Source of the DNA: Dicyema japonicum
Lineage: Eukaryota; Animalia; Dicyemida
Assembly: GCA_011109175.1 (NCBI GenBank)
Contig: RDEW01000013.1
Coordinates: 837,839 to 901,838, forward strand
Length of the DNA stretch: 64,000 nt
Direction of reading: 5' to 3'
Program-made: the position numbers and the translations under genes
Shown here: positions 1-64,000 of the stretch, in pieces
Numbering within the stretch: the first letter of the stretch is position 1
Layout: each line of letters starts with the position of its first letter
The notes under the pieces: generated by a model
What the model saw: the letters and a program-made list of their open reading frames with translations, nothing else
Database searches by the model: none
What the model was told of the DNA's origin: nothing

Positions 1-560
1 GTTGTCACAGGAATATCCATCTTTCCAACATTGAATTGACTTTTTTTCTTCCAAAAATGCAACCTCAATAATTCAATCGTTAGACATGGGTGTTATTAAA
101 TCCTTTAAGTCTAATTATCTTAACGCTTTAATGGATTTTACTCTTTCTTTTGGAAACGTTGAGCTACAAATGTTTAATTAAAAAAATAAATCTGTCATAA
201 TAATTGTTGGGAAAAAATCCTGAAACGAATTGTTGGGAAACAATTAATAACTGTCGGCAACTGATTCCTAATTCAAATTTTTAGTTAATAATGAAAAAGA
301 AAATTTTGACACCGTAATTGCAGGTGTAATTACTGAAAATAAAGAAGAAAATGATGATGAGTCAAAATATGATCAAACTGTATGCAACTGTTCACACTTG
401 GACACAATAACAGGAATGAATAACCTTGATGAGAATATTCACCGTTTGTTTCCCGGCGCGTTAAAAAACTATCACAATTTCATAAAAATATTGGGCATAC
501 ATATGAAGAAATCTGCAACAGGACACAAAATAACAGATTATTTTCGTGTAATTTTTTTTA
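1..560 (+). mobile_element. pogo/Tigger-type DDE transposase relic (C-terminal part)
   Basis: Broken frame reads FLPKNATSIIQSLDMGVIKSFKSNY, matching the LPxNxTSxxQPLDxGxIxxFK motif. Confidence 0.65.
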
Positions 561-979
561 AACAAAATAATTTTTTAACAATTAAACAAATGTCAGTTAC
601 GGAAGCCTGCTGCGTGGATTGCGAACGAATTCCCTCGTGTATGGCCAATCTTCTGTCTTAGCCATAACCCTTCTCGTTGATCCCTTTTCTTTCTGGCAAG
701 CAATCCTCTGAGTTCTCGCAAAAACTCAGCCGTGATTGGACCAACGGCTCCGATGATTCGGTCGCAATAGGAGTAAATCGGTAGCGATCTCCGAGGCAAA
801 AATATTTCTTGATTTTTATGTTCTCCGCAGTCGAAGCAGCTGCTACAGGTGTCTGAACCGATTTGAAAATATTCGTGCTTGAGAACGTGTCTACACAAGT
901 TGAGTCCCGGACCAAAGATCTTCCAGACGTGAAGGGGAAAAATGGTCATCCCGTCAGGTCTCTTTCCATCCTATTTTCC
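553..979 (-). mobile_element. CRE-like non-LTR retrotransposon 3' fragment (restriction-like endonuclease)
   Basis: RPDGMTIFP..DSTCVDTF..AAASTAENIKIKKY..E..G and QKIG..RGNSFAI across frames; flanked by ATTTTCGTGTAAT at 540-552 and 980-992. Confidence 0.75.
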
Positions 980-992
980 ATTTTCGTGTAAT

Positions 993-1130
993 AGAATAAA
1001 AATGTCAGTTAAGGAAGCCAGCTGCGTGGATTGCGAACGAATTCCCTCTGAGTATGGCCATTCTAATCTTTTGTCTTAGCCATAACCTTTCTCGTTGATC
1101 CCTTTTGTTTTCGGCAAGCATTCCTCCGAG
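993..1130 (-). mobile_element. Second CRE-like 3' end in tandem
   Basis: Near copy of about 588-720 (aaatgtcagtta.ggaagcc.gctgcgtggattgcgaacgaattccctc). Confidence 0.7.
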
Positions 1131-1264
1131 TTTTTCTGTTTAAAAAATACATTAGTTATCAATAAAATTAATGGAAAATATGCTAAAGTATTTATAAAAA
1201 TGAAGAAAATGTCGGACCGTTATTTTTATGGAAACCTCTGTTTTTGGAGCAATTTTTCAAAATG

Positions 1265-1489
1265 GATGCCCCTCTACGATGCTTTGACTTGACGATTGAC
1301 GCCGTCATCAGTCAACATTTCAGCGCGGAATCGGATCCTCTAAAAAGGAATCACACCCAACTAAAAAAAGAAGTGAAGATCATTTCTTGGTTCTCCCTGT
1401 ACGATTAGTTATGATAACTGTTCTTTACTTAAAATAAAGTGTGTGTCATGAGCTATAGGTAATATGGTTTTTGTAAAAGTGCAGTATTA
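1265..1489 (+). mobile_element. tRNA-derived SINE family copy (5'-truncated)
   Basis: Core tctacgatgc..tgacgccgtcatcagt..gcggaa.cggatc and 3' end aaagtgtgtgtc..gtgcagtatta shared with five other copies. Confidence 0.75.
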
Positions 1490-1793
1490 AAATATCAGCG
1501 TTTCTCGACGGGGTTCCTGGGGACCCCTATGGCTCCTCAATGCATGTGTCGCAATTCTGTAGTGGGAAACGATTCCTCAAACCTTCCAAATTGATGAGAT
1601 CAGACATTACAATCCCAGAACATGGTAAAACCAAACTAATTATTACGTCATCCCGATGTGTTCCATTAGAGACCTAATCTTGGCTTGGTGTTCTTCCCTC
1701 GTGTCCGCGCATGACCATATTTGGTGGCCAACTGAATTTAATTTTTAGTTACAAATTTAATATTTTCTTCTTCTCTCGGGGGAAATGTTTGAT

Positions 1794-1990
1794 TTAGGAT
1801 GGAACCCGTACCGACACCTTTTCACTGTCGAGACTTGCTGGTTCCACATTGAAAGCTGGAGAGGCTGCTCGGACATTCAATAATTTCAAGATAAAAAAAT
1901 ACGACAACCACAAGATTCCACGTACAGCCCATTGTTGTCGAGATGAGTGGAGTCTTTGGACCCAAGACGGTATCTTTTCTAAGATCGCTT
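1794..1990 (+). mobile_element. CRE-like RLE fragment
   Basis: DGTRTDTFS..LAGSTLKAGEAART..KIKKY resembles the other CRE ends in the window. Confidence 0.55.
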
Positions 1991-2858
1991 GGGTCAATGA
2001 TTTCGAAAGTTTAGTAATGAGCGCCGGGAAACCGAATGGTTGTTCCAAAGGATTACTGATGATTACCCTTGTAACTCCACCAAAATAATCCGTCATTTAT
2101 ACTATTTTTTTAATTACTGTAATTTAATTGTTAAAAAGAGAAGTCCGTTGTTGTTGCAAGATTAGTGAGGTCATTCATTTCCTATAACGAAAGTCTCTAC
2201 AACAAATTGAGGATGACGGAATCGTGCCCATAGAACAAAAATGCTGGAGTGAAGATCAGATTGGTGATGGTGACCAAGAGATTGCAGTTAGAGAGCTAAG
2301 GAATGGCTCAAAACGAAAGAGAATAAATTAATACAACCAATCAATTTTAAATAGTCTAATTCTGACTTTTGGCTTACCCAGCATAGGGAAATAATTTGGT
2401 AAATCTGCTTAAAGAAATCTGGAAACGGTAGTTTGACGCTTGTCGAGTAGCAACTACATGCGAACTATTTGGAAGTTGCTTGATAAATGGAATAAGTTGG
2501 TCTGTCCGCTGCAAATATAGGCAGTTTTATCCACGAGTAGGGGACCCACATGAATGCCTTAATATGTTAAATCTAGATGTACTAACTGCTCATCAAACAT
2601 GTTATTGAATTAACTTTCAAAGTAAACAATCTAAAGTATTACAGAACTTTCTAACTTATTAAGTCGATTGGGGACTTTTATTAGTAAAACTAATATTGAT
2701 TATAATCTTGCTGGTCCCACGATGGATCACCTACGTCAACTGTTTTTAAATAATTCGCTTTATGTTCTATGAATTTTCGACGTAAAATGAAATATGGTAG
2801 AAAATAATTATAATTTTATTTAATTTTATATTTTGATTTCTTAATTTAATAATAATAA

Positions 2859-3377
<519 letters not shown>

Positions 3378-3799
3378 TTTATTAATTATTGCTTTCTTAT
3401 ATTATTAATTCAGACTATTACATCCCTCATTTCTTATGCTCTTCTCCCTTGAAAGCCCCCTTCTCACGATTTGCAAGGAAATACACCGAATAACTCATCC
3501 CTCTTCCAAACAATCCAATACATTAGCCATTTTAGAAATTGTGAATTGAAGCTTCTGAATCATCATGAATATGTTAATGTGATAGGAGAAATAGGATTTA
3601 TTAAACTATTGAAATATAACAATAAATTTAAACACTTATGGACTGTTTGAGTGAGCACTTGTGAATTTGAATCAACAAGAAACTACTGATGTAGGAAAAA
3701 TCAATTTATAAATATAATCAGTAAGACATGTCTGTGAATATTATTCTCATGATGTTTTAGTAATTATCAATTTTCTAATTTAAGAAAAATTTAAATCAA

Positions 3800-4500
3800 T
3801 ATTAATAATTAATGGTTTATTCTCGGGGTTTATTTGTTTTCTGTCAATTCGTTTCCATTCGTCTTAAACAGTTTTGGAGGCAGTCTGAGTCAACAGAAGG
3901 GAGGGGGCTCTTCTCTATAATTGCTTTAAGCACATTCCACTTCCGGAGCCACAAGATTTCTTCATCGTGATGAGAGAAGGTTGAATATCGTTGTATTTAA
4001 TAGTTGTTTTAATTTTTCGAACAAAAAGGAGGTCAAAAACAAACCACCAAATTTCCCCTAACAATTACCATACAATACGTTCGCGGGAACAACGCTGCCC
4101 CAAGGATCCCCCAACCTGGACGAGATTGAATATGATTTAAATCAAGCATGTTAAACTCAGTTTTTCGTATATCTGAAATGTATTAGCAGTTCGACTTTGA
4201 TCAGGGATGACAGTCGTGTTCTCTAAGAAGATTTTGTTGACTTCATAAAGAAAGCAACTATTCGCACATAGGTGGAACCGAACATTGCCATAATCCTCGT
4301 TGAAAACTATCTGAAGTTTGTAATCCTTTCATGAAGGTATGGATAGAAGCCAGGTATCCCCACATCGAAGTATTTGCTCTTAGTCTTGAATCAGACTACA
4401 TTTCTATTATTCCATCTGCAAGTTTTCAGGTTTCCTTTTTTTCTTAGATGAAGATGGAATTCTAAATGGGGTCAGTTTTCCCAGTCCTTTAAAAAACAAT
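3800..4500 (-). mobile_element. Tc1/IS630-like transposase relic
   Basis: Degenerate C-terminal pattern (..CLKQL....DEWKRID) resembling the Tc1 W..LK...EW..I region. Confidence 0.35.
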
Positions 4501-4624
4501 GTAACAACGATTTCACAAGATAATTTATTGTTGTTTTCAAATTTGCTAAAATTACCCCCACTTTGAGAGGCCCGTTTGACAGATGATTTAAATTATTCGA
4601 ATTTTTTAAAGCACATCCGCGTTA

Positions 4625-4815
4625 CCAATAATCACTGTTTATGGTTTCGCTTGTACAGAACACACACTTTATTTTAAGCAAAGAAAAGTTAACATAGCTA
4701 ATCGATGAGGGGGAACCAAGAAATGCTCTTCACTTTGTTTTTTTTCTTGCGTGTATGTCCTTTATAGACGATCCGGTTCCGCAGTGAAGTGTTCACTGAT
4801 GACGGCGTCACTCGT
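4625..4815 (-). mobile_element. SINE family copy (truncated)
   Basis: gatccggttccgcagtg..cactgatgacggcgtcactcgt is the reverse complement of the SINE core. Confidence 0.75.
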
Positions 4816-5059
4816 TATTTAAATAGTTATTAATTAAATTAAAAAAACAAATTTTAAATGTATTAATTAATTTAATTTATTAAGCCAGAAATTTAAACTA
4901 TCATAGGTGTTCAGAGTGTGTTCTGACACATTTAGGATGAGGACGGGGTTCATGCACACAAATTTTCCGCCAGAAAATTACCTCAGTCATACTAACTATA
5001 GTTTCAAAGCTTCTCAGGAGGATTTCTTTGTAAGAAGACTACTTAAGTGGCCTCACTTT

Positions 5060-5720
5060 GATTACTTAAGTGGCCTCATTTGATCAAGTTCGTTGATGCA
5101 AGGTTTGTTTTCCGAGGAACGCCATTCTCGATGCTGAAATCGTACTCGCCTTGGCGACCATGACCGCTGATGGTCCCAAACCATAACTTCAGATTTGCGT
5201 TTAAGTTCTACGAATAAATTTTGTGTGATCTTTAATCCTTCTGGGTGTCGATTGAGCATACAATAGACTCATCCTCTCCGGGACTGTTGTCTAGGCCATC
5301 TGTCATGAATTCCTTTAATGTATTTAGGTGAGAGACAGTCAACCCCCCTCTTTGAAGCCATGCTGAGATCTTGCGTCTGAGGTAAGGGAGCTTTGTAGGA
5401 GCTGGGTCCTTCTTTAGTTTCCCAGGTTTCAGGATTGGATGAAAACTAGATTTTTTCCATATAGCGGGGATTGATTTGAAATTGATCGAATGGTTGAAGA
5501 TGCTTGTTAGTGCAGAAACAGCAACAGTGCCCAATTTTTTACAGGATCGCTGGGATCTCGTTTGGTCCACAAGAATGTGTGTTTTTTAACGAAAATCTCC
5601 GATGCTACATCTCTCGGCAGAAAATACAATGATGGATGCCCCCTTTTCGGTTTCAATTTAATGTGTTATGGAATGTCGACTCTTGTAGAGTTTGTGACTT
5701 ATTCTCACAAAATTTGTTTA
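5060..5720 (-). mobile_element. LINE reverse transcriptase relic
   Basis: IFNHSINFKSIPAIWKKSSFHPILKPGK..DP (RT N-terminal motif). Confidence 0.6.
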
Positions 5721-6039
5721 GCCATCTTGTAAGCAAATAAAGATTTATTATTTTTTAATTACAAAAAATTTGATTTCCCACATACATAAACACTTCAGAC
5801 TCTTCAAACGTGATATTATTTGAGAGGGATCCTATACCTCTCTTAAAAAAGTGATATAGACCATATTCCGGAAATAATAAAAAACAAAATTGTTTTAGTG
5901 ACCAAGGGTAAAACCAAACTAACTAATGCCTTGATTCTGACACGTTCCAGAAGAACTTTGAGCCAAGAGCTGTGATTCAGAGTACTTGTCCGGGAGTTCA
6001 ATGAAATTGAAGCATTTTTTTGAATAATATGCCTCTTTT

Positions 6040-6170
6040 AAAAATAATTCCATGTACCGCTGATGACGCTGCTTCAATGGTTGGTAAATATAAAGGATTT
6101 ACCAAAATCTCGCGTACCATCTATTTTCACCATTCACTGTGTCATTCACCGACAACATTTACCAGGGTTT
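6040..6170 (+). mobile_element. hAT transposase fragment
   Basis: DDAASMVGKYKGF and IHCVIHRQHL (TDGAxxMxG and HCxxH motifs). Confidence 0.55.
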
Positions 6171-6239
6171 TCCGAAAAAACAATGCCAAAAAATAATCGA
6201 ATACAAAAAACTTTTAAGAATTTACTAAATCAATATTTT

Positions 6240-7240
6240 CAATATCATCAATAATTATTTTCATTTCATCGAAAAATATCTTCAAATTCATTTTTTAATT
6301 CAACATATTGCCCTTTCCAGATTTTTATGCTAAAACTGACTGAACCTTCGAATGCAAAAATTAAGAGGAACTTCTGGAGTTGTTTTCGCAGGTATAAACA
6401 CTACTTCAGTATTCATTTTTTAGTTCGTTAATTATGGATTCCTTTTTATGACTTCCAAAAGTATTCATATATAATAAAAACTTTTTATTCGAAAAAATTC
6501 ATCTTTTCGAAAAACAATGGTTTACCCAGTATTTCATTAGAAATTCGTTCATAGAACCTTCGTAGTTAGTGAATAGACAAAACCTCCTTCAGACCCAACA
6601 GCACTAATATTTTTTGGAATTTTACATTTAGGAACTTTTTGGGACCTTTCAAAAATAATAAGACTCTGAACAATTTTTCCTGCTGCAGATATGCAGAATA
6701 CCACACTGAATCAGGTTTTTTTCGTGTCCTGTTCCACATGCTTCAACATTTTCTACCGATAAAAGAAATTGTTGACGATCCAAGTTTCTGGTCCATAGTC
6801 TTCAGTTGCTATCTTTGATGCGAGCAAATAATCAGCAATTCCTTTTTTTCTTCGATTGGCCTATTATCTTGTTGGCCTTCATGTGTTATTCGTATACTTG
6901 TCAGGTGATGTCTTTTACAGAAGTTGAAAATCCAAATATCAGAATATTTAAACTAGCAAAGCTTAAATCTCCTTTCAATGAGCATACGATTTCTCTTAAA
7001 CGCCAGCTCACAATTGTTTGTGGATGTCTTTCAGATCTAAAAACGCTTTTCTCCCAAAAGTTCCCAATTTAGGTGAAATGGCTTGTTTTGATGAATTTGA
7101 CAGATTTGCATTATTTTTGTGCCAGCTTCGTAGACACTTCTATACCTAGTTGTCTAGATGCTTCTGCAATGTTTCCATTGTACTCTGACAATTTTTTTAA
7201 TGCAGAAAGTTTTTCTTTGACTGTATTCTTCTTTGCCAAG
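6240..7240 (-). mobile_element. pogo/Tigger-like transposase relic
   Basis: N-terminal HTH-like TVKEKLSALKKLSEYNGNIAEASRQLGI and downstream VVFIPAKTTP. Confidence 0.5.
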
Positions 7241-8599
7241 TTTGTAAGTTAAAGGTTTGTTTACTTGATATGCTCATGTCAAAGATAATGTGCGTATTTG
7301 AAATAAATAAATTAAATAACTTAATTAAATTAATTAATAAAATTTAATTCAAAAAATCCGGTAATTGTTAAAAATTATGTGAGGTCGCTTTCCGTGGTTA
7401 TAACACTAAAATCTATCAAAACTGATCCCCGCCTACATAATCGACGTTGAGTTGCCTCTCGCGATAGCTAAGAGATCAATTGGAGAAGGCACCGAGTCTC
7501 ACGTACGTCGTGGCTTTTTAGTGAAGCTAGGCGTCCAAGTTTCTTTAGGAAACGAAGCGATTTCCCGCTTATTCCTCCTGTTGTCTAAACAACAATAGGA
7601 TAAAATGTAAATCGATCGTGTACGCTTCGTACTTTTTTTCCTTTGCCTTCATTTTTTTTCGGCGGCATACAATGTGTCTACCGTGCTCTCGACAACGTTG
7701 GATGGGCAAAGGGGGTCGACGCAAGTAGCATCATACACCAAAAATTTCCCCTCCTCGAATGGAAAATTTTGATTCCATCTCCTCTGTTCAAGCCAACAGG
7801 TTCGAGTATGGAGAGGTATCTAGAAGACTCCAGGGCTCGCTTAGCAATATAAATAAAAAATACATAATAAAAAAATATTAATAAAATACATTACAAACTA
7901 ATCGTTAGCATTTTAGATAATTTTGTAGAAGGACTTGAAACCTCATAAATTATCTGAATTGGTCGCGAACAGACTGTTCCCATACTATTTGAGAGTCAAT
8001 GATTGTTCCATCACTGAAATTGATATTATCGGATGTTGTGAGTCTTATCTGAAATCATAAAAATTCCACTCAGAAATGATTCATCCGTCGAAGAATAGCC
8101 CAATAGGAATAAATTTTGAGTTGGGGTTTTCAAAACTTAATTAGGTCAGTAGAAATTTAATGTTACAAGGAGATCATGTAACAATAATAGATGCTAAAAA
8201 TAACAAAATCTTTTATGGATAAAATCACCCTATTTTATTATTTCCAAGAAAATGAAATTTGCCACTTTTTTGAATTTAAAAAGTTGCAGAGTATGAATTC
8301 ACACTTATCATCACTCCAACTGAACTTCTTTTCGTTTTCAGGAATAATTTTAATTTTCCTCAGTGGATGAATGATCCATTCAATCTTCAAAAATAATTCA
8401 TCTTATGAAATTAACTTTCAGAATTCCTCAATTTCTCAATTTTGGCAGAATTTCAAGATTAAAAAGCAGTTTCCAAATTTTTTAATTCGATCTCTCATCA
8501 TCTTGTACTTACATTTCATATCTTGTCGAGAGAAGATTCAATAATCTTAATTATTAATTGAGAACTGAAGGAAATAAATTGAAAGTTCTTGAGGTGATA

Positions 8600-9830
8600 T
8601 TTGACTTTAGTTTTGACAGCAAGTTTCAAACTGAAAGACAACAAGAGTCTCGACCCAGATGGCTTAAATGGTGAATTTTCTTAACCAACACATTGCGGAA
8701 GATACTAGTCAATATTACGCTTCAAAGAATGGAGGGACGCCTAGACTCGTAACTGTCAGCTTATCAAAGTGGCTTCCGCAAAGGGAGATCAACGTCAGAT
8801 GCTATATGGAGCTTCAAATGGAGGAGTGCGATTGTTCAAAAATTTAAAATAACGACAACCATTCTGGGGATTGATATGTCAAAGGCCTTTGATTCCGTCA
8901 ACAGGAACAAGCTGCTGCAAATTCTAGAGCACTTCTTGGAGGCTCAACGATTAGGATGGTCAGGACACACCTGACGGACACAAGTTTGATTGTTAGGACT
9001 GGGAAAGCTTTATCGAGGACATTTGAAACGACAATTGGAACCCCTCAAGGAGATCTCTATCCCCGATTTTGTTTATTTATCTGGAGGCAGCTCTACGAGA
9101 CTTGAAGCCTCATATCGGAGATAATAGCAGCGTGAGGTGGACTTTATTTCGAATAACAAAGAAGAGTTAATTGCACTTTTGGAGAAAAATACCTGATAAA
9201 ATAGCTGAATGGTCATTAAAAGTAAACAAAAACAAAACCGAAATCACGGAGCTAAAAAGAACTGAGTAAAGAACCGAGTAGCACTGGTGTAGATAAAAAA
9301 ACTAAAGTCCCTTCTCGGTAACACCGAAGATTTAACACGAAGGAAGACACTAACTAATGTCGCTTTCATCAAAATGAAGAAGACCTGGCTTCTGCACAAA
9401 GGGCTTGACCCTAAACCTCGAATGAGACTATACAATGCCCTAGTGAGGCCAATCCTATTATATAATGCCGGTACATGGGGAAGTACATGGCAGGAACTCG
9501 AAAAGTTGAATTCTTTCAAAGAAATCATCTCCGACCAGTCCTTTCTTCCCGAAGCTTTTTCAAAATGCCGTCCGAAATCTTATACAAGAGAACAGGAACT
9601 GAGCCAATATCATGTGATATTATTGATTCAAGATGAAGTCTGTTTGGACACATACTCCTCCACGATATGGGAACCCCTTCCAACATAGCATTGGAGGAGT
9701 ATTTTGTCTTAGAAGGTCCCGTTTCCGCGGCCAGTCGAGGACAACACTGCCGGTAATCCTAGATGAAGATCTCAGGAGGATTGGAAAGTGCCTTATAGAT
9801 GGGGATGAACTAGATATGCTACAGAAAAGA
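8600..9830 (+). mobile_element. RTE-like LINE relic
   Basis: LGIDMSKAFDSVNRNKLLQIL, TTIGTPQGD, RLYNALVRPILLYNAGTWG. Confidence 0.8.
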
Positions 9831-10974
9831 TGGGAGATGTTAATTAGATTGTTAACTTTCGTGTTGCACATGCTTTGTCATGATCTTGGCATTGCGCACG
9901 TGCCTGTAATAATTTGACTTTATTCGGGTCAAATCAAGCTTGATATTTAAATTTTGTTTAAAAGTCATCACTGCTGATGACTCATCAGTTCCAAAGACCA
10001 CATTAGTATTGATTATTGCATTTTTAAATAAAACTTCGTTAGAGAGATAAATACATAAAACAAGAAAAGTTAAATTTACTCATGGGGGTGGATATTTTTG
10101 GATGGGCGGCGGGGAAAAAGTTGAGAACCACTGTTTAGAACAACCTCAAATCGATTATTCGATAAAACATTGATTATTTATGCAGTTGGATGATTCTCGG
10201 ACTTATCTAGTCACAAAAAGGATTTGTTCCAAAATCTTTTTTTAACTCTGTTTAATACGAATTACGTGAATCTTCAGTTGGTTCTGGAGCCGAACAATTC
10301 ATAGAATCTTTTATTTGTTCCGATGGCGTTTGAAAAGTAAGGTTTGTCTGCGAAGCTGGAATTCTTGAGTCTTTTAGGGAATCGGATTTTTGCACGGTCC
10401 TCGTGAGCGCTGCTAGTTTTTTGAGCGAATCTGCTCGCCATCCTTTACTAATTTAATGTGAATTGGTTTTTATTCAGTGAATTACATCTCTCTTTCGGTG
10501 TGGTACCCCTACATGAGTAGAATCCTCCTGTGGTACCCAATATGGGTAGAAAATTTTTTCTGACCTTTAAAAGCCAACTTGGACTCGAAGATCAGTGTCT
10601 ACTAACAGTACTCTGATCATCCTAGGGGACTCCCCATCCAGTATTGTTTCGAGTGTCTTATTTTTCCCTGTTTACTGTGTCAAATGGCCTTGAGAGGTAG
10701 ATTCCGAAATTATATTTCTTTTTTTGTGTCATACCGAATCTTAATCGATGGTCCATACAATGTCTGAAGAGGATCGATTGTTCCTGAATCTTTTTGATTA
10801 GCAGATAAGTATTCTTCGATCATCGAACTTCTTTTAAGCACAAAATTTGAGAAAATCTAAATTTGTTGATGCAATTTTTGAAAAAGAAAAACAGGAAAGG
10901 AAACATCACTGAAATTTTATTACGGCATCAATTTTTGGAAAGCTTCGTTTGTTAACAAAAATTATCAAAAATGT

Positions 10975-11450
10975 GTAGTGCATCCTCAAGGCTGTGGGAT
11001 GTCCAGCCCAATTGGAACCATTGGGCTTAGAGAGAGGCGACAGGGAAAGGCCGGATGGAATGACGTTATTCCCATGCTCCCACGGAAAATCACTTGTCTG
11101 GAACGCAACGTGTGTGGACACGTTTTTAGGAGCCAGATTCCTGAGGGCGACGCACTCTCCCGGAGACGCAACCGACCAGGCGGAGGTCAAGAAGATCCAT
11201 AAGTACGAATCCCTCGGAGACCATTACCATTTTACTCCCCTATTGCTGTGGAGACAACTGGAGCTGTAAGCGCGAAGACGGACGCTTTTCTCCACAACAT
11301 TGGAAACAAACTCGCCTCAAAAAGGTGCGAGCCACGGGAGGGACTCTGGTTGAGGCAGAGGCTCGAAATGGCGATTATCAAAGGTAACGCCTTCGCCACT
11401 CTGTCGTCCAAATTATTTTCTAAATTTATTTGTTTGAGAAAAAAAGTTTA
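10975..11450 (+). mobile_element. CRE-like RLE 3' fragment
   Basis: LEPLGLERGDRERPDGMTLFP..GKSLVWNATCVDT..KIHKY..ETTGA..QRLEMAIIKGNA. Confidence 0.85.
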
Positions 11451-11749
11451 GTCAGTTTGCCAAACGAGATTAATAGAAAGCAGCGAATCTCGCTCGGCAT
11501 CCTAAGAAAGCAATTATAAGAAAAAGTTCCACGTGTCTTGTTGTGGTGCTTTAAAAATAACAAGATGTGGCAAACCTTAAAGAAGAGATTTGAAATAATG
11601 CAACAAAAAATCTAATTCACAGTTTATTGTGAAGTTTCCATATCTCTTGTGTCGGATGACTAAAAAAATTATTGACGTTATAAAAACAGGTATTTTCAAT
11701 TCTACCAAAAAAATACGACATGCTCAGTTCTGAACAAGTGCCCTTGGAC

Positions 11750-13330
11750 CATCAGAAAGTACTTAAATTGATTTCTAACTTGTTATCCAGACTCTTGATC
11801 AAGATCCCCAAAGCTGCTTGTATTTCTGTCGCAGGCTGCCTATACGAGTGCATTCACAAGGCAGTCTTTTACGATTATTTTGTTTCCCTCCATGCATATT
11901 CCATTGGAGGGGAAAGAAAAGAAATCACTCGCATCCATAGTGAAACAAAATATCCACATATTTTCCTCAGGAAGCTTATCGATTGACTCCAAAAAACACA
12001 CAAATCCCAAAAAAGCAAACATCGATTTTCTCTGGGACTCAACAATTAAGAAGTGCAAAACACCGCAAGCTTTCTAAATACGGAATTCGTGATGCCGTGA
12101 GGATTCCTGCAGATTAAATCGTATACTTGAGCCATCCTTGGTCTTACACAATACTCGTTGAGCGATACCCTAGTCTCCAAACGAGCAAAGGATACTCCCA
12201 TGCCTGGACAAATATCTAATCCACTTGTTTCAGAAGAGGTCATAAAAGACGGAATTCTCTATTTCGTCTCAAGCATCAGTGGATGACTTGATAGTCTCCA
12301 CCCATAGTATCTAAAAGACCTCATTTCTTAGAACATGAGTAGCACTGGCGTCCAGCTTGTTCGGGTACCACAAAACTAGTCAACACTGAATCAATTCGCC
12401 ACATCATGTTCTCTGCAAAGCTACTCCCATTCAATTAAAGGGAAGGGGGAATAGGCCCTATTATTGTGGGTTTGTTTTCCGTCGGTTAGCGTCAAAACTA
12501 GAATGCAAAACAATCCTTCCCACTGACGTCAAACAGTTGGAACCAGCCCAAGTAGGGGGCCGGTATTCCTTGCATCATGAAAACATTTACAAAAAACATG
12601 AATATTCCCCATGTGATCCTCAAAATTGATATTAAAAATGCCTTCAAACCATAGTCCGTGATGCAATTTTGGAAGATTACTTTGCCCCTCAGTATACAAC
12701 TATGTACGTAGATCCTATGGAACACTGTTAAGCCAACACTTAACTTTCTCATCCTCTGGAGTTCAAAAATTAAATCTACTGGGTCAAGCTCTTTTCAGTA
12801 CCGGAATAGTCGACGTCATAAGATAATGTTCTTCACTTTTGAAAGTGTATACATTGATAATTTCACTATGGGCAGCCAACCAAAGTATTGTCTGAGACAT
12901 ATAAAGTCATCAATTTATGATTTTGCAGCCTGATTTGAATTCGATCCTTTCAGTATTAAAAGAGATCATTATGAAGGCCACAGACACCCAGAACATCAAT
13001 TAGAAATACTTGGATGTCCTTTTAAAGGGTGGAATCAGTAACACAGCTCAAAACAATCTACTACCGTTCGCTTCGGCGGTGTAGGAATCTACAATGATTC
13101 TTCTCCCAACAGAATCATCAGAGATGGAACATCTGGAGGCAGATAGATTTTTACAAAATAAATATGAGAGGCTACGGAAGCAACCAAACCAACACCAAAA
13201 CTCCTGTCTGGCAACTGAAAGATGTGAGGGGAGTGACGCTTGGATCAATGTTCTCTTTATCAAAAGCGTTGAAGGCGATACAATCCACATCGGTATCTCC
13301 ATCAGACTTGGACCGTGGTTTCCCAGGGTC
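11750..13330 (+). mobile_element. CRE-like retrotransposon relic (N-terminal region plus RT)
   Basis: LIKIPKAACISVA and VILKIDIKNAF; heavily frameshifted. Confidence 0.55.
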
Positions 13331-14338
13331 ACAAGCGCCGATTGGTACTGTGACGAAGAAGCGCAGGAAGATTCCTGGACAGAGGAAACGGAAAACGAAC
13401 GGACTTAAAATCTTTCCGTTCGAGTAGAGCAAGCAATTTGTAAAGGCAGTGAGTCCCTTTGTCCTATCAACATCCTTTGGAGTACGGTAGACGCACTACG
13501 TTATAAGGGGAAGAAATACGAAAAGCTTCTAGACCGGTTCACTTTTCGAGCTGTTGTAAGACAACTGAAGGAAATGAGAGAAATCGCTTCATTTTCTCAA
13601 TAAACTAGAACGTCTGGCTAAATCCAAAAGTCATCAGTTAGTTGGCGAGTTAAGTTACCCAGACATAACTAACGTACGAGACCACTGGGTATTCAGTAGG
13701 AAGAACATAAGCCGCTCGCTTTTATGTATTAACTTTGGTGTGGTAGGCCGACAGCGTACAAGTTCAAGACATTCAAACAGGTGATTTACTGTCAGCTTGG
13801 AGAGGTAGCAAAGGAATAGAGGATATCTTCCGTATCATCCAGTGTACTTACGTAGACCTCTCTCAAATCCCCCAAATGTTCTCCTCATCTCATTTTTCTC
13901 GCCGTACTTGAGATCATAATCTACTATCATAGGAGTGTGACTCGTGGGTGTTTACAGAAACGTGATCCATCCTCAACAAAGTAATCCTTCTTCGCTAGAT
14001 TAGCTGGGGTATCCATTTCCAATCTCAACATGTCTGAAGAGCCTCCATCTCAAATCAGTGATCTCGAGACCCAGTGGAGCAAACATTATATAAAGGACTT
14101 TTGCCTATTTTCTTGGCTAATTCAGTCCGAGAACCACATGAAGATCAAAAATCATGATTTAAGTGAGACTCAGTGTAATACATCTGTCATACTCAATTTT
14201 AAACGAGTTAAAATACACAATTTGGTTTTGTTCAAAAAATATTATTAAATAATTTATATTTCATTAAATAAACTTAATATTAGTCGGTTAGCCAACTAAA
14301 AAGAAATAATATAAATTTTTTTGAAAAGAGCGGGAAAA

Positions 14339-15771
14339 ATGAAAAATATTTCATCTGATTTAACGTTAGAAAATTTTTTCCGTTCCTCTAAAAGAAAACG
14401 TTCCGATAGAATTATGTTTAATGAAATAAAATCAAGACAAGAAAAATTGAAATTAAACCAAAATAACTTCTCTTCGCTTTCCCCGCATCTCAAATTATCA
14501 ATTATAGACACATTTGACAGTAACTTTGATAAATGTCATATATTAGAACAAACTTTGGGATCCTTTAGTTTGACTAATCACGAAAATCACCAAATTGTGA
14601 CTCGGATGGTCAGAAATAGCAACAAATTAATGTTCTCAGCCGACCAATTCAAAAAAGATTTGCTAACTAGTAAAGAAATTCGTGAAAATGCAAATTTTTA
14701 CCGCAAATTTAGTGTTTTATGGAAGATTCAGCAAAAAATGGAATTATTAGACGAATTCATAATTAAAGTATTTTCACTAACAACTCAGAACATCGACTTA
14801 TGCTTAACAAACAAGGTGGAATTGGAAAATTTAGGGACATTTATGCACATTTTCACTAATTCCTGGACTCGCACGCAATTAAAAAGTCTGTTCTCTCAGT
14901 TTTTTGAAAAGACTAGTATAGTAACATTCATAACCCGAACAATCGAGGCAATAAACGGTAATTAATACAAAAAATTGTTAGCTGACGTGGACAGTTCAAT
15001 AACATCGCAACTGCGACTTCGAGAATTTGTCAAAAAGTTATTTATTACCAAGGAAAACCAACTGGAATGGTTCTCCATAGCAACCACATATTTGTCGCAC
15101 TGTGAGACAGCCAGGCTCCTATACGTAATATTCGGACCCCTCTATAGAGGTGATCCTAGTTGAAATGGTAGGATTGATTCTGTGGCATGAAATGACTGAG
15201 AGCACAGCTGAGAGTCTAAAACAGGCCAACGAGCATTTCTCCCAACTTGCAGTGGTTCTCTGTTTTCACTCACGACGGGTCGGTCCCACCATGACAATGA
15301 TATAATAAGACATCTCACTCGTAAAATGATATCACATGTAGTGTTCCCCTTTGAATGGCTGCCTGAGAACGTGGCTTGTCTATTGAATTTAGCTGGGTAT
15401 AAAATTACCGTCGATAAGCTTGAGGCTGACCTTCTTAACGGACTAGTAATTGACGTGTCACAGACGATTGCCGCCTTCTTTTTTGTAAACAAGTTTAACA
15501 TAGCAGATTTCCAAGCGGTTCCTCCTTCAAAGCAGTTGGTTGTTTGCCTTCCTGAAAGACCTGACAAAGTCAGCCGAGAATGCAGGAAAGTCATGCCTTA
15601 AGCAGCATTTGTTTGTAGGACTTAGTCAGGTGTTGGTTCAAACTGCAGTGGACGCTAAAGAATATCAATTAAGTGAATTACTTGTTTATATTAACAGATC
15701 AACATTTTAATATGGCTGTAGACGGGATTAGACAATTCATAGAAGAATTAATGACAATCACGTTTCCTTAG
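14339..15771 (+). CDS. FBXO47: FBXO47/PROM-1-like protein, spliced
   Basis: Motifs ARLLYVIFGP, LILWHEMTE and VFPFEWLPENVACLLNLAG resemble FBXO47 (ARLLYIIFGP..VVWQEM..EWLLENNARLL). ATG at 14339. GT-AG introns at 14958-14981, 15150-15171, 15485-15506 and 15673-15697, possibly also 15321-15341. One apparent frameshift near 15260. TAG at 15769-15771. Confidence 0.75.
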
Positions 15772-16069
15772 TTTAAACAATGTTTGTTTACGTGAATTAA
15801 GTCATTTCATGATTATCAACTTAGAAATTTAAAATTACTGAAAAATCTACTATAAATGAAAGTCAGATATTCTTTTAGCGTTGAGCGTAAGAAGCTTTAG
15901 GGCAAGCATATTCTTCTGTATCTTCTGCCTTTTAGACATTTTTCTTAACCATTTTACAAAAAAACGAGGCACGTCATCACCTGGCCAAAGAACAAGGTAG
16001 GAAGATCCTTTCCAACAACTTTTTCGAGTCAGAAAGGCTCGTCGCCTCACGGGTGGGATCTGTTTCACG

Positions 16070-16150
16070 AATATTGACCTTCGCTGCAAAGTCCATCTGT
16101 CAGATTCGAACTCAAAACAGTCAGATCCGATGTCATCAGACGTTCAGCCA
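16070..16150 (-). repeat. tRNA-like (Pol III B-box) head of a second repeat family
   Basis: TGGCTGA..TGACATCGGAT..GTTCGAATC..ATGGACTTT.CA.CGAAGGTC, shared with 56795-56866. Confidence 0.45.
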
Positions 16151-17080
16151 ACTTTTTGTATTTGATGACTTTTTTTCTACTTTTAATGAATTTATGTCTT
16201 ATATAAATTTAAAAGATCAGCCGATCAAAATGAGATCTTATTTTTTAATCAATAAACCTCACAATTTCCAACAGATAACCCGATTAAAATAACCATAAAC
16301 CACCAGCTTACCAAATTGAAAAGCAAAAAAAAACATATATTAACTATAAACGTGGAAAACAAAATTTGTATAGTACTGAGACCCAACATGTTCTCGAGGA
16401 CCTTTCTTGTACGTCCGATCCAACGCGGCACATGTAGAAGCTAATGTCGCTTATATAATGATAATGAATGATTGCTTCATTAGTTTTGATTTTGGTGTAA
16501 AATATCGATTTTTAGATGTGATAATTCAGGTGTGTCCTTTTTCGAAATAATTTTCCTATGTGAAAGCCTTTTTTGAAAAAACGATTAGTGATTACTCGAC
16601 TGGCAAATGAATTACGTAAAATGAATTTCAACTGCGAGAAAAACAAATGTCTTTGATTATCATAATTTTATTTTTTATGGTGGCAACCCTAAATTTCTAA
16701 CGTGATTTCCAGCGTGCTTCATTATTTTTTGTCTTACTAAGGTTTTGTTAAAGATACTTAGGAATGTGAAATATCCTAAATTAGTTAACCCCCTGATAAT
16801 GAAACTGAAATGGAGGTCATGCAAAAGTCCTAAACGAGTGTTCACCGAGGAGTTACCAAAATCAAATATGAATGTCGGCAATGATGTTTTACTGTTAAGA
16901 ATGACATTATTAGTAAAGTCATTCGAAACTGTGAGTTTGTAAATTTTAGCATTAAAAGATTTGATTGTAGATTGGAGGTATAAGTCACCATGTTTTGGCT
17001 TCTTGTCCCAATCAATGATTTAAAATAAATTAGTAAACGGTTATATAGCGGCTGCCCTGACTGCGTGGCTATTCCCTCTC

Positions 17081-17250
17081 AGGATGACGAGCGAGATTCG
17101 CTCAAATAACCAGCAGCGCTCACAGAGTCTCCTGTTCATGTAGAGATCCGATTCCCTAGACGACTCAAGAATTCCAGCGTCGCAGGCGCAAGGGAACCAG
17201 ACGTCTCAACGGCGAGTGGAACAAAAAAATTGGGTAGGACCGCGTACATT
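17081..17250 (+). repeat. Interspersed repeat, probably a retroelement 5' region
   Basis: AGGATG.CGAGCGAGATTCGCT..GATTCCCT..GACTCAAGAATTCCAGC also occurs inverted at about 10320-10445, and its start at about 11480-11503. Confidence 0.55.
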
Positions 17251-17623
17251 TCCTGTTTCATCTTCTCGGCATCTCAGCGGAAGAAGAGGCTACAGAGGCA
17301 CTCTGGAGTAGGTTGCAAGTCAGACAATTGAATTCAAGACAAGTGAAATCATCAAACTTTGTTCAATATTCTAAAAATTCACGGAAGACCAAATAATCCT
17401 CGTAAATATGATATTATTGAACATTTTAATCAAACAATTCGAGAAGACTATCATAAATGCTCCATAAGGATGAAAAAGTGTCTGGATATATTAGAAAATC
17501 CAGTGTAGTTATAGGGTTTTCTTATCAATAACGACATTTCGTCAATCAATAACGACAATAGTCAATCACTTCTGCCCTCTTATATGACACTGCAGTCCAC
17601 GACACATGGCCAATCACTTCTGT

Positions 17624-17781
17624 CTTCTTAAGGTAGCCAAATACCTTGTAAATTCATTGATGACGCGCATAAATGGAGTAACGGGATTCCCACTGTCCCT
17701 ATTAGCACTAACGAAACCATAGCCGGGGTAAGGGGCTCAGGAGAATCAATGGGAAAAGAAGACTTTTATAAGCTTGACTCT
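17624..17781 (+). pseudogene. Degenerate 28S rRNA fragment
   Basis: cttaaggtagccaaat..gacgcgcat.aatgga..aacg.gattcccactgtccct..cgaaacca.agcc..aagaagac...agcttgactct matches the conserved LSU segment. Confidence 0.85.
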
Positions 17782-17809
17782 TGATTGGGTCTGAAGAAGA
17801 AAATTCACT

Positions 17810-18270
17810 CAATTGCTTGACGGGAGGCCAAAAGTCTATCTTCTAACGAACTGTTCAGAATTCGTATGTTTCGATGTCTGTTGTGGGGGATTGTGGATTA
17901 CTGTTGGAGGGCTATACTCGAAAAATCTGTAGAAATATTCAACAGAGATTGAGTTAATTGGTGATCCTAATTAGAGGAATACCAGTAATGGTTGCTATAA
18001 GACAAATGAGGATGGACGCCGTTTAGAATTATTGTCTTAATCACGTGGTTTTGTGATCCTGATTCAGACGAGTCAAATCATTTTTTATGGTGGTGACAAA
18101 CTGGGTGTATTCTTGGTATCTCCACCGCTATTTGTCTATGTGAGAAGACCCAAAACGCTATGGGTTATCGGGAGTGACCATATTCCATAAGAACTGGTTA
18201 TTAGTATGAGGCCGGATGTCAAGAGGATGTTTTCTTGCGGTTCTACGGATCTCGTGTGGATTGGGCCTAA
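17810..18270 (+). mobile_element. LINE APE endonuclease relic related to the H4-LINE ORF2
   Basis: LIGDPN..GCYKTNEDGRRL and VSPPLF..WVIGSDHIP parallel IFGDLN..GCFVNNRAG and ASPSL..DIGSDHRP. Confidence 0.6.
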
Positions 18271-18479
18271 TTTGGGGTTTTCATGTCAAATAATTTATGT
18301 GTTTTATCGAGTTTTCAACAAAAAAGGATATTAGTACAGTAAACTCTCTCAAATTTGCCGTTTTTGGTTACAGCAAAATTGTGGCAAATTTGAGAATTGG
18401 CAGATTTCAGAATAAAATTTTATTTGAAGTTTCAATTGATTTATTTAAAGATAATTAAACGTATGGGACTGCACTGTTG

Positions 18480-18745
18480 TGGATTCTTTCTCGAACTCGA
18501 TGATGCTCAGCTCGGCGCAGTCTGCTGGATCGGCAGCCGATCTGGCCGAAAAAATCAAGATTAAAAATATGGCGAAATTGGAGACCGCTACCGTTTTGTA
18601 CCGATAGCAATCGAGACGTCTGGGGCGGCTGGAAGTATTACAGCCTCTTTCCTAAAGGAAATCGGGGGAAAATTGGCCCACCGCAAGAAAGACGTGCGGG
18701 AAGCGGTCTGGCTGAGGCAAAAAATTGGTATCGCTGTTATACAAA
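18480..18745 (+). mobile_element. CRE-like RLE fragment nested in the Tigger element
   Basis: VWDCTVVDS..GSAADLAEKIKIKN..PIAIETSG..RQKIGIAVIQ. Confidence 0.7.
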
Positions 18746-18885
18746 CAATACAGTATCCCTAAGATTTAACTTCTTATGTGATTCCAAATTATAAATATTT
18801 TCAGACGAGTAACTCTTTAAAACTTCTTCAAATTCTTTTTAAAAGACATCAATATCCACATGTTTTTCAGTGCGTATTTCGCCGT

Positions 18886-19207
18886 AATAATAAAGCCTTT
18901 TCACGAGAGCCATAGTATTTTATAGCTCCGCATAGGCAGGACACACACTTTATTTAAGTAAAGAACAGTTAATTTTAACTAATCGTAGAACCAAGGAATG
19001 ATCCTCATTTCTTTTTTTTTTTTCTTGTGTGAGTGTCCTTTCTAGACAATCCAGTTCCGCAGTGAGTATTCACTGATGACGGCGTCACTCGTCAAACCAT
19101 TTCTGCATCGTAGATGCGTGGAACCTTCCACCAGGTGAACAGCAGCGAGATTCGAACCCGTAGCCTAAGCCACTTAAGCCCGACACCTAACCACTAAGCC
19201 ACCCGAC
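18886..19207 (-). mobile_element. Full-length tRNA-derived SINE
   Basis: A box TGGCTTAGTGG (19191-19201), B box GGTTCGAATC (19149-19158), TTA-repeat tail, 11-bp TSD TATTTCGCCGT at 18875-18885 and 19208-19218. Confidence 0.9.
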
Positions 19208-21119
19208 TATTTCGCCGTGTAATTCGAAATCTGTCTTTTTTAATTTCTCCAGAAACCCGAAAGAATTTTTAAATTAGTTACGAAAATTCTTTAGCGAAAA
19301 ATTCTGCCTTATGTAATAATAGAGAATCATTCAATAAAGCACCTTAAATGTTAGAGTAAATTGTGTACCTTTTGATTCCATTGAATCCATCCAATCTACT
19401 AGATTTTCACCAAGGTTTTAGTTTAGGATTTCTGTTCTTGAACTGAAACAAAAGCGATTCTGCATTCATCAATATTCTAGATTCTCTTTTTGAAAATAGA
19501 AGAAAATATTTTGCATATCGCCTGAGATGAAGCTGATTTATTGGTTTTTTATACCACAATATTTCCACTTTTTGAGCAATTGAATATCTGGTGTAGCCTC
19601 CAACAAGAACATTCCGACCCATGCTTGCTTTAAAGTATTTAAAAAATATTTAAAAAAAATAAAAATAATATTTTAAAATGTTGGCAAATTTTAGAATTGG
19701 CAAATATCATTGAAAAATAGAAAAAATCGATAAAAATGGCAAATTTCAGAATTTGCAAATTTAAGAGTGGCATATTTGAGAGAGTTTACTGTACTACCAA
19801 AAATTCAGGGTGTGGATCCAATTAGTTAGATCCTGGATGACTAAAAGGTGTCTACCAATTTATTTAAATACTCCGTCGAGGAACTGCCTATTGTTCATGG
19901 CACTGTCAGCATCTGGAAGTGATGACGGCTATCATGGAATGCAAGACAATGGTTTATGACCAAATATCAATGAAGCTTATCAAGGAGGGTCCGGATATTT
20001 TATTTGATCATCTGCGATGTCTTTCGATGGGTGTTTAAAACCTGGCCATCTCCTTTTAATGTGGAAGAAAGCTGATTCGAGGATGATTCAAAAACCAGGG
20101 AAACTAAAGAGAGTTCCGGCAAGTTACAGGAATATAAAGGAGAATGACTTGGATATTTTCGACTCGGAAGATGCTGTGCAGACTGTTTCTCTCTACTGAA
20201 TTCTGAAATCATGGGATCCTAAAAGGCAACTAAAATCTGAAAGCAGAATCGGGGAGTATACGGACCAGATTGAGCAATGGTGCAGCATGAGGGGGTTAAA
20301 ACTCTCCAGTGAAATATCGTGTGCACTCCGAATAAGCCAGGGAAAAATCATCTGAAACAGCAATACACACTCGGAGTGAACAATACACATCGTCTGCGAT
20401 ATTAGGGGGTCGATTATGGACACGGTGGAGATTATATGGACGACATAAGTGAAAGGAGGAAGAGAGTATTTCAGTAACTTTTTTGTACAAGAAAATTACA
20501 CGTTATCCGTGATACATTTCTGTGCATCTTCAAGGGAGTTATACTCCCTAGTCTTCTGTATGAGTACGAGGTATGGTTCTTTTCTCTAAAGAATAAAAAG
20601 ACCTCATCCTTTTAGAGAAAACAAGGAGAGCTACAATTAAGCTTTTCCTAAACATGAAGCTGAGCTGAAGTCAATGTCAGAACTAGAAAGCAGGGAGTGA
20701 AATAGTGTTATCACTTTTATGTTTGATAGTTGGCTATGAGCGACAAACTGCGCCTCGTAAGCCCTTCATAGGAGTTACTATCAAGATCTGACAATTCCTC
20801 ATTGGCTTGTATGGTCTTGATGAAGACGTCGTGTCGAATCACCAGAATCCTATTTAATTATAGAGCCATCAAGTGATCCCAGCTTCATTTTAGTTAGTTT
20901 TATCCTAATAAAAATTATCCCCTTAAAAGTTTTATCTAATCAAACGATTAAATCACTCAATTGAAGGATAAATGGGGTCGTATAGAAATCTAGTTATTTT
21001 TTCATAGCCAAATATCCCCCATGATTTGCTCCATCTATTTTTTATAATCATTATTATTTTTAATAGCAATGTCTGCGGAACCAGAGTAGTTAATTAATTT
21101 GAGGTTCCACTTTTGCCAT

Positions 21120-21940
21120 GCATCTCAGGATACGCGCTGTAAGTCGTTTCTATCCTCCCCTGTTTTTCGCAACCGCCCTCAGATCATACAGATCCTCTCC
21201 CGATTTCAGCCTCCTTCCTATGAGTTTTTTGTCGATCTTCGAACGTTGTTCTTTTTAATATAGAGAAGTATGATTGCATTGCCTGATTAACCTGTGCCAT
21301 CTGCGAAGCTCTTAGGAGATGTCCAAAGATCTGCCATTTCGCCGAGGTCTCTTTTCTCCCAATCTGTAATGTTTGAGTGATTCTGTAGAGCTCGTCGTTG
21401 GTCATCCGTTTTGGCCAGTAGACTCCCAGAAGAAGTCGTAGTTGTTTTCTGTGGAAATATTTAAGCTTCTCCAGTTCTTTGGTGGTTAAGCCCCAGGTCT
21501 CCGTGTTGTAAAGTAGAATTGGTTCGATAAAGGAGTTGTTCAACCGAATTCGAAGGCGAGTGCCTATGTACTCTTGCCGCATCCAGATCGCCCACAATTT
21601 TTTGAAAGAACCAACCGCCAGAACTTTCCTGCGAAAAACCTCCTCCGAGTCCCCGAGAAGAGAAAAAGCTTTCTTGCATGTTCTCTACTTTTCCTCGTTT
21701 TTCGTCGTGCAACGGAATATGATAGTTTTTTCCGTTATTGTCAGAGTTTACTACCAGGGACCAGTCCTCCAACCCTTGAGGGATCACTTTTAGTATAGTT
21801 TCCAGCGTATCCCTATCCCGGCTGACGAAATCAATGTCATCGACTACTTTAATCACGTTAGTGATACAATTCTTTTCCGGAGAAGTCTTAGAGCTGCGTC
21901 CATGGATATTGTGAATAGGAGTGGGGATAACGAGTCTCCC
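21120..21940 (-). mobile_element. RTE-like LINE relic
   Basis: DSLSPLLFTI, VVDDIDFVS, IEPILLYNTETWGLT..HRKQLRLLLGVYWP. Confidence 0.8.
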
Positions 21941-23024
21941 AGTTCATGTTAGGACCGATGACTCCGTGATCCAGAATTGCTGATAACCTGCACAACAAAG
22001 GAATGTCATAGAACAGACCATGATCCAATTTTGTAGATCAGTGTTGACTCGATTAACTGGTGGTAGATGATGGAGAGGCACTCAGTGGAAGTTTGAAATT
22101 ATCTTTAGAACTTTCAACTCTTCGTTACTTCTGCCAGCCCCAATTCTCACAGAGTCATGGACCAATATGAATCTGGGAATATTTGGTATGATGAAGTATC
22201 TACTACACGTCGTAAATGAATGAACTTCCTGTGAGACCTCGAGCCGTATTTGAGCAAACCATAATGTCCGGAGTCTACCATTTCTTTTATGGCCATAATG
22301 GTTAATCGATATCACAGGGGGTAATTTGTGTCCTTTATTGATGAGTAGATGAAATACTGGGGAAGATTACAGTTAGGTCACTCATCAATGTCTAATCCTT
22401 TAGGAATATCCACAGATATGTTACTTTTCTCCAGTGAGTTTTGGAAAAGAATTGCTAGGCGTGTTGACAAATGGAGGAATTAATTTCAAAATTTGCAACT
22501 TTAGTTATTTCTAGTTACGACTCAAGTTCCCAGACATGAAGACAACAAAGACCAATCCACGTAACCAAAAAATCAAAGCTTTCGTAATCCGACCAGATCC
22601 TCTCTCTCTTAGGTGTCTCCAAATCTTTTGGAAGTCACAGTCGATGACGATCTCCACATAAAAACAAGTTCTCTAGTTTGTCCAAGGTCGATAAGTCAAT
22701 CCTCTCCAAGAATAAAGAAAGTTCGGCAATGTTTCCTCTGATCCGTTTATGTTTAGGCTCTGGGTTGTTAACTTTTTTGTGCCTGGTACCTGAGGTCAAC
22801 AGGTTGTTCCACGTCTCCTAAGGTCAACAGTCTCAATCGATGAAATGTTCCAACATTTAGAGAATGCCGTCCAGTGGGAAGTCCTCTGGTTGGTAGGGAG
22901 CAAATTGTTTTTTTAGATGTAGTTTAGGACTATATCCGACGCCACTAGAAATGGTGAACCACAAGACGCACGCTAAAATAATTAATTAAATTTTTTTTAA
23001 ATAATAACAAATAAAAATCATCGA

Positions 23025-24056
23025 CCCCGCTTATTGGGGGCATTTTTATTAAATAAAAATTTTATTTTATTATTATAAATTATAGCGTGCTATTTTTAAA
23101 TCATTTGAAAAAGCTTTCTTGTGACTTGAAGCAAAAGATTTTTGAAGCCGTACAAGGAACTTTATGTCCGAAAGGGATGTATAATGTGTGAAGGAATAAT
23201 ATCTAGAAAAAATGGAGATTAGACAGGATTTGATTCATTTTCCATATATTTAATTAAAAACATAGCCATAACTATCGCTACTCGGATAAATATTAAAAAT
23301 TCAAAGGCTCAAATGGATGGCTCGAACATTTTAAGAAGCGACATGAACCATCTTTAAGCAATTTCTGGTGAATGAATTTTAGCATCAAAAATTCAATTAA
23401 AAATTATTACGAAGACTATGACAAGTTTTTTGAACAAATTTAATATGGAAGATATTGTAATTGTGATAAAACTTGCTTTTCATTAAAAAGAATTGAAATA
23501 AATGATTTTTCACTAAAGATGAACATTATTTTGGTAAAAATCTGTAAAGATATCAATCCTTGTATGCTCAAAGGGTGAAAAGTTAAATCGTTCGTTATTG
23601 GAAAGTTTAAACCACCGAGCTTCCTTGAATATAAGAACTGAGGATGGAGCACCAATGTTAAATTACAAGTATACGTCCAAGAATGGTTGATGACTAGTGA
23701 GATTTTATATTGGTTGCAAAAAATTAATAATAGTGTTCTTACAGAATCGACTAATTTTAATTCTTGATAATGATCGATGTCACATTTGTCAAAATTCATT
23801 ATTTTTAATATTATGCTTGTCCTGAGAATTATGATTTCAACTGAACGTTACCGTAGAAATTACGGAAAATACACAGTATTGGAGGGAATTAGTGATTACT
23901 ATTTTAATAAATAAATGGCTTTTTATTTTTATAATTGTATTTAATTTAAAATAAATTAAAAAATAATATTTAAAAAGGATAAATTATTTTACTCTCTGTA
24001 TTTGGGGCACCTTCTGTATTTGTGGCGTTTCTATTGTGGCAGGGGTTGAACTGTAC
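23025..24056 (+). mobile_element. pogo/Tigger-like relic
   Basis: FKGSNGWLEHFKKRH..ISGE (CENP-B HTH); ends in ggggttgaactgta, a TIR-like terminus. Confidence 0.6.
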
Positions 24057-24189
24057 ATCGATGAAGCTCTACTAAACTTTGACGTGATGATATATGCTTG
24101 GAAAGATTTTTGAACCGAATTTTTCAAGGATAAGTTACGTAGTGGGTCCAGAGAGTAAAATTGCAATCATGAGAGTTTTCCATTACTTT

Positions 24190-24854
24190 TTTGGGTCATC
24201 AAATCTGATTCCCACTGTCTGTAAAAACTGGCCTATGGTAAATTTTTTGAGCAAGAAAACGGAAATTTCGAAAAATGGACTATAAATTATTATATCTCCT
24301 CTCACTGATCCACCAACAAGATTCATGAGTTTCAGAAAAAGTCACAATTTTATGGATAAAGCTGTAGATTGTCAATATGAAAAGAAATGCATCCAACAAT
24401 CCACTTGTTTCACATCCGAAAAGGAAATAAATTTTTTTGAAATAGCTCATCTCAAATCAATATTTTTTTGAGATATAAATGGCTTTCTTTTAGCTAAAGT
24501 GTAATCCATTTCGATTTAATGTTCTGGTAATTGTCCGTGGGGAAACGGTAATATAAATTTTTCCTTAGATATTGCGGATAAATCTGGCACCAACAACGTC
24601 GGCTGACTTTTAGATTCAGTATATAAAAGTTCAGCATGTATTAAATTTAATTTCAGCAAACGTCCTGATTTATGCTGTCGAGAAAATGATCCAAATTTAC
24701 GATATTTTCTGATGTTAAACGAAACAGCTGAAAATAATAATTTGAGAATGCGGGATATTTCTCTGATGGTTTTTCCGTCATTAAAATGACCAATAATCAT
24801 CCCTTTTACGAAATCTGATACATGTTTTTTCCGGGAACCGCACATAATCTCCAT
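24190..24854 (-). mobile_element. Tc1-like transposase relic
   Basis: HVSDFVKGMIIGHFNDGKTIREISRIL..RKFGS..KSGR (paired HTH and GRPR-like motif), KKPFIS. Confidence 0.75.
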
Positions 24855-26899
24855 TTAGAATTCACGACAAAAGTGTGCAATTTTTTGCGTCACGTTATTT
24901 TTTGATTTTGCTTTAAATTCGTTAAATAAAGCGATTATTTGATTTTAAAAAAATAAAATTAAAAATTACACTAAAAAGGAGCTCAAATATTTTAACTTTA
25001 TTATTTTTCTAATAAAAAGCATGAAAATATCGATGAGGAATTTTCTTTGACTGGTACTGTATAAGAAAAGCTAACCATGTATCCCTCGAAGATAGAGCAC
25101 TCTTTGCTCTCTGACTTTTCTGAGGCTAGTCTCGAGATGGTCTCTTTATGGAAGCTAATGGATATGTCAGTCCCAGTTGTCTCAGGAGATTTAAATTCTA
25201 GCATTTAGAAACAGATAGAGCAATCGATCTAAGCGAGCGTGCTTGCTCTAAGTGGCTACCAAACGTGGACTCTCAGTGACTACCTACCTCAAACCCAAAC
25301 GCAGGGATATGAAGAGCGGTGGAAACTTTTTGTGGATGGTCATCGGGGTTTAGTATGTGTACCACCTATACTTAGTGACATTGAAAGTGATCACTGGTCT
25401 CACTTATCTTGACTTACAACTTCCCTTCTTTCCAATGAGAGTTAGTGGTGAAATTGAGATGGGGAAAATAGCCACCACCCTAAAGAACATTCTAAGAGAG
25501 TACATATGGGGGAACTTTAAAGTGCAGCATTTGGAAGGAAAAAGTGAACTACGTGAAACACAAAATAACGGTGGAGTTCTGCGTGAATCGGTCCTAAACC
25601 AAACTATATTCATTGCTTCTCGCCCAACCGACGTGAGAACTGAAATTGTGAGTTTTTACAGGCGTCAAACAGCATCGTATTCTAACTTATCGAGACCATT
25701 TATGTAGTTCCAGTGTTGTCATTGGGGTCACATTTAATTCTAGGTTTAGTTTTCCGGAGTACACTGTCCTCATTAAGATGTGGGCTGTGTAGGGTCAGGA
25801 GACGTACTTCCTTTGTCTTACAAGGCGTCGGATCTGAATAAATTTTTTGAGGAATTCAAAGCTCGAAAGATGTCTTGAAAATAATTTAAAAGGATTCAAC
25901 CCACCGAATCTGAAAAAATGAAAGAGCAAGTTCAAAAAAAGAAAAAATTTCGAAAACGACTCTTCCCTTACTATGCATTTGCTTAATAAATCATGATCAC
26001 TCACTGATTGACTTAAAGCGGTCAGCTACAATTGTCGGACACTCCCATAAATCCTTCATAGAGAAGAGGCCTGAACTAACGAAAATACCTTGTTTGAGTA
26101 AGTGAAGTGATTACACTTTGGAATATTTGGAGATGGGTTCTTTCCCAAGATCGGTCGGGGGAAGTTGATCTCCAGAGTCTGTGAACAATAGTAATTAAAG
26201 ATCAAATTTAGTTTTATTACACATTATAAGATATTTCAGAAGTAATCATCTCCCTATATTTTTGTTTGACACTCTCGATGACAAAAAGTTATTTTTTGAC
26301 GCAAAGTCCGTCAAATTTTCCCTTAAGCAGCCAAAGCTCCAAATCTCCGTCTCTGTAGTGCCTTCTTATCTGTTCTCACTAAATGCCAGTATAGCGACAA
26401 ACAGACACACCTAAATTATCCCAGAGTCTACCTCACTTTGGAGACCATGTACTAAGCAGCCATTTAGAAAATGCAAGATTGATGGAAATCCACGTAATTC
26501 CACATAAGGTGAGTTTGCAAACGTCCAACAACCGCCACAATTGACACGAAGCTGGACTTCTAGGCAATACTTACTTCAGGGAGTTCAATTTCTGTTATTT
26601 TATCCACCAGTCTCCCAAAAAAGGGATTCGTTCATAGAATGACTCCAAAACAGATTATACTGAGAATCATCCCTCATTTTAACGAATAAAAAGGATCTCC
26701 CTTCGTAGACAGTTCATGGAATCAGAAGGACCTCCCCACGTGCTATGAACACGGTCGCAGCAATCCAGTCGTGTCCGGTAAATTAAGCTTTTATTATAAA
26801 GATTTTAAATTTAATTGAATATTAATAAATTGAATATTAATATTTTTGTTGAGCTGGTGACGTGGCTCTTTACAATATGTCTGAAAAGTACAGGAAACT

Positions 26900-28690
26900 C
26901 ATGGATTCATTTTTCTCGCTATTCACATTTAGTGTCAGAAGGCTAACACAATCTTGAAAGAGAACAGCACTATGCGACGATCTGATAAAATACAAAGTTA
27001 CAGTTGGATGCTTGCAGGAAACAAAACTTCACTATGGAATAGAAGAAGAACTATTGGGCTATTATTTTATTTCATTTCGAAGTGAAAGCAGAACTTTGGC
27101 CAAGGATTTGTGGTAAAGAAAGAGCTGAGACCAATGATTCACCGCTATTGGAGCATAAACGACCGAATTTGCGTACCTCAGATTTGTATGAACAAGCTCT
27201 GCCATCTAAAAGTTTACTATCCATTATAAACGTGTACGCAACCCACAGTGGAGGGATTGAAAAAGACTCTACTGAGATAGACCTGTTCTACTTCTGTCTT
27301 TGAAGTTTATTTTGAACTTTTACATCGTCGATATGTCATCGCTGGCGACCTTAACGCAAAAGTGGGAATACAAAGATACCCGGATGAAACATTTATAGGA
27401 AGACATGGAAGAGGAATAAGGAACGTTGCAGGAACATTACTTGCTAACTTCTGTCAGGCAAACGGACTATTCCTATGTACACTGCATTCATGCATCCCGC
27501 AAGACACAAAACTACCTGGACAGGGTGTATGAAGAAATCTTGTAGTGAATTTATAAACATCTACAATCAGATTGACTACATAATCTGTCGAGCCAAGATA
27601 AAACTCTTTTCACCAATGCAAGGTCATATGGCAGTCGCCAGAATGTCGCTGAATAGACACCCAACCAAGAAGAAAATAAATACCAAAGGGCCACACGATA
27701 CACAACAGGAGAAAACTTTACCTAAACTGACTATCATTACAACAAAAGACGGATGACTACGAGAGATGCCTCGACATGAAGCTGAGCAATGTGGAAACAA
27801 ATCAACAAAACTCCAAAGTCTGGAAACGACTGCAAGAATCAATACGAGGAGCAGCGACAAACAGCTTCTAGACACAGAAGTGTTCATTGGCTTCAATACT
27901 TAAACACTGGAGACAAGCTGATCAAAGAGGAGCATAGTCGTGAAAGAACAAATATCAAGAAGAAAATCAAAAAGTAAGATTCCACTTTGTCAACGAGACT
28001 GAGGAGCAGATCAAGGGAGCCATAGATGGCGTTGTTCCACTATTTAAAGGTTCAAAAATGCGACAAACATTCTTGGAATCGATATGTCAAGAGCTTTTGA
28101 CTCAATCAATCGTCAGAAATTGATGGATGTCCTCACAGAATTCCTTGACGAATCTTCTACCTGGATGGTCGGGGTACCTTTATCAAAAGCTTACCTATCG
28201 GTCAGGGTACGGGACATGTTCTCTAAGCCATTTGAAACAACATCTGGGATACCTCAAAGGGATCCGTTATCTCCCATACTATTTGTCATACACCTGGAAG
28301 CTGCATTGAGGAAGCTAAAACTATATTATGAAGCAAAAAATCGATGTGGTCCTTTATGCGGATGACGTGGATTTCATTTCTTTCGACATGAATGCTCTGA
28401 AAAGCCTATTGGAGGTGATGCCAAATAAACTTGCCGAGTGGTTCCTCAATGTAAATGTGGAGAAAACAGAATTGACTCAACTAGTCATACAAAAATCCAA
28501 GCTGGATGAACACTAGAGAAAAGTAAAGAAACTTGGACCGTTATTGGGACATGAACAAGACATATTATTCGGAAAACACATGCAAACAGTGCACTACGCA
28601 GCCTAAAGGAAAGCTGGCTAAAGCGTAAAGGATTGAGTACACAAACACGGATACGTTTATACAATTCACTGATGAAGCCTATTATATGAA
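26900..28690 (+). mobile_element. RTE-like LINE relic (APE plus RT)
   Basis: GCLQET, INVYA, AGDLNAKVG, NQIDYII, DMSRAFDSINR, GIPQRDPLSP, YADDVD. Confidence 0.85.
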
Positions 28691-29450
28691 GTCAGGTAAA
28701 ATTTTATGTTTTAGCTGGCAAAATACTTAAAAATCTTTACCCCAAGTTATTCCATGTCACATGTGCTTCAATTACACAATTGTTGTGAGAAAATAAGAGT
28801 CTCTTATCCGGAAATTGATTTGATGATAGCTACTGTACAAGCAACAATTAACAAGAACAATAGAAGAAAACTAATATTCAAAGACAAAAACATCGACATT
28901 CCACCTCGTGTGCATTTGACAAGATGGGGGACCTGGCTTAAGGCTGCTTATACAATTCAGAAAATCTGATCGGAGTTCAAAATATTTTCGAATTATTCGC
29001 GGATGATGGATATCTAGGTTCGAACAGCTAAAGAAAGTCTCAAAAACTACGCGTTAGTCAGCAGTCTATGTGACCTTATCCGAAGCTATTCGAACATTCC
29101 TAGTTTCCGAATAATGTAACTATTGCAGATATTATTACGAAATTTAAAAGTACACGCTTCACAATTGAACAAGCATTTGATAGTATAGAATCGTTGGAAT
29201 GTTGTGATGACAACAAATTTATTAAAAAATACATAAATAAAAGGCTTCAAAAAATAATATTTTAAAAATAAAGAAAATGAATAATTCACATATTTCTCCT
29301 GCCGAGTATTCATTACTCATGAATTGTCAGCCTTCTTCGTGCTCGGTTAAACGATGTTTCTCGGAGATTAAGATTTTCTAAAATCCAACAGACATTTTCT
29401 ACCAGGAAATTTAGAAAATTATGTAATTTGTATGTCTAACAAAAGTTTTA
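28691..29450 (+). mobile_element. hAT-like (DUF659-type) transposase relic
   Basis: PKLFHVTC..HNCCEKIR..PPRVHLTRWGTWLKAA and a C-terminal SV(E/K)RCFS-like motif. Confidence 0.6.
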
Positions 29451-30039
29451 GTGTTTTTATTGTTTAGTTATAAAGTTAAATTTTTGTTTAGGTTAAATTA
29501 TTAATTTTTTAGGTTAAAAAAAATTCGCCTTAGTCATCGCGAAAGTGCTTAATAATAATAAGTTGTCCACGTGGTTTTCCGTTTTTAAATTCAACTGAAT
29601 ATTAATAAGAAGGTACCAATCCAAGTCGTTTTCCGTATTCCACGGCGATTTGATTTCCCGTGAGACAGAATTTGTCATTTAAGGGATCATTCAAGACCAC
29701 ATGGTTGCTGGACTTTGTGGAAAGAACAAATATCAGAAAATTGATTGAAAGAGGGCAATCCACATCGAAGATCTCACTCAATGCACGTAGAATCTAAACT
29801 GTCAGAAATTGGAGGAAATTTGAAAAGTCTGACTTGAGGGAGATGGGAGTTATTAGTTATTAATTCTCGAATGTTCTTAATAATCTGAGGGTAAACCAAG
29901 AAATGAAACAGGATCACCTGGTGCTCGTGGAAGAATAGCTTTTAAATGAAAAATAATGAGGGTTTCAAGTCTGAAATCAAAGCGTAAAGCCATCGATCAG
30001 TCAAGCATTTTAAGAAACTAAGATAAATACGAAATAATA

Positions 30040-30240
30040 GTTTATTAGATGGATTCGTGTTTCCGGATTTTCCAGTACTCCTCCTTGTCTACCTCATCTT
30101 CAGGTGAGTGTGTCGAAGTCAGCAACTTGGCCCCACAAAAAGTGCCCACACATGAACGTCCCAAAAGAGTGATTTCCCATGGGAATATGGAAATAAGGAC
30201 ATCTCATCTGGCTTGGACGGATACGATGGAAGAGCATAAT
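30040..30240 (-). mobile_element. CRE-like RLE fragment
   Basis: IFPWEITLL..CVGTFCGAKL..THSPEDE parallels the 10975-11450 copy. Confidence 0.55.
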
Positions 30241-31072
30241 TAAGAAAAATCTAAACCTGAGATTTATTATCATCTACTATTCACTAGGCACCAATAATGT
30301 ATGAATATCTGATATGTCATCCCTTTATCGACTTTTGGATTGAGGAGGTCACTTGGTTAAACACGATATCCCCTGTACAAGTCGAAGACTTTAAAAGACT
30401 TGATTGATATAATTGGACATCCCCCTTTACCAATAAAGTGAAAAATTTATGGCAGACAACTTTACTTGAATTGAACTGGAAAACAGAAATACGTGAAGAC
30501 ACTTATCGGAAGGCGAGAGTGACGAAATCTTGTATTGTTTACATCGGATATTGAAAGTATTGCATTGTATAACTCGTGTCTTGCATCTTCTTACAATGGG
30601 GACTACGAAATCGCCGTTCTATCAGTTCAGAGGATGCTCAATTTCTTAACCCAATGGTTGGAGGACTAGAAGTATCATCAGCAAAATCACTGTGATCCTC
30701 TTTACATCTTGCAGACAACATTATACAAAGACGCCTAAGATCACGACACCAACCATCCTGGCAGTGCCGGTTGACCAAGTACTTAATTTGTGAAAAAGTT
30801 GATAATCGAGTGACTGTGGCACTCACGAGAACGAGGATCCTGAAAATAAGCAACTAAATTAAAGTAAATACATTCAAAAATAAATCGAGTACATCAAACA
30901 CCACAGAATTAGTTAATTTAAAAAAATAATTCGTTGACCGAAATGAGATAGAACACAATTTGATCTCCAAGTTAAACCGAAAAGTCAGATCCAGGTATAG
31001 CTGCCAGATAAGGATAAATTCTGCGACACAAAGAATAGCGCTTAAAATAATCAAAAAATATAAAAATATAAT

Positions 31073-31827
31073 TTAATAATCACAACATCGTCGGCGAATC
31101 CAATTTACATTGAGATCCTCCAGATCTTGGTCAGACTCATCAATCTCGTCATCCACTAGCTCAACACTCTCCTACAAATAAACAACCACAGAACCTCCTC
31201 AATTTCCTCTCCCAAGTCATAAACCCCATCATACACTCCCTCCTTCAGTCTACTCAGCAACTCCTGTTCAATATTCAAGTCGATTTTCGCAGCAGTCAAG
31301 GCTTTTTCCTACCCCTTACATAATTTCTTACCTCTCTGTGCCTCTCCCGCTTCTCTATCTTCCGTTGCAGAGGGATTATAATCTTTTCGTTGTTTAAGGC
31401 TATCTTCCGAGTTCTTTGAAGCATTTGATTCAACTTTATTAAGCGTTTCTTGCACTTTTCCAGCACAAAGGAGGGCCAGAATTCCAGATATTTAGAGATC
31501 TGATCTTTGGCCTTCTTTGGGTCCTTGGATAGCTTCAGTCGTTCCCACCATTTGTTAGGAAGGGCTGCTCGTTCTGCAGTCTTCATATAAAGGTAGATCG
31601 AGCCCTTGGATTCGCGGACGGTGGCATACTGACTATTGGCAAGGGGACATGAATTGCGACTACAAAAGCCAGTGAGGTTATATTCGTGACTGCAGAATTT
31701 ATGATCTTCAGTACTGGAATTACATTTGAGGAATTACCTGATTCGATAAGAACAGCTATTCTTAGATATTACTGACCAAATGATCTATTAATATAATTTA
31801 AAAAATCCTCACATCATCCCCATGCAT
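31073..31827 (-). CDS. MAK16: MAK16 (60S ribosome biogenesis factor), 5 exons
   Basis: Spliced product MHGDD/IIWSVISKNSCSYRIS/TEDHKFCSHEYNLTGFCSRNSCPLANSQYATVR..YMKTAERA..RE/EKALTAAKIDLNIEQELLSRLKEGVY../acidic tail. Introns at 31785-31812 (28 nt), 31714-31737 (24), 31309-31331 (23) and 31172-31194 (23). Confidence 0.95.
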
Positions 31828-31959
31828 AGGAAACGTGATTACTTATTTATTTAAATTTAATTTATTCTTTATTAAATTAAAAAAAATATAAATTAAAATT
31901 TAAATATTTAAAAATAATTTCACTAATAAATTAATTAAATTAAATTATTACCATCAGTT

Positions 31960-32750
31960 GTGCTTGAGCAAATATTGGGTGAATTGTCAGTTAGGATACT
32001 CTGACTACTACTTGCGAACAAAAGATTATCGGTAAGGACAGAAGGAGCAACTTCCCGCAGTTTCAAAACAACGATTGGGACACCTCAAGGTGATTCCCTC
32101 TCCTTTCTACTATTCACCATATATCTTGAATCTGCACTCCGCGATCTCCGTAAATTCTATATAGGACCTGCGTAGCATGAGAAATGGTTTCTCAGCGTAA
32201 ATGTAAACAAAACCGACATTACTGAAATCAAAAGAGAAGACGATATTACTAATGAAAGATGAGATGTACTAATAAGCTCGGCTTTCTACAAGGAGACACT
32301 GAAGATGTACTAAGGAGGAAAACGCTGCCAAATGCAGCAATGGCTAAACTGAGAAAAGGATGACTGAGCCAAAAGACTTGAATTTGACATCAGATGCAGG
32401 CTTTACAACTCCTTTATGAAACCAGCCCTACTGTACAACGCTGGGACATGGGGAAGTTCCTTCAACGAACTAACGAAACTGGATTCGTCCCACATAAGGC
32501 AACTAAGAAGCTTACTCGGAATGGAGTGGCCACGTAGAATATAAACCAGTGGTATTTACAACAAGTGTATGTGTTCGTACATCATCAAGGATGTGATAGA
32601 TGCCAGGTGGAGGAAATTTGGACATGCATTACGAATGAACCCGAACGCACTCGCTAACAAAGCGATGGAAGATTACTTTGACAGTTGCGACAAACCCTTC
32701 CGCGGACGACCAAGAACGGCACTGCCGATTGTCAGAAAAAAGATCTAAAC
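31960..32750 (+). mobile_element. RTE-like LINE relic
   Basis: TTIGTPQGDSLS.LLFTIYLE, RLYNSFMKPALLYNAGTWG, RWRKFGHALRM. Confidence 0.8.
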
Positions 32751-33264
32751 CAGTTGAAGTAGAGTGACACAATGGCCCAATTTAAAAAAATCGACCATAA
32801 ATCGGACTTACAGGATTGTGTCGGTTCCAGAGAGAAACACCAAAAAATTTGAGTTTGATACTGTGAGGTGGTATCTTCTGATGGTCTTTCAGAATTAGCT
32901 AAATCATGTTGATTTTTGGCAAAATAATTACTAGTAGAACTCTGCGGAAAAAGCTATTGAGAATAAACTAAAATTTATGTGATTCACAAAGAATTCGTAT
33001 ATTCTTTTACCAGAAGCACTTTCAGAAACTTGAGTGGCTGGCGGAATGCTCAAGAGAGTTCAGGAGCTATTGGAGGCTGAGATCACCTAATTACTCGTTT
33101 AACCTTTCTTGGTGGTCTTGTGGTTACTGCTTTTTAGAGAAAACTCTTTATTGTAAACTGGGTTGTTTCCTATTTAAAAATTCTAGTAAAATCGTGCTAT
33201 AAGTAATATTTTGTTTAAGCAATTATTTTATTTTTTTATTTAAAAAATAAAGATCTTATTTTGT

Positions 33265-33708
33265 GTGCTTGAAAATGTGATATCGAAAATTATAGTGAAC
33301 GTATTGAAAGGTGTATCCGGAATATGGAAGAGTGGTACTCACCCAGTCCTGATGAACGTGTACAAACAGTACATCGAGCCATGTTTCTCATATGTATGCG
33401 TCTCGTGGGGACCGTCCATATCTTGGACAAATATGAGGAAAATTGAGGAAATGAAAAAGAGGGCTTACAGAGTAACGGAGCGTTGGATTCGTGAAGATCA
33501 CAGAACTGGACTTACGCCTCTGGAGCCCCTTTTGAGAGTAGATTCCAGATCACGGGAATGTGGCCTTGAAAATTCAGTCATCCGTCCAGTACGTTCATGC
33601 TCGGGCACGAGGGAAGAACACCGGGCAAAGATGAGGTCGCTGCTAGAATGCATCGGGGCGTCAATGATAACTAGTTTGGTTTTACCGTGGTCTTGGGTTG
33701 TTAAATAA
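33265..33708 (+). mobile_element. LINE RT C-terminal relic; repeated in each A unit (40229-40616, 47144-47520)
   Basis: LMNVYKQYIEPCFSYVCVSWGPSISWTNMRKIE; related relics at about 59860, 61030, 62080 and 63250. Confidence 0.7.
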
Positions 33709-33997
33709 AAATAAACAGTAGCTTCTTATTAGGTGGGAAAAGTGACTTTTAATATGTTATTAATGACAATTAAACAGTCAATTCGAGGACCACGTGGCGG
33801 CCACCTCATTGTATGGTTACTTGCTCTCAGGATTGCGAACGAAATTCCCTCAAATAGCTTGCAATGCTCGCGGGATCATCATTGCGTGTCGAAATCCGAT
33901 TTTCTAGTCTCCTTCTCCCACTATGTAATTTCACGTTGTTCTAAACAACAGTCCAATTAGCGGTCTCACTTTTTTCATATCACTGGTTACGGTTCTA

Positions 33998-34192
33998 GGT
34001 AAATTCATCGCCGGTAAATTCATCGCTGGTAATTTTATCGCTGGTAAATTCATCGCTGGTAAATTCATCGCCGGTAAATTCATCGCGAGGTAAATTCATC
34101 GCTGGTAAATTCATCGCCGGTAAATTCATCGCTGGTAATTTCATCGCGAGGTAAATTCATCGCTGGTAAATTCATCGCCGGTTAATTCAAGC
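33998..34192 (+). repeat. 15-bp tandem array (GGTAAATTCATCGCY), about 13 units, within the MULE TIR
   Basis: Read directly; also at about 40907-41101 and 47824-48019, and inverted at about 50337-50545. Confidence 0.95.
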
Positions 34193-34503
34193 GACCACGT
34201 GGGTTCTTAAAAAAAGAGGTCGAAATTTTGATTTTTTATATTATCATTAAAATGTAATTTTGGAGATTAATTTGACGATATGAGTCACGTGGCCAGATCC
34301 CCAAGATAGAAGAAATTTGAAAACCTCAATTCTCCAAATAGTGTTAAATTTACTCAACGATGTGCACACACACGTGTGTGTATTGGTTAAAGTGATAGAA
34401 AAATTATTGATTATCTTACTGATTATTGATTAATAACAATGGTCAAACTTTAAGTGAATATTTATGATAATATAATTTTTAGAAAACAAGTTTATGACAA
34501 TTA

Positions 34504-35901
34504 TTAAAAAAACATATTATAGGCAATGCCTTTTAAATAGTCAAGAATTTCGCGATTATCGAAGTCATTTACAATGCGTTGAATTCTTAAAGCATTATCT
34601 CTGTATTTTTTCTTTTGTGTAGGACCTTCCCCACCAGCAATATACTGTTCAATTTTAATTTCATTTCTTGCTTGTTCTTTCTTCAAAACATCAATAAACT
34701 TCCAAATCGTAGATGACACGCTCCAATTAAAGAATTAAAAGAATGATGCCATCCTTCGCAAGAGTTATTCGTTTTAGGCCCAGCAACTCTCGCTGCTTCA
34801 AAACAATTCCACAATTCATGGGCAAAACGTGGACAACGACGTACTTGACGGCGGTCGGGACGTCCTATCCAAATATCTTCTACATAATCCAGTACAGGTT
34901 GAGCTTCTTCTGGGAAACTGTTGTAATCGCACAAATGTTCAAAATAATGACAACAACGTGTAATGTTGGGACAAATGCCAGCGCCGCAATCATGCGCATT
35001 TTCAGAGCGAATTCTGAATCTCTTTGATATAATAATTGCAATCCCTGTGATTGGATGCATCTAAATATGGATTGGGACAAATGAAAAAAACAGCCCTTCG
35101 TAATAGCATCAGGAAATATAATATTAAATCCATTTATAGCTGCTTTTTCGAAATCAGTCATAATTGTCCTCGGTGATAACGATGGCTCCAATGATTTTAA
35201 TTCCGAAAAAACTTTTTTATAGCTTTCTTCCGTTCTTTTACACATTAAAATGTATATAAGTGGTAAAACATCATTATTTACTAGTCCATGAATCGTATAT
35301 AATTGATTAAACAAATATGGGACTGTCTTAAAAGTACCATCCGCATACCAAAAGTTTGTAGTGGAAAGCAAATTTAGATTTTTTCTCGTTGTAAAAATTA
35401 TTGTTCTGTTAACACTGTCTTCACTATCAAACAATAGAAAAGGTTCATTGGCATAAGAGTATCTGTATTCTGGAGGTATTCTTAACTGGTCTATGTTAAG
35501 TGGATTAGGAGGAGCTTGATCTTTTGCATTTCTTGAATTTCTAATGTTTCTTTTAATTAAAGAAGCTATGGGTAGTCGGGCAGACACCTCTAGTGGCAAA
35601 CCCACACACACTTCAGTCGTAATAATATGTGGATTATCTTGTGATGCAAGAGCTCTTCTTTTTATTTCTTGAGTAATTCTCTTCGATTCGACATATGCAG
35701 CATCACCAGCATGATTGTGTTCGTTGACTCTTTTAATAATGATGTCTCCCTTGGTGTGTACTCTCGCTTTACATTTAATTTTGTAGTAGGATTCACATTT
35801 CCATAATGTGACTTCGCCATTAAATTTTCAAAACAGTAAATGTATCCATCTTCAAAAAGTTTTCTCTTATTTCTATCACTCATTACAAATTGCAAAGCCA
35901 T
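34504..35901 (-). CDS. FLYWCH-MULE transposase copy 1 (frameshifted as given)
   Basis: GYIY..WKC..CKARVHT..HNH (FLYWCH), WYADGTF, TDFEKAA..GCFFH, TNNSCEGWH. Confidence 0.85.
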
Positions 35902-35922
35902 GCTGTCAAGATATAAGAAATT

Positions 35923-38900
35923 GGAACGGAACGGAAAAATCTTTATTAGGCAAAAACAAATGTTAATAATAAGGAAGAACTAGACTAAAGGCCCTTTCAC
36001 CGCCTTGCGGCAGCGTTTCGTGCCATCACATTCGTCTTCCCCGTGCCTCCTTCTTTAATATTTAAGATTTAATTATCTCCCGGGTCCTTGAATCCGATAT
36101 CCTCTTTCGGGCAGCGGCGCTCTATAAGACAATCCTATAGGAATACCGTATTGCCCGCCGCCGAACCTTCCTCAAGTTGGTGAGGCACTTTTCGCGTTCC
36201 TCACTGCAATACCAGGAGTGCGCACCATAAGTGAGCATAGGCAGCACCATGGCGTTGAACACTTTGGCCCAGGCATCGCGACTCAGCTGAAAAGCCCTCA
36301 ACGCTCCTAATCTTTGCACAGCCCGCCTCTTAACGAGGGCGGTGTGCTCCTGGAAACTACACTTGGAGTTGAATGTCACTCCAAGGTAGCTCGTCCGCCC
36401 AGTAACCTCTATAGGTACCCCATAGATGGTTACTCTAGGTATTAAATTATTAGACCGCTTAGGGCGGCCAAAAACTAATAACTTACATTTCTCAGGTCTC
36501 AGCCTAAGTCCTCTGCTCCCACACCAGCGTATGATTTCATTGACAGCTACTTGAATCCTCCGACACGCTACATCTGGTTTCCACGAGTGATCCCAGAGTA
36601 CTATGTCGTCCGCATAGATAGCCATCTCCGTCCTCACATTGGCTGGGTGGGGAAGTGTAGACATGTAAACGTTGAAAAGGGTGGGGCTCAAAACCGACCC
36701 TTGTGGAACTCCCCGGTTAGATCTAAACAAACTAGATCGGCAACCTTTATGCCTTACATAGTTCATCCGATCCTCTAAGAAGCTTGATAACCAGCTCCTT
36801 AGCTCCAGAGATATTCCTCCTTCTGCGAGGGCGCAACGGAGGCCGTCATGCCAGACCGAGTCGAACGCCCTCTCCACATCCAGGAACAACGCGGCTGTGC
36901 ATTGCTTCTTGCTCCTTTCACGAATCTGAGAGCTCAACCTCCAGAGGCAGTCCCCACAGGAACGCCCCTCACGGAATCCCATCTGAAGGTCCGAGAGGGT
37001 GTCTTTTATTATGCATTCCTGGGTTAACCTCTGGTGTATCACTCTCTCTAAGATTTTAGCAACGGCAGGTAACAAGCTTATAGGGCGGTAGCTACTAGGG
37101 TCTTCAGGAGGTTTTCCTGGTTTCCTTACAAAAACCAGTTCCGCTTCCTTCCAACGCCTAGGAACGTAACCCAACCTGTAGCTACCGTTGTACAATCTTA
37201 CCAAGGTGTTCACGAGACTTCCAGGTCCTTTCTTGAAAAGGGCCATGGGGATCTTGTCTTGGCCCGGTGCGTTGTTCTTCGATTTACTTATCGCGGCCCG
37301 GACCTCCTCCTCGGTGATGCATGCCACCTTCGGGATCCCCGAGAGTGGCTCAACTTCCGTCTCTCCGCAGAGATGACGTCCTCTATACTTTGTCGAGCTG
37401 TTAACTCGACAAAGTTCTCTGGTCGAACTGCAGTAACTGCCCTAAAGCTACCTGCAAAGATGCTCGCTATTTCAGTCGGGTCAGAGGTTTTAGAACCGTC
37501 CGCACGACACAGGGTACGCGCAGATGACTCTTCCCCTCTGCCCGACAGGCGCTTCAGCTGACTCCAGAAGTCCGGCCATGCGGGGTTCACCCTCTCGCAG
37601 GCCCTCCTCCATTTGTTGCTCTGATAGTCGACGAGCGCCTTCCGGATTTCCCTTCGTAAGGTGTTTACCTTCTTCTGGTAGAAGATCCGGTTCTCTTCAT
37701 ACGTGCTCCTCGCTTTGAACCGCAGGTACCTCTTTCTAAGTGTTATCTTACTTAAAATCAGGCCTGGAATTCGTGCGGAGCCTCCACCTTGCGGACGTAA
37801 CCGGAAGTTAGTCCGCATGTATTCCTCGAGGATACCACCCAGGGTGGCATCCAATTCCTCCACGTCCGCTTCACTACAAACTTGCCCTTTGAGAGAGGGA
37901 GTTTTCTATCCCATGAACGACTCCAGGTTATCCCAAGTGCCAGAGCCCAAGTCATAGCCAATTGGGGCCTGAGGTCGAACAGGTTCGTGAAGCTCGGTGA
38001 GTAGGGGACGGTGATCGCTTCCGATGTCCCTAAGAACACGAGGTACAGAGAGCATACCAATTAATGAAGGGGAGGCTACGGCCATACCCAAGAAGTCCTC
38101 TCCTCCTCGTGTATCTTTGTGATTGGGGTCCGTCGATGTAGTGACTGAGAGCCCAAGATTCCAAGCTAATTCCCGGAGTGCTGATCCAGCCCTATTATTA
38201 ACAAAACAGCCAAAATCTGAATGCTTAGCATTCAGATCACCAAAAATAACGCAATGGGGATGAATGTCAAATACAGTTTTAATGTGGTCCTTACACAACC
38301 ACAACTGCTTGGCATACATTGCCCCTATAACAACGCTAAAGCTAGATAATCTGATTCGTAATAATATTAACTCGCAATGAGGACAATTTGAAATACCTTG
38401 GACGACTGCTGCTAGACTCGTCCTCCAATAGATACTAGTGCCCGAACCTCTATGTGTGTCATTCCACAAGAGATGACAACTAGTATAGCCTTTAAAGCCT
38501 GCAGCAGCCGTATCCTTACTCTTGGTCTCGTTAAGGACCAAGATGTCCACCTCCAAAGAGTCCAGAAGATCCTCGATGGCCTTCCTTCTTCTCCGGAGGG
38601 ACCTAACATTAACTGAAATGATGCGTAACATCACTTCGCCGCACTTACCTTCCTATCGCAGAGCGCAATGTCCCTAAGCGCATTAGGGAACGTTGAACCT
38701 GTGCTGCTACAGTATCGACTTACCACGCGGTGGACAGCGCTTACATCACTGACCACTCCAGAGGAGGGCGCCTGCCTTCTCCCCTGTGGTACCTTCTCCG
38801 TCGCCTCCTGATACAGGGGGCACTTGGTATGGCTCGCCCTGTGTCCCTCCAAGCCACAGTTCACGCACTTGAGAGACCTGACTCTGGATTGACAGGCCTT

Positions 38901-40228
38901 CCGTGAATGTGGACCCCCGCAATTTAGGCACTTCTCTTTATAAGTGCAGCGGGAGCTGGTGTGGCCGAATCCCTGGCATCTGTAGCACTGGATTGCTACC
39001 GGTCGCTCTCGGGCCACACCAAATCTAAAGTAACCTATCTTTAACTTCTCAAGGCAGATCCTCTCAGCTTCTGCTCCGGACCTGATCCAGACCTTGAGAG
39101 TCCTTAGTCTCTGACTCCCACTCTTGAAGCGCTCGATCTTGTGCGCCGTGGGGTAGTCCTTTTTGATGTACTCGAGTACATCCTCATCAACAAAGTCCAG
39201 AGGGACTCCGAAGACTAGTACAATCGAGTCGTGTACCTTGGGGATGACCCGAGACATGTTATGTGCCCCGGGCCCAAAAGGTACCTTCTTATTCACCTCA
39301 GCTTCAAAAGCTGAGGCGTCCACGTCATTTCTGAATCCCACCAACAAGTGGGATTCTCCTCGTCTGACGATCCTTCCTTTCGCATAGGTAGCCAGAGTAC
39401 CTATGCCACTTAGGAGTTTAACCACTCCTATCTTCGGCACCTCTAGCCGAACTAGTGTAGTTAGTCCTCCGAATACCTGTTCTTTCTTCTTTTCTTTCGG
39501 CACGTGCGCTCTGGATTGATTCGAGCCTGCAAAATGCTTTTTAGGGCACTTTGCGGTTTCTGGACCCGAATCACGCACGTTCTGCGGTTTGGCAGAAACC
39601 GCAGACTTCCTCTTTCTCCCTACTGTAGTCCAGCCTACAGTCATCGGGAGTTGGTCATCTTGACGTCCAGTATCGAGGGCAGGCACAGCCTGTTGGACCG
39701 CTGGCTGTGTGACGGATTCAGCCCTGCCCTCGGTCTCGGCCCTTGATCCTTTCAAGAGGCTGAGTCTTGCTCTCAACCTCCATCCTCCTCGTCCCAGGCA
39801 CAGCTTGTTCAACCGCTAGCTGTGCGGGGATGTCCTCCTCGGTCTTGGATCCATTACAGGAGGCTGAGTCTTGCTCTCAACCTCCATCCTCCTCGTTGCA
39901 GGCACAGCTTGTTCAACCGCTAGCTGTGTGGGGATGTCCGCTGCAATGTGGAAAGCAGCCCTGCCATCGATCCCCATGTTTACTCTGAAAGCCAGAAGGA
40001 TCGAGTCGCGAACGACCCTCTGAGCTTCTCCAAACCTCGGACTCCTCTAAAATATAGTCCAATAGTGGGCTTATTATGAAAGAGTCCTTGAACCACGTGG
40101 GCCGCTGTATCACAGACCACACGTGAGATGTCCTGATAATCCTCAATTTCGTACGGAATGTGTTGTGATATTTTTAAATCGCTTTGCACCTGACTTTCCT
40201 CCTTTTCACCTTTCCCAACGTCCAGACA
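35923..40228 (-). mobile_element. LINE with histone H4-like ORF1, copy 1 (Jockey/I-group-like, no RNase H evident)
   Basis: ORF1 with CCHC knuckles, ORF2 APE-RT, AATAAA at 35942-35947 followed by a (TTCCG)n tail. Confidence 0.92.
36055..38631 (-). CDS. LINE ORF2 (APE endonuclease plus RT), copy 1, frameshifted
   Basis: SVNVRS, LNET, GDLNA, SDH; YRPISLL, QMGFR, DVERAFD, GVPQGSVLSP, YADD, YLGV. Confidence 0.9.
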
Positions 40229-40229
40229 C
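38631..40229 (-). CDS. LINE ORF1: H4-like domain, repeats and Gag-like CCHC region, copy 1 (frameshifted)
   Basis: Aligns with copy 2; three knuckles CYRCQGFGHTSSRC, CLNCGGPHSRKAC and CVNCGLEGHRASHTKC. Confidence 0.8.
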
Positions 40230-40899
40230 GGAATATGGAAGAGTGGTACTCACCCAGTCCTGATGAACGTGTACAAACAGTACATCGAGCCATGTTTCTC
40301 ATATGTATGCGTCTCGTGGGGACCGTCCATATCTTGGACAAATATGAGGAAAATTGAGGAAATGAAAAAGAGGGCTTACAGAGTAACGGAGCGTTGGATT
40401 CGTGAAGATTCACAGAACTGGACCTACGCCTCTGGAGCCCCCTTTGAGAGTAGATTCCAGATCACGGGAATGTGCCTTGAAAATTCAGTCATCCGTCCAG
40501 TACGTTCATGCTCGGCACGAGGGAAGAACACGGGCAAAGATGAGGTCGCTGCTAGAATGCATCGGGGTCACATGATAACTAGTTTGGTTTTACCGTGGTC
40601 TTGGGTTGTTAAATAAAAATAAACAGTAGCTTCTTATTAGGTGGGAAAAGTGACTTTTAATATGTTATTAATGACAATTAAACAGTCAATTCGAGGACCA
40701 CGTGGCGGCCACCTCATTGTATGGTTACTTGCTCTCAGGATTGCGAACGAAATTCCCTCAAATAGCTTGCAATGCTCGCGGGGATCATCATTGCGTGTCG
40801 AAATCCGATTTTCTAGTCTCCTTCTCCCACTATGTAATTTCACGTTGTTCTAAACAACAGTCCAATTAGCGGTCTCACTTTTTTCATATCACTGGTTAC

Positions 40900-42823
40900 G
40901 GTTCTAGGTAAATTCATCGCCGGTAAATTCATCGCTGGTAATTTTATCGCTGGTAAATTCATCGCTGGTAAATTCATCGCCGGTAAATTCATCGCGAGGT
41001 AAATTCATCGCCGGTAAATTCATCGCCGGTAAATTCATCGCCGGTAATTTCATCGCGAGGTAAATTCATCGCTGGTAAATTCATCGCCGGTTAATTCAAG
41101 CGACCACGTGGGTTCTTAAAAAAAGAGGTCGAAATTTTGATTTTTTATATTATCATTAAAATGTAATTTTGGAGATTAATTTGACGATATGAGTCACGTG
41201 GCCAGATCCCCAAGATAGAAGAAATTTGAAAACCTCAATTCTCCAAATAGTGTTAAATTTACTCAACGATGTGCACCACACGTGTGTGTATTGGTTAAAG
41301 TGATAGAAAAATTATTGATTATCTTACTGATTATTGATTAATAACAAAGGTCAAACTTTAAGTGAATATTTATGATATAATTTTTAGAAAACAAGTTTAT
41401 GACAATTATAAAAAAACATATTATAGGCAATGCCTTTTAAATAGTCAAGAATTTCGCGATTATCGAAGTCATTTACAATGCGTTGAATTCTTAAAGCATT
41501 ATCTCTGTATTTTTTCTTTTGTGTAGGACCTTCCCCACCAGCAATATACTGTTCAATTTTAATTTCATTTCTTGCTTGTTCTTTCTTCAAAACATCAATA
41601 AACTTCCAAATCGTAGGATGACACGCTCCAATTAAAGAATTAAAAGAATGATGCCATCCTTCGCAAGAGTTATTCGTTTTAGGCCCAGCAACTCTCGCTG
41701 CTTCAAAACAATTCCACAATTCATGGGCAAAACGTGGACAACGACGTACTTGACGGCGGTCGGACGTCCTATCCAAATATCTTCTACATAATCCAGTACA
41801 GGTTGAGCTTCTTCTGGGAAACTGTTGTAATCGCACAAATGTTCAAAATAATGAACAACGTGTAATGTTGGGACAAATGCCAGCGCCGCAATCATGCGCA
41901 TTTTCAGAGCGAATTCTGAATCTCTTTGATATAATAATTGTAATCCCTGTGATTGGATGCATCTAAATATGGATTGGGACAAATGAAAAAAACAGCCCTT
42001 CGTAATAGCATCAGGAAATATAATATTAAATCCATTTATAGCTGCTTTTTCGAAATCAGTCATAATTGTCCTCGGTGATAACGATGGCTCCAATGATTTT
42101 AATTCCGAAAAACTTTTTTATAGCTTTCTTCCGTTCTTTTACACATTAAAATGTATATAAGTGGTAAAACATCATTATTTACTAGTCCATGAATCGTATA
42201 TAATTGATTAAACAAATATGGGACTGTCTTAAAAGTACCATCCGCATACCAAAAGTTTGTAGTGGAAAGCAAATTTAGATTTTTTCTCGTTGTAAAAATT
42301 ATTGTTCTGTTAACACTGTCTTCACTATCAAACAATAGAAAAGGTTCATTGGCATAAGAGTATCTGTATTCTGGAGGTATTCTTAACTGGTCTATTTAAG
42401 TGGATTAGGAGGAGCTTGATCTTTTGTATTTCTTGAATTTCTAATGTTTCTTTTAATTAAAGAAGCTATGGGTAGTCGGGCAGACATCTCCAGTGGCAAA
42501 CCCACACACACTTCAGTTATAATAATATGTGGATTATCTTGTGATGCAAGAGCTCTTCTTTTTATTTCTTGAGTAATTCTCTTTGATTCGACATATGCAG
42601 CATCACAAGCATGATTGTGTTCGTTGACTCTTTTAATAATGATGTCTCCCTTGGTGTGTACTCTCTCTTTACATTTAATTTTGTAGTAGGATTCACATTT
42701 CCATAATGTGACTTCGCCATTAAATTTTTCAAAACAGTAAATGTATCCATCTTCAAAAAGTTTTCTCTTATTTCTATCACTCATTACAAATTGCAAAGCC
42801 ATGCTGTCAAGATATAAGAAATT
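40900..42823 (-). mobile_element. MULE copy 2 (one TIR plus transposase, ATG at 42802)
   Basis: Same sequence as copies 1 and 3; CTGGTTAC at 40892-40899. Confidence 0.9.
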
Positions 42824-45800
42824 AACGGAACGGAAAAATCTTTATTAGGCAAAAAACAAATGTTAAGTAATCAGGGAAGAGCTAACTAAGGCCCTTTCAC
42901 CGCCTTGCGGCAGCGTTTTCGTGCCATCACATTCGTCTTCCCCGTGCCTCCTTCTTTAATTTATTTTTAAGATCTTTTTAATTACTTCCTCCGGGTCCTT
43001 GAAATCCGGATATCCTCTTTCAGGCAGCGGCGCTCTATAAGACAATCCTATAGAATACCGTATTGCCCGCCGCCGAACCTTCCTCAAGTTGGTGAGGCAC
43101 TTTTCGCGTTCCTCACTGCAATACCAGGAGTGCGCACCATAAGTGAGCATAGGCAGCACCATGGCGTTGAACACTTTGGCCCAGGCATCGCGACTCAGCT
43201 GAAAAGCCCTCAACGCTCCTAATCTTTGCACAGCCCGCCTCTTAACGAGGGCGGTGTGCTCCTGGAAACTACACTTGGAGTTGAATGTCACTCCAAGGTA
43301 GCTCGTCCGCCCAGTAACCTCTATAGGTACCCCATAGATGGTTACTCTAGGTATTAAATTATTAGACCGCTTAGGGCGGCCAAAAACTAATAACTTACAT
43401 TTCTCAGGTCTCAGCCTAAGTCCTCTGCTCCCACACCAGCGTATGATTTCATTGACAGCTACTTGAATCCTCCGACACGCTACATCTGGTTTCCACGAGT
43501 GATCCCAGAGTACTATGTCGTCCGCATAGATAGCCATCTCCGTCCTCACATTGGCTGGGTGGGGAAGTGTAGACATGTAAACGTTGAAAAGGGTGGGGCT
43601 CAAAACCGACCCTTGTGGAACTCCCCGGTTAGATCTAAACAAACTAGATCGGCAACCTTTATGCCTTACATAGTTCATCCGATCCTCTAAGAAGCTTGAT
43701 AACCAGCTCCTTAGCTCCAGAGATATTCCTCCTTCTGCGAGGGCGCAACGGAGGCCGTCATGCCAGACCGAGTCGAACGCCCTCTCCACATCCAGGAACA
43801 ACGCGGCTGTGCATTGCTTCTTGCTCCTTTCACGAATCTGAGAGCTCAACCTCCAAGGCAGTCCCCACAGGAACGCCCCTCACGGAATCCCATCTGAAGG
43901 TCCGAGAGGGTGTCTTTTATTATGCATTCCTGGGTTAACCTCTGGTGTATCACTCTCTCTAAGATTTTAGCAACGGCAGGTAACAAGCTTATAGGGCGGT
44001 AGCTACTAGGGTCTTCAGGAGGTTTTCCTGGTTTCCTTACAAAAACCAGTTCCGCTTCCTTCCAACGCCTAGGAACGTAACCCAACCTGTAGCTACCGTT
44101 GTACAATCTTACCAAGGTGTTCACGAGACTTCCAGGTCCTTTCTTGAAAAGGGCCATGGGGATCTTGTCTTGGCCCGGTGCGTTGTTCTTCGATTTACTT
44201 ATCGCGGCCCGGACCTCCTCCTCGGTGATGCATGCCACCTTCGGGATCCCCGAGAGTGGCTCAACTTCCGTCTCTCCGTAGAGATGACGTCCTCTATACT
44301 TTGTCGAGCTGTTAACTCGACAAAGTTCTCTGGTCGAACTGCAGTAACTGCCCTAAAGCTACCTGCAAAGATGCTCGCTATTTCAGTCGGGTCAGAGGTT
44401 TTAGAACCGTCCGCACGACACAGGGTACGCGCAGATGACTCTTCCCCTCTGCCCGACAGGCGCTTCAGCTGACTCCAGAAGTCCGGCCATGCGGGGTTCA
44501 CCCTCTCGCAGGCCCTCCTCCATTTGTTGCTCTGATAGTCGACGAGCGCCTTCCGGATTTCCCTTCGTAAGGTGTTTACCTTCTTCTGGTAGAAGATCCG
44601 GTTCTCTTCATACGTGCTCCTCGCTTTGAACCGCAGGTACCTCTTTCTAAGTGTTATCTTACTTAAAATCAGGCCTGGAATTCGTGCGGAGCCTCCACCT
44701 TGCGGACGTAACCGGAAGTTAGTCCGCATGTATTCCTCGAGGATACCACCCAGGGTGGCATCCAATTCCTCCACGTCCGCTTCACTACAAACTTGCCCTT
44801 TGAGAGAAGGGAGTTTTCTATCCATGAACGACTCCAGGTTATCCCAAGTGCCAGAGCCCAAGTCATAGCCAATTGGGGCCTGAGGTCGAACAGGTTCGTG
44901 AAGCTCGGTGAGTAGGGGACGGTGATCGCTTCCGATGTCCCTAAGAACACGAGGTACAGAGAGCATACCAATTAATGAAGGGGAGGCTACGCCATACCCA
45001 AGAAGTCCTCTCCTCCTCGTGTATCTTTTGTGATTGGGGTCCGTCGATGTAGTGACTGAGAGCCCAAGATTCCAAGCTAATTCCCGGAGTGCTGATCCAG
45101 CCCTATTATTAACAAAACAGCCAAAATCTGAATGCTTAGCATTCAGATCACCAAAAATAACGCAATGGGGATGAATGTCAAATACAGTTTTAATGTGGTC
45201 CTTACACAACCACAACTGCTTGGCATACATTGCCCCTATAACAACGCTAAAGCTAGATAATCTGATTCGTAATAATATTAACTCGCAATGAGGACAATTT
45301 GAAATACCTTGGACGACTGCTGCTAGACTCGTCCTCCAATAGATACTAGTGCCCGAACCTCTATGTGTGTCATTCCACAAGAGATGACAACTAGTATAGC
45401 CTTTAAAGCCTGCAGCAGCCGTATCCTTACTCTTGGTCTCGTTAAGGACCAAGATGTCCACCTCCAAAGAGTCCAGAAGATCCTCGATGGCCTTCCTTCT
45501 TCTCCGGAGGGACCTAACATTAACTGAAATGATGCGTAACATCACTTCGCCGCACTTACCTTCCTATCGCAGAGCGCAATGTCCCTAAGCGCATTAGGGA
45601 ACGTTGAACCTGTGCTGCTACAGTATCGACTTACCACGCGGTGGACAGCGCTTACATCACTGACCACTCCAGAGGAGGGCGCCTGCCTTCTCCCCTGTGG
45701 TACCTTCTCCGTCGCCTCCTGATACAGGGGGCACTTGGTATGGCTCGCCCTGTGTCCCTCCAAGCCACAGTTCACGCACTTGAGAGACCTGACTCTGGAT

Positions 45801-47143
45801 TGACAGGCCTTCCGTGAATGTGGACCCCCGCAATTTAGGCACTTCTCTTTATAAGTGCAGCGGGAGCTGGTGTGGCCGAATCCCTGGCATCTGTAGCACT
45901 GGATTGCTACCGGTCGCTCTCGGGCCACACCAAATCTAAAGTAACCTAACTTTAACTTCTCAAGGCAGATCCTCTCAGCTTCTGCTCCGGACCTGATCCA
46001 GACCTTGAGAGTCCTTAGTCTCTGACTCCCACTCTTGAAGCGCTCGATCTTGTGCGCCGTGGGGTAGTCCTTTTTGATGTACTCGAGTACATCCTCATCA
46101 ACAAAGTCCAGAGGGACTCCGAAGACTAGTACAATCGAGTCGTGTACCTTGGGGATGACCCGAGACATGTTATGTGCCCCGGGCCCAAAAGGAACCTTCT
46201 TATTCACCTCAGCTTCAAAAGCTGAGGCGTCCACGTCATTCCTGAATCCCACCAACAAGTGGGATTCTCCTCGTCTGACGATCCTTCCTTTCGCATAGGT
46301 AGCCAAAGTACCTATGCCACTTAGGAGTTTAACCACTCCCATCTTCGGCACCTCTAGCCGAACTAGTGTAGTTAGTCCTCCGAATACCTGTTCTTTCTTC
46401 TTTTCTTTCGGCACGTGCGCTCTGGATTGATTCGAGCCTGCAAAATGCTTTTTAGGGCACTTTGCGGTTTCTGGACCCGAATCACGCACGTTCTGCGGTT
46501 TGGCAGAAACCGCAGACTTCCTCTTTCTCACTACTGTAGTCCAGCCTACAGTCATTGGGAGATGGTCCTCTTGTTTTCCTTCGTCGAGGGCAGGCACAGC
46601 CTGTTGGACCGCTGGCTGTGTGACGGATTCAGCCCTGCCCTCGGAACTCGGTCTTTGATTCTTTTCAAGAGGCTGAGTCTTGCCCTCAACCTCCATCCTC
46701 CTCGTCCCAGGCACAGCTTGTTCAACCGCTAGCTGTGCTGGGATGTTTTCCTCGTCCTTGATCCATTACAGGAGGCTGAGTCTTGCTCTCAACCTCCATC
46801 CTCCTCGGTGCAGGCACAGCTTGATCAACCGCTTGCTGTGTGGGGATGTCCGCTGCAGTGTGGAAAGCAGCCCTGCCATCGATCCCCATATTTATTCGGA
46901 ATGACAGAAGGATCGAGTCGCGAACGACCCTTCTGAGCTTCTCGACTCCTCGGACTCCTCTAAAATATAATCCAATATTGGGCTTATTTTCGAAGAGTCC
47001 ATTTACCACGTGGGCCGCTGTATCACAGACCACACGTGAGATGTCCTGATAATCCTCAAGATTTCGTACGGAATGTGTTGTGATATTTTTAAATCGCTTT
47101 GCACCTGACTTTCCTCCTTTTCCACCTTTCCCACGTCCAGACA
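42824..47143 (-). mobile_element. LINE with histone H4-like ORF1, copy 2
   Basis: Same architecture as copy 1; tail TTCCGTTCCGTT. Confidence 0.92.
42956..45542 (-). CDS. LINE ORF2 (APE plus RT), copy 2, frameshifted
   Basis: ORF pieces 44199-45545, 43846-44238 and 42956-43849 carry all APE and RT motifs. Confidence 0.9.
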
Positions 47144-47144
47144 C
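45542..47144 (-). CDS. LINE ORF1: histone H4-like N-terminus fused to a Gag-like CCHC protein, copy 2 (about 535 aa by consensus)
   Basis: ORF 46722-47144 ([16 protein letters not shown]..) and ORF 45542-46714 join if the indel near 46755 is corrected using copy 1. Confidence 0.8.
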
Positions 47145-47816
47145 GGAATATGGAAGAGTGGTACTCTCCCAGTCCTGATGAACGTGTACAAACAGTACAT
47201 CGAGCCATGTTTCTCATATGCATGCGTCTCGTGGGGACCGTCCATATCTTGGACAAATATGAGGAAAATTGAGGAAATGAAAAAGAGGGCTTACAGAGTA
47301 ACGGAGCGTTGGATTCGTGAAGATCACAGAACTGGACCTACGCCTCTGGAGCCCCCTTTGAGAGTAGATTCCAGATCACGGGAATGTGGCCTTGAAAATT
47401 CAGTCATCCGTCCAGTACGTTCATGCTCGGGCACGAGGGAAGAACACCGGGCAAAGATGAGGTCGCTGCTAGAATGCATCGGGATCACGTGATAACTAGT
47501 TTGGTTTTACCGTGGTCTTGGGTTGTTAAATAAAAATAAACAGTAGCTTCTTATTAGGTGGGAAAAGTGACTTTTAATATGTTAGTAATGACAATTAAAC
47601 AGTCAATTCGAGGACCACGTGGCGGCCACCTCATTGTATGGTTACTTGCTCTCATGATTGCGAACGAAATTCCCTCAAATAGCTTGCAATGCTCGCGAGG
47701 ATCATCATTGCGTGTCGAAATCCGATTTTCTAGTCTCCTTCTCCCACTATGTAATTTCACGTTGTTCTTAACAACAGTCCAATTAGCGGTCTCACTTTTT
47801 TCATATCACTGGTTAC

Positions 47817-50552
47817 GGTTCTAGGTAAATTCATCGCCGGTAAATTCATCGCTGGTAATTTTATCGCTGGTAAATTCATCGCGTGGTAAATTCATCGCCG
47901 GTATATTCATCGTGAGGTAAATTCATCGCGAGTAAATTCATCGCCGGTAAATTCATCGCTGGTAATTTCATCGCGAGGTAAATTCATCGCTGGTAAATTC
48001 ATCGCCGGTTAATTCAAGCGACCACGTGGGTTCTTAAAAAAGAGGTCGAAATTTTGATTTTTTATATTATCATTAAAATGTAATTTTGGAGATTAATTTG
48101 ACGATATGAGTCACGTGGCCAGATCCCCAAGATAGAAGAAATTTGAAAACCTCAATTCTCCAAATAGTGTTAAATTTACTCAACGATGTGCACCACACGT
48201 GTGTGTATTGGTTAAAGTGATAGAAAAATTATTGATTATCTTACTGATTATTGATTAATAACAATGGTCAAACTTTAAGTGAATATTTATGATAATATAA
48301 TTTTTAGAAAACAAGTTTATGACAATTATTAAAAAAACATATTATAGGCAATGCCTTTTAAATAGTCAAGAATTTCGCGATTATCGAAGTCATTTACAAT
48401 GCGTTGAATTCTTAAAGCATTATCTCTGTATTTTTTCTTTTGTGTAGGACCTTCCCCACCAGCAATTATACTGTTCAATTTTTAATTTCATTTCTTGCTT
48501 GTTCTTTCTTCAAAACATCAATAAACTTCCAAATCGTAGGATGACACGCTCCAATTAAAGAATTAAAAGAATGATGCCATCCTTCGCAAGAGTTATTCGT
48601 TTTAGGCCCAGCAACTCTCGCTGCTTCAAAACAATTCCACAATTCATGGGCAAAACGTGGACAACGACGTACTTGACGGCGGTCGGGACGTCCTATCCAA
48701 ATATCTTCTACATAATCCAGTACAGGTTGAGCTTCTTCTGGGAAACTGTTGTAATCACACAAATGTTCAAAATAATGAACAACGTGTAATGTTGGGACAA
48801 ATGCCAGCGCCGCAATCATGCGCATTTTCAGAGCGAATTCTGAATCTCTTTGATATAATAATTGAATCCTGTGATTGGATGCATCTAAATATGGATTGGG
48901 ACAAATGAAAAAAACAGCCCTTCGTAATAGCATCAGGAAATATAATATTAAATCCATTTATAGCTGCTTTTTCGAAATCAGTCATAATTGTCCTCGGTGA
49001 TAACGATGGCTCCAATGATTTTAATTCCGAAAAAACTTTTTTATAGCTTTCTTCCGTTCTTTTACACATTAAAATGTATATAAGTGGTAAAACATCATTA
49101 TTTACTAGTCCATGAATCGTATATAATTGATTAAACAAATATGGGACTGTCTTAAAAGTACCATCCGCATACCAAAAGTTTGTAGTGGAAAGCAAATTTA
49201 GATTTTTTCTCGTTGTAAAAATTATTGTTCTGTTAACACTGTCTTCACTATCAAACAATAGAAAAGGTTCATTGGCATAAGAGTATCTGTATTCTGGAGG
49301 TATTCTTAACTGGTCTATGTTAAGTGGATTAGGAGGAGCTTGATCTTTTGTATTTCTTGAATTTCTAATGTTTCTTTTAATTAAAGAAGCTATGGGTAGT
49401 CGGGCAGACACCTCAGTGGCAAACCCACACACACTTCAGTCGTAATAATATGTGGATTATCTTGTGATGCAAGAGCTCTTCTTTTTATTTCTTGAGTAAT
49501 TCTCTTTGATTCGACATATGCAGCATCACCAGCATGATTGTGTTCGTTGACTCTTTTAATAATGATGTCTCCCTTGGTGTGTACTCTCGCTTTACATTTA
49601 ATTTTGTAGTAGGATTCACATTTCCATAATGTGACTTCGCCATTAAATTTTTCAAAACAGTAAATGTATCCATCTTCAAAAAATTTTCTCTTATTTCTAT
49701 CACTCATTACAAATTGCAAAGCCATGCTGTCAAGATATAAGAAATTAGCGAAAAAATATCACTTTATAGTAATCAATTATGATAATGACGATAAAGTACA
49801 AAAGAATTCAAGGGCATTATCACCACATTACAAAAGAATTCAAGGACATTATCATAGATTATAAGCTACTTTATCAGTTAAAAGAAACACAATTACATGC
49901 AACCATTACTCTTGTGTTTAAGATAGAGATGAATACTGTCCTCAGCACTAAAGAAAACTGGCAATTTTATGTTTCAATCGTCGTATATAGATGAATACTG
50001 ACAGAGTTATTTATTTTATTATTTGTAAGCCACAGGCGTACAATCTTTGGTAAGCCTAGCAAAAACAGTCATTGGTAATTAATCCAAGGAGGGAACGCAA
50101 AAGAGAACGTCTGCTTGTGACAACTAAATTGATCCCGCCAATAATACATGGCAGGCATACGTCAACTTCTGAAGAGAGGTGAAAAAATAGGTCCTCTCTC
50201 TTCAGTTTTCATAGGTCCTACCGTCACGGATACATGATTCCTATCGCCGAATAATCTCCAAAATCGCAATTTAACTATAATATAAAAAATCAAAATTTCG
50301 ACCTCTTCTATCTAGACACCACACGTGGTCTTTGATTAACGGATGAATTTACCTCGCGATGAATTTACCAGCGATGAATTTACCGGCGATGAATTACCGG
50401 CGATGAATTTACCCGCGATGAATTTACCGCGAATTTACCTCGCGATGAATTTACCGGCGATGAATTTACCGGCGATGAATTTACCAGCGATGAATTTACC
50501 GGCGATGAATTTACCGGCGATGAAATTACCGGCGATGAATTTACCGGTTACC
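47817..50552 (-). mobile_element. Complete FLYWCH-MULE DNA transposon (2.74 kb) with modular TIRs
   Basis: Roughly 270-bp inverted ends (15-bp arrays plus gaggtcgaaattttgattttttatatta); 8-bp TSD CTGGTTAC at 47809-47816 and 50553-50560. Confidence 0.93.
48329..49725 (-). CDS. FLYWCH-MULE transposase copy 3 (about 465 aa by consensus)
   Basis: Same motifs as copy 1; frameshifts fall at different positions in each copy. Confidence 0.85.
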
Positions 50553-51109
50553 CTGGTTACACTAAGAGGAAAGAAGTTCAGGGAGAAACGCTAGATAGTG
50601 ACCCCAAAATTGGTCTTCCAAAACATTTTCCTTACCGTCATTATGGGAAAGCTATTAATCCTTTCCACGTGTCTCTAATATTAATAAACAACTAAAATTT
50701 TGTCATTTTAATTAATTTTCTTTTTCTCCCTTCTATCAGATAGAAATTGTGATGGAAGATCTTGTAGGATCCTGTAGATCCCGTCGGACTCACAAAGTTT
50801 TTCTTGATTGTGGAGGGGACGTTTAATGCTGTCTTGGATGCGTATTTGAAAAGGGGGATCTTCCTGAACTCAAAAGGAGGATTTCCAGTTTACGTGAAGG
50901 GAGGCTTAACCAAATGAGGCACAAAGAAACTGTTCTAGTATTCTCAGGACTAACCGAAAAGGTCCAAGAGGCTCTATCCTAAGTCTAACCCTTTCGAGTG
51001 TGTCTTTACTTTGTTTCCTACGGCGAATACAAAAGCTGTAACTACGAGGATCCAAATTGCTAAGAATTCGACAAAGCAAACTACAACAGTGCAAGAAAAC
51101 GGTTATAAA

Positions 51110-51200
51110 CTCATGAGATATGATGGGGGACATGAAACAGCTGTAAAAATCGACGAGAGCCTAATGAGAAGGAGAAGGAAAATCACCAGGGAAAGATGCT
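51110..51200 (+). mobile_element. Merlin/IS1595-like transposase fragment
   Basis: GGHETAVKIDESLMRRRRK resembles the GGxxxxVEIDESxxxxRK motif. Confidence 0.5.
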
Positions 51201-51310
51201 TGATAGGTGATTCACAGTACAGCCACTCGGTTGAAAGCTCCCTTTATGAAATTAAAATTTTTGAAAAAATATGTTATTTTTGTTGTTTTATGATCAAAAA
51301 AATTATTATT

Positions 51311-51620
51311 GGGTGACGCAGTTTAACGAGTGCAGGCAAAAAACCTGCCCCTAGATCGAATCCCGCTACTGTAAATTTCGGTTGAAGGTTCCACCCATCT
51401 AAATGCTTTGAATTGACGAGTGAAGCTGTCATCAGTGAGCATTTCACTTCGAAACCAGATCGTCAATAAAAAACACCCAACAAAAAGAAAAAAAGAAGTA
51501 AAAAAGCATTCCTTGGTTCTCCCTCTTTGATGAGTTATCATAACTGTTCTTTACTTAAAGGGTGTGTATGCCTGAGAGGAGCTGTAGCTAATATTGCTCT
51601 GCGTAAATGTGCAGTTTTTT
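51311..51620 (+). mobile_element. SINE family copy
   Basis: Degenerate head (gatcgaatccc), core gaaggttccac..tgacgagtga..gtcatcagtg, 3' end gtaaatgtgcagt. Confidence 0.75.
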
Positions 51621-53122
51621 AACCATGAGCTATTGCCATCGACAACCAACGTTTAGTCTATCCACGTCCCAATTTTTTGAGTAAAGACAAAAACTTTCTG
51701 TACTCCGGCTGTCTCAACAACAATCCTAATTGTAATAATTCCAAATTTCTGGTTACTAATTATTATCCCCGTTCCTTTGAGTGAAGGAACTGGTGGCTAA
51801 CAGGAACATCACAGCCGAGACCAGATACTCCCAGAGATCCTCAGATGTATTTACTGCTGTACAGAACTCAAAGACGAGTCCATAGGAGAAGAGGTGGGCA
51901 GTACTCTGATCGTCAAGGAGGTAGGATGGGCAAAGTAGAGAGGAAGGTGTATTTATGTAGTGACCACAACGGAAGCGCGCAAAGTGGATACGCACTTCTT
52001 GCAGTCGGGAACATTCACTTAGATTTTTCATTTATTTCCTTGGAACATCTTAAAGATGCTATATCGCTATGCCTAATTACTGGCATTTGTGAGCAGAAGC
52101 TGGCAACTCAATTGCTAGTTTTGAACTTTTTTTTCAAAGTTAAAAAACACAAACATATTTGAGGTCTTTGATGTCAAATCAGCGCCTGTCATATTTATGA
52201 CAAACACGTGGAGAACTATCCCAGTGCTCAGTGTTAATTTCTAGTGGACATAGCTCATAGTAACATCGAGAATTAATGACTAATAATTGATCTCAAAGAC
52301 AGACTTGCCCTAGTTTCCTTCAAATGTGTGTCAGACGATATTCAGACACAAAAATAGTGTATTGACGTCAACCCCCTATCCTAAATCCATCAAATCCCTC
52401 AACCGTAAGAGAAGAAGTGGAACGCAGTAATGGTACTCTAAAATTTAAGTAGGTCATGATTAGTTAAGTAAACCCGCCCCTCAATAACTTAAAGGAGACC
52501 AGCAGCCATTATGTAGGATGCCCATAGATCAGTCAATTTCATTTAATTTTTGATGATAACCCTTACGTGGCAAAAATTGGATGCCAGTTTCACTACGACA
52601 TCAAAAAACCGTAATTACTCCCCTGTCAACCAGTTCTCCGACATCATCGAAGTCGGACAAATGATGGCGGGTATTTATAAGTAGGGCACCACCTCATAAA
52701 AATCTCAATTAACCGCCAAATTATGTTCCTCGGTTCTGGGTTGATAGCCAAAAAATATTGCGGAATAGGTCATAAAGCTTGAAGAAAAGATTAAGGACAT
52801 TTGATGAGGATAACACAAGTCGACGTTTTTTAAAATCAGATACGAGGAGAGAGTGGGTCGTAATGAAACGGTATAGTTGCCCAAAAAGGGAACATCATTG
52901 GGAATCCGAGATTCGTTTTTGCCAAGTTTGTCCCCCAAGCGGACCAACCGTAGTTAATAATCGAACTGATGTCCTGGGAGTACATGGGTCCTAAGGTTAA
53001 ACTAAAACTTGGGGTTAAATAATTTTTAAATAATGTAAAAATAAAATTAATTTAATTATTTTTTATTTTTTTAATATTGGTTAACCTAAAAATAAATAGA
53101 CTAAAAATGCAAATTTTGCGAA

Positions 53123-54450
53123 ATGAAATACCTAAAACAGTTTCTAGTTAGTCTTTTAGCGCTATCTAGCAAACACAGTAAACATCACCAAGCATCAAAT
53201 ACTTCACTAGAATCCCCACTATTTTTATGTTATAAAATAGCTCATGTTTAGTGCCCGGGCTCGGAGGCGCAAAATTATACGCAAGAAATGAGAAATGTAA
53301 TTTTAACAGAAAATACCTAATTTGGCCATCCATGTATGATCTGGCAGATATTAAAGACATGTGCCATTTTTTTGCCATAAAGTACTAATTTATTTATTCA
53401 GGCTTGAGTGGAAGAATAAGCACCCGGTTAACCATACGGGGTTCGAAGTAACCACTGGATCATTTGGTCACCCCACTTCCGTGGAAAACCTTTCTTTTTT
53501 ATCACTATTACTGGGATTTGGCGGATATTTTTCTTCGATTATTTCTCATTTTACTCACTCAAAGTCGTTTTTCTACGAAGAAAATGTCAATTTATTCGGG
53601 ATACCATACGACTTCAGACTGGGGATGGGTGGTACTCAATTTATTCTGTTTAGGGGACCTCAATTACACTTTTGTTCAGTTAAAAAATCTCATAGAACTG
53701 AGTTACGAGAAAATAGGTCGCCCCGTCACTCTTCTAGGTCACAGCTACGGCTCTATCTTGGGAGTTTCTTTTCTCTCCAACCAAACCATAGAATGGCGGA
53801 CAAAGTATATCAGAAGATACATCAGCATATCCTGTCCCTTTGGTGGATCCATCATCGCCCTTCAGGGCATTCTGACTGGTTTCTAGTTTTTGAAATTCCA
53901 GGAATCAATCTGCACAATAGCATTAAGTCTTATCATGCCATGAAGAACATCTTGCAGTCGTTTTCCGAGCACATTGACTCTCCTTCCATTCACGGGGAAC
54001 CGACTCACGGTCAACGGCACTGAGTTCCACAGGGACAACTATGATTACTTGATCGAAGTAATATTTCAGTTTATCCGCAGAAACTGAATGCTGGGGGTGA
54101 TATGGATATGATGGAAATTTGGAACGCGAACAAAAATGTTCTTCCCGAACTGAAAGTCCCAGAGGACGTCGAGACTTACTTTCTGATAAGCTCGGGGATC
54201 GAAACTATTGATCATCTATAGTTCCACGTGCATTATAAATCTAAGTTATTCGTCATGGGAGGTATTCCCGACTTTCCCGGTCATAACTTATGGTGATGGA
54301 GACGGAACGGTGGAGTTTTCCAGTCTAATAGAATGTTATAAAAGACATCCTTGGGCCAAAACTCGAGTTTTTAAAGGTATTGATCATCGGGGGATGCTGA
54401 GTGATGAGAGGGTACAAGAATATATCAACGAAATACTCCGAAATCACTAA
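53123..54450 (+). CDS. LCAT/PLA2G15-family acyltransferase/phospholipase, 7 exons
   Basis: LLPGLGG, GIPYDFRL, GHSYG (Ser), PFGGS, GDGDGTV (Asp), DHRGML (His). Introns at 53229-53251, 53382-53401, 53632-53653, 53879-53901, 54058-54080 and 54221-54245. One extra T near 53962. Confidence 0.9.
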
Positions 54451-55799
54451 CTTTAGTTATTTCTCTCTAACGGGTTTCAATTTTGGGAACTTTATTGCTT
54501 GAAAATATCACTTAGGGTAGCTTAAAAACGGAATTCGGTTAAACTAATAAGGATAGAGGTGGTGGATGAATTATTATTAACTCTGAGTACAACGAGAGTT
54601 CCCACGGTCGCAGATGAGAGAAACGAGTCCTTACGAGATCACTCATTTTTAGCAGTGTACATAGGCGTGGCGCAGAAATTGAAGGAAGCAGGACAAGAGC
54701 ACTTTTTGGGTCAACGACGATACTGTCAAGGAATTGCAGACCAAATATCACGAAGCGGTGTCTTATTGGCTGATTTCAGTGTAGGTAGTCAATAGTGTGG
54801 TTTTCATTTTGTACCCACCAGGCAACTATTTTGTAGATCTTGGTAGAGAGGTTGAGTTTGTTCACTACAAATGAGAGTTTTCCAACAATCAGGCGACCTT
54901 CATGAAAGCTAGTAATATTAAATAAGGTCATTGCGGCACATTTACTGGTTTTGAATTAATGGTAAGCTAAAATATCATACGTTTGTGGTGATGATACGGT
55001 AATAGTCTACATCCCGTCAAAACTGATGAGAACCTCTCTTCTCTGTAATTGGAATGAATCCCAGACTTTTAAGCTAAACAAGTGTTGGGTACAGCTACTT
55101 CCTGGATTCTGTTTGGTTTCCCTAAAACTAGGCCAAGCATTATCAGTGAAGACATTAATAGAACGACCGAGAATAATCTAATTTTTATTTTTCCTCAATA
55201 CACCTTGTTCTAGTTCCTCTAAGCGACAGACGAAATCCTATTCAGAAGCATAGTGTATTTGATGTTTACTTGGAAAATTAAGTTGCTAACCACAGCTTCC
55301 CTAGCATGTACAAATCTGGCAAACCGTTAGGTAGCGTACTGTTCCGAGGGAGATCCCAGAGATCTTAAATGTACACATGGTGGTCCATGGCAAGCAAAAA
55401 GATCACTACTTTACACTCATGGACTATGAAGTACAATAACGAGGTAATATCAATGAGGTTTTTCGACAGGTAAAGTGTTGTAAAAATCAAGGGTTGAGTT
55501 CGATATCGTCAAGGTTAATATGATTTGTGGGAACAAAGCTTCGTGCTTGGTCACTGGCACCGTCTGATGTTCCTCAGAATAGTCCAAGTGTATCAACTAA
55601 GGTACCGTGTGTGCTACACGATTTAGGATCCCTCACCAGATGTCTCCACCGGGGTATGTCCATGTTTGGTGAAGTGGTTCTAAAATAAAAAAGCCAAAAA
55701 TAAATAACATTGAATAATAAAATAATTACCAGTAAAATATTCCTTTTATATGATTTACGCCCAAATTCTAATAAAATTATATTCTCTTAGGAATGTAAC

Positions 55800-56085
55800 C
55801 CAGGCAAAGGCCCGATGCCCCCTAATCTCGCTGCTGTACATTCAGGTTGAAGGGTCCACGTATCTACGATGCTTTGGCTTGACGAGTGACGCTGTCATCA
55901 GTAAATATCTCACTGCGGAACCGGATCAGCTACAAAAAAAACTCACACCCAACAAAAATAAAAAACAAGTTAAGAGCATTATTTGGTTCTTTTTTATCGA
56001 TTAGTTATGATAACTGTTTTTTACTTATAAAGTGTGTGTCCTGGCTGGGAAAAGCTATAGCTCATATTCTCTTGCGCAGTATGTA
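55800..56085 (+). mobile_element. SINE family copy with TSD
   Basis: Core conserved; 13-bp TSD TTAGGAATGTAAC at 55787-55799 and 56086-56098. Confidence 0.85.
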
Positions 56086-56794
56086 TTAGGAATGTAACGC
56101 CTTCTCTAATTTATCAAATTCCCTTGGAATTCCCATCAAATGATTCATTTTTATTCTCATGAAAATTAAAGTATTTTCTGCTGAACAAAATGTTCATAGT
56201 TAAGTAGCATTTTGGAAATTGAATTAAACTCAAAAATTTGTCTTTACTTATGCTTTTACTCAATGAAGACTGAAGCGACTTAAAATTGAAGCTGATCACA
56301 AAAAACCAATAGTTACCATGGTAACGGACATGAAAGACTGTATTCATATGCTTATGGAAAAAGCGGGAGTGCTTTCAACTTAACCAACTAATGACTCATA
56401 GATGTTTTGCTTCAAGTCCTCTATCCTCGATTGCCTCTTAACAATTATTCTAAAAAATTTTTTCCTCAAAGTCATTTATTACCTTTTTAACTTTAAGTGA
56501 ATCGATTAATATGTGGCACCAACATCCCAAACAAGGTAGGCTCCTGCACAGAGCATGATTGTCCAGATCTTAGGCCCTCAAGAGACAAAATATTTATTAT
56601 TAACCCCAGGTTTACTATATTTCCTAAGCCCAGCACAAACAGTCACAACTAATCAATCCAAGGAAAGATTCCCAAGGGAGAACGTATTCTTATGTCGACC
56701 AGATCCATCCTCAATAGTCCATTACAGTCTTTCGAAGAGAAACGGAGAAGTAGATCTTTCATTCTTGTCTCTCGTCCTACCGTACTCTTCGACG

Positions 56795-56866
56795 AGAATA
56801 GACCTTCGTTGAAAAGTCCATATTTCGGATTTGAACCCACGACTTTTAAATCCGATGTCATCAGCC
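56795..56866 (-). repeat. tRNA-like head of the second repeat family
   Basis: GGGTTCAAATCC B box; homologous to 16070-16150. Confidence 0.45.
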
Positions 56867-57659
56867 AAAAAAGTCTGAGATAAAAAATAATAAGTATAAC
56901 GCCTTTTTTAAGGGGGAGGGGGATTTAAATTAGATTAATTATGATATATTTATAATTAAATTTATTTTAGTAATTTAAATAATATAGCGGCAACTTTTTG
57001 AATTTGATGATATGCAGTGACTTTCGATGCTAATTCCCAAAAATTCTTCCTTTAATTTTTCTTAGCTTTATTAAAGTTCCTATACATTTGACAATGTGGG
57101 ACATTCATTATAATTCTAAGTAATCCTGATGGTCAACTTTTGTTACAATCAATTACTTTTAGATGTAGTTTTATACGAATGATGTGGACCCCAAATGGAA
57201 GGAAACTATCAAATCTACGTACTCTGAGCTTCTTGTATACTCCCAATTTTATGCAATCTTTGTCGGTAACTTACCCACAATTATGTCTCTACTTTGTCTT
57301 GATTCTTCTCTCTTTTCTGTATGCTTGTTCTGATTTCTCTAGAGTCAGTCTTGAAAGGTTCATAAGTTAACATGGGTACCTCTTCTTCTACCTTGAAGTC
57401 AGAATTAGAAACGTGGACATCCAGAATCATAGCTTCTGAACTGACTGATCAAAAATATGGACAAATTATTTCATCAGTAATGTAAAGGTTCTGCTTATGT
57501 GATGATGCCAGAGGCAACCTTGGAAAAATGGCAACCTGTGACCTTAAACACCGGATAAGATTTGAAGATGTGTTTTTCACAGGTGAATACCATTCTAAGG
57601 GATTTGTACTGTCAATGCCACTATAGAATTTATCTACGATTCGGGATTTAATTCTTTTT

Positions 57660-57950
57660 TGTCGCAGTGGAACAAGTACCGGGCAAGAGGCCTGATGTCC
57701 CATAGTTCAAATCTCGCTGCTGTACTTTCCGGCTTAAGGTTCCACGCATCTACGATGCTTCTAGGTTCATGACGCCCTCGTCGATGTTTCATCACCGTGG
57801 AACCGGATTGTCTGTGCGACTTAAGCAAAAAGAAAAGAACCAGAAGTCAAGAACATTGTCGATGTATGTTCTTTATTTCATAAATTAAGTGTCTCCTCTT
57901 TGGAGGAGTTATTGCTAATATGGCTCTTCGTAAAGTGCAGTATTATTATA
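57660..57950 (+). mobile_element. SINE family copy
   Basis: gtcgcagtgg..agttcaaatctcgctgctgt..ggttccacgcatctacgatgc..gtgcagtattatta. Confidence 0.8.
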
Positions 57951-58111
57951 TGAACCCGAATCAGATAGAAATGCGCGGATGTTCACTTATAGCAGATCAT
58001 ACTTGTGTTCCTTTGTTTTTGATTTTTTTAACAAAATAAATTAAAAAAATATATATAAAAATTAAATAAAAAATATAAAAATTAAATAAATTGGATTTGT
58101 ATTGTTAATAG

Positions 58112-58400
58112 TTGGAATTCATAAACTCCTCTGGATCTTTAATTCGTAAAACAGTGAGATCTCACATCAACAAAGCTTACAGGAGAACAAAACCCATGGA
58201 GGTGACCTTACATTCGGAACAAGTCGAGAGAATCTGGTATGACAAGGTTAGGGTGGGTAACTTTAGGTTTGGCGTACTCAGGTTTCAACCTGCTTGGTCA
58301 CACGAACTTCCGTTGAATTTATAAAGACAAATACTTCTTTGTAGGGCTAACACTCACTGATGTCCCGCCAGTCTGTCAAGTGCAACAAAACACACGATGC
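58112..58400 (+). mobile_element. Old relic of the H4-LINE family ORF1 (pre-knuckle region)
   Basis: ERIWYDKVRVGNFRFGVLR versus ERICLEKLKIGYFRFGVAR in the young ORF1. Confidence 0.55.
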
Positions 58401-59859
58401 ATATTATACTTCTCTCCATCTTCAACCTGAGTTGTCTTCCTTATTTAATTGATTGATGATTCTTGGCAGAGATATTTGATTGGTTAGGAGATCCGCCTGA
58501 GAGATTAATAAATTCTTACTATGAGCTCATCTATATAGCTTTAGTATCTTGTAATGGAAGAGCACTAATGAACTAAAGAGTCTCCGGGTTATAAAAAACT
58601 GTCGTTATTGATCTGCCTTGCAGAGCTCCAGTATGACCGTAGTTTTCCTGATTCAACAGTCGCTGCCGTCAACAAGTCAAAATTCTAGTTTAGTCTGGTT
58701 CTTAGTGCTAATAATTCTGAAAGAAATAGCATAGAAATGCCAGGAATGTGATACATGCGTGTAAATGACACGTGTGGTCTGAGTCCATTCAACGTGTTTA
58801 ATCAACCCTTTAAAATTATTTTATAAGGCAGACTAGAAATATTTGAGAACGGAGACCCTTCCCCCGTTCAATAAGCACTACCCAAGTCTTCCGATCGCTG
58901 AACGTTAATATCAATTTCCTGATTTTCCAATTTTTTGTAAGAATTCCAAAAGTCAGTCAAATTCAAAAAGCGTCTAATAAAAATGAGTCTTAGAGCTTTA
59001 ATAATATCGATATCCACGGGTCCGTGCTATTTTTATAAGCTTGTATCCAGTTTTTTCAGATTATAGATTTGGAAGGGTTTATATGCTTTTGGAATTTGTT
59101 TAGTGTTCAAGAAAAGAATTAATGTCGACAGATGTTCGCATTTATATGCAGCATCTCCCGGTAGTCACTAACCATAGACTTACTACTTTATTATTCTAGA
59201 AATCCGGTACATTTGTCGATTTTGGTAATCAAAATCCAGGACTTTTCCGAGAAAAAAAAATTTTCACAGAAAAAAAATATTTTTATTTAAAATTCGAATT
59301 TGAGCTGAATGAACTTTATCTATAAATTTTTGATTATTATTTTATTTTTTCAAAAAATCAATAAACATGTCAATGTTCAATTTACAAGTCAATAATGATT
59401 TGAGGTTTCTTATTTCATTCGACCTCTCTCTTTTGACCAAGCGGTTTTCACGATTGAAAATATTCTTTCTACAGGAGCAGTAGTGCCGAGTACGCACAAA
59501 AACATAGATAATTTAAAAAAAAATAGGAATTTGAATAATCTTCTCATTAATATGCGTCTAATTAATCAGCAATTATCCTGATTAGTTTTCCATTCCTTAG
59601 TTTTTGTTGAGTAAAACGATTTAAAATTTACAAATTCATTAAATCAATCGTCGACATTTATATCTTCGAATCCAATTGCTATATTAATTTTTTCTGCCAA
59701 TGTTCTACATCAACCCATTCAATAAGATTTTTTTATCCAAAGAAAGAATACATTTTCTCTTTCACGGGACACTTCCGGGACTGTCCCGGCTAATCATGGA
59801 CGGATGGTAAGCAAAACTAACCATCGATACATTGGACATTATTATCTCAAAAACACCAA

Positions 59860-60560
59860 TAGTTAATCATAATTACTAAATTGTGGTTTGGAAAATAGAA
59901 ATTGGAGAGGGGTGATGTGTACCCTTCTCATATGACACGTCGTGGCTGTGTATTGTTGAGAGTTGCACTCTCTGCACAGGGTAGCAAATCTTTTTCCATT
60001 TTGTAGGATAAGGTCTTCAAGTGATGAGAAAATTAGTTTTTCTACTTTTCCGAGATTATTAATAGTAAAGGTTGTTAACGACTGAATGTCGCTGGTTTTT
60101 TGTTTGTTCGTCCACGATAGATTGATTCCACATGACACAAAGGCATAGATGATAGATGACTCAAAGAATTGTGTGTACAACAATTTCAATGCTAGGAAAA
60201 AGTTTTAATGTCACCGAAAATAGTTTTGATCATCCCTAGCTTTCTTGAGCAGCTTCCAGAGTTGCCGTCGACGTGATATGAGAAGATGAGAAGAACAAGT
60301 TAAATAAGACGGGTAATAAAGGAGAACTTAGTGGGACATCATTTGTTAGTAATTTTGAAACTGATTTGGTCCCATCCATGTATACCAGGGCCCATCTTCT
60401 ATTGATGAAATTAGCAAGCCAAAGTTTTATATTAGGGTTGACTAGGAGGACAAACAATTTCCGGGTTCGGATTTTCCTTGAGACAGAGTCGAAGGCCTTT
60501 TGTAAATCGATCGAACAAACGACTGTTTTGAAATGACGAGAAGTTATGTTAAAGCCTTTA
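59860..60560 (-). mobile_element. LINE RT relic
   Basis: IDLQKAFDSVS, DVPLSSPLLPVLFNLF, LYTQFFE..SWTN. Confidence 0.7.
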
Positions 60561-60649
60561 ATAATAAATTAGTAAAAATTATTGTTATTTCAAATAAAAA
60601 AAATATAATTTTATATATTTATTAAATTTAAAAAACGTGAATTAATTAA

Positions 60650-61250
60650 TATGCCGAACGACATTGTTATTGGTCACATGGGACATCCAGATTGCTACTT
60701 CGAGATTGCAACAAAATCTGGACCATATAACGGATGGTTATTGAAGAATCGCTTGTCAAGCAGGACTGAGAAGTCCGTCAGTCACAACATTTTTTACATC
60801 AGACAAGAGACTCAGAATACCAACGGTCGATTTGAAATTAACATAGGTGTTATCCTGTTCAGAAAATACCAAAAGATCCTTGGGATAACTTTTGACATAC
60901 ACATGTCATTCTACCCCATGTTGAAAATGTAATTACAAAATGTGAAAAAAAACTAATGTTTTGAAATGTCAATATTGATTATGTAAGATAGGAAATAGCC
61001 CTATCCTGAGTTATATTGACAACCAAGCCATGTGGTCCATTCATTTCCTGGACAAATGTTTTGAAAATTGAGGCTAGCGGAAAAAGAGCTCCAAATTATG
61101 GAACGATGGACTTATGGAGAGTTCCAGAACTCCAATGCCTCTAGAATCTTTGATATGCATGAACCGTGGAACGTGCTGTTGTGACTACGAAGATCCAGTC
61201 ATTCGGCCGATTCGTGTCGTGTGAATTGTAATGCTAGAGTGGGAGTATCT
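60650..61250 (+). mobile_element. LINE RT C-terminal relic
   Basis: DIVIG/WSH, KILGITFD, GPFISWTNVLKIE. Confidence 0.6.
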
Positions 61251-61949
61251 ATTTTCCCCCCAATTAGGGACCACTTAATGGTGTTCGGTCTACAATTCCG
61301 GAGCATCCCCCTGCCATGGCTTTCAAATGACAATCATCCTTTCCCTCGCTGACAAATTTTGCATTCTTCGAATGTACCGGGGGCAAAACAAAAGATTGTG
61401 GAATCTCTTGGACACTCAATCTGGTTAGAATGCTAAACAGTGACTATGTCTGGGGACACAATGAACTTGTGAAGTGCACCCATTTGAATTTCTGCAGAGA
61501 ATATGGAATCCAAAACCAAAAAACATGAGGGGACGTTCATTTAGTCAATAATATCTACCAAAATGTCGAAATACGTGTTGATACATCGATATTGACCAAA
61601 CGAAGATACAATACAGCCCTTAATTTTGAAAAAACTTCAATATTGTAGATAAATATATCTTTCTCGAAAAAAAAATTTATAACCAAATTGGACACATTTA
61701 GACTGACTATTAATCCACGTGGAGTGCACGATAAGAGTATTGGAAACCCGTTGGATTACTTCCACTTATTTTCTCTGTTTCAGTTTCAAGTATATTTTTT
61801 GAATTTTCTAATTTGAATATAAAAATGCAATAATAGTGAACACTTTTAGTGAGACTCCTAAATTTCATGAAAACTCTTGGAAGAATGACCGTTGATTTAT
61901 TTATCAACCAAACTAAAAATACCTTTTACGTAGAAATTGAAAATCTTAG

Positions 61950-62330
61950 GAGTCGCCTTTGACACGCACATGACCTTCTCCCTCATGTCGAATATATCTC
62001 TCCGGAACCTGCTTAAGAAAGCTTAGTTTGATCAAAATCTATTTTTGGTGGCATCAGAACCCCTTTCCCAGCATTGAAACTACTACATAAACAATTCATT
62101 GAGCCATCTATCAGCTACGCTAACAGAAAATCAGTGATATTCAGTCCCTATCAGCTACAACTATCGGCAAGCTCGTGAGAACAGTCAGTCTCACATCCAC
62201 CTCTCTGGAAGACCTTATCGGACAAAATGGGAAGGGATTCGCCGCTCTGTGCCGAAAATCCAACTTCCTACAATGCTCTAATGGATTGGATTGGTCTTAC
62301 TAGAAAACTTTACATCACCCCTCTTGTATT
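61950..62330 (+). mobile_element. LINE RT C-terminal relic
   Basis: FDTHMTF, LLHKQFIEPSISYA, SLEDLIGQNGKGFA. Confidence 0.55.
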
Positions 62331-64000
62331 TCTTTCAAAACCCTCCGTCCTCAGAGAAGCTGTGTTGGATCTCGGAAGGTCCACCAAAAAAAGATGAGAG
62401 ACCTGATGGAGGCGGCCGGGATCACCTAATTAATTTAATAAAATTAAATTAACTATTAATGTTCTTGGGTTAAAATAAAATAAAAACTGTTGCAGAAATA
62501 CATCCAAACGCAAGACACAGTTTATAGTGAGTTATTCGATAATTTTCTGAATTTCCTAATTTAAAAAATACTTATTTTCAATGGGCTCATGATTTCTGAG
62601 GGAGGTGCTTAGTGCCTGGAAGTCGTAATGGAGTAGCTAATTTATGTGAATTTCCTAAGAATTTAATTATGAATGCTATACTGCGGAACCAGATCGTCTT
62701 ACTATGATTGGGAAAAAGAGGCTTTGGGGAGCAGAAATGCTGTAGCACTGATCTCAGGAAGTCTCCATCCAAATATTTTGATTTCTACAAGGGGCAAAGA
62801 CGGAGACGAATTTAAATATTATTTTAGTCGAAGATGATATTTTCCAGTGTTCTTTGGAGGCAAATAGGGATCTTACGGATTTGTTTGGAATAATCAGATT
62901 CGAGTAGTGGGAAGGTTAGATTATTAGGGCTAGGTGATTGTTGGGAATATTACAAGCTCCTAATTTGAGGTGGTCATCCAACTGAAGGATCTTGGTCTCC
63001 TACTGTGAGTTGTCAGCATCATGTAATCTCGGCTTTCAAAATTTGAATACTTATATTAACATCCTGGCCCAGTGTTCCTCTCTCGTGCCCACACATGACC
63101 GCACTGGGAGGCTAACTGAATTAACGTAGTAACGTCCTCATATTCTGAATTCCAGTCGAATAAGAGCTTCCAGAAGAATCGGTCCGGATCGATATTCACC
63201 ACAAATCCACCACACAGTAACTCTTAGCAGGCTTTTCTGCATTTCCTCAATCTTCATCATATTCGTCAAAATATGGAAGGTACACACAAGGCAAATTTAC
63301 ATATTATATTTAAATGATTTTATTTATTTATTTTAAATAAATTAATAAATTTATATTATTCTGAAAATTAGTGGTTTTTTTAATTTAATAAAAATGAATT
63401 TTTATTATCAAATAATTAAGTTTAGTTAAAAGTGAGGAAAACTTTAAATAACGCCCTAGTTGAAGGTCCTAGACTATTCATGGGGGTCTCTTACTAATCG
63501 GTCAATTCATTGTAAACTGAGCATGCGGAAGGTTCTTATTCTCCCCTATACAGTCTTGATAGTTTTTTCTGATCCCCATTTAACTTGGCTTAGGTTTTCA
63601 TCCGAGACCGAACATTATGGCCGATTTCTTCGTCTATTTCAGATCAAGGAGATTCTTTCATTCTCGGAGAGAAAAATGACCCCTCACATATATAAGTGAT
63701 GGTAGAATTATTCTGAGAAGTAAAGTGAAAATTATCCCCCCTAATCTTGGCCTTTTAAAGACACGGCGTAGATTAAAAGACTTTCCCTTTCCCGGCTTCA
63801 ATGTAAAAGAGACATATCTCGATTATAGGTTCTTCAATTCAACGACTTGCTGACTTGCATTCCCGACGACCTTTGACGTTGAAGATTGTCCTTGGGGCTC
63901 TAAATGATAACTGTGCCCATAGTAGGACTGCCAAAATAAAATAATCTTCATTTTCAGCGGATCTTCGTTAAAATACAAAATTATGTAATTCCACAACGTC

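What the first reader, a model, noticed from the sequence alone, without database searches (positions are those of the whole stretch)
46700..47144. LINE whose ORF1 begins with a histone H4-like domain fused to Gag
Seen: the element's first codons encode (M)[16 protein letters not shown]. This matches H4 [17 protein letters not shown] at 15 of 17 positions and keeps S1, R3, K5, K8, K12 and K16 equivalents, while H18-R19-K20 become FKN. Further on, GLYFRGVRGVEK--LRRVVRDSI aligns with H4 helix 2 [23 protein letters not shown], and HTAADI with VTAMDV, so it looks like a diverged whole H4 and not just a tail. The break between this ORF and the Gag ORF differs between copies (GATCAAGGAC in copy 2, GATCCAAGACC in copy 1). 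Merging them gives GATCCAAGGACC, 12 nt, which restores one ORF of about 535 aa: H4-like domain, repeat linker, RRM-like region, three CCHC knuckles. Known: LINE ORF1s gain accessory domains such as PHD and esterase, and some DNA viruses encode histones, but I know of no LINE ORF1 with an H4 domain. Inference: a captured histone acting as a chromatin mimic, for example for nuclear import, recruiting histone chaperones or bromodomain readers, pairing with H3 to target the RNP, or decoying silencing enzymes.
Basis: partly seen in the sequence, partly recalled or inferred. Interest (0 to 1): 0.93.

Follow-up and report, generated by a model that had tools for sequence, protein, structure and literature searches.

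The report
LINE that borrows histone gene starts
The "histone H4-like domain" is the first 21 codons of the animal's own H4 gene (then about six codons of its H2B gene) carried at the front of a dead jumping gene, which belongs to a LINE family that takes its start codon and first codons from histone genes.

Summary
The H4 match is real, but it is a tail and not a diverged whole H4. The genome fits Dicyema japonicum (67.5 Mb, 377 scaffolds).

On the minus strand the element is made of:
- 47143-47082: H4 coding bases 2-63, with the start codon reading GTG
- 47081-47062: H2B codons about 20-26
- from 47061: LINE-specific sequence with no histone fold by Pfam, hhalign, a 1.84-billion-protein HMM search, AlphaFold or fold searches

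All full-length relatives start with H2B codons 1-25. Sublineages add H4 (21-30 codons) or H3 (17 codons) in front. On contig C343, the tandem histone cluster, H4-headed copies sit behind 706 bases of H4 upstream sequence. Six of seven distinct secondary junctions are in frame.

LINE 3' tails directly abut histone 5' ends in at least 8 places. The two window copies lie outside any histone cluster. They are broken and are DNA-level tandem duplicates (7.27-kb unit).

Most likely the LINE captured histone promoter and start codon and carried them along by 5' transduction. Chromatin mimicry is untested.

The scan had already found this family on other DNA of this genome. I found no published report.

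The parts
47082..47143 (-). H4-derived head: host H4 coding bases 2-63 (codons 1-21). The would-be start codon 47144-47142 reads GTG, and K20 is changed to N.
   Evidence: 97% identical over 62 bases to H4 genes at C343:125923 and others. Host H4 translation, base-level comparison. Contigs from H4 genes and longer-headed copies diverge exactly at 47082 and 47143 (loose ends).
47062..47081 (-). Remnant of the older H2B head (H2B codons about 20-26). It reads TTHSVR here and TTRALR in the H2B gene and in the C224 copy.
   Evidence: Base-level comparison of the H2B gene, H2B-headed copies and H4-headed copies.
46722..47061 (-). LINE-specific N-terminal part of ORF1: predicted helices (residues 29-53, 55-61, 64-86 of the 140-codon frame), then the start of the repeat linker. 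It has no ATG of its own until about residue 86.
   Evidence: Shared by H2B-, H3- and H4-headed copies. AlphaFold core pLDDT 71-85. No histone among Foldseek or VIA hits. One weak hit among 1.84 billion proteins.
46651..46849 (-). Tandem repeat linker, period 103 bases, 1.9 copies. It holds the frame break between the 140-codon frame and the gag frame, near 46753-46760.
   Evidence: Break sequences. Read contigs with two extra letters at 46753 and 46759.
45542..46714 (-). ORF1 gag-like part with CCHC zinc knuckles (390 codons).
   Evidence: PF15288 E 6.8e-7 and PF00098 E 0.0026. Translation.
44199..45545 (-). ORF2 front: apurinic-type endonuclease. It overlaps the ORF1 stop.
   Evidence: PF03372 E 2.1e-13 and PF14529 E 3.4e-8.
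42956..44238 (-). ORF2 reverse-transcriptase part, split into two frames (43846-44238 and 42956-43849), so it is broken.
   Evidence: ORF list. The matching part of copy 1 (36122-37327) gives PF00078 E 1.7e-40 and hits R2 and L1 ORF2 structures.
42824..42955 (-). 3' untranslated end and short (CCGTT)n tail of copy 2.
   Evidence: The same end is found about 30 times in the genome.
35923..40228 (-). Copy 1 of the same H4-headed LINE. Its head also starts at GTG, with small indels in the head, a broken linker and a broken ORF2.
33319..47500 (-). DNA-level tandem duplication: two 7.27-kb units at 98.2% identity. Each is LINE + FLYWCH/MULE transposase gene + 12-base tandem repeat + reversed RT-tail fragment. 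One more LINE-less unit lies at 47145-49753.
   Evidence: Differences are patchy: 48 of about 100 mismatches fall in 46503-47251.
47145..47492 (+). Flank: C-terminal fragment of another LINE's reverse transcriptase, in opposite orientation, abutting the H4 head. There is no H4 promoter here.
   Evidence: The same fragment ends at the same base at 33320 without a LINE behind it.

Best explanation
COMPOSITION (shown). The 140-codon frame is the front of ORF1 of a LINE of Dicyema japonicum. It is a stack of three parts:
- codons 1-21 of the animal's own H4 gene;
- about six codons left from its H2B gene;
- a LINE-specific helical region with no histone fold.

FAMILY PATTERN (shown). The LINE-specific part has no start codon of its own. 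Every full-length member starts with H2B codons 1-25, including old sublineages whose body is only about 50% identical. Younger sublineages have a second head in front: H4 codons 1-21 to 1-30, or H3 codons 1-17. In the tandem histone cluster on contig C343, H4-headed copies sit directly behind 706 bases of H4 upstream sequence.

MECHANISM (inferred). The element lands in or just upstream of the 5' end of a histone gene. It is then transcribed from the histone promoter and translated from the histone ATG. Because the RNA starts at the histone start site, the head travels with it (5' transduction). Only in-frame fusions can make ORF1 protein and spread. Copies that land elsewhere keep the head but have no promoter.

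WINDOW COPIES (shown). The two copies are such dispersed copies. No histone gene lies nearby. The start codon reads GTG, and the frames are broken in the linker and in ORF2. The two copies were made from one by a recent DNA tandem duplication, not by two jumps.
For: - Host H4, H2B and H3 sequences, and base-level mapping of the heads.
- H4 homology ends at base 63 or 91. Cluster copies share H4 upstream sequence from -706 to +91 at 93-98% identity.
- C343 is a tandem H2A/H2B/H4/H3 cluster.
- There are five distinct H4-to-LINE junctions (bases 63, 69, 75, 78, 91) plus one H3 junction, all in frame, and one decayed copy out of frame. If frame were random, 6 or more of 7 in frame has P about 0.007.
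- LINE tails are directly followed by histone sequence starting 4-58 bases before the ATG at 8 or more places. These include the dispersed loci C24, C314 and C246.
- 13 of 30 LINE 3' ends lie in or beside histone genes.
- An H2B head is present in diverged sublineages (C68, C373, C310). The C68 head is 74/77 bases identical to the H2B gene, while its body is 53% identical in protein.
- No histone fold was found.
- The window copies are a tandem DNA duplicate.
- No histone-fold genes or other H4 starts lie on this part of C35.
Against: - No RNA data were available, so transcription from histone promoters and the RNA start sites are inferred only (one search found no run on record as RNA).
- No target-site duplication could be read for the window copy, because it sits in a tandem array.
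- The dispersed H4-headed copies could equally be template-switch chimeras between LINE RNA and H4 mRNA.
- A tree of the LINE-specific N-terminal region does not separate head types, so heads may also move by recombination or gene conversion.
- The H2B head stays closer to the gene than the body does between sublineages. This could mean the tail itself is under selection and has a function beyond supplying a start codon.
- Many older ORF1 relatives are dispersed (570 first-look candidates), so histone genes are a preference and not a strict target.
Confidence: 0.75

Rival explanations
1. The histone tails are working parts of ORF1 protein, kept by selection. They could act as a nuclear import signal, as a handle for histone chaperones or tail readers, or as a homing device that pairs the cDNA with histone genes. 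This is a reduced form of the first reader's idea, limited to the tail.
For: - All interpretable junctions but one are in frame.
- The H2B head is retained across sublineages whose bodies have diverged to about 50%, and it stays 84-96% identical in DNA to the H2B gene.
- Three different core-histone tails have been placed on the same protein.
- From general knowledge: the N-terminal tails of core histones carry import signals in yeast.
Against: - In-frame junctions are also required if the head only supplies the ATG.
- In dead copies the heads decay like the rest. The C312 copy has 5 of 16 tail residues changed at 72% overall DNA identity.
- No H4-headed copy has an open ORF1.
- High DNA identity of the head to the gene, including silent sites, fits re-capture or gene conversion better than protein-level selection.
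- No binding or localisation data exist.
Confidence: 0.25
2. The window element is a template-switch chimera. During reverse transcription the enzyme jumped from the H2B-headed LINE RNA onto an H4 mRNA and copied it to its 5' end. So the copy never sat in an H4 gene.
For: - The head of the window copy starts at base 2 of the H4 coding sequence with no promoter upstream. The C224 copy starts about 5-9 bases before the ATG.
- There is short shared sequence at the junctions: C at base 63, CACAA at base 91.
- Head-to-tail LINE-LINE and LINE-H4 pseudogene joins at C24 and C314 look like end-to-end template jumps.
Against: - Copies with the base-91 junction sit behind 706 bases of H4 upstream sequence in the histone cluster. 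Template switching alone cannot give that.
- 5' transduction from such a copy gives the same dispersed product, so the two routes cannot be told apart for this copy.
Confidence: 0.3
3. One reading: a captured and diverged complete H4 histone-fold domain on ORF1.
For: Only the tail match and short resemblances such as RVVRDSIL to RTIRDCIS.
Against: - DNA homology to H4 ends at base 63 or 91.
- The following residues come from H2B and from a region shared with H2B- and H3-headed copies.
- Pfam finds none. hhalign probability is 0.2% against H4 and 0.7% against H2B.
- The predicted helices are long-short-long, not a histone fold. No histone appears among Foldseek or VIA hits.
Confidence: 0.03
4. 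Assembly artefact: a false join of an H4 gene start to a LINE.
For: The genome is a repeat-rich, heterozygous short-read and PacBio assembly with 4% gaps. An earlier scan note reports one head fragment at a bad contig join.
Against: The same composite head occurs on several contigs with different flanks and with five different junctions. Contigs of independent runs cover the head-to-body region.
Confidence: 0.03

Closest known systems
rDNA-specific LINEs R2 and R1 (and other target-specific non-LTR elements reviewed in PMC5035012)
   Same: They live in a tandem, highly expressed multigene family. They are thought to depend on the host gene's transcription rather than a promoter of their own. 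Target sequence carried on the element RNA can help form precise junctions (general knowledge of R2 and R1).
   Different: - The host genes here are protein-coding, and the element takes the host's ATG and first 17-30 codons into its own ORF1.
- Insertion points vary (4-58 bases before the ATG for the 3' end, coding bases 55-91 for the 5' join).
- Many copies are dispersed.
- The list of known LINE targets in PMC5035012 (rRNA, tRNA and snRNA genes, microsatellites, telomeric repeats, transposons) has no histone genes.
- The clade of this LINE was not determined.
Spliced-leader-gene LINEs (SLACS, CZAR, CRE, NeSL-1)
   Same: From general knowledge: they insert near the 5' end of a tandem, strongly transcribed host gene, carry its first bases at their own 5' end, and are driven by its promoter.
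   Different: Those hosts are small RNA genes and no host codons are translated. Those elements use a restriction-like endonuclease, whereas this one has an apurinic-type endonuclease.
L1 5' transduction and L1 chimeric retrocopies (for example U6-L1) made by template switching
   Same: Host sequence is attached to the 5' end of a LINE and copied to new loci. Short shared bases occur at the joins (general knowledge).
   Different: Those are sporadic, non-coding passengers. Here the passenger supplies the start codon, is in frame, is present in all full-length members, and is stacked from up to two histone genes.
LINE ORF1 accessory domains (PHD, esterase) and viral histone-tail mimics or viral histones
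   Same: A host-like chromatin-related peptide sits on a mobile element's structural protein.
   Different: No folded domain was captured here, only disordered tails that are near-identical in DNA to the host genes. No evidence of mimicry was obtained.

Membership tests
Histone H4 / histone fold (Pfam PF15511, PF00125) | H4 N-terminal tail sequence | tested here: met
   Residues 2-19 are identical to the host's own H4. The DNA is 97% identical over 62 bases. All PDB hits are H4 tails.
Histone H4 / histone fold (Pfam PF15511, PF00125) | Histone fold (short helix, long helix, short helix) recognisable by profile or structure | tested here: not met
   No Pfam family at E<=1. hhalign probability 0.2% against H4 and 0.7% against H2B. 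AlphaFold helices are 29-53, 55-61 and 64-86. No histone in Foldseek or VIA lists.
Histone H4 / histone fold (Pfam PF15511, PF00125) | Homology to H4 continuing past the tail | tested here: not met
   Homology ends at coding base 63 in the window and at base 91 in cluster copies.
Apurinic-endonuclease-type LINE (non-LTR retrotransposon) | Endonuclease and reverse-transcriptase domains in ORF2 | tested here: met
   PF03372 E 2e-13, PF14529 E 3e-8, PF00078 E 2e-40. PDB hits are to R2 and L1 ORF2 proteins.
Apurinic-endonuclease-type LINE (non-LTR retrotransposon) | Gag-like ORF1 with CCHC knuckles; many copies with a common 3' end and variable 5' ends | tested here: met
   The 3' end is shared by about 30 copies, with short (CCGTT)n or (ATTC)n tails.
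Apurinic-endonuclease-type LINE (non-LTR retrotransposon) | Target-site duplication around this copy | tested here: inconclusive
   The copy lies in a LINE-unit-LINE-unit array, and no empty site or short duplication can be read.
Target-specific LINE | Nearly all copies at one defined site | tested here: not met
   17 of 30 3' ends, and most older ORF1 relatives, are away from histone genes.
Target-specific LINE | Recurrent insertion at the same kind of site | tested here: met
   At 8 or more places LINE tails are followed by H4, H3 or H2B sequence starting 4-58 bases before the ATG. Three of these are on contigs outside the main cluster.
5' transduction from a host promoter | Host-derived 5' segment on dispersed copies that lack the donor's upstream sequence | tested here: met
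   The window copies and the C224 copy have the H4 head but unrelated upstream DNA.
5' transduction from a host promoter | Element RNA starting at the host gene's transcription start | not testable with these tools
   No run on record as RNA held the stretch. Only contigs of runs of unknown or DNA kind were available.

The most novel reading that the evidence does not exclude
This LINE family is an obligate user of core-histone genes. It has no promoter or start codon of its own, homes to histone 5' ends, is expressed with the histones, and carries histone tails as working parts of ORF1 protein (import, chaperone binding, or homology-guided joining to histone genes). Stacked heads would then record successive host genes.
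Probability: 0.3. Interest if true: 0.85.

Novelty: new variant of a known kind. Interest (0 to 1): 0.6.

Why it matters
LINEs are known to ride on rRNA, snRNA, tRNA and spliced-leader genes. I found no report of a LINE that takes promoter, start codon and first codons from protein-coding histone genes.

If the inference holds, it shows a new way for a promoter-less retrotransposon to get transcribed and translated. It may couple the element's expression to S phase. It also puts real H2B, H3 and H4 tails on a nucleic-acid-binding gag protein, which makes histone-tail function on a non-histone protein directly testable.

It also matters for annotation. Such heads produce false "divergent histone" calls in this genome.

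For this window alone the result is more modest. The two copies are decayed. Their value is that they show the H4 head travelling to a non-histone locus.

Tried and rejected
- WHOLE DIVERGED H4: rejected (see rival explanations).
- THE 'MVQKVSTKGSK...' LEADER AS A DIVERGED H3 TAIL. This was my own first idea, because two copies begin MARTKQTARKSTGAKVPR. I rejected it once the host genes were read. The leader is host H2B codons 1-25, and the H3 part is only codons 1-17 placed in front of it.
- THE LINE-SPECIFIC BODY AS A DECAYED H3 OR H2B FOLD (GLF...LRRVVR against H3 helices). BLASTP against H2B matches residues 1-25 only. hhalign, Pfam, AlphaFold and fold searches were negative.
- HOMOLOGUES ELSEWHERE. 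The word-index search with the 542-codon ORF1 gave 4 weak knuckle-level hits. The profile search of the body against 1.84 billion proteins gave one weak repetitive hit. These blanks do not show absence of shorter or longer relatives.
- RNA EVIDENCE. None could be had. The contigs are short, so the flank-to-head junction at 47143 was not seen bridged in the rows shown.
- CLADE OF THE LINE: not resolved.
- TREE OF HEAD TYPES: unresolved, with head types intermixed.
- NOT RUN: complex prediction with H3, because I make no binding claim.

Full report
WHAT IS AT THE COORDINATES
The element lies on the minus strand. A 140-codon open frame runs from 47144 to 46722 and begins [20 protein letters not shown]. 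It is followed, in another frame, by:
- a 390-codon gag-like ORF1 with CCHC knuckles (45542-46714);
- an apurinic-type endonuclease (44199-45545);
- a broken reverse transcriptase;
- a 3' end at 42824 with a short (CCGTT)n tail.

A second copy lies at 35923-40228. The two are not independent jumps. They belong to two 7.27-kb tandem units that are 98.2% identical. Each unit is LINE, FLYWCH/MULE transposase gene, 12-base tandem repeat and a reversed fragment of another LINE. In both copies the first codon is GTG, not ATG.

THE HOST AND ITS HISTONES
The assembly has 67,542,437 bases in 377 contigs. That matches the published Dicyema japonicum genome of 67.5 Mb in 377 scaffolds (PMC6736024). The paper mentions LINE ORF2 copies but never histones.

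Contig C343 (113-173 kb) is a tandem histone cluster with units of about 5.3 kb holding H2A, H2B, H4 and H3. The host's own H4 starts [37 protein letters not shown]. The host's H2B starts MVQKVSTKGSKRAAVKVSSTTRALRKKKK, and its H3 starts MARTKQTARKSTGAKVPRKQLSAKS.

THE HEAD IS A STACK
Base by base:
- Window 47143-47082 is H4 coding bases 2-63, 97% identical to H4 genes on C343.
- 47081-47062 corresponds to H2B codons about 20-26.
- From 47061 the sequence is LINE-specific.

Relatives come in three head types:
- H2B codons 1-25 plus two bases, then the LINE (C343:140715, C343:142546, C223, C2).
- H3 codons 1-17, five extra bases, then the H2B head (C343:116718, C61).
- H4 then part of the H2B head.

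The H4 type has five different junctions:
- H4 base 91 (C343:149760, C343:134627);
- base 63 (this window, C224);
- base 75 (C343:129372);
- base 69 (C312);
- base 78 joined to H2B codon 16 (C24).

With the H3 junction, that makes six secondary junctions in frame. One heavily decayed copy (C343:155204) is out of frame. If frame were random, 6 or more of 7 in frame has a probability of about 0.007. The LINE-specific part has no ATG until about residue 86, so the head supplies the start codon.

Diverged sublineages (body about 43-53% identical in protein) on C68, C373 and C310 also begin with the H2B head at the same junction. The C68 head is 74/77 bases identical to the H2B gene. The H2B head is therefore old and general. 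The H4 and H3 heads are later additions.

NOT A HISTONE FOLD
- H4 homology stops at base 63 or 91.
- BLASTP against host H2B matches residues 1-25 only.
- Pfam finds nothing in the 140-codon frame at E<=1.
- hhalign of an 11-copy alignment of the body gives probability 0.7% against H2B and 0.2% against H4.
- A profile search of 1.84 billion proteins gives one weak repetitive hit and no histone.
- AlphaFold gives a disordered tail (residues 1-28). It then gives helices 29-53, 55-61 and 64-86, with pLDDT 71-85 in the core and mean 57.6.
- Foldseek finds nothing at E<=1 (best E 3.6). VIA-align's best match is Z 6.0 to generic helical hairpins, with no histone in 50 rows.

The model is only of moderate confidence, so this is absence of support, not proof of a different fold.

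HOW THE HEADS ARISE
In the cluster, H4-headed copies share the H4 unit from 706 bases upstream to coding base 91, at 93-98% identity. LINE sequence follows.

These cluster copies are ORF1-only elements with the LINE 3' end. They are followed at once by a complete H4 gene that starts 8-9 bases before its ATG, or 58 bases in one case. So a segment of about 100 bases (-9 to +91) is present on both sides, like a long target duplication or a homology-guided join.

More generally, LINE tails are directly followed by histone sequence starting 4-58 bases before the ATG at 8 or more places. These include an H3 gene on C246, an H4-headed LINE on C24 and an H4 pseudogene on C314. Thirteen of 30 LINE 3' ends lie in or beside histone genes. 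Even so, the wider ORF1 family is dispersed (570 first-look candidates).

I infer three steps:
1. The element lands at histone 5' ends.
2. It is read from the histone promoter and ATG.
3. It carries the head to new sites.

Template switching onto histone mRNA could give the same dispersed products. A tree of the LINE-specific region does not separate head types, so recombination or conversion also moves heads.

THE WINDOW COPIES
The nearest upstream DNA is an unrelated reversed LINE fragment. No histone-fold gene or other H4 start lies on this part of C35. The head starts at base 2 of the H4 coding sequence.

Both copies are broken in the 103-base repeat linker and in ORF2.

A cluster copy has a single 542-codon frame, although its ORF2 is split. 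Contigs from all four public runs carry two extra letters at 46753 and 46759. Those contigs may come from this locus or from relatives. I repaired no frame and built no consensus. No copy I examined has all frames open, and no H4-headed copy has an open ORF1.

Differences between the two window copies are patchy: 48 of about 100 mismatches fall in 46503-47251. Copy 1 matches a C113-like variant there, which suggests conversion from other family members after the duplication.

RELATION TO EARLIER WORK
Earlier notes of this scan, on other windows of the same genome, already describe LINEs that take histone gene starts, including H2B::ORF1, H4::H2B::ORF1 and H3::H2B::ORF1. One of them gave me the lead that the second leader is H2B, and I checked that myself.

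I found no published description in four full-text literature searches, and the D. japonicum genome paper does not mention histones. A review-style list of LINE targets has no histone genes (PMC5035012).

VERDICT
It is a histone tail, not a histone domain. Its most economical meaning is capture of a promoter and start codon by a histone-gene-associated LINE family. A working role for the tails stays open, at about one chance in four.

Noticed in passing
window 33319-49753: The array is unit, LINE, unit, LINE, unit, where the unit is a FLYWCH/MULE transposase gene, a 12-base tandem repeat and a reversed RT-tail fragment (about 2.6 kb). Each LINE tail ends 21 bases before the ATG of the FLYWCH/MULE gene. 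This recalls the LINE tails that end just before histone ATGs. How the array formed (a very long target duplication, 3' transduction, or unequal crossing-over) is unexplained.
   Followed up: partly
window 46503-47251, 44754-45002 and 42759-43005, against copy 1: Differences between the two tandem copies are concentrated in three patches. The rest shows 0-2 differences per 250 bases. In the first patch copy 1 resembles a copy on C113, which suggests gene conversion from other family members.
   Followed up: partly
L033 (G000:C343:133001-143000) and L037 (G000:C20:56001-65114): The host's core histones are unusual. H4 has a one-residue-shorter tail, F in place of H18, and several cysteines. There are two H4 gene types, the C343 type and the C20 type in a 3.2-kb repeat. 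They are only 86% identical in the first 62 coding bases.
   Followed up: no
L040 (G000:C314:230501-235500), minus strand near 2465: An H4 pseudogene with stops and frameshifts begins about 6 bases before its ATG, directly behind a LINE 3' end. It looks like an end-to-end template jump or an old insertion before an orphan H4.
   Followed up: partly
L010 (G000:C223:729083-732444), minus strand near 1915-1960: A partial H2B head (about bases 9-36) lies just in front of a full H2B head on one LINE copy, so one head type is stacked on itself.
   Followed up: no
window 47820-48010, 40920-41100, 33931-34083, 50343-50594: A 12-base tandem repeat (GGTAAATTCATC-like) recurs beside each FLYWCH/MULE unit. 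It gives spurious 'MNLPAMNLP' open frames.
   Followed up: no
L071 (G000:C68:673300-674500): A diverged LINE sublineage has an H2B head that is 96% identical in DNA to the H2B gene, while its body is only 53% identical in protein to the window's. The heads seem to be refreshed from, or exchanged with, the gene.
   Followed up: partly
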